Source: an uncultured Acidobacteriota bacterium (GTDB lineage Bacteria > Acidobacteriota > UBA6911 > RPQK01 > JAPXNP01). Taken from it: DNA of 64,000 nt. The position numbers were made by a program, and so were the translations under genes. Below, piece after piece: positions 1 through 64,000 of the stretch. The notes below the pieces were generated by a model. It was given only the letters and a program-made list of their open reading frames with translations, was not told the DNA's origin and did no database searches. Location: positions 96,001-160,000 of the forward strand of contig CAVZRV010000029.1 of NCBI GenBank assembly GCA_963777605.1, read 5' to 3'. The number at the start of each line of letters is the position of its first letter. Position 1 is the stretch's first letter.

Positions 1-1
1 C

Positions 2-412
2 GTTTGCACGGCCGGTTCGGTGCTGGGAGCATCGCTCGGATACCTGATCGGTCTCCAGTTCTACGAAATGATCGGGCGGCCGATCATCGACCTCTATGGG
101 GCTCAGCAGAGTTACCAGACGGTACGGGATCTCTACCAGCACTGGGACGCCATCGCTGTTGGCGTGGCTGGATTTACACCGATTCCCTATAAGGTCTTCA
201 CGATTGCGGCGGGTGCGTTCGAGATTAACTTTCTGACCTTCATGCTGGCGTCCTTGATCAGCCGGGCCGGGCGCTTCTTTCTGGTCGGCGGGTTGATCTG
301 GTGGCTGGGGCCGGAGATCCAGCGCTTGATTGATCGCTACTTCAATCTCCTCACGATTGTCTTCGCGATTCTCCTCGTGAGTGGATTTGTAGTCGTGAAA
401 TATGTTATTTAG
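2..412 (+). CDS. DedA/YqaA (VTT domain) membrane protein, 5'-truncated by window edge
   Basis: Frame is open from position 2 (VCTAGSVLGASLGYLIG); motifs GFTPIPYKVFTIAAG and SRAGRFF are typical of YqaA/DedA. Confidence 0.85.
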   Translation, partial: VCTAGSVLGASLGYLIGLQFYEMIGRPIIDLYGAQQSYQTVRDLYQHWDAIAVGVAGFTPIPYKVFTIAAGAFEINFLTFMLASLISRAGRFFLVGGLIWWLGPEIQRLIDRYFNLLTIVFAILLVSGFVVVKYVI

Positions 413-462
413 TATCCTCTTCGGCCCGGTTCCGGCCGAGATGGTATTGGCAGTGTCAGAGT

Positions 463-539
<77 letters not shown>

Positions 540-583
540 GTTTTCTTCTTCACCGGAATGTTCCCCTGCCCGAGAACCGAGTC

Positions 584-853
584 ATGGAAGCCAGACGAGT
601 CATTCTGAAAGGGCGTGTCCAGGGCGTCGGGTTCCGGTACTTTGTCTACCGGCAGTCACAGCGACTTCCCGTCGGCGGCTGGGTTCGAAATCTCTGGAAT
701 GGAGACGTCGAGGTATTTGTCGAGGGCGAATCGCAACCGCTGAACGAATTTATCGCCTCCATCCGGAGCGGGCCGCCGGGCGCCTTCGTCAGTGACTGCG
801 AGGAGGAGAGCGCACCGCCGCAGGATATCCAGGACTTCAAGATCAAGGGGTGA
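584..853 (+). CDS. acyP: Acylphosphatase
   Basis: [10 protein letters not shown] and GWVRN signatures; start moved to ATG 584 because the longer ORF overlaps the tRNA. Confidence 0.93.
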
Positions 854-857
854 CGAG

Positions 858-1376
858 ATGGAAGAGCTCAAGAAGTTGATTCGCGAGGTTCCCGATTTTC
901 CCAAGCCGGGAATCCTTTTCTACGACGTGACGACCCTGCTCAAGGATCCCGAGGGCTTGCGCAAGGTAATCGACGTCCTGACCGACCGCTACCGCGGACA
1001 GGGTATCCGGAAGGTTCTGGGCATCGAGTCCCGCGGTTTCATCCTCGGGCCCTCGCTGGCCTACAATCTCGGGGCGGGATTCGTACCGGTCCGCAAGAAG
1101 GGAAAGCTTCCCGCCAAGACCCTTCAGGTAACCTATGATCTTGAATACGGTACCGACACGCTCGAGATTCACGAGGATGCCGTTAGCCCGGGGGAGAAGG
1201 TCCTGATCGTCGATGATCTGATCGCGACCGGCGGAACCGCCGCGGCCACCGTGGAGATGGTTCACAAGTTGGGTGGAGACCTTGCCGGACTGGCTTTCCT
1301 GATCGAGTTGACGTTCCTCAACCCGAGAAGCAAGCTACCGGCTGATATCGATCTCTATTCGATGATTCAGTACTGA
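858..1376 (+). CDS. apt: Adenine phosphoribosyltransferase
   Basis: [40 protein letters not shown]. Confidence 0.96.
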
Positions 1377-1380
1377 TTCG

Positions 1381-2676
1381 TCAGAACCCTCCCGGGGCAC
1401 TCTTGAGCCGGTAGAGCATTTCGCCGGCTTTCGGGACCTTGAGGCGGCCGGGGCCCTGTTTCTCCCAGTGCTCCAAGTCGATAGCGGCGGGATCGAGGTA
1501 GCCGAGGCCGACCTTCTGGCAGCGCTCGGGAGAGATGCCCGTCGCCAGGGTGACGTTGACACGCGGTGACTCGACGGCGGTACTGCTGTTGAACGAGCCC
1601 AGCCCGCGGACGTGGGTACTGTGGGCAAGGACGCCTCCCGGGTAGTCGCGGAACCGGTCCCACTGCTTCAGGAAGTACTCGATGACGTGATATCCCACCT
1701 CGTCGAGCAGGTGCCCGTGGGTATAAGAGATCTCGTCGATGTGAGGGGCGTAGATGATCACTTCGCCGCCGTCCTCGACGACCGGCTCCATCTTGTACAT
1801 CCCCTTGGCTGCCGTCCAGATGTCGTCGTACATCGCAGGCATCATCGCGAGCACGGAGTGGACCGGATCGTCGAGCCAGCGGATGTGGACCTGGGCCGAC
1901 AGTTCGGCGGCATGGCGAAACGCGTCTTCCGGAGCGCCGACGAAAAGACCGGCCAGCCCGGAATCCCTGACCACCATGCTCATGCAGTGCCGGGGCCGCG
2001 CGATCAACGAGGCCGCCCGGTCGATTACCCTGCGGACCGGAGTTTCGATCGTCCCTATGATCCGCGAGCAGGACACCACTGCACCTAGCCAATGCGTGTA
2101 GTTGATTACCTCGGGACCACTGATTCCCGGGAAAAAGTACTTGTTCCCACCCGAAAAGCCCACTACTTCGTGGGGGAAGGTGGGGCCGCAAATTAGCAGG
2201 TGGTCGTGATCAATGGCCATCCGGTTCATCGTGACCGAAAGATCCCCCAGCAGGCCGGCGTCGTGCTCGAGATCGGCCAGGAACGGCCCGGCAATGTCCT
2301 CGATTTCCGCGGCCGGGATCGTTCCCACGCGGACAAAAGTTTCGGGCAGATCCCAACGATGATTGAACAGGCCGACCTCTTCGAAGTGTGTCTGGCGTTC
2401 TTCCTCGGAAATTCCCACCAACTGGGCCAGCGCAGCTTCACTCAGCGGGGGGTGGGTACCAAGCGCCACCAGAAAGTCGAGTTTCTCTACCCTGGGAAGG
2501 AGCAGGTCGGTCAGAATCCGAAAGAAAAGCGGTATTGGGGCAGTCCGGGTGCGGTCCGGAATAATCACGAGGAGACGAGACCCATCGAGCGGGATTTTCT
2601 GCAATCCCCGTGCGGTGACCTCCCGGATTTCGTCGGTTGTCATCAGACGGTCAGAAAACCCCAGTCCTGAGTACAT
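1381..2676 (-). CDS. LarA-family (nickel-pincer) 2-hydroxyacid racemase/epimerase
   Basis: LarA-like motifs IIPDRTR, VALGTH, PHEVVGFSGGNKYFFPGI. Confidence 0.8.
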   Translation of the reverse strand: MYSGLGFSDRLMTTDEIREVTARGLQKIPLDGSRLLVIIPDRTRTAPIPLFFRILTDLLLPRVEKLDFLVALGTHPPLSEAALAQLVGISEEERQTHFEEVGLFNHRWDLPETFVRVGTIPAAEIEDIAGPFLADLEHDAGLLGDLSVTMNRMAIDHDHLLICGPTFPHEVVGFSGGNKYFFPGISGPEVINYTHWLGAVVSCSRIIGTIETPVRRVIDRAASLIARPRHCMSMVVRDSGLAGLFVGAPEDAFRHAAELSAQVHIRWLDDPVHSVLAMMPAMYDDIWTAAKGMYKMEPVVEDGGEVIIYAPHIDEISYTHGHLLDEVGYHVIEYFLKQWDRFRDYPGGVLAHSTHVRGLGSFNSSTAVESPRVNVTLATGISPERCQKVGLGYLDPAAIDLEHWEKQGPGRLKVPKAGEMLYRLKSAPGGF

Positions 2677-2678
2677 CG

Positions 2679-3512
2679 CTACACTCCGCTGAATGCCTGA
2701 AAGCCGCCGTCAACCGGCAGGACCACGCCGGTGACGAAATCCGAAGCCGGAGACAACAGCCAGAGCACCGCTCCCAAAAGGTCCCGCGGATCCCCGAATC
2801 GTCCCGCCGGCGTGTGGGCGATAATCGACTCGCCTCTGGGAGTCAGTTTGCCGGTTTCCTGGTCGATAAGCAAGAAGCGGTTCTGGTCGGTCAGGAAGAA
2901 TCCAGGAGCCACGGCGTTTACCCGGATATTGGGAGAGTAGGTCTGTGCCAGGTGAACGGCCAGCCACTGCGTGAAATTGCTGACACCGGCCTTGGCCGCC
3001 GAGTATGCGGGGATCCGGGTTAGTGGTCGGAAGGAGTTCATTGACGAGATATTCAGGATCGTCCCCCGATCCTGTTCGGCCATCACGCGGGCCACCGATT
3101 GAGATGGAAGAATCGTCCCGAGGATATTCAGATCAAACACGAATCGAAGCGCCTCAGCCGGAAGATCGAAAAAGGGCAGATCCGGAGAAGTCGTGGCCTT
3201 GGGACTGTTTCCGCCAGCCCCGTTGATCAGGATGTCGATCGACCCGAAGGCGTCGCCGACCGCATCGACCGATTCTTGAATGGACTGGGCGTTCAGGACA
3301 TCACACTGCAGCGCAATCCAGCGCCGGCCGGACTGATCGAGGCGGTCTCTCCACCGATCTACGTTCTCCGGTGAGAGATCAAGAATCGCCACCTGGGCCC
3401 CCAGTTCCGCCAGCGTGCATGCGATCTCACCGCACAAAACTCCGGCTCCTCCGGTGATCATCACGGAACGCCCGTCAAAACGGAAGGAATCAAGGATCTC
3501 TTTAGCCTGCAA
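2679..3512 (-). CDS. SDR oxidoreductase, D-mannonate oxidoreductase (UxuB-like) subgroup
   Basis: TGGAGVLC, NGAGGN, SSMNSFRPLTRIPAYSAAKA, RVNAVAPGFF; TTG start 8 nt after an AGGAG RBS. Confidence 0.8.
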   Translation of the reverse strand: MQAKEILDSFRFDGRSVMITGGAGVLCGEIACTLAELGAQVAILDLSPENVDRWRDRLDQSGRRWIALQCDVLNAQSIQESVDAVGDAFGSIDILINGAGGNSPKATTSPDLPFFDLPAEALRFVFDLNILGTILPSQSVARVMAEQDRGTILNISSMNSFRPLTRIPAYSAAKAGVSNFTQWLAVHLAQTYSPNIRVNAVAPGFFLTDQNRFLLIDQETGKLTPRGESIIAHTPAGRFGDPRDLLGAVLWLLSPASDFVTGVVLPVDGGFQAFSGV

Positions 3513-3561
3513 ATCCAATTCTCCTGTCGGCCCGGAACCCGGCGGGTCCCCGACCGGAGTC

Positions 3562-4389
3562 TTACTTCTTGGGTGTGTCCGAGGTCTGAGTGTCGGCCGA
3601 TTCCGCAGCCGACGCTTCGGGGAATTCGTTGTCGGCAGTCTCGATACGGGGTTCGATGCGCTGGATCTTCCCGGCCGCCTCGGTAGCACTGCTGCTCCCT
3701 GGGAACTCCGCCGTGATTTTTCGATACTGTTCCAGGGCTTCCTGCAGGTTCCCTGTCGCCTCTGTCGCCTCGGCGACCCGCAGCATAATCACCGAACGGG
3801 GGAAATTGTCGGAGGGCGTTCCCAGGATCTCATTGTAGAGACTGATTGCCTGGTCGAAATCCTTATCTCCAAACGCGATCTGGGCCAGGGTGTTTCGAGC
3901 AAGGTTGGACACCGCTGGGTAGGACGAACTCTGGGCCAGGTCGTTGAGCTCTTTCTTGGCCTCATCGGTTCGGCCCAGTTCGTTTTCCGAGAGGGCCGTG
4001 TAATATTGGGACAATTCCCCGATCCGGGACCCGGAATAGTGGGCAGAAACTTCCTGGAAACGGGCCAGCGCTTTTTCGTACTTGTCGGTCGCAGTATCGT
4101 ATCGATACTTGGGCTTGACTTGCGGCTGGTTCGGGTCGGTCGGCTGCTCGGGTCCGACGGGTGCGTGGTACATCTCCAGCGCGTCCGCGAATTCCGACTG
4201 CATTTCTGTATCCCGCGAGCTCGAGTAATACTGCCAGCCGATACCGATCGCAATGGCGACCGCAACGACAACCAGCGCCCCTACCAGGTAGTTGAGGTTC
4301 TCGACGGCCCAGTGAGAAGTCTCGGTGAGCGTCCGATTAATGACGTCCTTTTGGACGATCTCCTTACGCGTGAGTTTCTTCGGCGACAT
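3562..4389 (-). CDS. Membrane-anchored TPR protein (YfgM/CpoB-like)
   Basis: Single N-terminal TM helix followed by TPR-like helical repeats; ends in FPGSSSATEA motif. Confidence 0.7.
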   Translation of the reverse strand: MSPKKLTRKEIVQKDVINRTLTETSHWAVENLNYLVGALVVVAVAIAIGIGWQYYSSSRDTEMQSEFADALEMYHAPVGPEQPTDPNQPQVKPKYRYDTATDKYEKALARFQEVSAHYSGSRIGELSQYYTALSENELGRTDEAKKELNDLAQSSSYPAVSNLARNTLAQIAFGDKDFDQAISLYNEILGTPSDNFPRSVIMLRVAEATEATGNLQEALEQYRKITAEFPGSSSATEAAGKIQRIEPRIETADNEFPEASAAESADTQTSDTPKK

Positions 4390-4491
4390 ACTGCTTGTTC
4401 CACCTGAATGAAAAAGTAGATACTCGATCGCAGGTCGGACAGTCCGGCCCCAGAGCCCCGACTCTCCCCTGTCCCTTTCCCAGAAAGACAA

Positions 4492-4565
4492 TGCGCCTGG
4501 CAGGACTCGAACCTGCGGCACAGGGGTTAGGAACCCCTTGCTCTATCCTCCTGAGCTACAGGCGC
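4492..4565 (-). tRNA. tRNA-Arg (anticodon CCT), CCA not encoded
   Basis: Reverse complement GCGCCTG-TAGCTCAGGAGGATAGAGC-AAGGGG-TTCCTAA-CCCCT...GCAGGTTCGAGTCCTGC-CAGGCGC-A. Confidence 0.95.
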
Positions 4566-4638
4566 ACCCTGAAAGCTGCAAGTGTAGCAGAAGGCCCACC
4601 GAGGTTGCCAATGCAAGCAGCAACGCGAAAGGGTGTGT

Positions 4639-4647
4639 TGGTATAAT
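4639..4647 (+). promoter_or_regulatory. Extended -10 promoter (TGgTATAAT) for dgt
   Basis: Perfect TGnTATAAT, 6 nt upstream of ATG 4654. Confidence 0.65.
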
Positions 4648-4653
4648 GACCGG

Positions 4654-5793
4654 ATGGTAGTCGCCGCGTACGCGATGACGGCTGAGCAATCCGAAGGCCG
4701 GCGATTTCCGGAGCGGCCCCATCCCTATCGGTCGGAGTTCCAGAGAGACCGCGATCGCGTGATCCACACCAAGGCGTTTCGCCGGCTGGAAAAGAAGACC
4801 CAGGTCTTTGCCCCAGACTACTCGGACCATTTCAGGAACCGGTTGACCCACACCCTCGAGGTCAGCCAGATCAGCCGGACGATTGCCGATGCGCTTTACC
4901 TGAATGCCGATCTATCCGAGGTGCTGGCGTTGAGCCACGACATCGGACATCCCCCCTTCAGCCATGAAGGGGAGAAGGTCCTCGACAGGCTGATGCGGCA
5001 GTACAGCAGCGGTTTTGACCACAACCTGCATGCACTGCGCATCGTGGAGGATTTCGAAGAGAAGTACGCCGCCTTTCGGGGGCTTAACCTGACGTTTGAA
5101 GTGCGCGAGGGAATCATCAAGCACAGCCGGGACTATGAATCCGGTCAGGATTACTACGTGGACGTCTCGGCTTATCGAATCGGGCAGCGGCCTCCGCTGG
5201 AGGCCCAGTTGATCGACGTCGCCGACGAGATCGCGTATAACTCGGCTGACCTGGACGACGGTTTTGATTCCGGGCTTCTCGACGTACGCCAGATGAAGTC
5301 GGGGATGGTTCTGTTTAGGGATTTGTGGGAAACAGTGGGACGGAGCTTTCCGGCGGCCGAGGAAAAGCTCAAGGTCAGTGAAGTGATTCGCCGGGTGATC
5401 AACACTTTGGTCACGGACTTGATCGAAGCCACCGGGCTGGCCCTCGAAAGTGCCGGCATTCGAAGTGTGGAGGGAGTGCGGAATCACCCTGGCCGGCTGG
5501 TTCGGTTCAGCCCCGACGTGGCTGTGCTGAACCGGGAGATCAAACAGTTCCTGCGGGCAGAATTGTACGACCACGTTGTGCTCAAAACGGCACGTGAGGA
5601 TGCCCAGCATCAAGTCGAAGCGATTTTCGAGTACTATGTTGGTTCTCCGGAGAAGCTTCCGTCGAGTCACCAGCTGCGGATTTCGGAACTGGGGCTTCAC
5701 CGGGTGGTTGCCGATTATGTCGCTGGAATGACGGATATGTACGCTCGCTCGCGTTTCCGGGAGATCTCCGGGGAAACCGAGATGGCGGGGTGA
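4654..5793 (+). CDS. dgt: Deoxyguanosinetriphosphate triphosphohydrolase (HD family)
   Basis: RSEFQRDRDRVIH, AFRRL-KTQV, RNRLTHTLEV, HDIGHPPF-H-GE, DYVAGMTD. Confidence 0.93.
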   Translation: MVVAAYAMTAEQSEGRRFPERPHPYRSEFQRDRDRVIHTKAFRRLEKKTQVFAPDYSDHFRNRLTHTLEVSQISRTIADALYLNADLSEVLALSHDIGHPPFSHEGEKVLDRLMRQYSSGFDHNLHALRIVEDFEEKYAAFRGLNLTFEVREGIIKHSRDYESGQDYYVDVSAYRIGQRPPLEAQLIDVADEIAYNSADLDDGFDSGLLDVRQMKSGMVLFRDLWETVGRSFPAAEEKLKVSEVIRRVINTLVTDLIEATGLALESAGIRSVEGVRNHPGRLVRFSPDVAVLNREIKQFLRAELYDHVVLKTAREDAQHQVEAIFEYYVGSPEKLPSSHQLRISELGLHRVVADYVAGMTDMYARSRFREISGETEMAG

Positions 5794-5811
5794 TGTGCGG
5801 GTGTGAAATTC

Positions 5812-5841
5812 TTGACACCCGAAAGAACTGTAGTATAGATT
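5812..5841 (+). promoter_or_regulatory. Sigma70-type promoter of the yceD-rpmF-fab operon
   Basis: TTGACA at 5812-5817 with TATAGA/TAGATT 16-18 bp downstream. Confidence 0.6.
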
Positions 5842-5885
5842 GTCAGGCTTTTTTAGGGCCTTTTTTGTAGAGCAGGACGGGATTG

Positions 5886-6419
5886 ATGATTATCGACCTC
5901 AGGGAACTGCGGCTCAAAGGGGAGCCTCTCGAGGTAGAAGGCCTGTTCACCAACGATGACTTGAAGGTGAACAGTGGCGTCATGAGCCTTGTCCGGCCGG
6001 CGGAAGCCCGGGTTCGTTTGGAACTGCGAGGGGATTCGGTTCGGGTCTCGGGAAATCTGAAATGCGACGTTTCCGTGACCTGCTGCCGTTGCACCAAAGG
6101 GTTTCAAAAGAGCCTGGAAAAGCGGTTTGGGGTTGACTACTGGCCTGATCCTGCCGTAGAGGATGGCGAGGAGTTTGAATTAACTTACAGCGATCTTGAC
6201 GTGGGTTTCTACAGGAACGACGAGTTGGATCTGTCGGCCGTACTGGGAGAGCAGGTCCTTCTTGAGATTCCGATGAAACCGGTTTGCCGGGAGGACTGCA
6301 AGGGGCTTTGCGACCAGTGCGGTGCCGACCTAAATGAAGGGGAGTGCTCGTGCGAGCGAACACGGGTGGATCCCCGGATGGCGTCGCTGGTGGAATATAA
6401 GAAGAAGAGATTCAACTAG
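5886..6419 (+). CDS. yceD: DUF177/YceD family protein
   Basis: CCRC and PMKPVCREDCKGLCDQCGADLN...DPR motifs; directly upstream of rpmF. Confidence 0.9.
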   Translation: MIIDLRELRLKGEPLEVEGLFTNDDLKVNSGVMSLVRPAEARVRLELRGDSVRVSGNLKCDVSVTCCRCTKGFQKSLEKRFGVDYWPDPAVEDGEEFELTYSDLDVGFYRNDELDLSAVLGEQVLLEIPMKPVCREDCKGLCDQCGADLNEGECSCERTRVDPRMASLVEYKKKRFN

Positions 6420-6440
6420 AGATTGAGAAGGAGGCTGTAA

Positions 6441-6623
6441 ATGGCCAATCCGAAGAGAAGACACTCCAAGTCCCGAAGGCGCAAGCGGAGATCGCACGAT
6501 TTTCTGACCGCTCCGAGTCTGTCGGTTTGCAGCAATTGTGGATCGCACTTTATGCCTCACCGGGTATGCCCGACGTGCGGGTACTACAAGGGGCGACAGG
6601 TCATCGAGGTAGCCGAGGTTTAG
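6441..6623 (+). CDS. rpmF: 50S ribosomal protein L32
   Basis: MANPKRRHSKSRRRKRR; CxxC...PHRVCxxCGYY. Confidence 0.97.
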   Translation: MANPKRRHSKSRRRKRRSHDFLTAPSLSVCSNCGSHFMPHRVCPTCGYYKGRQVIEVAEV

Positions 6624-6679
6624 CCCCTGAACCGCGCAGGGTCGCCGCTATTTTTAAGTTTCCAGGTTGAGGATTGATT

Positions 6680-7600
6680 GTGAGAGCATTTGTATTCCCC
6701 GGACAGGGTTCCCAGTATTCCGGAATGGGGAGGGAACTTGCCGAGGCCTATCCGGAGGCGCTTCGCGTTTTTGAGGAAGCCGACCAGGTCCTGGGGTTCC
6801 CATTGAGCACGCTTTGTTTCGAAGGGCCGGATGATCACCTCGTTTTGACCGAGAATACCCAACCGGCCCTGTTGGCGACTTCCGTGGCGGTGCTGCGCGT
6901 CCTGGAATCACGGGGCGTGAAACCCGACATAGTGGCCGGGCACAGCCTGGGGGAGTATTCGGCTCTGGTTGCAGCCGGCTGCCTGGAGTTTTCGGCTGCC
7001 CTGAAGTTGGTCCGGGAACGGGGCCGTTTTATGCAGGAAGCCGTCCCGGTCGGAGTCGGAACGATGGCCGCCGTCGTAGGTCTGGACCTGGTTACCGTGG
7101 AAGCCGTTTGCGCGGAAGCCGCACAGGGACAGGTTGTGGCGCCGGCCAACCAGAATTCGCCGGAACAGATCGCGATTGCCGGCCACACCGATGCGGTGGC
7201 CCGTGCCGGTGAGTTGGCCTCCCAGCGGGGTGCCAAGCGCGTAATCCCGCTCCCCGTCAGTGCTCCCTTTCATTGCGCTTTGATGAAGCCCGCCCAGGAT
7301 CGGATGCGTCCGCTTCTGGAACAGGTTGAGTTCAACGACCTGCGTGTTCCCCTCGTCAATAATTTCGACGCCAGGAAGATCACTCACGGTGACGAGGCAA
7401 GACAGGGGCTCGTTCAACAGATCGCGTCGATGGTGCGCTGGACCGAGAGTATTCAGACCATGCACCAGTCCGGCGTTGATGAGTTCGTGGAAGTTGGTCC
7501 GGGACGGGTGTTGATCGGCCTGATTCGGCGGATCGCCCGCGACACCCGGACGGTTCCGGTTGAAAAGCCAGCTCAGGTGGAAGACTATGTTCGATCTTAA
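6680..7600 (+). CDS. fabD: Malonyl-CoA:ACP transacylase
   Basis: FPGQGSQ, TENTQPA, GHSLGEY, VSAPFH; GTG start after GAGGA. Confidence 0.96.
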   Translation: MRAFVFPGQGSQYSGMGRELAEAYPEALRVFEEADQVLGFPLSTLCFEGPDDHLVLTENTQPALLATSVAVLRVLESRGVKPDIVAGHSLGEYSALVAAGCLEFSAALKLVRERGRFMQEAVPVGVGTMAAVVGLDLVTVEAVCAEAAQGQVVAPANQNSPEQIAIAGHTDAVARAGELASQRGAKRVIPLPVSAPFHCALMKPAQDRMRPLLEQVEFNDLRVPLVNNFDARKITHGDEARQGLVQQIASMVRWTESIQTMHQSGVDEFVEVGPGRVLIGLIRRIARDTRTVPVEKPAQVEDYVRS

Positions 7601-8315
7601 TGGACAGGTAGCCCTGATTACCGGGGCCGCGCGAGGAATTGGCCGCCGCATTGCTGACCTGCTCAAGGAGTCGGGCGCGACGGTCGTGATGTCCGATTTC
7701 GCGGATTGGGGTGAGGAACTCCAGGAGCTCGGAGACAACACGTTTGGCATTCGTTTGGACGTCACTTCGCCCGAGCGGATCAAGAATGTCGTCGCCCAGA
7801 TCGTCGAGCGCCTGGAGCGGATCGATATCCTGGTGAACAATGCCGGGATTACGAGGGACGGTTTGCTGATCCGGATGAAGGATGAGGACTGGAAGAAGGT
7901 CCTCTCCACCAATCTGGACGGAATCTTCTTTGTCACGAAAGAAGTTGTCGGTAGAATGATGCGCCAGCGTTATGGCCGGATCGTTAACTTGGCTTCGGTG
8001 GTCGGCTTGATGGGCAATCCCGGGCAGGCTAACTACGTGGCCAGCAAGGCGGGTGTGGTCGGTTTCACGAAAGCGGTGGCACGAGAAGTGGCGTCGCGAA
8101 ACATCACCGTGAATGCCGTCGCTCCCGGCTATATCGGCACGGCAATGACCGAGGATCTTAGCGATAAATCGAGGCAGGATCTACTGGGAATGGTTCCCGT
8201 TGGGCGTATGGGAAGCGTTGATGATGTAGCCTATGGCGCGTTGTTTCTGGCCTCCCGCGAGGCTGGATATGTAACAGGCCATGTGCTAAATATTAACGGC
8301 GGCATGTACATGTAG
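7587..8315 (+). CDS. fabG: 3-oxoacyl-ACP reductase
   Basis: [30 protein letters not shown]; fab operon context. Confidence 0.95.
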
Positions 8316-8337
8316 CACAATAGGGTTTGGAGGAGAT

Positions 8338-8577
8338 ATGTCGGCAAGCGTAGCGGAAAAAGTCAAAGCGATTATTGTTGATCAGTTGGGTGTCAATGAG
8401 GCCGATGTCGCGTCGGATTCTCATTTTGTGGATGATCTTGGTGCGGACTCCCTGGATACCGTTGAACTCGTGATGAAGTTTGAAGAAGACTTCGATATCG
8501 AGATCCCGGACGAGGATGCCGAGAAGATCCAGACTGTCCAGGATGCAATTGATTACATTACCGCTCACAAGAACTGA
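8338..8577 (+). CDS. acpP: Acyl carrier protein
   Basis: [14 protein letters not shown] phosphopantetheine motif. Confidence 0.97.
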
Positions 8578-8601
8578 GTTCTCAAAGGTCGAGACGTCCT
8601 G

Positions 8602-9840
8602 ATGCGTCGCGTTGTTGTTACTGGAATCGGACTCATATCACCGTTGGGCCTGGACGCGAGTTCCACTTGGCGGGGACTTCTCGAGGGACGGAGCGGGATC
8701 AGTCAAATAGAACGGTTTGACGTTTCCCGCTTTTCCACCACGATCGCGGGCGAGATAAAGGATTTTGATCCTCTCAACTTTGTCGATCGGAAGAACGCCC
8801 GGAAGATGGATCGCTTCATCGCATATGCGGTAGCTGCGAGCGACGAGGCGATGCGGAGTTCCGGGCTGAAAATCGAAGGGGAACTGGCCTATCGGGCGGG
8901 AGTCTTTATCGGGTCTGGAATCGGCGGGTTTGAAACCATCGAGCGGGAGCACGTGAAGTTCCTGCGAGACGGCGCTAACCGGATTTCCCCGTTTTTTATT
9001 CCGGCGAGCATCATTAATGAGGCTGCCGGGCAGGTTTCCATACGAATCGGTGCTGCAGGCCCGAATTCGGCCACCTGTACCGCTTGTGCGGCCGGATGTC
9101 ACGCTATCGGCGATTCGTTTAAGATCATCCAGCGCGGAGCCGCCGACGTCATGGTCGCCGGTGGATCCGAAGCGGCGATCACTCCGATGGGAGTCGGAGG
9201 GTTCTCGTCTCTGAAGGCGTTGTCCACTCGCAACGACGAACCCCAGCGCGCCAGTCGTCCGTTCGACCGTGACCGGGACGGCTTCGTTGTGGGAGAGGGC
9301 GCCGGGTTGCTCGTTCTCGAAGAGTTGGATTTTGCGCGCCGGCGGGGAGCCAACATCCTGGCGGAAATCGTGGGCTACGGCATGAGTGCCGACGCCCACC
9401 ACATCACGCTGCCTCCTGAGGACGGCAACGGGGCTTACCGCGCCATGAAAGCGGCCCTTGACGACGCCGGTGTGGCGACGACCGAGATCGATTACGTCAA
9501 TGCACACGGGACCAGTACTCCGGTTAACGACCGGATCGAAACGCTGGCCCTGAAAAACCTGTTTGGAGAATACGCCTACAAGCTGGCGATCAGCTCGACC
9601 AAGTCGATGACGGGGCATCTGCTTGGGGCCGCCGGTGGTCTGGAGGCGGGGATCACGGTTCTTGCCATCTCCAACAGCATTATGCCCCCGACCATAAACC
9701 TCGATAATCCGGATTCGGACTGCGATCTGGATTACATTCCTCACACTGCCCGTGCGGGCCAGATTCAATACGCACTCTCCAATTCCTTTGGCTTTGGCGG
9801 CACAAACGGAGCTCTCCTCTTTAAACGATTCGAGGAATGA
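8602..9840 (+). CDS. fabF: 3-oxoacyl-ACP synthase II
   Basis: RRVVVTGIG, TACAAG, NAHGTST, KSMTGHLLGAAG, SNSFGFGGTN. Confidence 0.96.
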   Translation: MRRVVVTGIGLISPLGLDASSTWRGLLEGRSGISQIERFDVSRFSTTIAGEIKDFDPLNFVDRKNARKMDRFIAYAVAASDEAMRSSGLKIEGELAYRAGVFIGSGIGGFETIEREHVKFLRDGANRISPFFIPASIINEAAGQVSIRIGAAGPNSATCTACAAGCHAIGDSFKIIQRGAADVMVAGGSEAAITPMGVGGFSSLKALSTRNDEPQRASRPFDRDRDGFVVGEGAGLLVLEELDFARRRGANILAEIVGYGMSADAHHITLPPEDGNGAYRAMKAALDDAGVATTEIDYVNAHGTSTPVNDRIETLALKNLFGEYAYKLAISSTKSMTGHLLGAAGGLEAGITVLAISNSIMPPTINLDNPDSDCDLDYIPHTARAGQIQYALSNSFGFGGTNGALLFKRFEE

Positions 9841-10031
9841 GACGATTTCACGCAGCCGGGGGTGCCGCGCGGAGGCGCGGATTGGTGAAGACGGGAGTGT
9901 GCTAAATTCGAGCGGGAGTCGAAGCCGAGCCGGTTCTTCGGCGCATCGGCGGGCTCTCCTGTTCGACCCGTTAGGGAGGGACCTCTCAGCCAACGGAAGG
10001 GTGTGCTTGAGAGTCTCGTGCGGTCAAGCCC

Positions 10032-12389
10032 ATGGCAGACAGAAACAAGAGTAAGTCCCAGGCGAGAACCGATTTCGCTAAGCGATTCCTGGAACTCGGG
10101 AAGCTGGAAAGCGGCCTGCCGGCGGGTTTCACTCTGAAGAACGTACTGGTCGGCCTGGTGATTGCCCTCCTCACGACCGCAATCCTTGTCGAGTATGAGT
10201 ATCAGAACATCCCCAACTATGCCCCGGGCGACATCGCCGATCGAACCATCAGGGCACCGCGCGACTTCACCGTAGTCGATGAGAAGGCTACCCAGGATAA
10301 GCGGGAAACCGTTCTGCGAACGGTCCCGGCAGTCTTCACCTTCGATTTTCGGGTAAACCAGCGGGTCAATTCCGAGATTCGGATGGGGTTTGAGGACGGG
10401 AGGCAGTTGATCGCGTCGGCGGCCGAACGGCTCAAGCTCGATCCCGAGGGCCCGCTTCCCCTTCAAGCCGTGAACGAGTTGAAAAAGGAGGCCGAAACGA
10501 TCCTCCCGCAGTTCGCCCACGGGAAGACTCTGGAGATACTTCTCAAGTATCGATTTTCCAAGCAGTTGGAAGATCAGCTGATCCAGCTGCTCGCGCACTC
10601 GATGCGGCCTCCGGGCGTCATCCTGAACCGGACGATTCTGTTGAGGTACCGCGACCGAGGCATTGTCCTTTTCAACCTGGTCACGAGCGAGAAGGAGGAG
10701 CTTGACGACTGGTTGGCCATTCGGGACCTTTCCCAGGCCCGGGACCTGTTGCGGCAGCAGGAGTACGAGTTGACCCTGGTAAGTGCCGACGAGAAGAAGG
10801 AACTGATCTCGTTCCTGGAACGTTGGGTTGTCCGGAACACCTACTTTGACGAGGACGCAACCCGGGAGGAGGAACGAAAAGCACTCGCCCGGATCGACCC
10901 GGTCCTGATCCAGGTGAAGGCGGGGAAGACGATCATCCGGGCCGGCGACGAAGTCACCGAACAGGCGATCGGTCAACTCGATGCCTTGCGCAATCTGAGG
11001 CTGCGCGAACGTTGGGTGGAGCGGATCGTCGGAGTTTTCCTGATTGCGGTCTTTCTCTACTTCGTGCTCTGGTCATACCTGCAGTTGCACATTGTGAAGG
11101 AGAAGAACCCGAGGGACTTCTTTCTGCTGGTCCTGGTCATGATGGGGAGTCTCCTCGTCAACCGCTTCTTCCTGGGACTGGGGGAGACTATTGCCCAGAG
11201 CCTCCGGGTGATGGAACTCCAGGAGCCGATTCACTTCTACTACTTTGCTCCCCTGGCTCTGGGGTCGGTCACGATTCTGCTCCTGGTGGGGGTCAACCTG
11301 AGCATCCTGTTCACGGTTGTCCAAGCGATTTTCATCGCGCTGCTCACCGGGGAGTTGCCGATTGCGGTGTATACACTGACCGCCGGGCTGACCGCGGTAT
11401 ATGTCCTGCGGCAGTATCGGGACCGGTCCGCCCTGATCCGTGCCGGGTTCTGGATCGGCGGGGTAAACCTGGTCGTGGCCTTTGCGTTTCAGCTCTGGTC
11501 GGTTACAGAGGCTTTCGAGCCTACGGTATTCCTCATCCGAAGCGCGGGTGCGATCGTGAGCGGGCTGCTCTCGGTGGTCATTCCGACTATTTTCCTGCCG
11601 ACACTGGAATCGCTGTTTGGTCTGACAACCGACATCCGCCTCCTGGAGCTCTCCAACCTGAACCGCCCCGTTCTGCGGCGGTTGGCCCTCGAGGCGCCCG
11701 GTACCTACCATCACAGCATTACCGTAGGGACGCTGGCAGAGGCCGGCGCGGAGGCGATCGATGCCAACGCCCTGCTGATTCGGGTCGGTGCCTATTATCA
11801 CGACATCGGGAAGCTGAAGCATCCCGAGTATTACGTCGAAAACCAGGTTTACACGGTCAATAAACACGAGTCCCTTTCCCCGAACATGTCAAGCCTGATT
11901 CTGGCCAGCCACGTCAAGGACGGGCTGGCGTTGGCGGCCGAGATCAAGTTGGGCCCGAAAGTCGCGGCGCTGGTTCCCCAGCATCACGGAACACGGGTGA
12001 TGACCTACTTCTACAACAAGGCGAAGGAGGCCGGGGCCGAGAAGGGAATCGAGGTCAGCGAGAATGATTTCCGGTATCCCGGCCCGAAACCGCAGAGCAA
12101 GGAAGCGGCAATCCTGATGCTCGCCGACCAGGTCGAAGCCGCCGCGCGGACATTGCAGGAGCCCACTCCGGGACAGATTCGAAGCCTGATCAACCGGATC
12201 ACCCAGGCAACGATCCAGGACGGGCAGTTGGACGAATGTGACATCACGATGCAGGATCTGACGAAGGTATCACGCGCGTTCGAGCGCGTTCTCACCGGGA
12301 TCCATCATCACCGGATCGAATATCCGGGTTACAGTTTCAGTAAAGAGGACGTTGAAAACCGCCAGCCCGAACCCCAGCGTGTTCAATAG
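10032..12389 (+). CDS. 7TM-HD phosphohydrolase (PgpH/YqfF family, putative c-di-AMP phosphodiesterase)
   Basis: Large extracytoplasmic domain, 7 TM helices, EAPGTYHHS, YYHDIGK, QHHGT, FRYPGPKP, MLAD; upstream of ybeY. Confidence 0.88.
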   Translation: MADRNKSKSQARTDFAKRFLELGKLESGLPAGFTLKNVLVGLVIALLTTAILVEYEYQNIPNYAPGDIADRTIRAPRDFTVVDEKATQDKRETVLRTVPAVFTFDFRVNQRVNSEIRMGFEDGRQLIASAAERLKLDPEGPLPLQAVNELKKEAETILPQFAHGKTLEILLKYRFSKQLEDQLIQLLAHSMRPPGVILNRTILLRYRDRGIVLFNLVTSEKEELDDWLAIRDLSQARDLLRQQEYELTLVSADEKKELISFLERWVVRNTYFDEDATREEERKALARIDPVLIQVKAGKTIIRAGDEVTEQAIGQLDALRNLRLRERWVERIVGVFLIAVFLYFVLWSYLQLHIVKEKNPRDFFLLVLVMMGSLLVNRFFLGLGETIAQSLRVMELQEPIHFYYFAPLALGSVTILLLVGVNLSILFTVVQAIFIALLTGELPIAVYTLTAGLTAVYVLRQYRDRSALIRAGFWIGGVNLVVAFAFQLWSVTEAFEPTVFLIRSAGAIVSGLLSVVIPTIFLPTLESLFGLTTDIRLLELSNLNRPVLRRLALEAPGTYHHSITVGTLAEAGAEAIDANALLIRVGAYYHDIGKLKHPEYYVENQVYTVNKHESLSPNMSSLILASHVKDGLALAAEIKLGPKVAALVPQHHGTRVMTYFYNKAKEAGAEKGIEVSENDFRYPGPKPQSKEAAILMLADQVEAAARTLQEPTPGQIRSLINRITQATIQDGQLDECDITMQDLTKVSRAFERVLTGIHHHRIEYPGYSFSKEDVENRQPEPQRVQ

Positions 12390-12786
12390 GCAGCGCAAGC
12401 GGCCTGTAAGTATCCCGGACCTGCGAAATTTCCTGACCCGGCTCTCCGGCCACCTGAATCTCGAGGACGGTTTCTCGGTCGTGCTCGTCAGCGATGTGGC
12501 CATGAAACGGCTCAACCGGCGATTTGCTCGCAAAGACTATCCAACCGACGTGCTGTCCTTTCCGACTTCGGATGAAGATCGTCGAATCGAGTGCTACCTT
12601 GGTGACATCTTTATCTCCGTGGAGACAGCCGACAGACAGAAATGTGGCCAACTTGGGGAAGAAATCCAGATTCTCGCTGTCCACGGGCTGCTCCACCTGC
12701 TAGGCTTCGACCATGAGGTTGACAACGGGGAGATGGTGGACTTCGAGACGCGTGTGAAGCGGGAGTTAGGGCTCCGAAGACAATGA
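12379..12786 (+). CDS. ybeY: rRNA maturation endoribonuclease YbeY
   Basis: LNRRF-RKDYPTDVLSF, LGDIFIS, HGLLHLLGFDH; start uncertain (12352 or 12379). Confidence 0.93.
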   Translation: MFNRQRKRPVSIPDLRNFLTRLSGHLNLEDGFSVVLVSDVAMKRLNRRFARKDYPTDVLSFPTSDEDRRIECYLGDIFISVETADRQKCGQLGEEIQILAVHGLLHLLGFDHEVDNGEMVDFETRVKRELGLRRQ

Positions 12787-14066
12787 GCTACGCGCCGTTC
12801 CTGCCTGCCTTCCTTCTGATTCTCTTTTTGGGGCTTCTGTCGGTCGTGGAAAGTGCCGTCAACCAGCTTTCCCGATTGGCTCTCAAGGTACTTGCCGAGA
12901 AGAATCCGTCTTCCAGGTATGACTTGCTGCACAAGATGGCGGAGGATCGTCGAGGTTTCCTCCTGCCGATCCAGTTTGCGAATCAGTTGATCCTGGTTCT
13001 TCTGACCGTGCTTGCGACCGAATTGCTGCTCAGCGGCGGGATCTCCTATCCCATGTTGTCGGCCGTCTGCGTGATGGGCATCGTCGTGGCGAGTGTCCGG
13101 CAGTTGCTGCCCTACCTTCTCACCCACAACAAGGGGGAACAGGTCCTGTTGAGGCTCGTTCCGTACTTCAGGTTTTTCTACGCGGTACTGAGCGGGACGG
13201 CATGGCCGATCCTGGCCAGTTTTCGCTGGATTCGGGCGGATGCCCTCAGCCGCACCGGTCCGGTTGAAGAGGATGAGGCCACGGACGAAGAGATTCAGGC
13301 TTATCTCGGGGTTGGGGAAGAAGAAGGGATCTTCGAGAGCGAGGAGAGTGAACTGATCCAGTCGGCCCTCGAGTTCGGGAACACCCTCGTCCGCGAGATC
13401 ATGACGCCGAGAAGCGAGATCACCGCGATCGAGGAAAGAGCGTCCCTGAACGAATTGAGGGAACTGGTGGTCAGTTCCAAACACTCCCGCATTCCGGTCT
13501 ACCGCGAGCGACTGGATCACATCGTCGGGATGGTTTACGTCCGCAACCTGCTGGCTTACCTGAACGGTGGTGACGACAAGAAACCGATCTCGCCGATCGT
13601 AAACGAAGTCCTGATCGTCCCTGAAACCAAGAGAGTGTACGACCTGATGAAGGAAATGCAGGCCAAGGCCGAGCAACTGGCCGTCGTGGTCAACGAGTAC
13701 GGAACAGTTTCGGGTCTCGTCACGATCGAGGACCTGATCGAGGAGATCGTGGGAGACATTCGGGATGAGGACGAGTTCCACCGGATTGATCTGGTATACG
13801 AGGGAGACGGGAACTACATCGTCCGGGGTGGGGTTGAAATCGGGGCGCTGGAAGAGGCTCTCGACGTGCGTTTTGGAGAGCACGAGGCGGCCACCGTATC
13901 GGGTTTGGTGGTTGACCACCTGGGTGCGGTCCCGGTTCAGGGAGAGGCCGTCCAGATCGAGCCGGTGGAAATCCAGGTCCTCAGCGCGGATCGGAAGCGA
14001 ATCCACACGATGAGAGTCCGCCGACTCGATTACTCGCCTCCCGACCATCCCGAGCCTCCCCTCTAA
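12783..14066 (+). CDS. Hemolysin/CorC family protein (DUF21-CBS-CorC)
   Basis: N-terminal TM segments, VREIMTPR, HSRIPVY, NEYGTVSGLVTIEDLIEEIVGDIRDE. Confidence 0.9.
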   Translation: MSYAPFLPAFLLILFLGLLSVVESAVNQLSRLALKVLAEKNPSSRYDLLHKMAEDRRGFLLPIQFANQLILVLLTVLATELLLSGGISYPMLSAVCVMGIVVASVRQLLPYLLTHNKGEQVLLRLVPYFRFFYAVLSGTAWPILASFRWIRADALSRTGPVEEDEATDEEIQAYLGVGEEEGIFESEESELIQSALEFGNTLVREIMTPRSEITAIEERASLNELRELVVSSKHSRIPVYRERLDHIVGMVYVRNLLAYLNGGDDKKPISPIVNEVLIVPETKRVYDLMKEMQAKAEQLAVVVNEYGTVSGLVTIEDLIEEIVGDIRDEDEFHRIDLVYEGDGNYIVRGGVEIGALEEALDVRFGEHEAATVSGLVVDHLGAVPVQGEAVQIEPVEIQVLSADRKRIHTMRVRRLDYSPPDHPEPPL

Positions 14067-14091
14067 ATGGAGAACACCGGGGTTGATCACC

Positions 14092-15186
14092 ATGGAAGAA
14101 CCTGTCGAGCGGGACCATCGGGAATGGATGAGGCGCGCATTGCGGCTCGCCGCCCGCGGGGAAGGGCTGGCAAGTCCCAACCCCCTGGTCGGATCGGTGG
14201 TGGTCCGGGACGGTTCGATCGTTGGAGAAGACTACCACGTCTACGCAAAGCGCGATCATGCCGAAGTGCTGGCCTTGCGGCAGGCAGGGGACCGCAGCCG
14301 GGGAGCCGATCTCTATGTCAATCTCGAGCCCTGCGCGCACGTGGGCAGGACTCCTCCCTGTGCGGTGGCCGTCGCGGAATCCGGGATCAAGCGGGTTTTC
14401 GTTGCGGTGGAAGATCCGAATCCGCTGGTTGCCGGGCAGGGCATCGAGTACCTTCGGAGAAGCGGAGTTGAAGTCGAGGTTGGTCTCTGCCGGGAAGCTG
14501 CCCTGCGGCTGAACGAGGTGTTTTTCCGCTACATCCGGACCGGTCTTCCGTTCGTCACCTTGAAGCTTGCGATGACTCTGGACGGCAAGATCGCGGCCTC
14601 TGGCGGGGAGTCCAAGTGGATCACGGGACCCCGGTCGAGGCGGCGCGTGCAGAAAATGCGGTTCGCATCGGATGCCATCCTGGTGGGTATTGAGACGGTG
14701 CTCGCTGACGACCCATCGCTGGATGTCAGGTGGAAAAGCGGCAAGCGGATCACCAAGGTGATTCTGGACAGCCGGTTGAGGTGTCCGGACCAGGCCCGCC
14801 TTTTCGATTCGTCCGACCCGGTCATGATCTTCCATGGTTCGTCTGCGTCGGACCGGGATCGGCGTCGCCTGCACCCGCGGGCTGCGCTGGTCGAGGTCAC
14901 TGCCGGGCCGGCCGGTCTCGACTGGGACGCAATCCTGGCCGAGTTGGGCCGTCACTCGATCGCCGGCCTCCTGGTCGAGGGGGGAGGCCGGATTGCAGCC
15001 TCGCTGCTGGCGGAAGGCCATGTTAACCGGCTCAACCTGTTCTATGCGCCCAAGATCTTGGGGGCTGAAGGGATCGATGGAATTGGCCCTCTCGGCGATC
15101 GGAGCCTGGCAGAAGCAATCGCTCTCAGCGATGTCTCGCTCCGCCGCCTCGGCCCCGATTTCCTCCTCGACGCCCGCCTCCACTAA
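14092..15186 (+). CDS. ribD: Bifunctional riboflavin deaminase/reductase
   Basis: PNPLVG, HAE, NLEPCAHVGRTPPC, KLAMTLDGKIA, LVEGGG. Confidence 0.95.
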   Translation: MEEPVERDHREWMRRALRLAARGEGLASPNPLVGSVVVRDGSIVGEDYHVYAKRDHAEVLALRQAGDRSRGADLYVNLEPCAHVGRTPPCAVAVAESGIKRVFVAVEDPNPLVAGQGIEYLRRSGVEVEVGLCREAALRLNEVFFRYIRTGLPFVTLKLAMTLDGKIAASGGESKWITGPRSRRRVQKMRFASDAILVGIETVLADDPSLDVRWKSGKRITKVILDSRLRCPDQARLFDSSDPVMIFHGSSASDRDRRRLHPRAALVEVTAGPAGLDWDAILAELGRHSIAGLLVEGGGRIAASLLAEGHVNRLNLFYAPKILGAEGIDGIGPLGDRSLAEAIALSDVSLRRLGPDFLLDARLH

Positions 15187-15223
15187 CATTTGTGACCTGT
15201 GATTTTTGATTTGTGATTGGTTC
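15185..15223. repeat. Heptad (TTTGTGA/TTTTTGA) short tandem repeat, also present at 54296
   Basis: AACATTTGTGA-cc-TGTGATTTTTGATTTGTGATTGGTTC matches 54296-54327. Confidence 0.8.
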
Positions 15224-15248
15224 TGATGGCCGCGCCGCCCTTCGGCCT

Positions 15249-15643
15249 TGAGACTATCTCCTTGGATGAGTTGAAAAACCTGGACGAATTGGATGCGTCT
15301 GGACGGAGATTGAGGCGATCGGTGGAGAGCCAGGGACGCGATTATCGGCTGGATTTCTGGTTCCTGGTCCGGTGCCAGACGTGGATGAGTGATGATCACA
15401 GGATCGGCGCCGGGCGGGCCCCTGAAGGGGGCCTGTTTCCAGCCCAGGCATTTGCCTGGGTTACGGTCCACCCATCAAGAATCCAGCCCTGAAAGGGCTG
15501 AACACCTCGTCGGACGAGGTGAATCGGGCGCGACCTTACAGGCCGCGATCGAAGTGCCGGGACCACAGACCCAGGGTAAATCCTGGGCTGAAACCAAGGA
15601 CGCTCAGCGCCACGTCCAGTTTCACTCTTTGAATGGTCCGGCG
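15249..15643. repeat. Solo copy of the ~390 bp non-coding REP-bearing element (MITE/REPIN-like)
   Basis: Near-identical to 25877-26270; bounded by TGAGACT...AGTTTCA; internal palindromes GCCCCTGAAGGGGGC, CCCAGGCATTTGCCTGGG, GCCCTGAAAGGGC, CCCAGGGTAAATCCTGGG. Confidence 0.9.
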
Positions 15644-15699
15644 AACGTGCTTTCGGGAATGGTTCCGGATCCGATGTAGTCCGGCACCTGGTCTTCAAT

Positions 15700-17100
15700 C
15701 TATTGGGCGATTTCGGGAGTAATCTCGCGCCATGCGATCTGCTTGAACGGGAGCAGGCTGAGAGCCATCATGATGCTCTTGCCCCGGAAGTAAAAGTCGG
15801 TGTTTCCGCTGAGGGTGAAGCTGGGTGTTCCGAAGACCGGGTTCCCATTGGCATCCTCTTCCAGTTTGGAGATGTAGATGCCCCCGATGATGCCCTTGTT
15901 GGCGCCACCGGTATCGACCTCACCCTCACCGACGACCATGATCAGGCCGTTGTAGTTGAAGCCGCCGTTGTAGTCGAGCTTTCCCCTCACAATCAGGAGG
16001 CCGCAGCCTTCTCCGCTGCCTGCGATCTTGAGATCCCCCTTCGCCACCACGATCTTCGGATCATCTTCCGTGCCAAGGTTTCCATCCACACTCGCATCGT
16101 CTTCGTAGACGACGTCGGCGGCTGCCGAGATCCGCTCGATGAGCGTCAACATGAAGTAAGGATTGAAAATGTTGGTGGCATCGTCGTTGCCCGAGTTGCG
16201 GACGTTTTCCGTGTCGTCCCGGAGGGCCGGTTCCCCACCGTAGGGACCATCGTCGGCTCCCGTGATGTTGTCTTTCTGGTTCTTCGACAGTGCATCGTAG
16301 ACTTCCTGCAAGGTGCCCGCTGCATCTCCTCCCGGGAGATCGTCGTTGATGACCGAGAGGCCGGCCTGTGCCGGATCGTTGCGGTGATTGTGGCCGCCAC
16401 GCAAAATTTCCTCGACAGACATGTTCGAGTGGTCGAAACCGTCAAGGTGAAAGGAGTTCCCGTCGAAGAGATTGTTGCTGGAAGGGAGAACATTGGGGCC
16501 GTAGACGGTGAAAGGAGAACTGACGTCCAGGCTCATGTCTCGCTCATAGAGAGCTTCGACCATCACAACCCCATTCTTCTGGATGCTTCCGTAGCGAACC
16601 ATTTCCTGGGGAGGCCCGGGGTGGATCCCGGCGACCCGGACGTAAAACTCGCCGTCGACGTCGGTCAGTAGATCGTTGTCACCGTCGTCGTTGTCGCTGA
16701 TTCTCGTAATGAAACGGCCATTTCCGACCGGAGTGCCATTGCCCGGAGTGATCAGTCCGGCAAGCGAGATCCTGCCAATCGAGCTCGGCAGATGGCGGTA
16801 GTCAATGCTCCGGGCTTCCAGCAGCGCCACCGGGTCGCGATAGAATGTTGGGCCGGGAGAAGCGTAGAGATCGACCGAGGTTGAGGCTGCAATGGCCTCA
16901 GTCAGATCGTTGCCACGGAGGATTCGCTGGGCGTCGGCCAGGCCGGCTTCCGCGATGAAGAGGGCGCGATCGTGGCCTTCGAACTCCTCGCTCATGGTGA
17001 AATCTCCCAGGCTTGTCATGGTAATGGCCAGCCCGAGGGCCATGAGAATGACGGAAATGATCAATGCCATGATCAGAGCGGAACCCTTCTGCCCGGACAT
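15700..17100 (-). CDS. PilX-like type IV pilus assembly protein with large C-terminal domain
   Basis: PilX N-terminus KGSALIMALIIS...ALFIAEAGL; last gene of the minor pilin operon. Confidence 0.75.
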   Translation of the reverse strand: MSGQKGSALIMALIISVILMALGLAITMTSLGDFTMSEEFEGHDRALFIAEAGLADAQRILRGNDLTEAIAASTSVDLYASPGPTFYRDPVALLEARSIDYRHLPSSIGRISLAGLITPGNGTPVGNGRFITRISDNDDGDNDLLTDVDGEFYVRVAGIHPGPPQEMVRYGSIQKNGVVMVEALYERDMSLDVSSPFTVYGPNVLPSSNNLFDGNSFHLDGFDHSNMSVEEILRGGHNHRNDPAQAGLSVINDDLPGGDAAGTLQEVYDALSKNQKDNITGADDGPYGGEPALRDDTENVRNSGNDDATNIFNPYFMLTLIERISAAADVVYEDDASVDGNLGTEDDPKIVVAKGDLKIAGSGEGCGLLIVRGKLDYNGGFNYNGLIMVVGEGEVDTGGANKGIIGGIYISKLEEDANGNPVFGTPSFTLSGNTDFYFRGKSIMMALSLLPFKQIAWREITPEIAQ

Positions 17101-17112
17101 ATCTTTTTCCTC

Positions 17113-17784
17113 CTAGTCGGGAATTACCTGCGGGGTTCGGCTACGGATGAAGACCTCGGACTGCAGAGTGAGCGTGTAGTTCCTTCCCATCTGGAGATCG
17201 GGGTCGGTGGACCGGCCGGTCATGGACACTTGAACCCGGGCGATCGCGGCCGGGTCGGCGGTCGGAGTGCCATTGAGATCAAGGCAGGTAAACGTCAGAT
17301 TCGAAACCCCCTGTGCCAGGGTTTCCTCTCCGAGGCCGATATCGGCCTGGAGTTGGTTCTGGGCCGAGTCGTAGCGAAATTCGACAATTTCGTAGAGGCT
17401 GCTCAGCGTTCCGTCGGGGTCACCGGTAGCGTTGAGTTCGTCTCCGCCGCCGCCGGGTACCGAACCGGTTATGTCGGTGGCAATGCGAATGTGTCCCGGA
17501 CCAAGAATGGTCACCGGAGGAACCCCGATACTCTCCGACGGGTCGTTTCCTGCCTGGCGGATACAGCGGGAAATCTGGTCCATGGCGATGCGCATCTGCT
17601 GGGTCAGTTCGGCCTGCTCTGTTTGAGCCCGAAAGGAGGTTCCGCTCTGGAAGAAGACCACCACCATGGGACCCATCAGGATGGTCATGACGGTCAGTGT
17701 GATCATCACCTCGAGCAGGGTGAAACCCCGCTGGGCGGTCGCTGGTGCAGGGGATTTCTGAGTGTCAGAGTGGGTGCTCTTCAT
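17113..17784 (-). CDS. PilW-like minor pilin
   Basis: Prepilin motif QRG/FTLLEVMI and IRQAG; ATG overlaps the stop of the upstream gene. Confidence 0.8.
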   Translation of the reverse strand: MKSTHSDTQKSPAPATAQRGFTLLEVMITLTVMTILMGPMVVVFFQSGTSFRAQTEQAELTQQMRIAMDQISRCIRQAGNDPSESIGVPPVTILGPGHIRIATDITGSVPGGGGDELNATGDPDGTLSSLYEIVEFRYDSAQNQLQADIGLGEETLAQGVSNLTFTCLDLNGTPTADPAAIARVQVSMTGRSTDPDLQMGRNYTLTLQSEVFIRSRTPQVIPD

Positions 17785-18221
17785 GGTGCGAAGTCCGTCG
17801 TAAGCGTCAGGGTCTCGTTTTGACGTGGATTCGCGGTCATCGGTGCGACCGAGATGGCCACCGACTTTCGGCCCGAAGCCAGGTCCGTGACTTGCCAACT
17901 GACCTGGAAGTTCATCTGTCCCTGCAAGGTGCCAGTGGGTGCCTGCAACATGATCGTTTCGGGCCCGTGAGTGCCCGGAGTCAGATCGGCGGCAACCTGG
18001 CCACTGCTGATCTGCCAACCGAAGAGGTTGCGTAGTTCTTCAACCTTTGCCTGGGCCAGGTTGATGGCCTTCGTGTCGTAGTTGGAGAACTGCGTCTTGT
18101 CGAGGGAGACGATCATCAACTGGGCCAGGGCCAAGAGGCTGATGGTCAAAATGAACAACGCGATAATGGCCTCGAGAAGCGAGAAACCACTGCTTGTCCG
18201 GGAGTCCTGTGTCTCACTCAT
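17781..18221 (-). CDS. PilV-like minor pilin
   Basis: SG/FSLLEAIIAL; AINLAQAKVEELR. Confidence 0.8.
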   Translation of the reverse strand: MSETQDSRTSSGFSLLEAIIALFILTISLLALAQLMIVSLDKTQFSNYDTKAINLAQAKVEELRNLFGWQISSGQVAADLTPGTHGPETIMLQAPTGTLQGQMNFQVSWQVTDLASGRKSVAISVAPMTANPRQNETLTLTTDFAP

Positions 18222-18679
18222 GCTGTGCCTGCGGCCTGAAAATCTTGTACTTCAATCATCCCCGAAGAACGAACCTGGACATCGATGCGCTGGCCGAACT
18301 CGTTGAATAGCGAAATTACGGCCGCGTCCGCGTTCCCCCGAGGAAAGAAACTGACACTGGCCGGCGTTCCGGGTCCAAATACCAAGTTCTGGTCAAGCGG
18401 TTTAGCCGTTCTGGGAGGATTTTCCGGATCTGCCGGATCCACGATCTGGAAATTGCGCTGTCCCGTGTTGATGCGGACTTCGAAGATCGCGTTCCGGGCC
18501 ACCGCAATCGTTCGGGCGAAGTTGAGTTCCGACGCCAGTTGAATAGCGGAACTTTGCAGCCTGCCCGCCCCGAGGCTCTCCTGCATGGCAGGAAGTGCGA
18601 AAGTCAGGATAATGCTCCCGACTGCCACCACGATGAGCAATTCGGTAATGGAAAATCCTCGACACGATTGGCGGTGCAT
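18218..18679 (-). CDS. FimT/GspH-like minor pilin
   Basis: RG/FSITELLIVV; LASELNFARTIAV; SFFPRG. Confidence 0.8.
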   Translation of the reverse strand: MHRQSCRGFSITELLIVVAVGSIILTFALPAMQESLGAGRLQSSAIQLASELNFARTIAVARNAIFEVRINTGQRNFQIVDPADPENPPRTAKPLDQNLVFGPGTPASVSFFPRGNADAAVISLFNEFGQRIDVQVRSSGMIEVQDFQAAGTA

Positions 18680-18688
18680 TGCGATGTC

Positions 18689-18731
18689 AGGCTAGCACCC
18701 GGGGTGTCGCGAGATGGTGAGTGCAATCACT
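18689..18731 (-). promoter_or_regulatory. Putative class II CRP-type promoter of the minor pilin operon
   Basis: AGTGA-TTGCAC-TCACC (18716-18731) centred about -41.5 relative to extended -10 TGcTAGCCT (hexamer 18689-18694). Confidence 0.55.
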
Positions 18732-18748
18732 AATCCGAAGCTGACTGC

Positions 18749-19438
18749 TTAATCGAAGAGTAGGTCCTCGATGAGCCGCTCCGGATCCTGCACAATGAAC
18801 CGTCGGGTCTCCACGCGGACCAGTCCCTGCTCCTGGAGATGACTCAGGACCCTGGTGGCCGTTTCTCTCGAAATGCCGACGATATCCGAGAGTTCCTTGT
18901 GGGTGAGCTTCATCGGGATCATGAAGCCGTCGTCGATCTCGATGCCCCGTTTCTTGACCAGGTGGTAAAAGGCCATCCGGATGCGGGCGTCGGCGTTGTG
19001 GAAAGTCAGTACTTCAATTTGAGCCCAGGCGTCGCGGCAGCGGTCACAGAGGGTTTTCATGATCACCCGGTTGGTCTTCGGATGGTCGAGAAGAAAATTG
19101 AACTCCCGGTATCCGATCACAAAGATCGTAGTCGGCAGGACCGCGGTCACGCTGGCCGGGGTAGTGCCGCCATCGATTAACGCCATCTCGCCGAAATACT
19201 CCCCGGACTCGTGGAATGCCAGGATCATTTCCTTGCCGTTGGGAAGCAACCTGGTGACTTTGACCCGTCCCTCCTTGACCAGGTACATGTATTGCCCCGT
19301 GTCCTCCTCCATGAAGATGATGTCGTTCTTGCGGTAGCGGCGCTCACGGAAGAGGTTGGCAACTGTATCGAGGTCCTCCTCAGAGAGATCGGCGAAAATC
19401 GGTATTCTCCGGAGGAAGTTCGAATCCGTCGAGGTCAT
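18749..19438 (-). CDS. Crp/Fnr family transcriptional regulator
   Basis: cNMP-binding fold (YFGEMALIDG) and HTH LTHKELSDIVGISRETATRVL. Confidence 0.92.
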   Translation of the reverse strand: MTSTDSNFLRRIPIFADLSEEDLDTVANLFRERRYRKNDIIFMEEDTGQYMYLVKEGRVKVTRLLPNGKEMILAFHESGEYFGEMALIDGGTTPASVTAVLPTTIFVIGYREFNFLLDHPKTNRVIMKTLCDRCRDAWAQIEVLTFHNADARIRMAFYHLVKKRGIEIDDGFMIPMKLTHKELSDIVGISRETATRVLSHLQEQGLVRVETRRFIVQDPERLIEDLLFD

Positions 19439-20034
19439 AAGGTCTCCAGCAGGCTCATAAGGCGGTGGATGTTGTAATGCTCCTCTAATTCTTTTACTTC
19501 TGCATCGACCGCGTCAAGACTTCTAATATTCTGTTGGATTCGGGACAATCGGGTGTCTACGCAGCAGGAGATCTTCTCGAGCCCTTTGACGTTGCCAATG
19601 CCGCGCAGGGCGAAGTAGTGACTGAGTGCACGAACCGCCGGGTAGATGAAGAAGATGTTCGGACCCGGCAGAGGGGTCAGAAGCACGCCAAAGAGGGCCA
19701 GCACGGTGTCGATGATCAGCCAGCGCCGGTGTTTGCCATGCTGTCTCTCGATGAGTTGTTCGAATTGCTTCCGGGCGTCTGAACAGTTCAACTGCCCGGG
19801 ATGGTGCAGTTCCAGCGAGCCGGCGAATCGAAGGGTGGCACACAGGTTCTCCTCGTAGTCGAAGCGGCGACGCAGGTTCTCATAGGCGGTGTGAAGCCGG
19901 TAGCGGATGCGCTTGACGAATCCCTCCTCCGGTTCTTCAGAACCGAGCCCTGGTCTTGTCGGCTCGCTGATGAAGAAAAAGAGTCCAGCGGATCGGTCCA
20001 GTACGAACAGGGTCAAAGGCACACGGTGTGACAT
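19435..20034 (-). CDS. Hypothetical membrane protein resembling the mitochondrial K+/H+-exchange-related (Mit_KHE1) family
   Basis: HRRWL...LTPLPGPNIFFIYPAVRALSHYFALRG; overlaps the crp start. Confidence 0.55.
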   Translation of the reverse strand: MSHRVPLTLFVLDRSAGLFFFISEPTRPGLGSEEPEEGFVKRIRYRLHTAYENLRRRFDYEENLCATLRFAGSLELHHPGQLNCSDARKQFEQLIERQHGKHRRWLIIDTVLALFGVLLTPLPGPNIFFIYPAVRALSHYFALRGIGNVKGLEKISCCVDTRLSRIQQNIRSLDAVDAEVKELEEHYNIHRLMSLLETL

Positions 20035-20043
20035 GGGGGGTGC

Positions 20044-20184
20044 TCACGATTCCTGGTGTTTCTTCGATTGAACATTCGTTCGGTTCCGGGCTTCTTTCCG
20101 GATTGCAAGCGTCAGAGCAGCCAGAAATCCACCCCAGACGATGGTGAGGACTGCAATCATCGTGACCAGTGCCGTGGTACTCAT
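20044..20184 (-). CDS. MetS-like small subunit of an NSS transporter
   Basis: 46 aa MSTTALVTMIAVLTIVWGGF...; start overlaps the stop of the NSS transporter gene. Confidence 0.75.
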   Translation of the reverse strand: MSTTALVTMIAVLTIVWGGFLAALTLAIRKEARNRTNVQSKKHQES

Positions 20185-21632
20185 CGGCTGAAAATCCTGT
20201 CCGTAATGTACCGGTTCGCAATCAGCAGCAGGGCAACGGCCAGGCCCCATTGGGCCAGGCATGTTGCAACCGACCCTGTTTCCAGCGGGTTCCACCAGGT
20301 GCCCGGCATGGCCTCCGCCACTTGCCAGAACCACCACGCCACCAGAATCACTACCTGCGTCGGGATGGCGATTTGGATCAGTCCGTTATACCATCGCCCG
20401 ACCCGGAGGTTGGTTCCTGAGCCGTTGACCAATTCCTGCCGGAACCGGTCAGCCCCGAAACCGATGACTGCCGAAGCGATCATTGCCCCGCTGACCATCA
20501 GTCCCAGGCCCCAAACCCAGTCCTGGTTCAAGAAGAAGTCTACACTGAGCGCCGACGGCAGGCCGAAAAGGAAGCCGAGGGCCCAGACGAACATCAGCGC
20601 CTTCCCGCGTGGGACTTTCATGTCAACGAGGGCGCGGGTAGTCAACTCGAGCATCGATATCAGGGAACTCAGGGCGGCAAATGTAAGGGCAATAAAAAAG
20701 AAGGCTGCGAAGAAAGCGCCTCCGGGGGTCTGCTGATAGAGTTGGGGAATCCAGATAAAGGTCAACCCCGTATTGGCCGGACCCGCCGAGCGGATGACCT
20801 CTTCGGCCTGGGCCGGGATCACCGCAAAAACCGTGCAGAAGATCGTGATTCCGGCCAGGAGTGAAACCGAGTTGTTGCCCAAGCCAATCAGTGCCGCGTT
20901 GAGTGGGATGTCCTCCTGGTCTCTCATGTAGACCGCGTAAGTCATGATCAAGCCCCAGCCCGCCCCTGTGTCCCAGGCGTTCTGAGTCAACGCCTGGAGC
21001 CAGACCCGGTAATCGAGAAGGGCGTCGAGGTCAGGGGTGAACAGGTAGTCCAGGCCGTGCGTTGCGCCTGGCAGGGTGACAGCACGGATCGCCGAGATGA
21101 TGATCATGACGAGCAGCGACGGGATCAGAAAGCGGTTGGCTCGCTCGATTCCGCGGACGACTCCGCGTCGGATGATCAGGATGCCGATACTGATCGCCAG
21201 GAGGTGGAAAAACACCGGTTGCCAACCGCTCGCCAGAAAATTGTTCCAGTCCTTTGCCGGATCGGCGACCTGTAGAAGTCGTCCGCTGACCGAGAGGTAG
21301 AGGTAGCGGATGCACCAGCCTGTGACGACCGAGTAGTAGAACATGATCGCGGTGGCGACGACCGCGACGAAACCTCCTCGCCAGGCCTGGTTCTTACCAA
21401 TGAGCACCGAAAATGAGCCCCACGGTGCGTAGCGGGCAAACTTCCCGATGGCAAATTCAGCCATGATCAGTGGGATGCTCCAGATGAACAGGAACGCAAC
21501 CCACGGGATAAGAAATGAGCCTCCGCCATTGGCTGCCGCAATGCGGGGAAATCGCCAGATGTTCCCGGTTCCGATGGCGATACCCACAACCGACAGAATC
21601 AGTCCCCAACGCGAACTGAACTGCTCCTTCAT
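20181..21632 (-). CDS. Sodium-dependent transporter (NSS/SNF family)
   Basis: EQFSSRWG, AIGTGNIWRFP, NGGGSFL, YYSVVTGW. Confidence 0.92.
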   Translation of the reverse strand: MKEQFSSRWGLILSVVGIAIGTGNIWRFPRIAAANGGGSFLIPWVAFLFIWSIPLIMAEFAIGKFARYAPWGSFSVLIGKNQAWRGGFVAVVATAIMFYYSVVTGWCIRYLYLSVSGRLLQVADPAKDWNNFLASGWQPVFFHLLAISIGILIIRRGVVRGIERANRFLIPSLLVMIIISAIRAVTLPGATHGLDYLFTPDLDALLDYRVWLQALTQNAWDTGAGWGLIMTYAVYMRDQEDIPLNAALIGLGNNSVSLLAGITIFCTVFAVIPAQAEEVIRSAGPANTGLTFIWIPQLYQQTPGGAFFAAFFFIALTFAALSSLISMLELTTRALVDMKVPRGKALMFVWALGFLFGLPSALSVDFFLNQDWVWGLGLMVSGAMIASAVIGFGADRFRQELVNGSGTNLRVGRWYNGLIQIAIPTQVVILVAWWFWQVAEAMPGTWWNPLETGSVATCLAQWGLAVALLLIANRYITDRIFSR

Positions 21633-22258
21633 GGCGTACCGGCTCTCAAGTATTCTTCGATGCGGGCTGCGGGATCGGGTGACTCGATGATATCCGATAT
21701 CAGGGCAACCGAATCGACGCCGGCGTCCCAGAGTTCCCGGGCCCGTTCCGGGTCGATTCCGCCAATCGCCACGAGAGGCCTCCGCTTTCGGGCGGCGAGG
21801 GCGGCGATCCGATCGATTCCAAGAGGTGCTCTTACTCCTGGTTTGGTCCGGGATTCGTAGGCCGGGCCGATCGCGACGTAATCCACATCGAGGTTCTGGG
21901 CATGGAGGAACTCCTCTTCCGAGTGGGTCGAGATCCCCACGATCAGGGCTGATCCGCCGATCCTGCGGGCTGCACCAACGGGAAGGTCGTCCTGGCCCAA
22001 GTGGACGCCCGCAGCCCCGGAAGCCAAAGCCAGGTCCAGCCGGTCGTTCACAATCAAAGCGGCATCTCTTTCGGCACAAAGGTGCTGGATGCTGACGAGT
22101 TGCCCCATAAGCGCGTTTGTGGGGAGGTGCTTATCCCGGACCTGGAAGAATCGGATGCCGCAGTCCAGGAATAGCCTTGCCCACCTCTGGTGATTCCAGC
22201 CCTTCAAGTCATTCGAGGCAGTGATCGGATAAATGGGGCCGGGACTGAACCGTCGCAT
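21629..22258 (-). CDS. thiE: Thiamine-phosphate synthase
   Basis: QVRDK, LIVNDRLDLA, GVHLGQDD, GISTH, VAIGGI. Confidence 0.88.
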   Translation of the reverse strand: MRRFSPGPIYPITASNDLKGWNHQRWARLFLDCGIRFFQVRDKHLPTNALMGQLVSIQHLCAERDAALIVNDRLDLALASGAAGVHLGQDDLPVGAARRIGGSALIVGISTHSEEEFLHAQNLDVDYVAIGPAYESRTKPGVRAPLGIDRIAALAARKRRPLVAIGGIDPERARELWDAGVDSVALISDIIESPDPAARIEEYLRAGTP

Positions 22259-22262
22259 GAAC

Positions 22263-23609
22263 CTATTGAAAGAGGCTCCTGATTCGATCTGCCAGGATGA
22301 TTGCGATCGCGATCGGGCACACGAATCGGATCAAGATCGACCAGGCCGGGGCCAGCAGGAACCGCGGATTACTCGATCTGATCTCGGCCACAGCGTTTCG
22401 AATCCCCCATCGCCAACCAATGAAGATGCAGATGAACAAGCCACCAACGATCAGGGCAAGCTTCCCGAAAACGAAGTCCATGTTGGTCAGGAACCCGGCA
22501 AGCATCGAGGAGTAACCCTCTCCGAGGGCACTTGGAATTCCGATGACGAAGGCCAGTCCGCCGATGACGATTGCAGCTCTCTTACGGGGCCAACCCTGCT
22601 GATCAATAAAGTAGGCGACAACAACCTCGAGCATTGAAATCGACGAGGTCAATGCCGCCGTCGCAAGGAGAATGTAGAATGCCGTCCCGAAGGCCTGCCC
22701 GAACGGGATGGCGTTGAAGATGTTCGGGAGCACAAGGAAGATCAGTCCGGGGCCTTCGTCGGGCCGCAGTCCCTGCACCGAAAACAGGGCAGGGAAGATC
22801 GCGAAACCTGCCAGGAAGGCGATCAACAGGTCCGACAGGCTCACGTAAAGGGCGCTCGATGCCAGGTCTTCTTTATTGGACAGGTAGCTCCCGTAGGTGA
22901 TCATCGCTCCCATCCCCAGGCTTAGCGAGAAGAAGGCCTGACCCATCGCCGCGAGCACGACCTGGAAGTTGATTTTGCTGAAGTCGGGATGGAGGTAAAA
23001 CCGGATGCCCTCCATTGCCCCCGGCAGAGTTACGGAGCGAAGCACGAGCAGGAGGAGGATCAGGAAGAGGAACGGCATCAGGATCTTGGTGACCTTTTCG
23101 ATGCCACCCTCCACTCCTCCGGTCACGACCCACACGGTCAGGATCATAAACAAGAGGTGGTAACCAATTGGGGACAGGCTGCCCAGAAATTCTGAGAACG
23201 TGGATGCTATTTGCTGGGTGTCGGCACCCTGGAGACCGCCTTCGAGCGTCAACCAGATGTACTTGAGGGTCCAGCCTGCGATCACACTGTAGTAACTCAG
23301 GATCATCAGGCCGGTCACGACGCCGAGGACTCCGACCAGCTTCCAGGCTGACCCGGGAACGAGTTTCTTGAAGGCTCCTACCGGGTCGCTCTTCGTTCGC
23401 CGGCCGATGGTGAGTTCTGCAACCATCACCGGTACTCCCACCAGGAGGACGCAGAAAAGGTAAACGACGACGAAACCGGCTCCGCCGTACATCCCGACCT
23501 GCGTCGGGAAACCCCAGATGTTGCCCAGCCCAATAGCCGACCCGGCAGCAGCCATGATGAAAGCGAGCTTGGATCCCCACGTTCCCCGGTTGGCCGCTGC
23601 CCCCTTCAC
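22263..23609 (-). CDS. Sodium-dependent transporter (NSS/SNF family)
   Basis: RGTWGSK, GSAIGLGNIWGFP, QAFFSLSLGMGAMITYGSY, GPGLIF. Confidence 0.93.
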   Translation of the reverse strand: MKGAAANRGTWGSKLAFIMAAAGSAIGLGNIWGFPTQVGMYGGAGFVVVYLFCVLLVGVPVMVAELTIGRRTKSDPVGAFKKLVPGSAWKLVGVLGVVTGLMILSYYSVIAGWTLKYIWLTLEGGLQGADTQQIASTFSEFLGSLSPIGYHLLFMILTVWVVTGGVEGGIEKVTKILMPFLFLILLLLVLRSVTLPGAMEGIRFYLHPDFSKINFQVVLAAMGQAFFSLSLGMGAMITYGSYLSNKEDLASSALYVSLSDLLIAFLAGFAIFPALFSVQGLRPDEGPGLIFLVLPNIFNAIPFGQAFGTAFYILLATAALTSSISMLEVVVAYFIDQQGWPRKRAAIVIGGLAFVIGIPSALGEGYSSMLAGFLTNMDFVFGKLALIVGGLFICIFIGWRWGIRNAVAEIRSSNPRFLLAPAWSILIRFVCPIAIAIILADRIRSLFQ

Positions 23610-24952
23610 TAAACGACTCCAATCCTTTCCAGCAAAGAGGTTCCGTAACGGCCATCCACAAACTCGGGGCTGTCGATGATCTTTCGGTGGAGAGGAATGG
23701 TAGTGTCGATGCCCTCAACGATAAACAGGTCGAGCGCCCTTCGCATCCGGGCGAGGGCTTCTGTTCGGTCCGCCCCATAAGCGATCAATTTGGCAATCAG
23801 GGAATCGTAATGGCTCGATACGATCCAATCCTGATAGGCGGTTGAATCAACCCGGACTCCAGGGCCGCCCGGTGGGTTGTACGCGGTGATCTTCCCCGGG
23901 GAGGGTCTGAAATTGGCGGGATTTTCAGCGTTGATCCGGCACTCGATGGCGTGGCCCTGGAACTTGATTTCGTCCTGGGTAAAGCTCAGCGGTTGTCCGG
24001 CGGCGATCTTGATTTGCTCTTTTACGATGTCAACGCCGGTGACCATCTCTGTAATCGGATGCTCGACCTGGATCCGGGTGTTCATCTCGATGAAAAAGAA
24101 GTCACCCGACTCGTCGAAGAGGAACTCCACTGTGCCTGCGCTCTGATAGCCGATCGCACGCATTGCCTCGACGACCCGCGATCCGAGGTCGGCACGAATT
24201 TCCGGGGTCACTACCGGGCTCGGAGTCTCTTCGATCAACTTCTGATGGCGGCGTTGAACCGAGCACTCCCGCTCTCCCAGGTGCACGACGTGCCCGTGCT
24301 CGTCACCCAGGACCTGGAATTCGATGTGTCTGGGATTAACCAGGTAGCGTTCGATGTACACGGCTGATGAGCCGAACGCACTCAACGACTCCGACTGAGC
24401 GGTGTCGAGCGCATCCTGGAGGTCAGCCGGCTTCCGAACGATTCGCATCCCGCGCCCACCTCCGCCTGCCGCTGCCTTGATGATGAGCGGGAAGCCAATC
24501 CCGGCGGCGATGTCATCGAGTCGCGCGGAGGCATCGTCGTCGAGGAGGTTGGAACCGGGAATGATCGGCAGGCCCGCCTCGAGGACCATCTGTCTCGCCT
24601 TCGCCTTGTCGCCCATCGTCTCGATGGCTTCGGGTGTCGGGCCAATGAACTTGATCCCGCAGGTTTCGCAGACTTCCGAGAAGTACGCGCTTTCCGCGAG
24701 GTAGCCATAGCCGGGGTGAATGGCATCGACGTTGGTGATCTCGGCCGCGCTGATAATGCTCGGGATGTTCAAGTAGCTCTCGTAGCTCTTGGCGGGACCG
24801 ATACAGATCGCTTCGTCGGCAAAGCGGACGTGCAGGCTGTGGCGGTCGGCATCCGAATAAACGGCTACCGTGCTGATTCCCAACTCCTTACACGCACAGA
24901 TGATTCTCAGTGCGATCTCGCCGCGGTTTGCGATCAGGACTTTCTTGAACAT
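23609..24952 (-). CDS. accC: Acetyl-CoA carboxylase biotin carboxylase
   Basis: [48 protein letters not shown]. Confidence 0.97.
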
Positions 24953-24958
24953 GGTGCG

Positions 24959-25429
24959 TCACGCCGACTTTGAAAGACGAATCTTGAACAATGGTTCGCC
25001 ATATTCTACCGGCTGGCCGTTTTCAACCAGGATAGTGACGATCTCACCGGAAGCGTCGCTTTCGATCTGATTGAAGATCTTCATTGCCTCGATAATGCAC
25101 ACAACTGAGTTCTTGGTTACGTAGTCTCCAACCTGGACGAACGGCTCGGCGTCCGGTTTCGGGGTCAGGTAGAAGGTGCCGACAATTGGGGCCTTGAAAA
25201 CGTACAGGTCCTCTTCTGGTTCCTTGGCAGGAGCGGCTGGTTGGGTTCCAGCAGCCTGGGGTGCACCCGCAGGAACAGCTGGCGAGGCGGTCACCTCGGA
25301 CCCTGCCGAAAGGTGGGCGGGTTTAGAGTTCCGGATCCTGAGCCGGACTCCTGCTTTTTCCATCTCGAACTCCTCGATTCCAGAGTCTTGAATCAGTCCG
25401 AGCAGTTCTTTGATTTCCTTTATATCCAT
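24959..25429 (-). CDS. accB: Acetyl-CoA carboxylase biotin carboxyl carrier protein
   Basis: MDIKEIKEL, APIVGTFY, EAMK biotinylation motif. Confidence 0.96.
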   Translation of the reverse strand: MDIKEIKELLGLIQDSGIEEFEMEKAGVRLRIRNSKPAHLSAGSEVTASPAVPAGAPQAAGTQPAAPAKEPEEDLYVFKAPIVGTFYLTPKPDAEPFVQVGDYVTKNSVVCIIEAMKIFNQIESDASGEIVTILVENGQPVEYGEPLFKIRLSKSA

Positions 25430-25466
25430 TGGCTCTCCTTGGAAAACCCGGGAAACGTAAGGGCAC

Positions 25467-25495
25467 ATTGTCGTTAGTCGGGCAAGTTTAGTCAA
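25467..25495 (-). promoter_or_regulatory. Sigma70-type promoter of accB
   Basis: TTGACT-17bp-GACAAT on the minus strand. Confidence 0.55.
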
Positions 25496-25523
25496 GAGTG
25501 GAAGGGTTGTCGGAGCCCGGGCT

Positions 25524-26644
25524 GGCCCCTGAAGGGGGCTGACCTGAAACTTCAATCGAGATGAGTTCCTGGTTCCTGGTTTCTCGTTTCTGGAGGGAAA
25601 GTAATCCAGGCATCCCTGCCTGATATGGCGGCCGGGCAGCTTGCCCGGCGGAAGTGAACCTTCTCAATCCAGGGTTCTTGATTTCCGGGTTCTTCTGAAA
25701 TCGTCCGCCACCGGGACTGAATCGCACTTTCAGTGCTGCATTGCCGTCTTGGCTCCGATTCCCGGGGCGTTGCCGCCGGGCTGGAAATGACCCTGCGCCG
25801 TTGGCGCGCTCATCTGGCGATGCTTCACCCGTTTCACTGATTGAATGGTCCGGCGCCGCCGGGGGCGGGGCTGACCTGAGACTTCAATTGGGATGAGTTG
25901 AAGAACCTGGACGAATTGGATGCGTCTGGACGGAGATTGAGGCGATCGGTGGAGAGCCAGGGACGTGATTATCGGCTGGATCCTGGTTCCTGGTCCGGTG
26001 CCGGACGTGGATGAGTGATGATCACGGGATCGGCGCCGGGCGGGCCCCTGAAGGGGGCCTGTTTCCAGCCCAGGCATTTGCCTGGGTTCACGGTCCACCC
26101 ATCAAGAATCCAGCCCTGAAAGGGCGGCACAGCTTCTCCGGACGTGAAGAATCGGCGCGACCTTACAGGCCGCGATCGCCTTGCCGGGACCACAGACCCA
26201 GGGCAAGCCCTGGTCTGAAACCAAGGCGCCTTCCAGCGCCAGGTCGAGTTTCACTCTCTGAATGATCCGCGGAGGGCGCGGGGGCGGGGCTGACCTGAAA
26301 CTTCAATTTGGAAGAACTGGATGATTTCGACGCGTCTGGAAGGAGATTCGGGCGATCGGTGGGACTCAGAAGCCGTGGCTCTCGGCTGGATCCTGGATAC
26401 CCCGATTTCAGAACGCGAGTGAAAGCGAGCGCGGCTCCGGACGATGGTGAGTCACCAGAAGTGCTGCCGGAGGCCGGAACCGCGGGATGGAGTCAAGATC
26501 CAGGACTGGTAATGGATGAGAGTCGGGAGTAGCGCTCGCTTTCACTCGCGTTCTGAACACCGGCCGCGTGCCAGGTCCGGTCTGACAGGCCCAGTTTCAC
26601 TTTGCGAATGGTCCGGTGGCGCCGGGAGGGGGCTGATCTGAGAC
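25524..26644. repeat. Tandem array of three 330-420 bp non-coding units with conserved joints and variable palindromic cargo
   Basis: GGGGCTGA(C/T)CTGA(A/G)AC at about 25535, 25867, 26286 and 26629; GTTTCACTnnnnGAATG(G/A)TCCG at 25831, 26248 and 26594. Confidence 0.88.
26407..26557. repeat. Perfect 26-bp inverted repeat pair (REPIN-like doublet)
   Basis: TTCAGAACGCGAGTGAAAGCGAGCGC (26407-26432) and its exact reverse complement (26532-26557). Confidence 0.92.
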
Positions 26645-26676
26645 GTTCCCTCCGTTGAGCGGGAAGTGGCCGCGGA

Positions 26677-27141
26677 TCAGATGAATTTCACCTCGGTGGT
26701 GATGTCGATTGCCCTGTGGATTGAACGGTAAATGGGGCAGTGATCCTGGTGAACTGCATGCACTCGTTCGACTACCTCCACCTGGTCGGAAGCTCCCTTC
26801 AGGTGGTAGGTCACGTGAATCCGTCTGACAACCAGGACCCCTTTCTCGGTTTCAACTTCGCCGGTTGTCTCCGAGACCAGTTTTCCACCGCTTGCGTCAA
26901 TATTGCGCGCTTCCAGCGCGCCCCCGAAGGTACCGGTCAGTCAGCCGGCCGCCGCGGCAACCAGGTAATCGATGGTCGTCGCGTTGGCAGGGAATTCGGC
27001 TGGGTTAACTCCGTAGTGCCGGGCGATGGCCCCGTGAACGCCGAAGCGGACGGCTTCCGGCTCTCCGGGTAGGTAAGCGAGGCGCAGCGGACCTCGTAAA
27101 CGTTCAATGCGGACTTTCGACACGTAAGTCACTTCGGACAT
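26677..27141 (-). CDS. OsmC-like selenoprotein (154 aa, Sec67 encoded by UGA)
   Basis: DYLVAAAAG-U-LTGTFGGALEAR...HQDHCPIYRSI; frame continues 87 codons past the TGA at 26941-26943; downstream hairpin. Confidence 0.85.
26905..26940 (-). promoter_or_regulatory. Putative bacterial SECIS element
   Basis: GCGCGCT-GGA-AGCGCGC hairpin (26905-26921) with a G-containing loop about 26 nt 3' of the in-frame UGA. Confidence 0.6.
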
Positions 27142-27257
27142 GCGAGTTGCTCCTTTGGGATCCTTGGCTGTGACGCGTTGGTTCCCAGTCTATGCCTCAG
27201 AACCAGAAGCTTCCACCTGGACCACTCCCTCGGGTTCGGAATCCCAGCCGCCTCCGG

Positions 27258-27434
27258 GCCTAATCCTCATGTTCTCCAGGTCGCCGAGCGAGGCCCGTAG
27301 CGGACCATTACCCGGACATCGTCACGACCTCGTTGAATTCTCTGAGCTTCTTCCCCGTAGAAGGCCTGGCGGACCTGCCGGGCCAGGTTGAGCTGGGAGA
27401 GGCTCAGGGCCTCGGCTTCCGGCTTGAGCTTGAG
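27258..27434 (-). pseudogene. Internal fragment of an RND (AcrB/CzcA-type) efflux permease
   Basis: LARQVRQAFYGEEAQRIQRGRDDVRVMVRY, then frameshifted SLGDLENMRIR; only about 60 codons of a roughly 1000-aa protein. Confidence 0.7.
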
Positions 27435-27531
27435 TGCAAAACAAAACTGCTGGATCTTCTTTGAACCCTTACGCAAGCTGGTATAGCCTTTCTTTCAGGT
27501 CTTTACTTCAGAGTCACGGGAGGGTGTTGGG

Positions 27532-28053
27532 ATGAAGAAAGCTTTGATTCTCGTTTGCGTTTGTGGGTTTGGTCTGCTCTTGGGACAGGGAAATCAGCGT
27601 GGGACTGCAGGCGTGGTTTTGGGTGATGCCAAGGTCGAGATCGAGTACGGTCGTCCTCTCCTCAATGGACGGGACTGGTCCGGAGTGGAACTCGGGACGG
27701 TTTGGCGCCTTGGTGCCAACAATGCAACAACGTTAACCACGGACCGGAACCTGACCATCGACGGTGTCGCCGTCCCGCCAGGGACGTACGCGCTTCTCGC
27801 GAAGAAGGTTGGGTCCGACGCGTGGGAACTGGTCGTCAGCAAGGACGTGAATGTCGCCGGGAACCAGCGTGACCCCGATCTCGACCTGGGCTCGGTACCA
27901 TTGACGAGCAGTCGACTGAACCAGTCGGTTGAGCAGTTGACCATCAGATTTCGGAAGACCGGCCAGGAAACGGCTACGATGTACGTCGAGTGGGGCGACT
28001 CGGCTTTGGCGGCTCACATCATAGCGGTTTCGGGTCTTCCCGAAGGTTCGTAG
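27532..28053 (+). CDS. DUF2911 family exported protein
   Basis: Signal peptide; IEYGRPLLNGR, VWRLGANNAT, PGTYAL, VEQLTI. Confidence 0.8.
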   Translation: MKKALILVCVCGFGLLLGQGNQRGTAGVVLGDAKVEIEYGRPLLNGRDWSGVELGTVWRLGANNATTLTTDRNLTIDGVAVPPGTYALLAKKVGSDAWELVVSKDVNVAGNQRDPDLDLGSVPLTSSRLNQSVEQLTIRFRKTGQETATMYVEWGDSALAAHIIAVSGLPEGS

Positions 28054-28059
28054 CCGGGG

Positions 28060-28255
28060 ACCCGGATGCGGCGATCAGCTCGACCTCACGCCAGACCCGA
28101 TGTAGGTTTGCCGGAGTGATTGGTATGCTTCCCGTTCCTCGTCCGTCATTTTGGCCTGGGCCTCCCGGTTGAGCCGGCGGATCCCCAATTCGTCGCGGAG
28201 CTTCTGGACTGCCTCGGTCCGTTCCGGGGCAGTGTAAGTGTCGATCTCATTAATG
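28060..28255 (-). pseudogene. Remnant of a membrane dipeptidase (M19-like), internally deleted
   Basis: PERTEAVQKLRDELGI...MTDEEREAY joined out of frame to ANLHRVWREVE (compare M19 C-terminal GNxLRVxxxVE). Confidence 0.45.
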
Positions 28256-28298
28256 ATTGGTCTCCTGGGCAAGCAGGCGGCATTCCCTGGCGGAAACC

Positions 28299-29369
28299 TC
28301 AGTACCAATTGCCATAGATCGTCTCACCCTTCTGGTGAGACTGATAGCAGGCATTGACGACCTCGATGGTCGCCAGACCGGCTCGTCCGTCCACGCCGTA
28401 CTTAGGTTGTTCATCGCGTAACACGCATTCGACGAAGTATTCGATTTCCGAAACGTAGCCGAGGTTGTAGAACTCATCGACAGCAGGTTTGGTCCAGCCC
28501 TTGTTGATGTCGGCCTTCTCGATGCTGTAGGAGATTTCGTCGGAGGAGTAGCAGGACACAGCCGAGCTGAATGTGAGATCGACCTTGATCACTCCTTTCG
28601 TGCCGTAGATCTCAATTTTGTCGTCCATGCCTCCGTGAGTGATGTAGTTGGATTCCGCAAAGGCGTACTGTCCGTCCTTGAAACGGAGCATGGCCATGCC
28701 GAAATCTTCGCCTGTGTTCTTCTTGTGAACGAAGTTCGCCTCGCCGCCTCCGGTCATCTTCCCGGTCACTTCAACCAGGGGATTCTCCTCGCTCCCCAGG
28801 AGGTAGAGCAGCCAGGTCACAGCGTGGCAACCCATGTGGAGGAAGACGCCTCCGCCGCAGGTGTCCTTGTTCTGGGCAAATGGAGAATGGGTCCCATTGT
28901 GAACTTCTTTCGCTTTCACGAAGAGGATGTCCCCGACAGCGCCCTCTTTGACGAGGGCTTCTGTGCGGATCAGGGCCGGAGCGTGGATCCAGTCCTCGGC
29001 GTAGAAGAGCTTGGTTCCGTTCTCGCGGCAAACCTCGACCATTTCCCGGCCCTGTTCGACACGGATGGCCAGAGGTTTCTCGCAGATGGCGTGGATTCCG
29101 GCCCGGGCGGCCGCCAGGACCACCGGGTGGTGCAGGAAGTTGGGGACGCACACCGACACCAGGTCGAGCCTCTCCTGCTCGAACATCTTGTTGTAATCGG
29201 TGTAGGTATTCGGAATGCGGTGCTTCTGAGCGATCGCGTCCAGGTTGTCGATGGCGGCGACGGCAGCGACCTCGACAAAAGGCAGCCTGCGGTAGGCATC
29301 GCAATGAAAATCTGCGGCAAACTTGGAGCCGACAATTCCAACCCGGAGCTTCTCTTTCACGGAACTCAC
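28299..29369 (-). CDS. Gfo/Idh/MocA family oxidoreductase
   Basis: VGIVGS, CVPNFLH, ICEKPLA, GGGVFLHMGCH. Confidence 0.9.
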   Translation of the reverse strand: MSSVKEKLRVGIVGSKFAADFHCDAYRRLPFVEVAAVAAIDNLDAIAQKHRIPNTYTDYNKMFEQERLDLVSVCVPNFLHHPVVLAAARAGIHAICEKPLAIRVEQGREMVEVCRENGTKLFYAEDWIHAPALIRTEALVKEGAVGDILFVKAKEVHNGTHSPFAQNKDTCGGGVFLHMGCHAVTWLLYLLGSEENPLVEVTGKMTGGGEANFVHKKNTGEDFGMAMLRFKDGQYAFAESNYITHGGMDDKIEIYGTKGVIKVDLTFSSAVSCYSSDEISYSIEKADINKGWTKPAVDEFYNLGYVSEIEYFVECVLRDEQPKYGVDGRAGLATIEVVNACYQSHQKGETIYGNWY

Positions 29370-29436
29370 CTCCCCGTAAGTCGCGCCTGAGGAGTTTAGC
29401 CCAGGCTGCCAGGCGCGACAACCACTAACCCGAGTT

Positions 29437-29690
29437 TCAGAACCGGCCGCCGTCCACGTCCTTGATGAACTTGATCAGGCCGTCGGTGTACACCTTCTGG
29501 TCGTCGTACAGAGCCAGATGACTGCCGTTCGGACAGTAGAGATAGCGTCCCTTGGGAAACTGTCCGGCCATCCACTCCATGTGTTTGGGGTCCATGGTGT
29601 CGTACTCGGCACCGATCACCAGCGTGGGCACGGAGATCCCGAGCATCCAACCAGGAGGAGTGTCACCGCCAAAACAGCCATTTTGATCAT
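29437..29690 (-). pseudogene. Proline iminopeptidase-family lipoprotein, internally deleted
   Basis: AGGAG RBS plus MIKMAVLAVTLLLVGC lipoprotein signal fused out of frame to the C-terminal ISVPTLVIGAEYDTMDP...GSHLALYDDQ. Confidence 0.7.
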
Positions 29691-29813
29691 GTGGGCTCCT
29701 GCGTTTCGTTGATGCCGAGGAGAATTCCGAGAGCGTGCGTTCATCTTAGCAGAGGTTTTATCGTTCAAAGAATGCTGCGGACATTTGAACCCGATTGATC
29801 TATTGTGAAGGGC

Positions 29814-30527
29814 ATGAGTCAGCAGGTCTCAGCTCTTCCACTGGTCTTGATCTTCACCATCCTTGGAGTTGCTGTTGCAGTCGCAGCCTGGTTGATCACC
29901 CGCCGTCGTGCGGCTGCCCGAGTGGAAGCACTCGGGCGGCAGTCAATGATGATGGGCTACACTTTCAGTTCCGGGCCGGTCAAGCCGGGTCAGATGGAGA
30001 AAAGCGGCCTCGAACCGGAGTTCGCGGAATCACTGAAGGCAATGCAGGTTTTTCAGAAGGGCCGAAGGCAGAAGATCTCAAACGTGATGAGTAAAGCCGA
30101 GGACTCCAACCGCCGGGAATGGATCTTCGACTTCCAGTACGAAACCGGGGCAGGCAACAATCGGCATCGAGTCCGCCAGACAGTTTTCGGGTGCCGCCAG
30201 CGCAACTGGTCGATCCCTGGTTTTACCCTTTACAAGGAAGGCTTCTTCTCCCGGCTCTTTGATGGCGCGGATATCGATTTCGAACAGGATGAAGAGTTCT
30301 CCCGCCAGTACCTGCTGAAAGGGAAGGATGAAACCGCAATCCGGCGTCTTTTTACCCCGTCAGTACGGTCTTTTCTAACCGGACGACGAGACTGGGCAGT
30401 GGAGGCGAACGGTGCCTGGGTTTTTGTCTACCGCAAGGGAAAGATCGTCAAGCCGGATGCCCTCATGACGGCGCTCAGTGACTTCAACCGGTTCGTCTCA
30501 GTTCTTGCCAACGAGCTGGAACGATAG
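29814..30527 (+). CDS. Hypothetical protein with N-terminal membrane anchor
   Basis: TM helix, then a soluble domain with DIDFEQDEEFSRQYLLKGKDETAIRRLF. Confidence 0.7.
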   Translation: MSQQVSALPLVLIFTILGVAVAVAAWLITRRRAAARVEALGRQSMMMGYTFSSGPVKPGQMEKSGLEPEFAESLKAMQVFQKGRRQKISNVMSKAEDSNRREWIFDFQYETGAGNNRHRVRQTVFGCRQRNWSIPGFTLYKEGFFSRLFDGADIDFEQDEEFSRQYLLKGKDETAIRRLFTPSVRSFLTGRRDWAVEANGAWVFVYRKGKIVKPDALMTALSDFNRFVSVLANELER

Positions 30528-30530
30528 ACG

Positions 30531-31220
30531 TCAGTAACTGAGTTCTCCCTTGAAAAAGAGTTCGTTGGTCTCGAACTCGACTTCAACCTTCATTCGTCGT
30601 GGCGTGTGGAGTTCGGTCGAGAAACGAATGGTCTGCCCTTTCTTCAGTTCGGGGCGAGAGAACCGGAACCATGCTTCACCGAAACTCGAGTCCTTGGGAG
30701 CGACGAACGTCTTCAGTGGGATTCGCTGCCGGTCGACGAGCAGGCGGGTCGCCTTTCGAACTGCAGCTTGGCCTTCCTCGTTCAGACGCCGGTGAAACGA
30801 CGGCGGGAAGACGATAACCGAGAGGACCATTTCTCCCGGCAGCGCAATCTGTGAAGCCAGTTCCAGAGTCTTTTCGTGATCCAGTTTGGCAGGCCGATAG
30901 ACGAAGTCTTCGGGCTGGAGCTGGAATGACTGCGCCATGGCAATCCGGATCGGCATGGCGGACTGGAGACGCACGCAAAAGCGGGCTTCCCGGCGGTTTC
31001 CATTTCGATCAAAGAAAGGCACCACCTTGACCTTGGCCCAGGGCGAAGTCCAGAGGACCGACTCGGCATCTTCCAGGGTCCAGGTTGCAGGATCAAGCTT
31101 GAGCCAGGGTTGGCCCGCGGCCTCGATCCGGGTCAGGCCCAATCCCAGACCCAGAACGAGGGCTGAGTACCCCCAAATGAAGAACGGTCGAATCATTGCC
31201 GTTGTCCGGACGAGATTCAT
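30531..31220 (-). CDS. Hypothetical exported protein
   Basis: Signal-like N-terminus, WTLEDAESVLWTSPWAK; TATAAT overlaps ATG 31220, so the real start may be 31196. Confidence 0.6.
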   Translation of the reverse strand: MNLVRTTAMIRPFFIWGYSALVLGLGLGLTRIEAAGQPWLKLDPATWTLEDAESVLWTSPWAKVKVVPFFDRNGNRREARFCVRLQSAMPIRIAMAQSFQLQPEDFVYRPAKLDHEKTLELASQIALPGEMVLSVIVFPPSFHRRLNEEGQAAVRKATRLLVDRQRIPLKTFVAPKDSSFGEAWFRFSRPELKKGQTIRFSTELHTPRRMKVEVEFETNELFFKGELSY

Positions 31221-31347
31221 TATAGCTTGCGCCGGTCAGGCCGTCCGGCGCAAGGGAATAATCGGGCGACGGGTGCGCTATTGCCCGCTCGTCAGGCGGG
31301 ATGCGCGGACGGTGGGCCGAAACCCCGGGTCTCTGGCCCGGTTCCGA

Positions 31348-31833
31348 TCAGATGCAGGCGATGACGTCCATCTCGACTTTTGAGCCTCCGGGAACGCCTC
31401 CGGCGACCCCGACTGTCGTTCGAACCGGGGGTTCCGGCCCGAACCGCCCCAGGAACACCTCGTTCATCGCCTTGTAGTCGGCGATGTCGTTCAGGTAGAC
31501 CTGGACCTTGAGAGCCTTCTCCATTGATGAGCCGGCGTTCTCCAGCTCTTTCTGAATCTCGTCGAGAACGTGAGCCGTGTGCGCCTTGATATCCCCCTCG
31601 AAATGGGCCCCCTTGCCGGAAATGAAGAGGAGATTTCCGTAAGAAACCGCGCCCGAAAAGAGTGGTGTGCTGGTCGGTTTCTCTCCCCTGTAATGAACCT
31701 TTTTCGACAGCTGCTCCGAATCCGAACCGGCTTGTCCTGGCGAGCTTCGAGCCGCGAGGGCCGCTCCTCCACCTACCGATCCAAGACACAGAAACTTCAA
31801 GATTCCCCTTCGCGTCTTTTCAAAATTGACCAT
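31348..31833 (-). CDS. RidA/YjgF family protein with Tat signal
   Basis: TRRGILK twin-arginine leader; LFISG, MNEVF, PVRTTV, VEMD. Confidence 0.85.
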   Translation of the reverse strand: MVNFEKTRRGILKFLCLGSVGGGAALAARSSPGQAGSDSEQLSKKVHYRGEKPTSTPLFSGAVSYGNLLFISGKGAHFEGDIKAHTAHVLDEIQKELENAGSSMEKALKVQVYLNDIADYKAMNEVFLGRFGPEPPVRTTVGVAGGVPGGSKVEMDVIACI

Positions 31834-32050
31834 CGCTCAACCTCCTCATCTGTCGGACTTGCGGGCCTCGCCCGGTTTCGGGCACCTTCTGGCAATCAGA
31901 ATAACCATATCCCCATCGGTACGCCAGCAAATCTCTGTCACTCCGCCTGTTGGGTTGGACTCTGGAGAAGTTCGCAGATCGCGCGCTTGCGTTCCTTTCC
32001 GGCAGAGATTAACGTAGGCCCATTCTCATCACTCGGTCAGGAGCGTCATT

Positions 32051-33670
32051 ATGTTGACAATAAAATCGCGGATCCGCCGTTCCGGGACGATTGGGCGGCG
32101 CAGGCTGTTGGGTGCAGGGGGCTTGGCCGCTGCTGGAAGCCTCCTTCCGTCAACCTCGGCGGCGGGGGCTGGTTCCGGGCTTGAAGCAGCCGTTGATGCC
32201 AGCATTTATCTCCCCCTTGGAGTTCGCCCGATGATCAACTGTAAGGGGACTTTCACGATCATTACCGGATCGCGGAGCCTTCCCGAGGTGAAGCGTGCCA
32301 TGCTGCTTGCTTCACAGGAGTATGTTCACCTGGATGAACTGATGGATGCGGTGAGCGCGCGACTGGCGGCGCTGACTGGAGCGGAGTGGGGAATCGTGAC
32401 GGCAGGATGCTCCGCAGCAGAGACGCTCGCGACGTGCTCGGCGATCGCCGGGGGTAACCCGGAGAACATCCAGCGTCTTCCCGACCTGACGGGCCTGAAG
32501 GACGAGATAATCATCCCGGCCTATTCGAGAAATGTCTATGATCACGCCATCCGGATGCTGGGAGTTCGCATTCTGACGGTGGCGAGCCTGAACGAAATGG
32601 AATCGGCCCTTGGGCCCAGGACCGCGATGGTTTATGTCCTGGCCTGTCCCGAAGACCAGGGCCCCCTGGGACTGGAACCACTGGCACGGATGGCCCACCG
32701 GTACGATGTCCCGGTACTGGTCGATGCCGCAGCAGAGAACCTGACGCCCGAGATCCATCTGAGGCGGGGTGCCGACCTGGTGGCCTACAGCGGGGGCAAA
32801 GCCCTTCGCGGACCTCAGGCGGCCGGCTTGTTGTTGGGGAGGAAAGATCTTTGCCGGGCGGCCTGGCTGAACAGTGCACCTCACCATGCCTTTGGGCGTT
32901 CCATGAAGGTGGGCAAGGAAGAAATCATGGGGATGCTGGCGGCCGTCGAGGGTTGGTACCAGCGAGATCACGAGGCCGAGTGGCGGCAGTGGGAATCCTG
33001 GCTGGGCACGATTGCCGACTCGGTCACACAGATTCCGGGTGTGGAGACTCGGGTGGTGCAGCCGGAGAGCCTGTCAAACAATGCCCCACGTCTCCGCATC
33101 AGTTGGGAGACCTGTCGGCTTGGAATCGGTGGCAACGACGTATACGATCGGCTGCTGGCCGGAGAACCCCGAATTATTCTGGCCGGTGGCAGGGGGACGA
33201 TTCAGGACTGTCCCGGCGGAGATTCAGAGAGCTGGGTGGAAGTCATGCCGTGGATGATGGGGCCGGGCGACGACCGGGTGGTCGCGGAACATCTGAGTGG
33301 CGTGCTGAGCCGCCCACCCCAAATTGCCAGGGTGGAGCGTCCGGCGGGTGAACCTGCCCGCGTGGACGGTTCCTGGGAAGTGGAACTGGCTTTCGTGCGC
33401 GGATCGGATCACCACCTGCTCTATCTGGAACAGGATGGCCACCGGCTGACCGGGCGACACCGGGGACGAACCCTGGAAGGGAACCTCCAGGGCGAGGTTC
33501 ACGGAAACCAGATCGGATTCCGAAGTTCTCAGCCATACGAGGGCACGCGGCTGCACTTCGACTTCCAGGGCACTGTGAGCGGGGAGTCGATGTCGGGATC
33601 GGTAGAGATGGGTGAATACGGACCCGCGGAGTGGTCTGCGCGCCGGCTGGATTACTCTTCGGGGGCTTGA
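32051..33670 (+). CDS. SelA-related PLP-dependent enzyme (DgaE-like) with Tat signal and extra C-terminal beta domain
   Basis: GRRRLL leader; INCKGT, VTAGCSAA, VDAAAE, YSGGKALRGPQ, GRSMKVGKEEIMG. Confidence 0.8.
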   Translation: MLTIKSRIRRSGTIGRRRLLGAGGLAAAGSLLPSTSAAGAGSGLEAAVDASIYLPLGVRPMINCKGTFTIITGSRSLPEVKRAMLLASQEYVHLDELMDAVSARLAALTGAEWGIVTAGCSAAETLATCSAIAGGNPENIQRLPDLTGLKDEIIIPAYSRNVYDHAIRMLGVRILTVASLNEMESALGPRTAMVYVLACPEDQGPLGLEPLARMAHRYDVPVLVDAAAENLTPEIHLRRGADLVAYSGGKALRGPQAAGLLLGRKDLCRAAWLNSAPHHAFGRSMKVGKEEIMGMLAAVEGWYQRDHEAEWRQWESWLGTIADSVTQIPGVETRVVQPESLSNNAPRLRISWETCRLGIGGNDVYDRLLAGEPRIILAGGRGTIQDCPGGDSESWVEVMPWMMGPGDDRVVAEHLSGVLSRPPQIARVERPAGEPARVDGSWEVELAFVRGSDHHLLYLEQDGHRLTGRHRGRTLEGNLQGEVHGNQIGFRSSQPYEGTRLHFDFQGTVSGESMSGSVEMGEYGPAEWSARRLDYSSGA

Positions 33671-33711
33671 GCGTGCGGACGTAAAGCAACAGCAACGGAA
33701 GGACAAAGGGG

Positions 33712-34842
33712 ATGAAATCAGGGCATTTGAACCGGCGTGGGTTTCTGGCGCTTTCGACCGGACTGGCCGGGACTGCGCGAACGGTGGCGTTCGGGCAGGG
33801 AGGGGCCGCGAGGGAAGCAGGGCCCAAACTGGACTGGCGCGACCTCCAGGATTGGGGAGTGGAAGGTCGGGGCTGGATTGATCAGAACCGCTATCGTTAC
33901 TATGACCGCCTTCCCGCCAAGGCCGAGAAGATGGTCCGGGACGCGGTGTGGAGCCTGAGCCGGGATTCAGCTGGGATGATGGCAAGGTTCGAGACCGATT
34001 CTCCGGAGATTCACGTCCGCTACCAGTTGTTCCGAAGTCGTCTGGCGATGTCCCACATGCCGGCGACGGGAGTGAGCGGGATCGACCTCTATGGCCTCGA
34101 CCCGGCCGGAAGCTGGCGCTGGATTGCGGTAGCACGTCCCGAATCGATCCATGTGCGGACCCGCTTGGCGGGAGGATTGGATCCGGGCACCCGAAAGTAC
34201 TCACTCTATCTCCCGCTCTACAACGGTGTTGACTCGGTTGAGATCGGAGTCGTCAAGGGAAGCCGGTTCGAGGGGATCCAGCCCCGATCGGAGAGACCGG
34301 TGGTGTATTACGGAACTTCAATCACTCACGGGGCCTGCGCATCGCGACCCGGGATGCCGCACCCGGCCATTCTGGGCCGCCGTCTCGACCTTCCGTCGAT
34401 TAATCTCGGGTTTTCGGGGAATGGTCGAATGGAAGCGGAAGTAGGAGCGTTGCTGTGCGAACTCGGGCCCTCGGTATTCGTGATCGATTGCCTGCCCAAC
34501 ATGAACGCCGATGAAGTCCGGGAACGGACCGTTCCGCTGGTCCGGCAGCTCAAGAAGGCGCTTCCTGAGTCACCGGTCATTCTCGTGGAGGATCGCAGCT
34601 TCACCAATTCCTGGGTGCTCGGCGAACGCCGGGAGCACCATCGCCGCAGCCGGGAAGAGTTGCGCAAGGCTTTCGAGCAGCTCCAGGCGGAGTCGATTTC
34701 CGGTCTGTTCTATCTTGAAGGCGAGCACCTGCTCGGGGACGACAGTGAGGGCGCAACCGATGGGTCCCATCCTTCCGATCTCGGGTTCATGAGGCAGGCC
34801 GACGCGTTCGAACCGGTCATCCGAAAGGCGCTTGCGTTCTGA
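33712..34842 (+). CDS. SGNH/GDSL hydrolase with N-terminal GxDLY domain and Tat signal
   Basis: LNRRGFL leader; GIDLY, YGTSITHG, NLGFSGNG, DCLPN, DGSHP. Confidence 0.88.
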   Translation: MKSGHLNRRGFLALSTGLAGTARTVAFGQGGAAREAGPKLDWRDLQDWGVEGRGWIDQNRYRYYDRLPAKAEKMVRDAVWSLSRDSAGMMARFETDSPEIHVRYQLFRSRLAMSHMPATGVSGIDLYGLDPAGSWRWIAVARPESIHVRTRLAGGLDPGTRKYSLYLPLYNGVDSVEIGVVKGSRFEGIQPRSERPVVYYGTSITHGACASRPGMPHPAILGRRLDLPSINLGFSGNGRMEAEVGALLCELGPSVFVIDCLPNMNADEVRERTVPLVRQLKKALPESPVILVEDRSFTNSWVLGERREHHRRSREELRKAFEQLQAESISGLFYLEGEHLLGDDSEGATDGSHPSDLGFMRQADAFEPVIRKALAF

Positions 34843-35232
34843 ACACCGAGGGATCGCTAAAACGGTTCACGTGCAGCCAGTTGCACTCACTGTGGTCCTG
34901 GTCGTAAATCCCACAATTTGGAGTGCTGGAAGCGACCGCTTCCGCTCTTGCCCAACGCGGAATGGTTCGGCCTCAGTCAGGAAGCGAAAGCTTCCGTTGC
35001 CCGTTAATGGATCCGCGCGTGTCACGGATTTTGGAGGCGTTCATGCCGCGCCATTCTCCCGGATGCCTCCGCCGGGGACTTGGACTCGGCAGGAGGGTTT
35101 GAGGCCCCGTCCGCTTGAGGTTTCCTGATGTCGCAACCGCGGCACAATCGAGGAGCTTTTCCCTGATTCCTCTGCAAGCAGATCCTGTCAGGGAGTGGCT
35201 GAATTCCGGGATTATCCATCTAAGATTTATCT

Positions 35233-35279
35233 CATCAATGGATTACAGGGACGATTCGATGAGTGGCACAGAAGTTGCT
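35233..35279 (+). promoter_or_regulatory. Sigma54 (-24/-12) promoter with upstream IHF-like site
   Basis: TGGCAC-AGAAG-TTGCT at 35264-35279; cATCAA-TGGA-TTA at 35233-35245. Confidence 0.75.
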
Positions 35280-35351
35280 TTTCCGTTCAGCGGTGAAACT
35301 TGTGTGCCTGGTTTGTGAGAATGGAAATTCGGAACCTGGGAATCCCTCAAG

Positions 35352-36050
35352 ATGAAATGTGCAGTTCAAGAAACATGGAAGACACCTTCGGAAGATCCGG
35401 AATCTCCGCGCTCACTCCTTGCCGACGGGCCCTTTAAGTCACTGGCGCACACTTGTCTCCCAGTGAGGTTCTGCCCAAAAGGAAATTGGCTCGTCACTCA
35501 GACAGACCGAATGGACTGCCTGTACATCGTTCAGGAAGGCCGCATGATGCTGACCCGGATGTCCTCGTCCGGGAAGGAGGTCATTCTCGATTTCGTTGGC
35601 CCGGGGCAGTTCTTTGGAGACGTCCCTCTTCTCAACGGGGGAGAATCGCCCTTTAATGCCCTGGCCATACAGCCGACGGCACTTCTTGTAGTCCGCAGAC
35701 TTGCTTTTACTACAGTCCTCGAGGATCCGGCGGCGGCCCGTGACCTGATGGTGGTGTTGGCGGGCCGGTGTCGAAGCGCATGGGAGCAAGTCGAACTGCT
35801 GGGTTGCGGTTCCCTGTCAGAGCGTCTGAACGCCGCGCTTCTGAGGCTGTGTCGGGAGCACGGTGTCCGGACATCTGAAGGGATCGAGATCCCGGTCAAC
35901 CAGTCGCAATTGGCATCGATGGTCGGGGTCACCCGCGAAAGCCTCAACCGGCAGATTCGGGACCTCAGGGAGCGAACTGTTCTTCAGATCAAAAAGGGCC
36001 CGCATCGGACTTCGGTGATCGTCAAAGAACCTGACCAGCTTTTCCAGTGA
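35352..36050 (+). CDS. Crp/Fnr family transcriptional regulator
   Basis: GKEVILDFVGPGQFFGD; HTH NQSQLASMVGVTRESLNRQI. Confidence 0.88.
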   Translation: MKCAVQETWKTPSEDPESPRSLLADGPFKSLAHTCLPVRFCPKGNWLVTQTDRMDCLYIVQEGRMMLTRMSSSGKEVILDFVGPGQFFGDVPLLNGGESPFNALAIQPTALLVVRRLAFTTVLEDPAAARDLMVVLAGRCRSAWEQVELLGCGSLSERLNAALLRLCREHGVRTSEGIEIPVNQSQLASMVGVTRESLNRQIRDLRERTVLQIKKGPHRTSVIVKEPDQLFQ

Positions 36051-36083
36051 ACCCAATGCCATTGATTCCGGGCGAACCAACGG

Positions 36084-37478
36084 TTACCGGGGTCGGATTC
36101 TGATTTGCCCCAGCGGGTACCATCCGTCGGGGCGGCGGCCCTCGATGGCGAGCTTCACGGCCGGTTTCTCTGTACGCTCGTCGAGGATGGCGATGTCCAG
36201 GTCGTATTGTCCGGGTGCCGTGTCGTAAGGGACAAAAACGGAACCGTCAAGGACGGAATCGCCGGGCAGCCAGCTGCGGACGTCACCATCGGTCACGAGG
36301 ATGGATTCCGATTTGCTGTCGCGGATTCTGAGGGCGACCCGGAAACTCCGGTAGCAGGGGGCGACGCCGAGGTTCTCCCACCAGCTCGTATATGAGAGTT
36401 TACCGTTGGCCGCTACCTCGGCGGGATATGTGAACTTCCTGAGAACGAACCGGTAGCCCATCTTCTTGAGCCAATGGTCCACGTTCGGTTCCCACTCCTT
36501 CGGAACCGGCGATGATTTGGCATTGAACGACGAGATGTGCCACTTCAGGGACTCGTCGATGATGTGGTCGACGTCCCAACCTTCCTCGAGCCATTTGCCC
36601 ATCACCCAGCAGATCTCCATGGTCACCGGAGCCTTCTCCCAGGCATCGGCCATCCCGAAGTTGATGATTGCCTCCGGGTAGTAGTCGTTCATGTGGGACC
36701 AGATCGGGCTGAATCCACCCATGTCTCCGAGGCAGTCGACTCGCCAGCCGACGTCGCGGCGGGAAAGCCCGTACCGGTTGGTCTTCCCGTCGGTTAGAAG
36801 CATCACCAGGGGGGTCTTTCGGAAGGAGTCGGTATAGGAATCGACCAACGCCTCTCGAGTCGCCTGGGATAGCAGCTCCGATCCGGCTCCTTCCCCCCAC
36901 GCTCCGACGATGGACACGTCAACGCTTTCCAGGTCCGGGTGGTCATCGTAACGTTGCCCGAGGGCCCGGATGAGACCGCCGAAGTACATGACGTAGCGCG
37001 GGTCCTCCGGGTTGGTCTGCCACTTCTCCTCGGGTTGCGGCTCCTCTTTGCCGACCATGGTTCGGTACCAGTCCGGCACGTCCCGCTCGAGGCCCGTTCC
37101 ATAGGGGGCAATCCTCAACATCAGAGATTGTCCTCTTTCATGAGCCGTATTGAGGGCCCGGTCGATCAGGTCCCATCGGTAAACGCCGGCTTCCGGCTCC
37201 ACGAATTTCCAGTAGACGCGGAAGTAGGCGATCGAGGTGTCGGGATAGTGATCGTTGGCGAGATCGCCGTCCCATTGCTGGTACTCAATTGGAAAGCCTT
37301 CGGTCCAGCCCAGGCCGGCGTTGAGATCGTCTCCGTTGAACCGTTGAAACGTCATGAACCCGATTCCAGGGTTGACGAGAACATCGTCGATTTCGGCGGG
37401 GCGGACGATTACCTCGCCCTGGGCCGGCAGGAGGGAACAGTTCACGAAGACTACGAAAATCCACGTAGCGATGCGCAT
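36084..37478 (-). CDS. Secreted DUF4832-type glycoside-hydrolase-like protein
   Basis: Signal peptide; NPGIGF, YFRVYWKFVEP, GAWGEG, KMGYRF, WENLGVAPCY. Confidence 0.7.
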   Translation of the reverse strand: MRIATWIFVVFVNCSLLPAQGEVIVRPAEIDDVLVNPGIGFMTFQRFNGDDLNAGLGWTEGFPIEYQQWDGDLANDHYPDTSIAYFRVYWKFVEPEAGVYRWDLIDRALNTAHERGQSLMLRIAPYGTGLERDVPDWYRTMVGKEEPQPEEKWQTNPEDPRYVMYFGGLIRALGQRYDDHPDLESVDVSIVGAWGEGAGSELLSQATREALVDSYTDSFRKTPLVMLLTDGKTNRYGLSRRDVGWRVDCLGDMGGFSPIWSHMNDYYPEAIINFGMADAWEKAPVTMEICWVMGKWLEEGWDVDHIIDESLKWHISSFNAKSSPVPKEWEPNVDHWLKKMGYRFVLRKFTYPAEVAANGKLSYTSWWENLGVAPCYRSFRVALRIRDSKSESILVTDGDVRSWLPGDSVLDGSVFVPYDTAPGQYDLDIAILDERTEKPAVKLAIEGRRPDGWYPLGQIRIRPR

Positions 37479-37485
37479 GATGGTC

Positions 37486-38712
37486 CTACTTCCAAAGCGG
37501 AGCGGCCCGTCCGTTGAGGTCCCAGACAACTTCCCCGTCTCGGAGAACGAGCTCGCACTCCAGTTTTTGACTCCCGGTTATCTTCGCTCCCTCGGAGTCG
37601 ATGAAGCCGAAGCTTCCTTTCTTGAGGCTCAGGACGGCGATGTCGGCTCCTGCGCCCGGGCTGAGATGCCCCAGTTCCTCGTGTCCGATCTCCCGGGCCG
37701 GAGCCCAGGTCGCCTTCAGAATCACATCCTGGGTCGACATCCCCAGGTTGAGAAATTTCGACATGATGTTCAGGAGATCTTTCATCCCGGCGTTCATGCT
37801 ATGGGCGTGCAGGTCGGTTGAAATCGAATCCGGGGGGAACCCCGCCTTCATTGCCGGCACGACCTGGCGGTAAACGAATGAGCCGGCGCCATGACCGACA
37901 TCAAAGATGATCCCCCGGGCTCGGGCTTCGGGCGCGAACGCCTGGAGCCGGCCGCTCGGGTCGACGAGGGGTTCCCGGCCCGCGACATGCGCGTAGGCGT
38001 GAGTGAGGATATCTCCCGGGCGGAGGTGTTCGATCAGAAGGTCTCGCAACGAGAGCGGGGGACGGCTCGAACCGAAATCGACCATTACCGGGATCCCGGC
38101 GATCCTGCCGGCTTCCACCGCCCGATCGACAGGGGTCCACTCGGGGCCCTGGTAATGGGCGACCTTTATGCCGACGATCAGGTCTTTGAACTGGGTGGCC
38201 CGCATCGCCGTCAGCTTGGCGTCCATGTCGGAGAGGTCCTGTTCAATCGGCCCTCCTTTCATTCCGTTGCCGACAATGTTCAGGAAGGCCAGGACCCGGG
38301 TCTGCGACCGATCGATGGTCTGACGTTTGAACTGCTCGAAGTTTCGCCAGCCCGCCCCACCCGCGTCGACCATTGTCGTGACTCCGCTCCGAAAGCTGAA
38401 TCCGTCGGGAGCGACGGCGTAGTAGCCATCACTGTAGTCGGCGTTCTCCTCGGTGCCGTAAAACAGGTGGGCATGAATGTCCACCAGCCCGGGGACTACG
38501 AGGAGTCCGTCCACCGGGACGACTTTCCCGGCGGACTCCTCGGGAATCGACTCGGCGATCCGCACAATCTTGCCGTCGCGAATGCCTACATCTGCCACGG
38601 TGTCTACGGCGTTCTTGGGGTCAACAATGTGACCTCCTTTGAGAACCAGGTCGTAAGGTTTCTGTTGTGCCCACAGAGAAGCTGTCAGCAGGACCGGCAC
38701 AAGCATTTTCAT
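37486..38712 (-). CDS. Amidohydrolase/deacetylase family metallohydrolase (dihydroorotase-like) with signal peptide
   Basis: PGLVDIHAH, GVTTMVDAG, PGDILTH, DVGHGAGSF, ISTDLH. Confidence 0.88.
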   Translation of the reverse strand: MKMLVPVLLTASLWAQQKPYDLVLKGGHIVDPKNAVDTVADVGIRDGKIVRIAESIPEESAGKVVPVDGLLVVPGLVDIHAHLFYGTEENADYSDGYYAVAPDGFSFRSGVTTMVDAGGAGWRNFEQFKRQTIDRSQTRVLAFLNIVGNGMKGGPIEQDLSDMDAKLTAMRATQFKDLIVGIKVAHYQGPEWTPVDRAVEAGRIAGIPVMVDFGSSRPPLSLRDLLIEHLRPGDILTHAYAHVAGREPLVDPSGRLQAFAPEARARGIIFDVGHGAGSFVYRQVVPAMKAGFPPDSISTDLHAHSMNAGMKDLLNIMSKFLNLGMSTQDVILKATWAPAREIGHEELGHLSPGAGADIAVLSLKKGSFGFIDSEGAKITGSQKLECELVLRDGEVVWDLNGRAAPLWK

Positions 38713-38756
38713 CTTTGCCCTCCCTCTCATTGAGTCGGAAGCGATCAAGGCAATTA

Positions 38757-39150
38757 TTAACTGATCCGGACCTGATTCCGGCCGGAATCCTTGGCTTCGT
38801 AGAGCGCTTCGTCAGCCCGTTTGAACAGGGACTCCAGAGTGTCGTCCGGACGGGCGATGGTCGCCCCGATGGATACGGTTGGGCAGATGCGGATTTTGCC
38901 GAAGGGTACCGAGATGCTCGAGATCAAGCCTCGCAACCGTTCTGCCATCTGGTGCAGTTTCTCCCTTTCCACCCCGCGATACAAGCCGACGAACTCCTCT
39001 CCGCCCCACCTCGGCACTCATCGAATTGTCAGGGTTTGGTGACTTAAAAGCGAGTGAAGATTGCTCTTCGCTCTGGAGTATTGCGGTGTTGCGGTGTTGT
39101 GGATCGGCGGCGACGCTGTTCGGTTTGACCGCTTTCTTCCGTGCTTTCAA
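38757..39150 (-). pseudogene. Diguanylate cyclase remnant (GGEEF), internally deleted
   Basis: AGGAGG plus TTG start at 39150 fused out of frame to RWGGEEF...TVSIG...ADEALYEAKDSGRN; the N-terminal half of the GGDEF domain is absent. Confidence 0.7.
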
Positions 39151-39247
39151 TTCCCACCTCCTGCGCTCGAATCTCAAAGGCTGGCAGGGTATGAATAAGC
39201 GAGACTCATGAATTCGTCAAGGCCAAATCCGGAACCCTGGAAATCTG

Positions 39248-40288
39248 CTACCGGCTCAGGACTTCGCAGCCCGTGGCGGTCACGGTGACGACTTCTTCAA
39301 GGCGGATGCCGAATTCTCCCGGCAGGTAGATGCCGGGCTCTACGGTGAAAACCATTCCGGGAACCAGGACCCCTTCACCGTGTGGGGAGATCCGAGGCAA
39401 CTCGTGCACTTCCAGTCCGAGACCGTGGCCGGTGCCGTGCCCGAAGTGCTTTCCATAGCCGGCGTCGGCGATAACAGTTCGGGCGGCTGCGTCGGCGGCA
39501 ACAACGGAGACCCCCGGGCGTACGGCGGCGATGGTCGCCTGCTGGGCCTCCCGCACAACCTCGTACACTTCGCGCACCCGACTGTGGCCGGGCAGGACGA
39601 CCCGCGTCAGGTCACTGCAGTAGGAGTCGAGACGGGCGCCGAAATCGACGAGCAGGACTTCCTCCTGGGAGATCTGTCGTGAGCCGGCAACGCCATGGGG
39701 AAGCGCACTGCGGGGTCCCGAAGCGACAATCGTATCAAAGGGAGCCCCGGAGCTTCCCCGGGTCCGACAGATGAACTCCAAAGAGGCTGCCGCTGCGGTC
39801 TCCGTAGATGTCCAGTCGAGTCGCTCGACAAACTCCGCGAAGGCCTGGTTCGCCAGCCGGCATGCCGACTGGACTTTCTCGACCTCGGAGTCGGATTTTA
39901 CCGCTCGAAGTTCCTCGATGAGGCCGTAAGTCGGGACTGGATGCCAGTCGTCGCACCAGGACGATATGGTCAGTGCGATCGAGTGGGACATACGCTCTGC
40001 CTCAATGCCGATTCTCTTGGTGAAAGGCAGCAAAGACCGGAGGTCGGAGCCGAACGGGTTTGCGGAAAGCTGGATCCGGCAATGGGCAGTCTCGTTTCGG
40101 GCCTGTTCCAGGTACCGGGAATCGACGATGAGTACGGCCTCACCTTCGAGCCAAAGCGCGACCCCAAACGATCCGCTGAACCCGAACAGGTAATACAGGT
40201 TTGGGGGATGAGTAATCAAAAGGCCGTCGAGCTCCACCTTGTGAAGCCGACGGCCAAGTCGTTCAAGTCTGAGTTCTCTTTCCGTCAC
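39248..40288 (-). CDS. Xaa-Pro aminopeptidase (M24 family)
   Basis: ALPHG, DFGA-YCSDLTR, HGTGHGLGLEVHE, TVEPGIY, GIRLEE. Confidence 0.93.
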   Translation of the reverse strand: MTERELRLERLGRRLHKVELDGLLITHPPNLYYLFGFSGSFGVALWLEGEAVLIVDSRYLEQARNETAHCRIQLSANPFGSDLRSLLPFTKRIGIEAERMSHSIALTISSWCDDWHPVPTYGLIEELRAVKSDSEVEKVQSACRLANQAFAEFVERLDWTSTETAAAASLEFICRTRGSSGAPFDTIVASGPRSALPHGVAGSRQISQEEVLLVDFGARLDSYCSDLTRVVLPGHSRVREVYEVVREAQQATIAAVRPGVSVVAADAAARTVIADAGYGKHFGHGTGHGLGLEVHELPRISPHGEGVLVPGMVFTVEPGIYLPGEFGIRLEEVVTVTATGCEVLSR

Positions 40289-40290
40289 TT

Positions 40291-41580
40291 CTAAAGATTC
40301 TTGATCCGGGGAGTGATGAAGAAGAGAATCTCTCTGGTTTCCCGTTCCTTTGAATCCCGCTTGAAAAGGTGGCCAACGACCGGGATGTCGCCAAGCCCGG
40401 GGACCTTGTTCTTGGAGTCCCGGTCGGTTTCCACGAAGATCCCGCCGATCACGGTGGTCTCACCGTCGGAAACCATGACACGGGTCTGGGATTCACTGGT
40501 CAGGATGGTCGGAATCCCCAGTACGGTCTGCGAGAAGTCGGGGACGTTGTTCTCCACCTTGATGTTCATCGAGATCGTCTTCTCCTCGGTGATCTGAGGC
40601 GTCACGGTCAACTGGAGGGCCGCAATCTCGTAACGAACGGTTGTGGTGAAGTTAATCTGCACGGGGATCGGGATCTTGGCCCCCTGGGTGATCTTCGCTT
40701 CGGCGTTGTTCTGAGCGCTCACCCGCGGCTTGGACAAGATCCTGGCGTCGCCGGTGTTTTCGGCAGCCGTGATAATGGCATCCAGGCGGAATGTGTCGAG
40801 CGCTTTTCCGGAAGTAAAGAATCCGGCCGCATTGGGCTCTTCAGCGGGAGTGACGACCGCCAGTCCACCCTGGTTCCGATCAAATTCGTTTCCGAAGACG
40901 AATCCCAGTTCCATGCCCAGTTCCCGGGCGAATCGGGTGGTCGCCTCAATGATCCGAGCCTCGATCTCGACCTGCTTTTCCGGTACATCCAGTGCCTCGA
41001 CCAGGTTGTTGATTCGGTTCACGCCTTCCGGCACGTCCGTGATGATCAGGGTATTGGTGCGCTTGTCGACGTTGATCTGTCCCCGCTCGCTCAGCTGTTT
41101 CTCAAACGATGGAAGCAGTTCCTCTCCGCTGGCATAGCTGAGCTGGCGCGTGACGGTCATGGTGTCCTTGGCCAGAAAGGATGCTCGTTTCAATGCCTGG
41201 GCTGCTTCTTCTTCCTGCTTCAATTTGGTCTTCGTCGAGATCCGGACCATGTTGCCGTCGATGGAACGGGCCAGCCCGTGGCTGTGAAGTACTGCGTCGA
41301 AGAGTTGATCCCACGGCACCTGTTCGACGTTTATGGTGACTGACCCAGCAACATCGGGATCGATGAGGATGTTCAGTCCGCTCAACTCGGACATGGCCCG
41401 GAAGAAATCCACCAGGGAGACGTTCACGAATTTCAAGGAGACGGGTTCCCCCTGATAGTCGCCCTGCGACGCGGGTAAGACCGGCTTGTTTGCTGAGTGC
41501 AAGCTCGGTCCCGTGAGGGTGCTGATACTCAGAAACAATGAAACAAGAAAAGCGGGACTTCTTAGCTTGTGTCTCGTCAT
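40291..41580 (-). CDS. pilQ: Type IV pilus secretin PilQ (short form)
   Basis: VPWDQ, DKRTNTLIITD, QVEIEARI, LTVTPQI, VPGLGDIPVVGHLF, FITPRI. Confidence 0.88.
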   Translation of the reverse strand: MTRHKLRSPAFLVSLFLSISTLTGPSLHSANKPVLPASQGDYQGEPVSLKFVNVSLVDFFRAMSELSGLNILIDPDVAGSVTINVEQVPWDQLFDAVLHSHGLARSIDGNMVRISTKTKLKQEEEAAQALKRASFLAKDTMTVTRQLSYASGEELLPSFEKQLSERGQINVDKRTNTLIITDVPEGVNRINNLVEALDVPEKQVEIEARIIEATTRFARELGMELGFVFGNEFDRNQGGLAVVTPAEEPNAAGFFTSGKALDTFRLDAIITAAENTGDARILSKPRVSAQNNAEAKITQGAKIPIPVQINFTTTVRYEIAALQLTVTPQITEEKTISMNIKVENNVPDFSQTVLGIPTILTSESQTRVMVSDGETTVIGGIFVETDRDSKNKVPGLGDIPVVGHLFKRDSKERETREILFFITPRIKNL

Positions 41581-41588
41581 GGTATGAC

Positions 41589-42038
41589 CTACCGATCCTC
41601 GGTTTGCATTTGCTTAGTGATGCGGGTGATCTTCCTGTTGCCTTGGGTATCCACCTGTTCTCTCACGAAGACCACCGTATCGCCCTGGATTCCTTCGATG
41701 TATCCGTTGAACAGCTTGGTCCCTTCCTTTGCGAAGTAACTGATGTCATCGATCCCTCTCAGAACCGCCATCTGGGAGTTGGGTCCCTTGGCGATACCAG
41801 TGACCGTGACTTCTGCGACCAGTAGACCGGCGAGTCCCGGCGGGCGCTGGTCCAGCGGAGGTGGGGCAAGTATCTTGGCGGGTTCGGCCCGTTTGGCTAC
41901 CTTCATCAGGCTCGTGAACGGATCCCGCTTGCCTTCATTGTCGTACTTGATGCCCTGCGCCACGAGCCCGGAACCACCCAACAGCAGCACCGACAAAACC
42001 GCGGCAAGAGCAACCGGCAGTGCAAGTCGCTTCTTCAT
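41589..42038 (-). CDS. pilP: PilP-like pilus assembly protein
   Basis: Signal/TM region, KRDPF motif; lies between pilO and pilQ. Confidence 0.7.
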   Translation of the reverse strand: MKKRLALPVALAAVLSVLLLGGSGLVAQGIKYDNEGKRDPFTSLMKVAKRAEPAKILAPPPLDQRPPGLAGLLVAEVTVTGIAKGPNSQMAVLRGIDDISYFAKEGTKLFNGYIEGIQGDTVVFVREQVDTQGNRKITRITKQMQTEDR

Positions 42039-42625
42039 TTCGCCTCCTCAACGGGCGCTGCAGTCTCGTTTTCGAGGTAAACGAACGTGGTGGCTGTGCA
42101 GGTCGCACTCAACGTCCGATCTCGCGAGGCGTCGTCGTCAATCGCCTTCATATTGATGTTGTCCACATTGATGATCCGCGTGAACGCCCCGACCCGCTCA
42201 AAGAAGGTCCCCAGGCTGTCGTAATTGCCTTCCAGGGAGATCATGATCGGCCAGTCTTCGTAGAAATCGTTGTTAACGGTGGCCCGCGGGGTGAAGCTGT
42301 TGATTTTTAAATTGGAATCTACTGCCATCTGCTGGACCTGGCGGATGATCTCGGCAGTCTGCTTCTTTTCCGGCAGAACCTGCCGCAGAAATGAGAGGCG
42401 GGCCTGTTGCTCCTGGACGGCCTGTTTCAGCTCCTGTAGCTGATCTCGGACTCCCTGGCCTGCTGCGACTTCGGCCTCCAGATTCTGGATCTCCAGGTCG
42501 AGATCGGCCAGCTCAGCCTGGAGCGGGCGGATCATGTAGATGTAGAAGACTCCGCAAAGCGCCAGGACCAGGAGACCCAGGATGACAAGCTGTGACTTTT
42601 GGGACAAACGGCTGATTGCTGACAT
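42035..42625 (-). CDS. pilO: Type IV pilus assembly protein PilO
   Basis: TM plus coiled coil, LP..., FYEDWPI, GNYDSLGTFF, RIINV. Confidence 0.88.
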   Translation of the reverse strand: MSAISRLSQKSQLVILGLLVLALCGVFYIYMIRPLQAELADLDLEIQNLEAEVAAGQGVRDQLQELKQAVQEQQARLSFLRQVLPEKKQTAEIIRQVQQMAVDSNLKINSFTPRATVNNDFYEDWPIMISLEGNYDSLGTFFERVGAFTRIINVDNINMKAIDDDASRDRTLSATCTATTFVYLENETAAPVEEAK

Positions 42626-42627
42626 GG

Positions 42628-43173
42628 CTATTGGCTCTTAATGGTGCAGTTCAGGCCGAAGGCCACGCTGTCCTTACGGTCTTCCCAGAATGAAAGTTCG
42701 ACTGTGTCAAAAGGCGGATATTTCGTCAGGTTGGCGATGAAGTCGGCGATCGCGGGGACGTCGAAAGCGTTCCCTTCGATGGTCACCGTCTTCTCCTGCT
42801 GATTCAGGCTGGTCAGCCAGAGACGAGGCTCGGTCGGCATGGCCGCGATCACTCCATTGAGCATCTGGACCGGACCCTTCTGGCTGGAGCGCAATTCTTC
42901 GATGATTGCGGCCCGATCTTCGAGCCGCAGCTTCTGCGCCTGATAGCGTTGCAGTTCCGCCCGGACGGCCGCCAGTTCGAGGCTTTGTTGCTGAAGCTCA
43001 GCCTGGCGGATCTGGGCCACATCCAAAGCCGACGAAAGCTGCCAGTGCCAGGCCAGCACAGCGACAATGGCCACCGCCGCAATGAGCCCAACGTAGAGCT
43101 CCACGCGGGTTTTCTTCGGCACCCAAAGCCGGCGGCGACTACTTGATTCCCGGAGAAGGTTGATTTGAATCAT
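42628..43173 (-). CDS. pilN: Type IV pilus assembly protein PilN
   Basis: MIQINLL PilM-binding motif; LWLTSL, IEGNA. Confidence 0.88.
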   Translation of the reverse strand: MIQINLLRESSSRRRLWVPKKTRVELYVGLIAAVAIVAVLAWHWQLSSALDVAQIRQAELQQQSLELAAVRAELQRYQAQKLRLEDRAAIIEELRSSQKGPVQMLNGVIAAMPTEPRLWLTSLNQQEKTVTIEGNAFDVPAIADFIANLTKYPPFDTVELSFWEDRKDSVAFGLNCTIKSQ

Positions 43174-43178
43174 GTTGC

Positions 43179-44240
43179 TTAGGCCGTACGCAAAGCCAGT
43201 CCGACTGCAATTGCATAGTCGGTCCGGGCGGACTCTGATTCTTCTCCCATCAGGTGGGACTCGACCCCTCCGATCTTCTTGAAGGGATCGAGAAACTCGA
43301 CAGGGAATTGAAATTTGTCCGCGAGTGATTCCCGCAGACCCCGTGTTTTGCTGGCACCCCCGCTAAGCAGCATCTGTTGAATGTCTTCAGCGTAGGTGGT
43401 CGTCTTGAAGTAATCGAGGGTTTTCTCGACTTCGAGGAGCAGGTTTTCGGATACGGAATTGAGAACGCTTTCAACCTGTTCAACGCTTTCGGCCGGGACT
43501 TCGAGCCCGAGCTTGTAGCGTTCCGCTTCCTCGTAAGAGATTCCCAGTTCTTCCTGGAGGAACTCGGTGTACTGGTTGCCCCCGATCGCGATGTCACGGG
43601 TAAACAAGAAATCGGTGCCCCGGATTATGTTGATGTTGGTGGAACTGGCGCCGAGGTCAAGCAGGGCCGCCACGGTGTCCGGTTCAGGGTTGTAATTGAT
43701 TTCGTAAACATTCTGCAGAGCGAATGCGTCAATATCGACCACGGTCGGGATTTTGCCGGCCATCGAAACGACACTGGTGTAGTCGGCAATCTTTTCTTTT
43801 TTTGCGGCAACCAGAATGACCTGGAGTTTCTGGGTTCCCGGTTCGGATTCCAGGACCTGGTAATCAACATTGACTTCGGCGAGGTCAAAAGGAATGTACT
43901 GTTCCGCTTCCCACTGAATCGACTGGGCAAGTTCCTCTTCGGTCATCACCGGAAGCGCGACCTTCTTAACGATGACCGAATGACCCGATATCGAGGTGGC
44001 CACCTTACTATTACGAATCTTCTTTTCTTTAAAGATTCGATCGATGGCTTCGGCCAGAGGAATCTTTGAAATTATAGATCCATCAACGATCGTATCGACC
44101 GGCAGATGGGCCTTTCCCAACGAATCCAGGCGGTACTGGGTGCCGGTCTTCTTGAGGCTTGCAACCTTGACCGCGGATGAGCCGATATCGACCCCCACCA
44201 GGCTCTTTGGCTTTGTTTTTAAAAAGTTCGTCAGAGGCAT
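43179..44240 (-). CDS. pilM: Type IV pilus assembly protein PilM
   Basis: VGVDIGSSAVK, WEAEQYIPF, DIDAFAL, LSGGAS, AVGLALR. Confidence 0.93.
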   Translation of the reverse strand: MPLTNFLKTKPKSLVGVDIGSSAVKVASLKKTGTQYRLDSLGKAHLPVDTIVDGSIISKIPLAEAIDRIFKEKKIRNSKVATSISGHSVIVKKVALPVMTEEELAQSIQWEAEQYIPFDLAEVNVDYQVLESEPGTQKLQVILVAAKKEKIADYTSVVSMAGKIPTVVDIDAFALQNVYEINYNPEPDTVAALLDLGASSTNINIIRGTDFLFTRDIAIGGNQYTEFLQEELGISYEEAERYKLGLEVPAESVEQVESVLNSVSENLLLEVEKTLDYFKTTTYAEDIQQMLLSGGASKTRGLRESLADKFQFPVEFLDPFKKIGGVESHLMGEESESARTDYAIAVGLALRTA

Positions 44241-44287
44241 TTAACCGACTCCTGCAAACCTGCAAATCAATAATTCAGACAAGCGAA

Positions 44288-44329
44288 ATTTTAGTCTTTA
44301 TTGCTGAAAAACAGGTAATCCCGGTCACA
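44288..44329 (-). promoter_or_regulatory. Putative class II CRP-type promoter of pilMNOPQ
   Basis: TGTGA-CCGGGA-TTACC (44314-44329) centred about -40.5 relative to -10 TAAAAT (44288-44293). Confidence 0.5.
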
Positions 44330-44633
44330 CTCGTGTGATTTTCTTTTTTCATCTGTACTTAATAACGCTCTACCCTGATAAAAGTGCGAATGGATGTCCG
44401 CGGTTGGAAGATTCGAGCCCGTCTGGGCCCGGGCCTCCAATCGGGGCAAAGAATCAGGTGGGCAAAACAAACCCTGAACCTGTTAAAATGAAGTTTTTAG
44501 GCTTGCGGATGGATTCGCGATAACCGTTGGGATGTCGTTGAGGCTGCCCGGGAAACTGCGGCTGAGGCGGAGCAGGTGACGTTGTACGCCTTTTCTAGTA
44601 AACTGATCCCTCCTTGCTCGGCGAGCCGGGGAC

Positions 44634-44662
44634 TTGACAGTAGTCCCGCGTTTTAGTAATTT
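44634..44662 (+). promoter_or_regulatory. Sigma70-type promoter of the rplM operon
   Basis: TTGACA-17bp-TAATTT. Confidence 0.7.
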
Positions 44663-44706
44663 TCCCGATTTTTAGGATCCTTGACGGACAGGTAAGGTGG
44701 ACAGGG

Positions 44707-45135
44707 ATGAAGACCGTTCTTCCAAAAGTAAATGAGATCGACCGTCAGTGGTACGTTGTCGATGCCGAGGATCAGGTGCTGGGGCGGTTGGCCTCGAAAT
44801 TGGCCATGATCCTGATGGGTAAGGATAAGCCGATCTACACCAACTTCCTCGATACGGGCGATTTTGTGATCGTGGTGAACGCAGATAAGGTTCGCCTGAC
44901 CGGCGACAAGCTGGATGACAAGAAGTACTACCGCCACAGCGGGTATCCGGGTGGCTTGAAAGAAATAAATGCTCGGGACCTGCTTGAGAAGCGGCCGGAG
45001 CAGGTATTGGAATTTGCAGTCAAAGGCATGTTGCCGAAGACCAAGCTGGGGAAGGGCATGCTGAAGCGCCTCAAGGTCTATGCCGGTGAGGAGCATCCCC
45101 ACCAGGCGCAGCAGCCGCGGACGCTTGCATTTTGA
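44707..45135 (+). CDS. rplM: 50S ribosomal protein L13
   Basis: [35 protein letters not shown]. Confidence 0.97.
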
Positions 45136-45146
45136 GGAGTTGACTC

Positions 45147-45539
45147 TTGGAAAAGATCCAGTATTACGGCACGGGTAAACGTAAGACTTCGACGGCCCGG
45201 GTTTTTCTGATGCCGGGAACCGGGCAGGTTGTGGTTAATCAGATCGATCATTTGGAATACTTTCGCAACCGCAGCGAACAGTTCATGGTGACTCAGCCGC
45301 TTGTCGTTACGGAAAGTAAAGACAAATTCGACGTCTACGTTAACGTAAAGGGCGGCGGTTCCATGGGGCAGGCCGGGGCGGTTCGGTTAGGGATTTCCCG
45401 AGCGCTGCTCGAGTTTGACTCGGAGCTGCGGCAGTCATTGAAGAAAGCCGGTTTTCTGACTAGGGATCCGCGCCAGAAAGAGCGGAAGAAGTACGGTCAG
45501 CCCGGCGCAAGAAAACGCTATCAATTCTCGAAGAGGTAA
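45147..45539 (+). CDS. rpsI: 30S ribosomal protein S9
   Basis: [35 protein letters not shown]. Confidence 0.97.
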
Positions 45540-45552
45540 TGAGGAGGGTCGT

Positions 45553-46785
45553 TTGAGCGCGATTTCGATCAAGCAATTGCTGGAAGCGGGTGTCCATTTT
45601 GGACACCAGACGAGCCGATGGAACCCGAAGATGCGGGAATACATCTTCGGGGACCGCAACGGCATTCACATCGTCGATTTGCAGAAGACCCTCAGACTCT
45701 TTAAGGAAGCGGTGGACTTCCTGACGGACCTCGGTGCTCAGGGCAAGCAAATCCTGTTCGTCGGTACTAAGCGGCAGGCCCAGGAGGCAATAGAGGAAGA
45801 CTCCTTGCGGTGCGGGATGCACTTCGTCACCAACCGCTGGCTTGGCGGTCTCCTGACGAACTTCGAGACGGTCCGGAACAGTATCAAGCGCTATAAGGAG
45901 CTGGATGCTCTGAAGGCCGAAGGGTACGACACCAAATTCTCCTCCAAGAAGGAGATTGCAAAGCTCGAGCGGCAACGGAAGAAGCTGGAGAAGAACCTCC
46001 GCGGTATCCGGAACCTGGAGCGGTTGCCCGATGCCCTCTTCGTGATCGACTCCGACAAGGAACAGATTGCGGTTATGGAAGCCCGGCGTTTGGGTATTCC
46101 CGTGATCGCAGTTGTCGACACGAACTGTGACCCGGATATCGTGGACTACGTGATTCCCGGCAACGACGACGCCCTTCGTTCCGTCAAGTTGTTTACGTCG
46201 ACGGTATCCGATGCGGTCGCGGCCGGCCGGTCGATTTGGGATGCCAAGGTGGCTGAAGAGCGCCGGGCCCGTGAAGAGGCCGAGCGTGAACAGGCGGCCA
46301 AGGCGGCTGCAGCCAGGGCTGCGGCCGACGCTCGCCGTGCCGAACGCGAGCGAGAGCGGAAGGCGGCAGCAGAAGCTGCCAAGGCGGCGGCAGCAGAAGC
46401 TGCCAAGGCCGAGGCCGAGGCCGCCAAGAAGGTTAAGGCGGAGAAGGCCGCCGCAGCCGAGGCTTCCTCCGAAGCTTCGACCCCGGTGAAAGCTGAAAAA
46501 GCTTCCTCCGAAGCTTCGGCCCCGGTGAAAGCTGAAAAGGCTTCCTCCGAAGCTCCGGCCCCGGTGAAAGCTGAAAAGGTTGAGACTGAGGCCGAGGCGC
46601 CGGAAGCAACCCCGGACAAGAAACCTTCGGGTCCGCGTAAGAGTACTACTCGCAAGGCGGCTGCCAAATCGGCCGATGCGGGAAAGGCCGAAGAGGTGGA
46701 GGCCCCCTCGGCGACAGCTTCCGAAGACGGCAAGGCTGCCGAGGAAACGGGCCAGGATACGGATAAAGTCGCAACTGAGCCCTGA
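45553..46785 (+). CDS. rpsB: 30S ribosomal protein S2 with long Ala/Glu/Lys-rich C-terminal extension
   Basis: [32 protein letters not shown]; 410 aa. Confidence 0.96.
46462..46578 (+). repeat. 3 x 39-bp in-frame tandem repeat within rpsB
   Basis: Units at 46462, 46501 and 46540 encode ASSEA(S/P)(T/A)PVKAEK. Confidence 0.92.
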
Positions 46786-46866
46786 GGTCGGGTACCGCCT
46801 CTGCGTACGAAACGGACGGTGCAGTGCGGCGAAGCAGACGCCGGTCCGGATAGAACTCACCCAAGC

Positions 46867-46898
46867 CAGGGATTGGCCGGCTGAAGGGCCGATCCCTG
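46867..46898 (+). terminator. GC-rich hairpin between rpsB and tsf (possible attenuator or processing site)
   Basis: CAGGGATTGGCC-N8-GGCCGATCCCTG; no strong U-tract. Confidence 0.35.
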
Positions 46899-46943
46899 CT
46901 TCAAGCCTTTGTGAATCATGGTGTTTCAACAACGGAGGATGTG

Positions 46944-47540
46944 ATGGCGATATCGGCACAGCAGGTTAAGGAACTGCGTGAGAAGACGGGCGCCGGAATG
47001 ATGGAGTGCAAGAGCGCCCTGGTCGAGACGGACGGGAATCTGGATGCGGCCGTGAAGATTCTGCGGGAGCGGGGACTGGCAGCAGCTGCGAAGAAAGCCG
47101 GGCGGTCGACGCGCGAAGGGCTGGTCGGCCAGTACATCCATGCCGGCGGGAAGTTGGGCGTGCTGGTTGAGGTCAATTGCGAAACCGATTTCGTGGCCCG
47201 AACAGAGGAATTTGCCGAGTTGGTCAAGGACCTGGCGATGCAGATCGCGGCGGCAAACCCCCTCTACGTCCGCCGCGAGGACGTCCCTGAGGCAGTGCTG
47301 GCCCAGGAGAAGGAGATCCTCCACAAGCAGGCGGCCGGCGAAGGGAAACCGGCTCACATCGCCGACAAAATTGTTGAAGGACGCCTGAATAAATATTATG
47401 CTGACGTTTGCCTTTACGAGCAGACGTTTATCCGGGATAACGATCTGACGGTGGAGCAGCTGATCAAGAGCAAGATCGCGATCATCAAAGAAAACATTTC
47501 GGTAAACCGTTTCGTCAGGTTTCAGGTCGGCGAAGAGTAG
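46944..47540 (+). CDS. tsf: Elongation factor Ts (short form)
   Basis: VKELREKTGAGMMECK, EVNCETDFVA. Confidence 0.96.
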   Translation: MAISAQQVKELREKTGAGMMECKSALVETDGNLDAAVKILRERGLAAAAKKAGRSTREGLVGQYIHAGGKLGVLVEVNCETDFVARTEEFAELVKDLAMQIAAANPLYVRREDVPEAVLAQEKEILHKQAAGEGKPAHIADKIVEGRLNKYYADVCLYEQTFIRDNDLTVEQLIKSKIAIIKENISVNRFVRFQVGEE

Positions 47541-47635
47541 TCCTGAACATTTGTGTTGTCTGCTGAAGCAGAGATTATGGCTCCCCGGTCCTCGCAGGGA
47601 GCCTTGCGAATTGGACGGGGAGTTAAGGAGATCGC

Positions 47636-48406
47636 ATGTCGGGTGACACAGTCGGGAACCGTGAAGTTCCTGTTGTCGAGCCTGCGTCTCTGGAAGCCGC
47701 CGTTTACGATCGTGTCCTCATCAAGTTGAGTGGGGAGGCCCTCATGGGCGCCCTGAACTTCGGGATCGATCCGCCTGCCGTAGAGGACATTGCCCGCCAG
47801 ATCAAAGAAGTTCATCAACTCGGCGTTGAAGTAGCCATTGTCGTTGGCGGCGGAAACATGATCCGTGGCGCCAATGTTGCGGAAGCCGGATGGGACAGGG
47901 CCACCGGTGACTACATGGGAATGCTGGCGACTGTGATCAACGCACTCTCACTTCAGAATTCTCTGGAGAAGCTGGGGATATTCACCCGAGTCCTGAGTGC
48001 CATCCACATGGCTGAAGTGGCCGAGCCGTTCATCCGGCGGAGGGCAATCCGGCACCTGGAGAAGAAGCGGGTCGTTATCTTCGCGGGAGGGACGGGCAAC
48101 CCGTACTTCACCACCGACACCGCGGCGGCGCTGCGAGCCATGGAGATCCGGGCGCAGGTGATCATCAAGGCGACCAAGGTCGATGGGGTCTATGATTGTG
48201 ACCCGGTCCACAACGAAAATGCCGTGCGCTTCGAAGAGTTGACCTACTTTGAGGTGTTGAAACAGAACCTCAGGGTGATGGATGCTACTGCGATCGCGCT
48301 TTGCAGCGACAACAAACTCCCGATTGTTGTCCTCAACCTGTTCCAGCGGGGGAGTATCCGGCGGGCCGTCCTCGGTCACAAGGTCGGTTCTCTGATCCGG
48401 ACCTAG
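47636..48406 (+). CDS. pyrH: UMP kinase
   Basis: [28 protein letters not shown]. Confidence 0.96.
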
Positions 48407-48417
48407 TGGAGACGCTT

Positions 48418-48975
48418 ATGACGAATGAAGTGTTGGCTGATACCCGACGACGTATGCAGAAAACGGTGGAAGATCTGAGCCAGCAACTGGCCACAATTCG
48501 CACGGGAAGAGCTTCGGTTCATTTGCTCGATCATCTGATGGTCGATTACTATGGGACTCTAACGCCCGTCAACCAGTTGGCTACCCTCCATGCCCCGGAA
48601 GCCAATCTGATCACCGTGCAGCCTTGGGATATTTCCCAGATCAATCAGATTGAGAAGGCCATCATGGCATCGGATCTCGGGCTGAATCCGAGCAATGACG
48701 GCAAGATTGTTCGCATTCCCATTCCGCAGTTGACCGAAGAGAGGCGCCGGTCACTGGCCAAGCAGGTCGGCAAGATTGCCGAGGATCATCGGACTGCAGT
48801 TCGGCAGGTCCGCCGGGATGCCAACGATAGGCTGAAGAAGTTGCAGAAGGACAAGGAAATCTCCGAGGACGATGAGTTCAAAGGGTTGGATGAGGTCCAG
48901 AAGGCCACGGATGAATTCATCAGCAACGTCGATGCCCTGGCCAAGGCCAAGGAAGACGAGATCCTGAACGACTGA
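48418..48975 (+). CDS. frr: Ribosome recycling factor
   Basis: IRTGRAS, YYG, LGLNP, LTEERR, RQVRRDAN. Confidence 0.96.
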   Translation: MTNEVLADTRRRMQKTVEDLSQQLATIRTGRASVHLLDHLMVDYYGTLTPVNQLATLHAPEANLITVQPWDISQINQIEKAIMASDLGLNPSNDGKIVRIPIPQLTEERRRSLAKQVGKIAEDHRTAVRQVRRDANDRLKKLQKDKEISEDDEFKGLDEVQKATDEFISNVDALAKAKEDEILND

Positions 48976-49250
48976 TCAGCCGTGGGGTGCGACGGGTTCG
49001 TAGGCCGGTCGGCGAGTTCGAAATGGGGTTCGAATCGGCTCCCACCCCCAACCAGGGCTGGCTGGGTGACATTCCTGGTTGAATGCCTCGAAAACTCCGG
49101 CTGAGTCCCTTTTGTGAAGCTCCTCGTCGCCGGTTCGTCCAATCCTCATTCCAATAATTCTTCAAAGTTGAGACCCGCCGTCTGTCATCAGATCCTCTGC
49201 TATAATCGCCTGTTGAACAACAACCAGGACTTGTCCCAGGCGCCAGTGGA

Positions 49251-49829
49251 ATGACCGAAGAGAAAGAGGTGCGGCTCGAACAGCAACCTTCCCATGAGAC
49301 GATGCCCCAAGCCTCATTGCTGGGAGAGTTGAAGAGCTGGGTTCGAGATATTGTTTTTGCGGCTCTCACTGCGGTGCTCATTGTCGTATTCGTGATTCAG
49401 CCGGTTAAAGTTGAAGGCACCAGCATGCAGCCACGCCTCTACGACCAGGAGCGGATTTTCGTCAACAAGTTCGTGTACCGGCTTTCCGAAATCGACCGCG
49501 AGGATATCGTGGTCTTCTGGTATCCGAGAGACACTGGCAAGTCCTTCATTAAACGGGTTATCGGCCTCCCCGGCGAAGAAGTCTACATTCGTGACGGAAT
49601 CGTCTATATAAACGGGGAAGTGCTGCACGAGCCCTATGTTCCCCTCGAGTACTTCGACCCCTCATCGTTCGGTCCCGTTGTTGTTCCTGAACACGCCTAC
49701 TTCGTCCTCGGGGACCATCGCAACTCGAGCAATGACAGCCGGAACTGGGGGATGGTCCCGGCACGAAATGTCTTTGGCAAGGCGGTCTTGAGATACTGGC
49801 CTCTGGCCAGGTTCGGTTTGATCGACTAG
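49251..49829 (+). CDS. lepB: Signal peptidase I
   Basis: GTSMQP, FIKRVIGLPGE, LGDHRNSSNDSR; TGcTATAAT at 49198-49206 upstream. Confidence 0.93.
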   Translation: MTEEKEVRLEQQPSHETMPQASLLGELKSWVRDIVFAALTAVLIVVFVIQPVKVEGTSMQPRLYDQERIFVNKFVYRLSEIDREDIVVFWYPRDTGKSFIKRVIGLPGEEVYIRDGIVYINGEVLHEPYVPLEYFDPSSFGPVVVPEHAYFVLGDHRNSSNDSRNWGMVPARNVFGKAVLRYWPLARFGLID

Positions 49830-49844
49830 GATTCAGAGTTCTTC

Positions 49845-50963
49845 ATGACGACTAAGGAAAAATCGAGAACAGTACTCTACCTTGAGAACGGCTCGCTGTA
49901 CGAGGGTTCCTCCTTTGGTGCGGTCGGCGAGCAGCTTGGAGAGGTGGTGTTCAACACGTCGATGACGGGTTACCAGGAGATCCTGACGGATCCCTCCTAC
50001 GCGGGTCAAATCGTGGTCATGACCCAGCCCGAAATCGGTAACTACGGTACCAACCGGGAAGACACCGAGTCACGGCAGCCCTTTGTTAGGGGGTTCGTGG
50101 TTCGCGAGTGCAGCCGGTTGTACAGCAACTGGAGAGCGGACGAAGGGCTCTCGGACTACCTGGCTTCTCACGGGATCTGTGGGATCGCGGATATCGACAC
50201 TCGAAAGCTGGTTCGAGAGATCCGGGAGGTCGGAGCGATGCGGGGGATCATCTCCGCTCGTGACTTCGACCCCGAGGTGCTGGCCGGGAAGGTTCAGTCC
50301 CACCCCCCCATGGCTGGAAGTGACTACGTCCGGACCGTCACCTCCGAGTCCAGCTACGGATGGGAGACTGAGGAGCCCCGATTCCGTGTCGTTGCCTACG
50401 ATTTTGGGATCAAGTCGAACATACTGCGATCCCTCTCAGCGAGAGGATGCAACCTCACGGTCGTTCCGGCCCGCACCTCTTCGAGCGAAGTACTGGGGCT
50501 GAAGCCGGACGGAGTTTTTCTTTCCAACGGTCCAGGCGACCCCGAACCGCTCGATTACGCAGTTGACAGTGTCCGCGGCCTGATTGGCAGAGTCCCTCTT
50601 TTCGGAATCTGCCTTGGCCACCAGATCCTGGGACTGGCCTTGGGAGGGCGGACGTTCAAACTGAAATTTGGTCATCGGGGAGCTAACCAGCCGGTCAAGA
50701 ACCTGAGGACGGGCCGCGTCGAGATCACGAGCCAGAATCACGGGTTTGCGGTAGACCCCGGTTCGCTCAACCCGGACATCGCGGAGTTGACTCACGTCAA
50801 CCTCAACGACCAGACCGTCGAGGGGCTGAGACACCGCAGCGAACCGGCGTTCTCGGTTCAGTATCACCCGGAAGCCTCCCCCGGGCCCCACGATTCCTAC
50901 TACCTTTTCGACGACTTTGTTGAGTTGATGGCGGAGTGCAGGAAAGGCGATCCGAAACCCTAG
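49845..50963 (+). CDS. carA: Carbamoyl-phosphate synthase small subunit
   Basis: [41 protein letters not shown]. Confidence 0.97.
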
Positions 50964-51090
50964 CCCCCGTTTCCGCTCAGTCACTTCGCTTCACCCAGCC
51001 TCGCATCGGAGAAGGGCCGACTCGAAGGGCCAGGACGCGGTAACAATAAATTGAGCGTGCCAGAATCGATACATTCAACCGGAATCTGAT

Positions 51091-54000
51091 ATGCCTAGAA
51101 GAAATGACCTCAAGAAAATCCTAATCATAGGCTCGGGGCCGATCGTCATCGGACAGGCCTGCGAGTTTGACTACTCCGGAACGCAGGCATGCAAGGCGCT
51201 GCTGGCTGACGGCTACGAAGTGGTGCTGGTGAACTCCAACCCGGCAACCATTATGACCGATCCCGAGTTCGCCACCCGCACCTACATCGAGCCTCTGGCG
51301 GTCGAGTATGTTTCAGAGATTATCCGGCGGGAACGGCCCGATGCCCTGCTGCCCACGGTGGGTGGTCAGACCGGCCTGAACGTCTCGGTCGATCTCTGCG
51401 AGAGGGGAATTTTGGAGGAACTGGGTGTGGAGATGGTTGGCGCCAAGCTGGGTGCCATCCGGGTTGCGGAAGATCGGAGGCTGTTTCGGGCGGCGATGGA
51501 GGAAATCGGCCTGGAGGTTCCCAGTTCGGGATTTGCCAACAGCCTCAAGGAGGCCCAGTCGCTGCTCGAAACCGTGGGACTGCCGGCCGTTATTCGACCA
51601 TCCTTTACTCTCGGCGGGACTGGAGGCGGCATTGCCTTCAACTCGGAGGAATTTGCAGAGATCGCGAGTCGGGGGCTCCAGCTTTCACCCATCCACGAAA
51701 TCATGGTGGAAGAGTCGATCCTGGGTTGGAAGGAGTTTGAACTCGAGGTCATGCGGGACCTCAACGACAACGTCGTGATTATCTGTTCGATTGAGAACTT
51801 CGATCCCATGGGAGTTCACACCGGCGATTCGATTACGGTGGCTCCGGCCCAGACTCTGACCGACCGTGAATACCAGGTGCTGCGTGATGCCGCTATTCGA
51901 ATCATCCGTCGGGTCGGGGTTGAAACGGGTGGGTCGAACATCCAGTTCGCCACTAACCCGACCACCGGCCGGATGGTGGTGATCGAGATGAACCCGCGGG
52001 TCAGCCGCAGTTCGGCCCTGGCGTCGAAGGCGACCGGCTTCCCAATCGCGAAGATTGCCGCGAAACTGGCGGTTGGGTACACCCTGGACGAATTGCCCAA
52101 CGACATCACTCTCAAGACTCCGGCCTGCTTCGAACCGACCCTCGACTATGTCGTTGTCAAGATTCCCAAGTGGAACTTCGAGAAGTTTCCCGAGGCGAAG
52201 CCGATTCTGGGGACTCAGATGAAGTCGGTCGGCGAGGTGATGTCGATTGGTCGGACCTTCCGGGAGGCTCTTGGGAAAGGCCTCCGGTCCCTGGAGACCG
52301 GCAAGAGCCTGGCCCAGGAGAAGATCTTTCCCGAGCAGATTCGTGAAAACCTGATCCAGCCCGGTCCACAAAGACTGGCCTACGTGCAGCGGGCCTTCGA
52401 GGAAGGGATCACGCTCGAGCAGATTCACGAATGGACCCAGGTGGATCGCTGGTTCCTCGACCAGTTCAAACAGGTCCTGGAACTGGAGTCGACCCTCAAA
52501 GGGCGCAGCCTGGATTCACTGACCCGAGACGAGTGGCTTCTGGCCAAGCGGGAAGGCATTTCGGACCAGCGCCTCGCGCAACTGGTTGCGCCGAATCCGG
52601 AGGTGGACGAAGTCGGAGTCCGGAACCGGCGTAAAGAACTGGATGTCCGGCCGGTGTTCAAGTGCGTAGACACCTGCGCCGCCGAGTTCGAGTCCTACAC
52701 TCCCTACTTCTACTCCTCCTTTGAGTCCGAAGACGAGAGCCGTCCCAGCGATCTCCGCAAGATCATTATCCTGGGAAGCGGTCCGAACCGCATTGGCCAG
52801 GGTATCGAATTCGATTACTGTTGCTGCCATGCCTCGTTCGCTCTCCATGACGAGGGTTTCGAGACGATCATGGTGAACTGCAACCCCGAGACCGTCTCGA
52901 CCGACTACGACACGTCGGATCGCCTCTACTTTGAGCCTCTCACTTTTGAAGACGTCATGGCCATCGTTGACAATGAGAAGCCGCACGGGGTGATTGTCCA
53001 GTTCGGTGGTCAAACGCCACTCAAGCTCTCGGGGAAGCTCCACGAGGCCGGAGTGCCGATCATCGGTACTTCGCCCGACTCGATTGATCTGGCGGAGGAC
53101 CGAAAGCGTTTCGGGCAACTGCTCGAGGAGTTGGATATCCCTCAGCCGGCCAACGGTACGGCGATGTCTTACGATGAAGCGCTGGCCGTCGCCCGCAGGA
53201 TCGGGTACCCGGTCCTGGTCCGGCCCTCGTACGTCCTGGGTGGTCGGGCGATGGCGATCATTTACGATGACGTGGCCCTGCGCAAGTACGTCACAGACGC
53301 GGTGGACATCTCGCCGGAACACCCAATTCTCATCGACAGGTTCCTCGAGGACGCGTTCGAGTACGACGTGGATGCGCTCTGCGACGGAGAAGAGGTGGTT
53401 ATCGGGGGAATTATGCAGCACGTTGAAGAGGCGGGCATCCACTCGGGTGACAGCACGTCGGTGCTGCCCCCGATGGCATCCGACGAGGCCACTCTTGCGG
53501 CAATGACCGACTACACCCGCCGGCTCGCGAAGGCGCTCAACGTCGTGGGATTGATGAACGTCCAGTTCGCCAAGCTGGCCGGAGTGGTCTACGTGCTCGA
53601 GGTGAATCCACGGGCGAGCCGGACCGTTCCTTTCGTCAGCAAGGCTACCGGAGTCCCGCTGGCTAAGATGGCGGCGCGGCTGATGGTGGGCCGCAAGCTT
53701 CGTGAGTTGGGCCTGACCCAGGACCTCGTGGTGAATTCCTGCTTTGTGAAGAGCCCGGTCTTTCCTTTCGCCAAGTTCCCCGGCGTGGACACGATCACCG
53801 GGCCGGAGATGCGATCGACCGGTGAGGTGATGGGAGCCGCCGAGAACTTTGGCTATGCTTACGCCAAGGCGATGATTTCTGCAGGCGTGCACCTGCCCCG
53901 GAGAGGGGTAGTCTTCATCAGTGTCAACGAGCGGGACAAGATGAACGTGATTTCGATTGCCCGCGACTTCGAACAGCTCGGTTTTCGGATCGTAGCCACG

Positions 54001-54306
54001 CGCGGGACTTCGCAGGCGTTGAAAGTGGCCGGGATGTCGGTGGACACGGTTTACAAGGTCAACGAGGGACGGCCCAACGTAGTGGACCTGATCAAGAGCC
54101 GGCGTGTTCAACTGGTGATCAACACGCCCCTCGGCCGGGAGTCCTTCTTCGACGAGCGGGCGATCCGGCGGGCAGCGACCCAGTACGGCATGCCCTGCAT
54201 TACCACGCTCAGTGCCGCCCGGGCAGCCGTAAGCGCGATCCACGCCCTGCAAAGAGAAGAACTAAAAGTCCGCAGTCTCCAGGAATACCACGGCGAACAT
54301 TTGTGA
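51091..54306 (+). CDS. carB: Carbamoyl-phosphate synthase large subunit
   Basis: [27 protein letters not shown], second ATP-grasp domain, C-terminal MGS domain. Confidence 0.98.
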
Positions 54307-54397
54307 TTTTTGATTTGTGATTGGTTCCGTTGATTTTGGAGTACTGCCTTGTTGTCCGAAGAGTCGATAAACTGACGCCAAATCAAAAATCACAAAT
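54296..54397. repeat. About 100 bp element with 19-bp terminal inverted repeats built from heptads
   Basis: ATTTGTGATTTTTGATTTG (54299-54317) and CAAATCAAAAATCACAAAT (54379-54397), between convergent carB and speA. Confidence 0.85.
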
Positions 54398-54405
54398 CGT
54401 AGATC

Positions 54406-56349
54406 TTAAGTGTTAGTGGTTAGGTAGGTTTGGTCCTGGAGACCTTTTTTGTAGTTCTCGAGCAGCTTCATTCCTTCGTTGGGTTTGAGACGGTTGGAAC
54501 GGATCTGGGAGTCAACCAGCTTCTTGAACTGCTTGATCAGGTCCTTTTGGTCGTATTGCATCGTTGAAAGGATCTCACCAATGGTGCTCCCCTCGATCTT
54601 CTCTTCGATGTAGAAGCCGTCTTCCTCGTCGTCGTCGAGGAAGACGTGTACCTCATTAACCCGTCCGAACAGGTTGTGGTTGTCCCCCATGATGTCCTGG
54701 TAGGCTCCGGTCAGGAAGATCCCCAGGTAGTAGTCGTCTCCCCGCTCGAAATCGTGAAGCGGCAGGCTGGAGGCCACGTCCGCCAGGTCGATGAAGCGGG
54801 ATACCTTCCCGTCCGAATCGCACGTAATGTCGACCAGTGTGCTGCTGACGGTCGGTTTCTCGTTCAGCCGGTGAATTGGGATGATTGGAAAGACCTGGCC
54901 CAGGGCCCAGTGGTCGAGCAATGACTGGAAGACCGAGAAATTACAGATGTGCTGGTCGGCCAACTGGTCGGAGAGTCCCGCGAGTTCTTCTGGAATCTCA
55001 TTCGACTCTTCGGCAGGCAATTCTCGGCGGATCCGCTCTGCAATTCGCCAGTAGAGGATTTCGATGGCGGCCTTGGTTTCGAGGTCGAGAACCCCGACCT
55101 CGAACATCTTCTGGGCTTCCTGGCGGACCTGCAGCAGGTCGTGCCACGACTCCAGCAGGTTCACCGGGTTCAGGTGCGATTCTGTGTAGAGCAGGTCCCG
55201 AACCAGACGATGGTCGGTGTTGGGAATTTCCTGAATGACCCGGTCGGGGCTTTTCCGGATCGACCCGAATGTGGTGACGACGAGGACCGAGTGGTGGGCC
55301 ACCAGGGCGCGGCCGGACTCTGAGAGGATGCACGGTTGAGGGACTCCCTCGCTGGCGCAAACGTCCAGGATGTTGTAGACGACGTCACGGGCGTATTCCT
55401 CAACGGTATAGTTCATCGAGGAGTGAAAACTCGACCGGGAACCATCATAGTCGACGGCCAACCCACCGCCTACATCAACGAATTCGATCTCGTGGCCCAT
55501 CTTTCGCAGCTTGGCGTAGTACCGGCTGATTTCACGAACCGCAGCCTTTACGGTCAGGATGTCGGGGATCTGAGAGCCGATGTGAAAGTGGAGAAGCTTG
55601 AGAGAGCCGGTGAATCCTCCGTCGATGAGCATCTGGATTCCGGTCAGGGCCTCGGCCGTGGAGAGGCCGAACTTGGCAAGTTCACCACCCGAGTGAGCCC
55701 AGTTTCCGGTTCCTTCCGTTGAAAGCCTCATTCTCAGTCCAACTTCGGGGGCGACTTCCATTTCCTTGGCCAGTTGCACGATCAGGTTGATCTCCGACAG
55801 CTTTTCCGCGACCAGGATCACTCGCTTGCCGAGTTTCTGCCCGGTGAGCGCTGCCCGGACGTAGTTGGCATCCTTATAGCCGTTGCAGATGATGAGCGGA
55901 TCCTTGCTTTGGGGGAATGCCAGTGCAGCGTAGAGTTCCGGCTTGGAGCCCGCCTCCAGCCCGAGATTGTACGGTTGACCGGCATCCAGAATCTCTTCAA
56001 CAACTTCCCGAAGCTGGTTTACCTTTACCGGGTAGACGGTCCGGTAGGTGTTCTCGAAGCCGTACTCCGCCATGGCCTGGCGGAATGCCTCGTTCAACAC
56101 GCGGACGCGGTCGCGCAGGATATCCTGGAATCGAACCAGCAGCGGAGTCTGAAGGCCTTGTTCAAGCGCTTGCTGGAGGACTTTGTAGATGGATACGGAT
56201 GAACCGCCCTCGAGCATCGGGGCGACGGTCACTTCACCGTCGGCATTGACACCAAAATAGCCTGAACCCCATCGATCTATCAGATAGAGTTCGCGTGAAT
56301 TCCGGGTTGTCCATTCGGTTGCTTCGGTGTTGGAATTGGTTCTTTGCAA
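54406..56349 (-). CDS. speA: Biosynthetic arginine decarboxylase
   Basis: YPVKVNQ, GLEAGSKPE, HFHIGSQ, DVGGGL, ITCDSDG, GAYQDIMG-HNLFG. Confidence 0.95.
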   Translation of the reverse strand: MQRTNSNTEATEWTTRNSRELYLIDRWGSGYFGVNADGEVTVAPMLEGGSSVSIYKVLQQALEQGLQTPLLVRFQDILRDRVRVLNEAFRQAMAEYGFENTYRTVYPVKVNQLREVVEEILDAGQPYNLGLEAGSKPELYAALAFPQSKDPLIICNGYKDANYVRAALTGQKLGKRVILVAEKLSEINLIVQLAKEMEVAPEVGLRMRLSTEGTGNWAHSGGELAKFGLSTAEALTGIQMLIDGGFTGSLKLLHFHIGSQIPDILTVKAAVREISRYYAKLRKMGHEIEFVDVGGGLAVDYDGSRSSFHSSMNYTVEEYARDVVYNILDVCASEGVPQPCILSESGRALVAHHSVLVVTTFGSIRKSPDRVIQEIPNTDHRLVRDLLYTESHLNPVNLLESWHDLLQVRQEAQKMFEVGVLDLETKAAIEILYWRIAERIRRELPAEESNEIPEELAGLSDQLADQHICNFSVFQSLLDHWALGQVFPIIPIHRLNEKPTVSSTLVDITCDSDGKVSRFIDLADVASSLPLHDFERGDDYYLGIFLTGAYQDIMGDNHNLFGRVNEVHVFLDDDEEDGFYIEEKIEGSTIGEILSTMQYDQKDLIKQFKKLVDSQIRSNRLKPNEGMKLLENYKKGLQDQTYLTTNT

Positions 56350-56409
56350 CTGAGGTCTCTCCCTTGTCTCTATTTGGATACCGACTTTTGAGGGAGCCGG
56401 CAGCGGATC

Positions 56410-57474
56410 TTACCGGTCTGTCTTCTCGGTAGGGGATCCAGCGCTGACAGGATGCTCGTTCTTCAAGAATGTGTGCGGGTCGATAACCCGTCCGTGTTCA
56501 AGGACGCTTCCTCGAACTACCGACCCGTGATCGATCGTCACGCCTTCTCCCAAGACTGAATCCTGAATCTGAGTATACGCTCCGATGACGCAGCTTGGGC
56601 CAATTTGAGTCTGTCCCAGAATAATGGCTCCGGGGTGGACAACGGTGTCTGGGCCGATCGCTACTGTGTCGTCGATGAAAGTCTTTTCGGGATCGAGAAG
56701 GGTGACTCCTGAACGCATCAGGCGGGTGTTGATCCGTTTCCTGAGCCGGTTCTCCGCGGCGGCCAATTCGGTGCGGTCATTGATCCCGAAGACGTCGTCG
56801 CTGACCGGATAGCAGAGTGTTTCGACTCGCTTTCCCTGTGCATTCAGAATCTTTACGAGGTCGGTCAGGTAGTATTCGCCGGCTTTGTTGTCGTTTCGGA
56901 GCGAATCGAGCGACTCCGCGAGAACTTCGACATCGATGCAGGCAAAGCCGGCGTTAATCTCGCGGATGGCTTTCTGCTCCGAGGTCGCCTCCTTCTCCTC
57001 GACGATGTCGGTAATCCTCCCTCCGGAGTCGCGGACGATGCGCCCGTATCCGGTCGGGTTTTCCAGCTCAACGGTGAGGAGAACCTCGGCGGCGCCGGTT
57101 TGCTCCCGGACACGGAAGAGTTCTTCCAGCGTTTCGGTCGGAATGAGTGGAGTGTCACCGTAAAGGACGATCAGGCTGCCGGTCAGGCCGAGAAAGCCCG
57201 ATCGTGCCGACATGACCGCGTGCCCGGTGCCCAGTTGCCTGTCCTGCTGCGCGAACTCAACCGAGTATGAAGAGAGAGCCTTCCGAACCTGCTCACTCCC
57301 GTCTCCCACGACGACCCAGGTTCGCCCGATGCCAACCTCGGGTAGCCGGTCGAGCAGGTAGGAAATCATTGGCCGGCCGCAAACTTCGTGGAGAACCTTA
57401 GGTTTCTCCGACCTGAACCGCGTACCTTTTCCGGCTGCGAGGACAACGGCGTAGCGGGGCAGCTGCAGGCTCAT
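56410..57474 (-). CDS. glmU: GlmU-like N-acetylglucosamine-1-phosphate uridylyltransferase with truncated acetyltransferase domain
   Basis: LAAGKGTR, QLGTGHAV, YGDTPL, GYGRI, EYYLTD; only a few hexapeptide coils, 354 aa. Confidence 0.8.
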   Translation of the reverse strand: MSLQLPRYAVVLAAGKGTRFRSEKPKVLHEVCGRPMISYLLDRLPEVGIGRTWVVVGDGSEQVRKALSSYSVEFAQQDRQLGTGHAVMSARSGFLGLTGSLIVLYGDTPLIPTETLEELFRVREQTGAAEVLLTVELENPTGYGRIVRDSGGRITDIVEEKEATSEQKAIREINAGFACIDVEVLAESLDSLRNDNKAGEYYLTDLVKILNAQGKRVETLCYPVSDDVFGINDRTELAAAENRLRKRINTRLMRSGVTLLDPEKTFIDDTVAIGPDTVVHPGAIILGQTQIGPSCVIGAYTQIQDSVLGEGVTIDHGSVVRGSVLEHGRVIDPHTFLKNEHPVSAGSPTEKTDR

Positions 57475-57483
57475 TGTGGAACT

Positions 57484-58006
57484 CTAGTCACCCACCCCGA
57501 GCAGCAAGCGGAACTCACTGGAATCTTCGATTTTCTCGAAATCGGGGTCATTGGCGACGATGAAGCGACTGTCGGGCTTCAGTTCGATGGCGACCTTCAG
57601 ATGGTGAATTGCTTCATCGGGCTTGTTCTGAAGAGCCCTCGAGGCAGCGATTCCGTAATGTACGTAATGGAGGTCTTTCCCGGCGATTTCCAGGGCCTTA
57701 CGAAACTGCTCGACGGCAACGTCGTACTGCCCACTGTTGTGGCTGAACACGGCCAGATTGTAGAAGTCTTCTACTGTCAACCGCTTGTGATTCTCTTCGT
57801 TCTTGCGCTCAATGCGGTCGGTGCAAACCCTGCTCAGCATTCGGACCCGAGCCAACACCTCGACGTCGTCGGGGCGCTCTTTTTCGATCTGGCCAAATTT
57901 CCGAAGCGCTGATGCATAGTCGCCGTCGTACAGGTGGATCAAACCCTGTTCGTAGAGTTCGTAGACCGTGTTTACGTTCGAGTCCTTTTTTAACCTTTGC
58001 AGCCAT
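57484..58006 (-). CDS. TPR protein with an apparent +1 frameshift in an A6 run near the 5' end
   Basis: RBS plus ATG 58006 (MAAKVKK) is out of frame with DSNVNTVYELYEQGLIHLY...; C-terminal TPR with ANDPDF. Confidence 0.6.
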
Positions 58007-58134
58007 AGGCCTCCCTACCCAACATGTTGATGCAGCCCGCAGCCCGAAAGCTCAGGCGGGCGAAATATGAACGCCTATTTTTATAGGAACGGCTCCCTTT
58101 GAGTCAAGGCTGAGGGATTTCAGCCCCTTGGGTT

Positions 58135-58650
58135 ATGATCACAAATAGTCGTTCCCGGTTGCGGGAAGATATGGATTGTGGAATGTTCGACTCGGATCTC
58201 AGGTTGGGCGCTACCCAGACAGAAAGAATCGATTTCATACTTTCGGTCCTGGTGCGCGCGTGTGACGCGGAGTCCGTGCTGCTGGTCAGCGCAGGCGGCC
58301 AGGAGATCGCCGGGAAAGGCGACCTGGCCTCCGTTGATCGTGCTGCCGTGGCCTCCCTGTCCGCCGGGACGGTCGCGGCGATGGCTGAACTGGCCGGGGC
58401 ATTCGGGGAATCCCAATTCAAGGGAACGACTCACCGGGGAAGAGACCGGACAATCCTGTTGCGGCCGATCGGCAGGAAGGCACTTCTCGTTGTGACCGCG
58501 ATCAATCGGAGAATCCATCCACGCCTCGGGCACACTCTCTTCAGGGCGGTTCCGGTTTTGACGGATATTCTCGAGCATTCGACGGAACCCGGTGGCGTTA
58601 CTATCGATGGTCGAACGGGTTCCCAGGTCGGCGGGCTGACCGGTTCGTGA
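58135..58650 (+). CDS. mglB: Roadblock/LC7 protein (MglB-like)
   Basis: VLLVSAGGQEIA, SLSAGTVAAMAELA-FGE; upstream of mglA; start uncertain. Confidence 0.7.
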   Translation: MITNSRSRLREDMDCGMFDSDLRLGATQTERIDFILSVLVRACDAESVLLVSAGGQEIAGKGDLASVDRAAVASLSAGTVAAMAELAGAFGESQFKGTTHRGRDRTILLRPIGRKALLVVTAINRRIHPRLGHTLFRAVPVLTDILEHSTEPGGVTIDGRTGSQVGGLTGS

Positions 58651-58665
58651 TCGAGGAGTACTGAG

Positions 58666-59325
58666 TTGGCATTCATCAACTATGCAAGCCAGGAAGTAAA
58701 CTGCAAGATTGTGTACTGCGGCCCGGGGATGTCCGGGAAGACCACGAATATTATCCAGATCTATCGTTCGCTGAGACCTGAAGTGCGCGGGCGGCTGGTT
58801 TCGCTGCACTCCGAGGCGGAACGTACCCTGTTCTTCGATTTTCTGCCCGTGGAACTGGGGAGGGTCCGGGGATTCAACGTGAGGCTTCACCTCTATTCGG
58901 TTCCGGGCCAGGTTTTCCACGCTGCGACCCGGAAGCTGGTGTTTCGGGGAGTCGACGGGATTGTCTTCGTCGCCGATTCGCGGATGGACCGTGTCGACGC
59001 CAATCTCGAGGCGCAGCGTGATCTGCATGAGAACCTGGGGATTTACCAACCGAATCTGCACGAACTCCCGTATGTCCTGCAATTGAACAAGCGGGATCTC
59101 AGCGAAACCCTGGATGTGGACTCGTTGACCAACCTTCTCAGAATGAACGGTGAGCCCGTTTACCAGGCGATCGCGATGGAGAACCAGGGCGTGCAGGAAA
59201 CCCTCAAAGAGATTACCCGGCAGATCATGTTTCGATTGGAGAGAGCCCTGGAACCGGCGGAAGGAAGGATCCGCACCCGGTTTTCCCGCCGGCACGGCTC
59301 AGCCGAACAGCTGGTTCGAGCCTGA
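58666..59325 (+). CDS. mglA: MglA-family small GTPase
   Basis: INYASQEVNCKIVYCGPGMSGKTTN, ERTLFFDF, VPGQ, GVDGIVFVADS, NKRDL. Confidence 0.92.
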   Translation: MAFINYASQEVNCKIVYCGPGMSGKTTNIIQIYRSLRPEVRGRLVSLHSEAERTLFFDFLPVELGRVRGFNVRLHLYSVPGQVFHAATRKLVFRGVDGIVFVADSRMDRVDANLEAQRDLHENLGIYQPNLHELPYVLQLNKRDLSETLDVDSLTNLLRMNGEPVYQAIAMENQGVQETLKEITRQIMFRLERALEPAEGRIRTRFSRRHGSAEQLVRA

Positions 59326-59408
59326 GCGACGGCGCCCTTCCGAGATCATGGCGGAGGCAAACCCTGCCGGTTTTCCCACTCCAGCTGGACTTCTGGTAGT
59401 CTGACTGC

Positions 59409-60713
59409 ATGGGATTCCGGCTGGATGAGGTGGATCGCGTTCGGGGACTTTATCCCGATGTTCCGAAGGAAGCGGTCGTCAAAGAGGACGTCCTGCGCAC
59501 GGGTTTGGCATTCTCCGACGATGCCCTGAGAGTTGCTTCGGGTTTCAAACCGAAAGCCTATTTTATCTTCTCATTCGACCTGGTTCCCATCTCGGAGATG
59601 CCCAGCCGGGAGAATCTGCGCGTGCCGGAGGAAGTTGCCCTGGAAGGGGGCGCATTCGACTTCAAAAGGGTCATCGTCAGTGTTCGAGTGAATCCCCGGT
59701 CTCCTTACCGGGTGGAACTCAGTCCGGAAGGGCAACTCGTGTTGGTGCTGGAAGGAAGTGAAATCTGTGGCGTGCAGTACCCCGAGTTTCCGCCTTACTA
59801 TCGCCGCACTCTTTCCAATGGTAAACCGATCACTGATATTGCCCCAACCATTGAGTGGGGCTATCTGCTCTACCTGACCGTGTTTCGGCTCTGCCAGTAC
59901 TTCGGCCGGCAGGAGGAGTGCCAGTACTGCGATATCAACGAGAATTACCGGCAGCAAAAGAAAAGTGGGCGGCCCTACACCGCGATCAAGTCAGTTGACG
60001 AGATCCTCGAAGCGCTCGAGATCATCTACGAACTCGATTCGGTCAGCCGTGCGTACACCGTTACCGGAGGCAGCGTCACCGGAAATCTCAACGGGCTCAG
60101 TGAAGTCGAGTTCTATGCCCAGTACCCTGAGGCAATCGAACGCCGATTCCCGGGGCGCTGGATCAGCAAGGTCGTGGTCCAGGCGCTTCCTCGCAACGAG
60201 GTGCGGCAGCTGAAGGACGCCGGCGTCCGTATTTACCACCCCAACTACGAAGTCTGGGACCACAAACTGTTCGAAAGACTGTGTGCCGGAAAGAGCCGTT
60301 ACGTCGGACGTGACGAATGGATCTCACGGATCCTGGATGCGGCGACGATTTTTGGTCCGTCCAATGTCATTCCCAACTTCGTGGCCGGTATCGAGATGTC
60401 TCGCCCCGACGGGTTCAGGAGTGCAGCAGAGGCCCTCGAATCGACCGGCGAGGGACTTGACTTCTTCATGAGTCGGGGAGTTGTGCCGCGGTTCACGACC
60501 TGGTGCCCGGAGCCTTTGAGTACCCTGGGTGCAACCAACCCCGAAGGGGCGCCGCTGGACTACCACGTCGGGCTGCTCCGGACCTGGCGAGACACCCTCC
60601 TGAAGTATGGGCTGGAACCGCCACCGGGTTACGGAACCGCGGGATTGGGGCAGGCGGTGTTCTCGGTCTCTTCCTTCATGGACGTCGCACCCACTGTGGC
60701 GGCCGGGGTCTGA
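59409..60713 (+). CDS. Radical SAM superfamily protein with non-canonical CX8CX2C motif
   Basis: CQYFGRQEECQYC, TGG motif, HPNYEVWD, NFVAGIE. Confidence 0.75.
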   Translation: MGFRLDEVDRVRGLYPDVPKEAVVKEDVLRTGLAFSDDALRVASGFKPKAYFIFSFDLVPISEMPSRENLRVPEEVALEGGAFDFKRVIVSVRVNPRSPYRVELSPEGQLVLVLEGSEICGVQYPEFPPYYRRTLSNGKPITDIAPTIEWGYLLYLTVFRLCQYFGRQEECQYCDINENYRQQKKSGRPYTAIKSVDEILEALEIIYELDSVSRAYTVTGGSVTGNLNGLSEVEFYAQYPEAIERRFPGRWISKVVVQALPRNEVRQLKDAGVRIYHPNYEVWDHKLFERLCAGKSRYVGRDEWISRILDAATIFGPSNVIPNFVAGIEMSRPDGFRSAAEALESTGEGLDFFMSRGVVPRFTTWCPEPLSTLGATNPEGAPLDYHVGLLRTWRDTLLKYGLEPPPGYGTAGLGQAVFSVSSFMDVAPTVAAGV

Positions 60714-60755
60714 AACGAGGCCCATCCGCAGCTGGAATCTGGTCGGTACTGCGGG

Positions 60756-61469
60756 TTAACGCCTGCGCTCCAGCTCTTTGAAAAGACCGTGCAGCATGTT
60801 GACGTCTTCTCTTTCCAGCCGTGCCCGCCCGGCGATCTTCCGGATCCGGAGCATCATTCGCTTGGCTGAAATCCTGGCGGAAGGCTCGAGTGAGGCCAGG
60901 AGTCCTTCGATGCGCCCGAGCAGGGACTCAACCTGCTCCGGGGAGGCTGCCGCCGGGGGAGTCAGGGCGTTCCCCCTCTGCGATGAGAGGTGGAGATGGT
61001 AGCCGACGACGGCGGCCGACTGGGCCAGGTTCATGACCGGGTAGTCGCTGCCTGTCGGGATCTCAACCAGCCACTGGCACAGGCTGAGTTCTTCCCGGCG
61101 AAGACCGTTGTCCTCTGATCCGAAAACGATACCGAGGCGGTTGCCGGCAAGGCGGGGAAGGACGTCATCGGCGAAGGTAGGGACGTCGATCAGTTTCGGT
61201 TTGGCCCCCCGAAAGCGCCCGGTTGTGGCCGCCAGCAGGCCCAGTTCTTCAGAGACCGCCTCGAGTGACGGGAAGAAGCGGGCACGATCGAGGATCTCGG
61301 CTCCCTTCATTGCGAAGCTTCGCGCCTCGATTCCAACCTCGCACCCGGGGCGAACCAGGATCAAGTTTTCAAACCCCATGTTCTTCATTGCCCGAACCGA
61401 CGATCCGAGGTTGGAGGCGAATTGCGTGCGAACGAAAACGAAGTGCAGGAGGCGCTTGGGATCGTGCAT
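60756..61469 (-). CDS. TrmJ/TrmH SPOUT RNA methyltransferase
   Basis: NLGSSVRAMKNMG, VFGSEDNGL, IPT-YPVMNLAQS. Confidence 0.9.
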   Translation of the reverse strand: MHDPKRLLHFVFVRTQFASNLGSSVRAMKNMGFENLILVRPGCEVGIEARSFAMKGAEILDRARFFPSLEAVSEELGLLAATTGRFRGAKPKLIDVPTFADDVLPRLAGNRLGIVFGSEDNGLRREELSLCQWLVEIPTGSDYPVMNLAQSAAVVGYHLHLSSQRGNALTPPAAASPEQVESLLGRIEGLLASLEPSARISAKRMMLRIRKIAGRARLEREDVNMLHGLFKELERRR

Positions 61470-61676
61470 TACAAACGTCAATATAGCCTACTCACCGGTT
61501 TCTGCCCACGGACGGCCAGGCAAAGTCGGTTTCTTGAGTCCTGTCTGCCCCATAGGGTATATAATCCCGTCAAGTTAAGAATCGAAATTGCTGAATGTGT
61601 TCAGGTTTTCGAGACGGACACTCAGGGACCGCACGTTCTTTGCGGCCTTGAGTCCACATGTTGGAGGGGTGACATC

Positions 61677-63560
61677 TTGGGAGATACGACCATTCTGGCG
61701 AACCCGTTCGCGGGTGGTTCGCTGCAGCCGGCGGGTGACCCAGTCGTCAATGATTTCAGTATTCAGATTGCCACCGTGAACGGCTCGGGCAGCCAATCTT
61801 CAAACAACGTTCTAATGCGGGCGGTCTTCCACATGGGAATCCCGGTCAGCGGGAAGAACCTGTTTCCGTCCAACATCTCCGGTCTGCCCACCTGGTTCAC
61901 CGTCCGGGCGTCCCGGCACGGCTTCCTGGGACGGAAGAAGGAGATCGACATCCTGGTTGCGATGAATCCGGACACGGCCCGGGAAGATGTAGCGTCTCTC
62001 GATCCGGGAAGGGTCGTCCTCTACGACGAGCGCCTGGACCTGAGCGGAATTCGAGACGACCTGATCTTCTACCCGGTACCCTTCATGGAACTCGCGCGGG
62101 ACCTGGTGGAGGACACGCGACTGCGCAAGCTGGTTGCCAACATGGTTTATGTCGGCAGCCTGGCCGAACTACTGGGTATTCCCATGGAAGAAGTTGACGT
62201 CGCGATCGCACGCTGGTTCCAGTCGAAGCGAAAAGCCATCGAGTTGAACACCAGAGCTGCGCATGAGGGGGCTGAGTACGCCTCGAAGAACCTCGTCAAG
62301 CGTGACCCCTACCGGCTCGAACGGATGAACGCGACCCAGGGCAAGATCATCATAGACGGGAATTCGGCTGCGGCCCTGGGGAGCGTCTTTGCCGGGTTGA
62401 CGGTGGCCACGTGGTACCCGATAACTCCGTCAAGCAGCCTGGCCGAAGGAGTGATCAACTACCTGGAACAGTTCCGCAAGGACCCGGAGACAGGTCGGGC
62501 GACTTACGCCGTGCTCCAAGCCGAGGATGAACTGGCTGCTATCGGAATGGCGCTCGGTGCCGGATGGGCGGGCGCCCGCTCGATGACGGCCACGTCCGGG
62601 CCCGGGATCTCCCTGATGGCCGAACTCGCGGGCTTCGGCTACTTTACCGAAATCCCCTGTGTCATCTTCGATGTTCAGCGAGTCGGCCCCAGTACCGGCT
62701 TGCCCACGCGGACCTCCCAGGGAGACGTGTTTTCCCTCTACTACCTCTCGCACGGAGATACCAAGCACCTGGTGCTCTTTCCCGGAGACATGGTCGAGTG
62801 TTTCGAGATGGCCTACCAGGCCTTCGATCTGGCGGAGGACTTCCAGCAACCGGTCTTCGTTGCCACCGACCTGGACCTGGGCATGAACAACTGGATGTCA
62901 GATCCCTTCACGTACCCGGAGCAGCCGATCTCGCGTGGGAAAGTACTCGATCGCGAAGCGTTGGAAGAGGTGGGCGAGTTTGGGCGCTATCGGGACGTTG
63001 ACGGCGACGGGATTCCCTACCGGACGTTGCCGGGCACCGACCATCCGCTGGCGGCCTATTTTACCCGTGGGAGTGGCCACAACGAGCAGGCCAGGTACTC
63101 CGAGCGGCCGGAGGACTTCGAGGCGCTGATGGACCGGCTCATAACAAAACTCGACGTTGCGCGCACGCGGGTGCCGGCGCCCGTAGTCAACCGCCAGGAG
63201 GGGGCCGACATCGCGATCATTGGATACGGCTCGTCGGATGTGGCAATCGTTGAGAGTCTTTTCCAGTTGAAGACCGAAAGCGGGTTGGCCGCAAACTACC
63301 TGCGGATTCGGGCGCTCCCGTTCGCCTCCGAAGTGGTGGATTTCCTGCAAGAACACGAACGAATCTACGTCGTCGATCAGAACCGGGACGGCCAGATGGC
63401 CGACCTGCTCATGCTCGAAGCCCCCAGTCGGGCAGGCCAAATTCGGAAGATCTGTCATTACAACGGTCTACCTGTCGATGCCCGGTTCATCACAGATGCA
63501 ATCCTGAGAGGGGAAGGTGTCGAGGAAGACCTTTCGTCACAGCGGAGGGCTGCAAGATGA
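61677..63560 (+). CDS. 2-oxoacid:ferredoxin oxidoreductase alpha subunit (with gamma-like N-terminal domain)
   Basis: NGSGSQS, WYPITPSS, QAEDELAA, TATSGPG, QRVGPSTGLPT; TTG start after GGAGG. Confidence 0.92.
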   Translation: MGDTTILANPFAGGSLQPAGDPVVNDFSIQIATVNGSGSQSSNNVLMRAVFHMGIPVSGKNLFPSNISGLPTWFTVRASRHGFLGRKKEIDILVAMNPDTAREDVASLDPGRVVLYDERLDLSGIRDDLIFYPVPFMELARDLVEDTRLRKLVANMVYVGSLAELLGIPMEEVDVAIARWFQSKRKAIELNTRAAHEGAEYASKNLVKRDPYRLERMNATQGKIIIDGNSAAALGSVFAGLTVATWYPITPSSSLAEGVINYLEQFRKDPETGRATYAVLQAEDELAAIGMALGAGWAGARSMTATSGPGISLMAELAGFGYFTEIPCVIFDVQRVGPSTGLPTRTSQGDVFSLYYLSHGDTKHLVLFPGDMVECFEMAYQAFDLAEDFQQPVFVATDLDLGMNNWMSDPFTYPEQPISRGKVLDREALEEVGEFGRYRDVDGDGIPYRTLPGTDHPLAAYFTRGSGHNEQARYSERPEDFEALMDRLITKLDVARTRVPAPVVNRQEGADIAIIGYGSSDVAIVESLFQLKTESGLAANYLRIRALPFASEVVDFLQEHERIYVVDQNRDGQMADLLMLEAPSRAGQIRKICHYNGLPVDARFITDAILRGEGVEEDLSSQRRAAR

Positions 63561-64000
63561 CGGCTGCGTCGCGAAGAACCAACCAGATCGGACTCACCAG
63601 CGCCGACTACAAGGGAGCGCCTTCGACACTCTGTGCCGGTTGCGGGCACGATGCGATCTCGAGCCAGATCGTAAAGGCATTCTTCGAACTGGGAATCGAG
63701 CCACACCGCGTTGCCAAGATGAGCGGAATCGGTTGTTCCAGCAAGACACCGGCGTACTTTTTGGGGCGGTCCCACGGGTTCAACAGCGTCCACGGGAGGA
63801 TGCCGTCGGTTGCTACCGGGGCGGTAGCGGCCAATCGCACCCTCGTCTGTCTGGGCGTCAGCGGCGACGGTGATACGGCTTCGATCGGGCTGGGCCAGTT
63901 CTGCCACTTGCTCAGGCGGAACGTCCCGATGGTCTATGTGCTCGAGAACAATGGAGTCTACGGGCTGACGAAGGGACAGTTTTCTGCAACGGCTGACCGT
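63557..64000 (+). CDS. 2-oxoacid:ferredoxin oxidoreductase beta subunit, 3'-truncated by window edge
   Basis: MTAASRRTN...LCAGCGH, SGIGCSS, HGR, SGDGD, NNGVYGLTKGQ (not in the ORF track because it has no stop in the window). Confidence 0.92.
   Translation, partial: MTAASRRTNQIGLTSADYKGAPSTLCAGCGHDAISSQIVKAFFELGIEPHRVAKMSGIGCSSKTPAYFLGRSHGFNSVHGRMPSVATGAVAANRTLVCLGVSGDGDTASIGLGQFCHLLRRNVPMVYVLENNGVYGLTKGQFSATADR

Follow-up and report, generated by a model that had tools for sequence, protein, structure and literature searches.

The array of palindromic repeats between accB and an OsmC/peroxiredoxin-like gene in this uncultured Acidobacteriota bacterium very probably consists of three non-autonomous IS110-family elements (MITEs) that were serially inserted at one AG-core site by a bridge recombinase acting in trans, and we are confident that the class of explanation is selfish DNA of a known kind. 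Direct support comes from the shared ends, the boundaries, the copy numbers, the matches between guides and ends and the homology of the cargos; RNA expression, circles, trans mobilisation and the order of events are what we infer from the sequence.

Within the window, the whole 64,000-nucleotide stretch of DNA that was analysed, the array is the minus-strand reading of three units of 332, 419 and 343 bp, lying about 110 bp upstream of accB in the same orientation and 43 bp from the stop of the OsmC/peroxiredoxin-like gene (Table 1). An initial annotation, made from the letters alone, had described palindromic joints beginning at 25831, 26248 and 26594 and, near 25535, a right half, and the sequence bears these out, together with the palindromes that it listed and a perfect 26-bp inverted repeat in unit 3, which is the core of 36-nt arms that are 92% complementary. 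Its first two spacings agree with the core-to-core distances (332 and 419 bp), and the third is 343 rather than 342 bp. The related left flank that it noted is also present, with 55 nt shared at 80% by units 2 and 3 and shortened in unit 1. What had to be moved are the ends: the TGAAAC/GTTTCA motifs taken as element termini are sub-terminal repeats, the true boundaries are the CT core (plus strand) at 25539, 25871, 26290 and 26633, and the G-run left of 25539, assigned to a right half-joint, is REP-like target flank and no part of a joint. The idea of a carrier with shared ends that stacks head to tail and holds REPIN-like palindromes thereby survives with its ends redrawn. All three units have the right end AGGTC-AG, and unit 3 is the most diverged. 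An Rfam scan of 24500–27700 gave no family at threshold and one chance match (E 4.5), the joints lack a common fold (z of −2.7, −2.5 and +1.2 on the plus strand), and an ORF spanning the array (25730–26098) was set aside, having no Pfam family. Two other features of the window deserve mention. The OsmC/peroxiredoxin-like gene has one in-frame TGA, at codon 67 (context AAAAG*LTGT); such proteins usually carry cysteine at that position, and on its sequence the gene is a likely selenoprotein candidate. A second, solitary copy of the unit 2 type (B415) lies at 15249–15643 on the plus strand, about 90% identical to unit 2 and with decayed ends.

Table 1. Features of the array and its flanks, in window coordinates
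Feature	Position	Strand	Basis
accB (biotin carboxyl carrier protein)	24959..25429	-	Pfam PF00364, E 6e-21
Right target flank, REP-like palindrome remnant	25517..25538	.	96% identical to palindrome within unit 2
Core dinucleotide, right boundary of array	25539..25540	-	AG in IS sense, CT on plus strand; multi-copy relatives
Unit 1, non-autonomous IS110 element, family A332	25541..25870	-	8 delimited copies; nearest copy 97.9% identical
Unit 1 right end, donor pentamer AGGTC	25541..25554	-	Right-end motif
Unit 1 palindromic cargo	25600..25812	.	BLAST copies genome-wide
Unit 1 left end	25831..25870	-	GC hairpin ~25850-25863; distal patch 25843-25849; sub-terminal repeat 25831-25835
Core, joint 1 (unit 2 right end / unit 1 left end)	25871..25872	-	
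Unit 2, non-autonomous IS110 element, family B415	25873..26289	-	20 delimited copies; nearest copy 95.7% identical
Unit 2 cargo, REPIN-like repeat	26036..26240	.	78% over 208 nt to Y1-flanking repeats
Core, joint 2	26290..26291	-	
Unit 3, non-autonomous IS110 element, family D350	26292..26632	-	3 delimited copies; nearest copy 85.3% identical
Unit 3 cargo, inverted-repeat doublet, 36-nt arms	26407..26557	.	76% identical copy in G014
Core (26633-26634) and left target flank	26633..26644	-	AGATC, 2 mismatches to target guide
OsmC/peroxiredoxin-like gene	26677..27141	-	Weak TIGR03563 match, below cut-off

Both ends of the window units recur on 1652-bp units in long arrays on two other contigs, C8 and C24, and this larger unit encodes an intact 458-aa IS110 recombinase with PF01548 and PF02371 domains (NF033542 221 bits, cut-off 140). 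The HUH mobiliser proposed in the initial annotation is thus displaced, the carrier ends being those of an element with an IS110 DEDD recombinase. Copies of this recombinase are the only four DEDD_Tnp_IS110 matches in the genome, and a tblastn search of 74 unit interiors was significant only in the four autonomous units. D27, E75, D112, D115 and S347 lie within the expected motifs, and we take their catalytic roles to be those known from IS621. Similarity to IS621 itself (PDB 8wt6) is weak (E 2e-5), and the nearest named relatives come from a Bryobacterales genome. The gene runs in the window's minus sense, with its stop abutting the right end and about 250 non-coding bases preceding it. An earlier reading of TTCAA as IS200/IS605 ends was given up after the IS110 unit was found.

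The array on C24 holds 15 units, and that on C8 is interrupted by low-quality sequence; the two are a single locus assembled twice between the same genes. Their flanks are about 93% and their IS copies 99.5% identical, with four extra B415 units in C24, a difference that may reflect strain variation or an assembly error. In our set of loci, L001 (G000:C8:329335-336555) is the C8 version, with long homopolymer artefacts, and L002 is the version on G000:C24.

A BLAST search of the whole assembly (6.7 Mb) gave 664 matches to the array, at a depth of about 27–155 over most of its positions versus 1–2 over the flanking genes. With an iterated joint profile we found about 195 left-end sites in the genome, which excludes that the joint occurs only here, and a 16-bp right-end motif gave 117 sites against none in 1.76 Mb of shuffled DNA. 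Of these right ends, 62 continue straight into a left end and 55 are terminal. Pairing of ends delimited 74 units that fall into 25 clusters, nine with at least two members, ruling out one decayed tandem or a single cargo throughout; at least seven multi-copy clusters lack a transposase. The three window units do carry different cargos, as the initial annotation held, but each belongs to a multi-copy family and none is unique. AG stands at both ends, conservation on the right side ends at the core, and the commonest right end is AGGTC-AG (39/117, versus 33). The longest arrays reach 15 units. Unit orders differ between arrays (B>A and A>B, C>B and B>C), consistent with serial insertions that were independent of one another. 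Beyond the two big arrays, an element follows 32 of 55 motif-matching right ends, compared with 19/164 intergenic and 1/420 genic motif sites, counts that rely on crude gene calls made for this analysis and may be inflated because composites could move as blocks. The same joints occur in three of the 401 genomes sampled, namely G029 (35), G256 (7) and G276 (16). G029 mixes IS and mini units with unrelated interiors, and G276 has joints and no recombinase match at E<=1e-60.

Several units are larger. Those at C7(-) 734272-736471 and C31(-) 291656-293584 and a second 2.2-kb unit measure 1.9–2.2 kb and have no IS110 gene; what lies between their left and right ends may be further inserted DNA or cargo genes. 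Among the 55 terminal right ends, the core overlaps the stop (TGA/TAA) of a predicted opposite-strand gene in 13, compared with 16 of 586 motif sites, and five more provide a stop 5 nt on. Either of the common target variants reads as a stop, and an insertion there therefore restores one; we did not retain stop-codon targeting as an explanation, since the enrichment is inseparable from purifying selection.

The cargos raise the question of what moves them. A Y1 transposase gene (G000:C7:1122691; IS200/RAYT type, 150 aa, NF033573 58 bits, cut-off 55), which stands singly amid palindromic repeats, has on both sides repeats that share 78% identity over 208 nt with the cargo of unit 2. The genome has nine PF01797 matches, and the unit 1 module at 25600–25655 often stands alone, with 41 of its 91 genomic copies more than 500 nt from any element end. 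All this would suit units that are REPIN composites moved by Y1/RAYT-type transposases, with the IS110 ends merely frequent neighbours, a reading that we nevertheless regard as most improbable. The unit boundaries are IS110 ends, common to the recombinase unit and to families of unrelated content; the Y1-flanking repeats match only the interior of unit 2 and not the element ends, which also led us to reject REPIN/RAYT as the whole unit; and the eight Y1 loci compared gave no joint and a single cargo match. Copies of the remaining cargos lie mostly near element ends (42/47, 51/60, 42/46 and 17/23). The unit 1 module and the unit 3 doublet are both present in G014, a relative without joints, and this, together with the stand-alone copies, indicates that the palindromes are REPIN-like passengers, which the ends may have captured or which may have inserted into a shell. 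The likeness to REPIN–RAYT systems is therefore one of cargo, short palindromic doublets of which one flanks a Y1 transposase gene; unlike in those systems, the palindromes ride inside IS110 ends and are not the moving unit of the array.

The position of the array between two co-oriented genes, and a master array whose C8 and C24 versions differ by four units, might instead suggest a host-domesticated cassette array, an integron-like platform, decoy or source of structured RNA kept for a function at accB. We consider this very improbable. Copies are scattered over the genome and many are decayed, 38 of 51 arrays are single units, no Rfam family reached threshold and the joints share no one fold. 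Relatives with an accB match had no match to the array next to it, and in G014 the neighbouring gene sits on a different contig. An empty array site was not found among 40 relatives; even the nearest are of different genera, and their matches are confined to accB, cargo or short pieces. Four contig sets from DNA sequencing runs likewise matched only short stretches and yielded no joint across the array, a result with no bearing on the reading. Nothing tested supports the decoy or host-RNA role raised in the initial annotation, and its recombination platform would stand only in that each joint is a reusable IS110 site. By eye, the outer motifs of the joint read GTT...AAC, opposite to their order in an integron attC, and IS110 accounts for the boundaries. 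A CRISPR array was rejected on intervening segments that are 280–370 bp long and multi-copy, with no match to an Rfam CRISPR repeat.

The core AG was fixed by multi-copy relatives at 51–58% protein identity. Aligning the region upstream of the gene in 14 sequences predicts a consensus fold with a closing helix and two arms supported by compensatory pairs, and each arm carries a 7-nt guide with the core at its end. In 14 of 15 distinct families the second (donor) guide equals the element's own right end, against a permutation mean of 1.7 and maximum of 7, five loci having no call and truncated loci being skipped. The first (target) guide is the same as the logo of the left flanks in a Bryobacterales relative (n=48) and fits that of the array's genome, C-ARGTY-AG (n=26, with the core called from the element side). 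Right of the core there was no conservation among the 55 terminal ends and no detectable right-target preference. In the autonomous element the target and donor guides are identical, AAGTC-AG, with guide and right end AAGTCAG in 4/4 copies; such identity occurs in 2 of 15 families. The commonest targets and ends (AGGTC) have a one-base mismatch to the present target guide, which suggests that some of the work fell to other guide variants that may since have been lost. A 415-bp family (six delimited copies) contains the whole predicted bridge RNA and no recombinase remnant. Its target guide is that of the autonomous element and its donor guide is AGGTC-AG, matching its own right end (AGGTCAG in 6/6 copies) and the right ends of the window units. 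Two of the copies are found away from the master array and are 99.5% identical to their nearest copies, and the module could provide guide RNA in trans. A further subgroup of the clade, on Proteobacteria plasmids (L219–L231), has an AA core and the A-run target guide TAAAA-AA; its flanks resemble another IS, interrupted at the A-run.

Taken as a working model, a minimal element would comprise a 16-bp right end (GTTTC, a 5-nt donor and AG) and a left end of about 45 bp made up of a hairpin, a distal patch and GAAAC, leaving the middle free to pick up REPIN-like palindromes. Recombinase would come from the 1652-bp IS110 on C8/C24, and guide RNA from that element or the transposase-less 415-bp module. 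Targeting would read a 5-nt left target plus the core, with no detectable requirement on the right. With a target guide that is the same as the donor end (AAGTC-AG, or its one-base variant AGGTC-AG), both boundaries and every joint would remain usable targets, yielding mixed head-to-tail arrays in which every inserted element probably creates a new target for the one that follows. A joint has the same sequence as a circle junction, and contigs cannot separate the two.

Stacking could also arise in the same elements by donor–donor (half-match) recombination or by insertion at the left junction, with the identical target guide incidental, and we give this a substantial though minority share of the probability. 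IS621 is reported to recombine on donor-only half matches (10.64898/2026.08.31.748434), and the boundaries of IS110 repeat units to retain left-donor-only matches (10.64898/2026.08.14.744561). The Bryobacterales relative (L003–L069, a MAG with about 50 copies of a related IS110) has differing guides, yet at least 3 of its 49 right ends run into a left end, indicating that identical guides are not required for stacking. Short duplications of its own 3' end, from an internal CCAG, follow 12 of 49 right ends, and a duplicate of the last 15 bp follows 3 of 49; by their sequence both kinds look like natural half-match products. In 24 of 25 families the two bases that follow the target guide agree with the first base of the left end, making the left junction a good target in any family, and entry at a resident's left junction would yield the same joint. 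Against this alternative, the window's right-end unit is the youngest and its left-target unit the oldest by identity to the nearest copy, but over ten arrays the last unit is the more conserved in only 6. The other identical-guide family, a distant one at 43% identity (L095 and L107, in G262), likewise sits beside copies of its own ends; a stretch of its left end is held in common with the A box of ISPpu9.

A second patch in the left end may also be read by the donor loop. From 113 loci, 34 were parsed and dereplicated to 25 families (where the left-target match is circular, having been used to call the end). The sub-terminal repeat lies 33–38 nt from the core in 22 of these, and a hairpin is predicted between the two, with shuffle p<=0.1 in 16 of the 25. 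Just beyond the hairpin, the left end holds a segment identical in the same sense to the 5' side of the donor loop: the mean longest match is 5.36 versus 3.54 when permuted (0/5000), and 4.73 versus 3.21 in the 15 families unlike the array's. No reverse-complement signal to this distal left-end window appeared in the 25 families, and three other offsets gave no clear signal (69, 361 and 259 of 1000). Contrasts between sister pairs came out six for, three tied and three against. In a held-out set of 14 plasmid loci, the original motifs called no families; allowing AA as well as AG at the core gave calls for 10 of the 14, nine of them in one AA-core subgroup. There the pre-set 11-nt window gave 3.6 versus 3.25, reached by 918 of 10000 permutations (p~0.09), and a post-hoc 16-nt window 4.7 versus 3.97 (213/10000, p~0.02). 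The patch, CATTCA, is 85–99% conserved in the genome's RNA-less minis, among ends found with a profile that contains it. RNAalifold pairs the patch with bases that follow the donor guide, compensatory changes being absent, and this intramolecular pairing may be a second role of the patch. A box C/D-like RNA motif on the plus strand (TGAATGA...CTGA) was rejected, both of its motifs being complements of guide-matched patches and varying with them across families.

One model would have a single strand of the donor junction form a stem, an internal loop and a hairpin, with the two donor guides reading that strand. The match would also be accounted for if RNA and end had arisen from one sequence by duplication, or if a protein binds the motif. 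Single-stranded circles are reported for IS621 (10.64898/2026.08.31.748434) and top-strand excision for CazIS110-1 (10.1101/2025.10.25.684509), a target stem-loop aids ISPpu10 (10.64898/2026.03.19.712850), and mutation of the ISPpu9 hairpin did not abolish circles (PMC12288879). We put forward only tentatively, as doubtful when all its parts are taken jointly, the fuller proposal of an IS110 clade with a non-canonical bridge RNA that reads its target through a 5-nt left guide plus core and its donor through two same-strand patches, the second 20–27 nt into the left end past a conserved hairpin, as if in an attC-type single-strand fold; with a self-matching target guide and a guide-only module, it would be a three-part system of recombinase element, guide module and cargo shells, growing arrays that hold the REPINs of a different transposase.

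Several features place the array in the IS110 group: a cognate DEDD recombinase element with the same ends, a short AG core at both boundaries with no longer target duplication, window units without a recombinase gene, and a predicted two-loop bridge RNA in the long left end whose left target and donor guides match DNA. Opposite-strand right target and donor guides beside the core were not seen by inspection. The IS1111 group, characterised in PMC11208160 and 10.1101/2024.04.26.591405 by a downstream RNA region and 7–17-bp repeats, was rejected, as the non-coding region here is upstream of the gene and the repeat is 5–8 bp. IS621, as described in PMC11208160, resembles our element in its DEDD and Tnp domains, its long left end with a two-loop RNA and its left target and left donor guides that covary with DNA. 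It differs in recombinase length (328 aa, versus 458 here), and in our element the core is AG, the left guides span 5 nt and the core, right guides next to them were not found, and the sub-terminal repeats are asymmetric, 5 nt and 33–38 nt from the core.

The direct precedent is MITEPpu9 (the ssr9 module) with the IS110-family ISPpu9 in Pseudomonas putida KT2440 (PMC12288879). MITEPpu9 is a transposase-less module with near-identical boxes that follows the IS head to tail or stands alone or in duplicate, and circles have been demonstrated in that system. The AG core and 16-bp right box are shared with our elements, and theirs has a 43-bp left box with a palindrome. End geometry also agrees, the core lying 35 nt from the sub-terminal repeat in Table S2 for ISPpu9, whose B' box departs from B in the 5 nt that precede AG; by this geometry ISPpu9 seems to belong to the same clade. 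MITEPpu9 is one mini family of eight copies; here the transposase-less multi-copy clusters number at least seven and the left ends about 195, and the longest arrays reach 15 units. ISPpu9 targets REP with a conserved right flank, whereas here there is no right-flank preference and the target guide equals the donor end; and, unlike MITEPpu9, the minis of the array's genome mostly carry REPIN-like cargo and no RNA. In the passages covered, that paper gives no guide mapping and does not present Ssr9 as a bridge RNA.

In the expanded IS110 loci of 10.64898/2026.08.14.744561, non-coding units (468 cases) or whole IS copies (437 cases) accumulate in tandem at a single site, with at least 95% identity required between units and left-donor matches only; its authors hold that IS110 insertion does not regenerate the target. 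Here, the units belong to unrelated families, have both ends and are scattered over the genome, and the right end recreates the left target. The clade is possibly covered by the 86 bridge-RNA models of 10.64898/2026.10.21.760802 or by Extended Data Fig. 10 of PMC11208160, and further IS110-related literature includes PMC13626964 and PMC8450116. In the literature searched, with figures and preprint supplements outside its scope, we found no identical target and donor guides, REPIN-carrying IS110 minis or distal same-strand donor patch; what would be new relative to that literature is that the guides are self-matching, that a guide-only module has a donor specificity of its own, and that the donor may be read in a non-canonical geometry.

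For genome annotation, these results indicate that such 'cassette-like' arrays are selfish DNA, neither integrons nor CRISPR. Bridge recombinases are under development as genome editors, for which donor reading and off-target insertion are open questions, and this genome, where one recombinase and two predicted guide RNAs meet about 195 left ends and 117 right ends, is a natural experiment. It shows which end features persist in the absence of an RNA gene and provides a ready-made minimal donor of about 60 bp. If a self-matching guide does drive stacking, it would be a simple route to a self-renewing landing pad, and such a pad would run counter to the published view, in which the target is destroyed by IS110 insertion. 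Should the distal patch prove to be a real guide, the IS621 rules of donor recognition would fail for this widespread clade.
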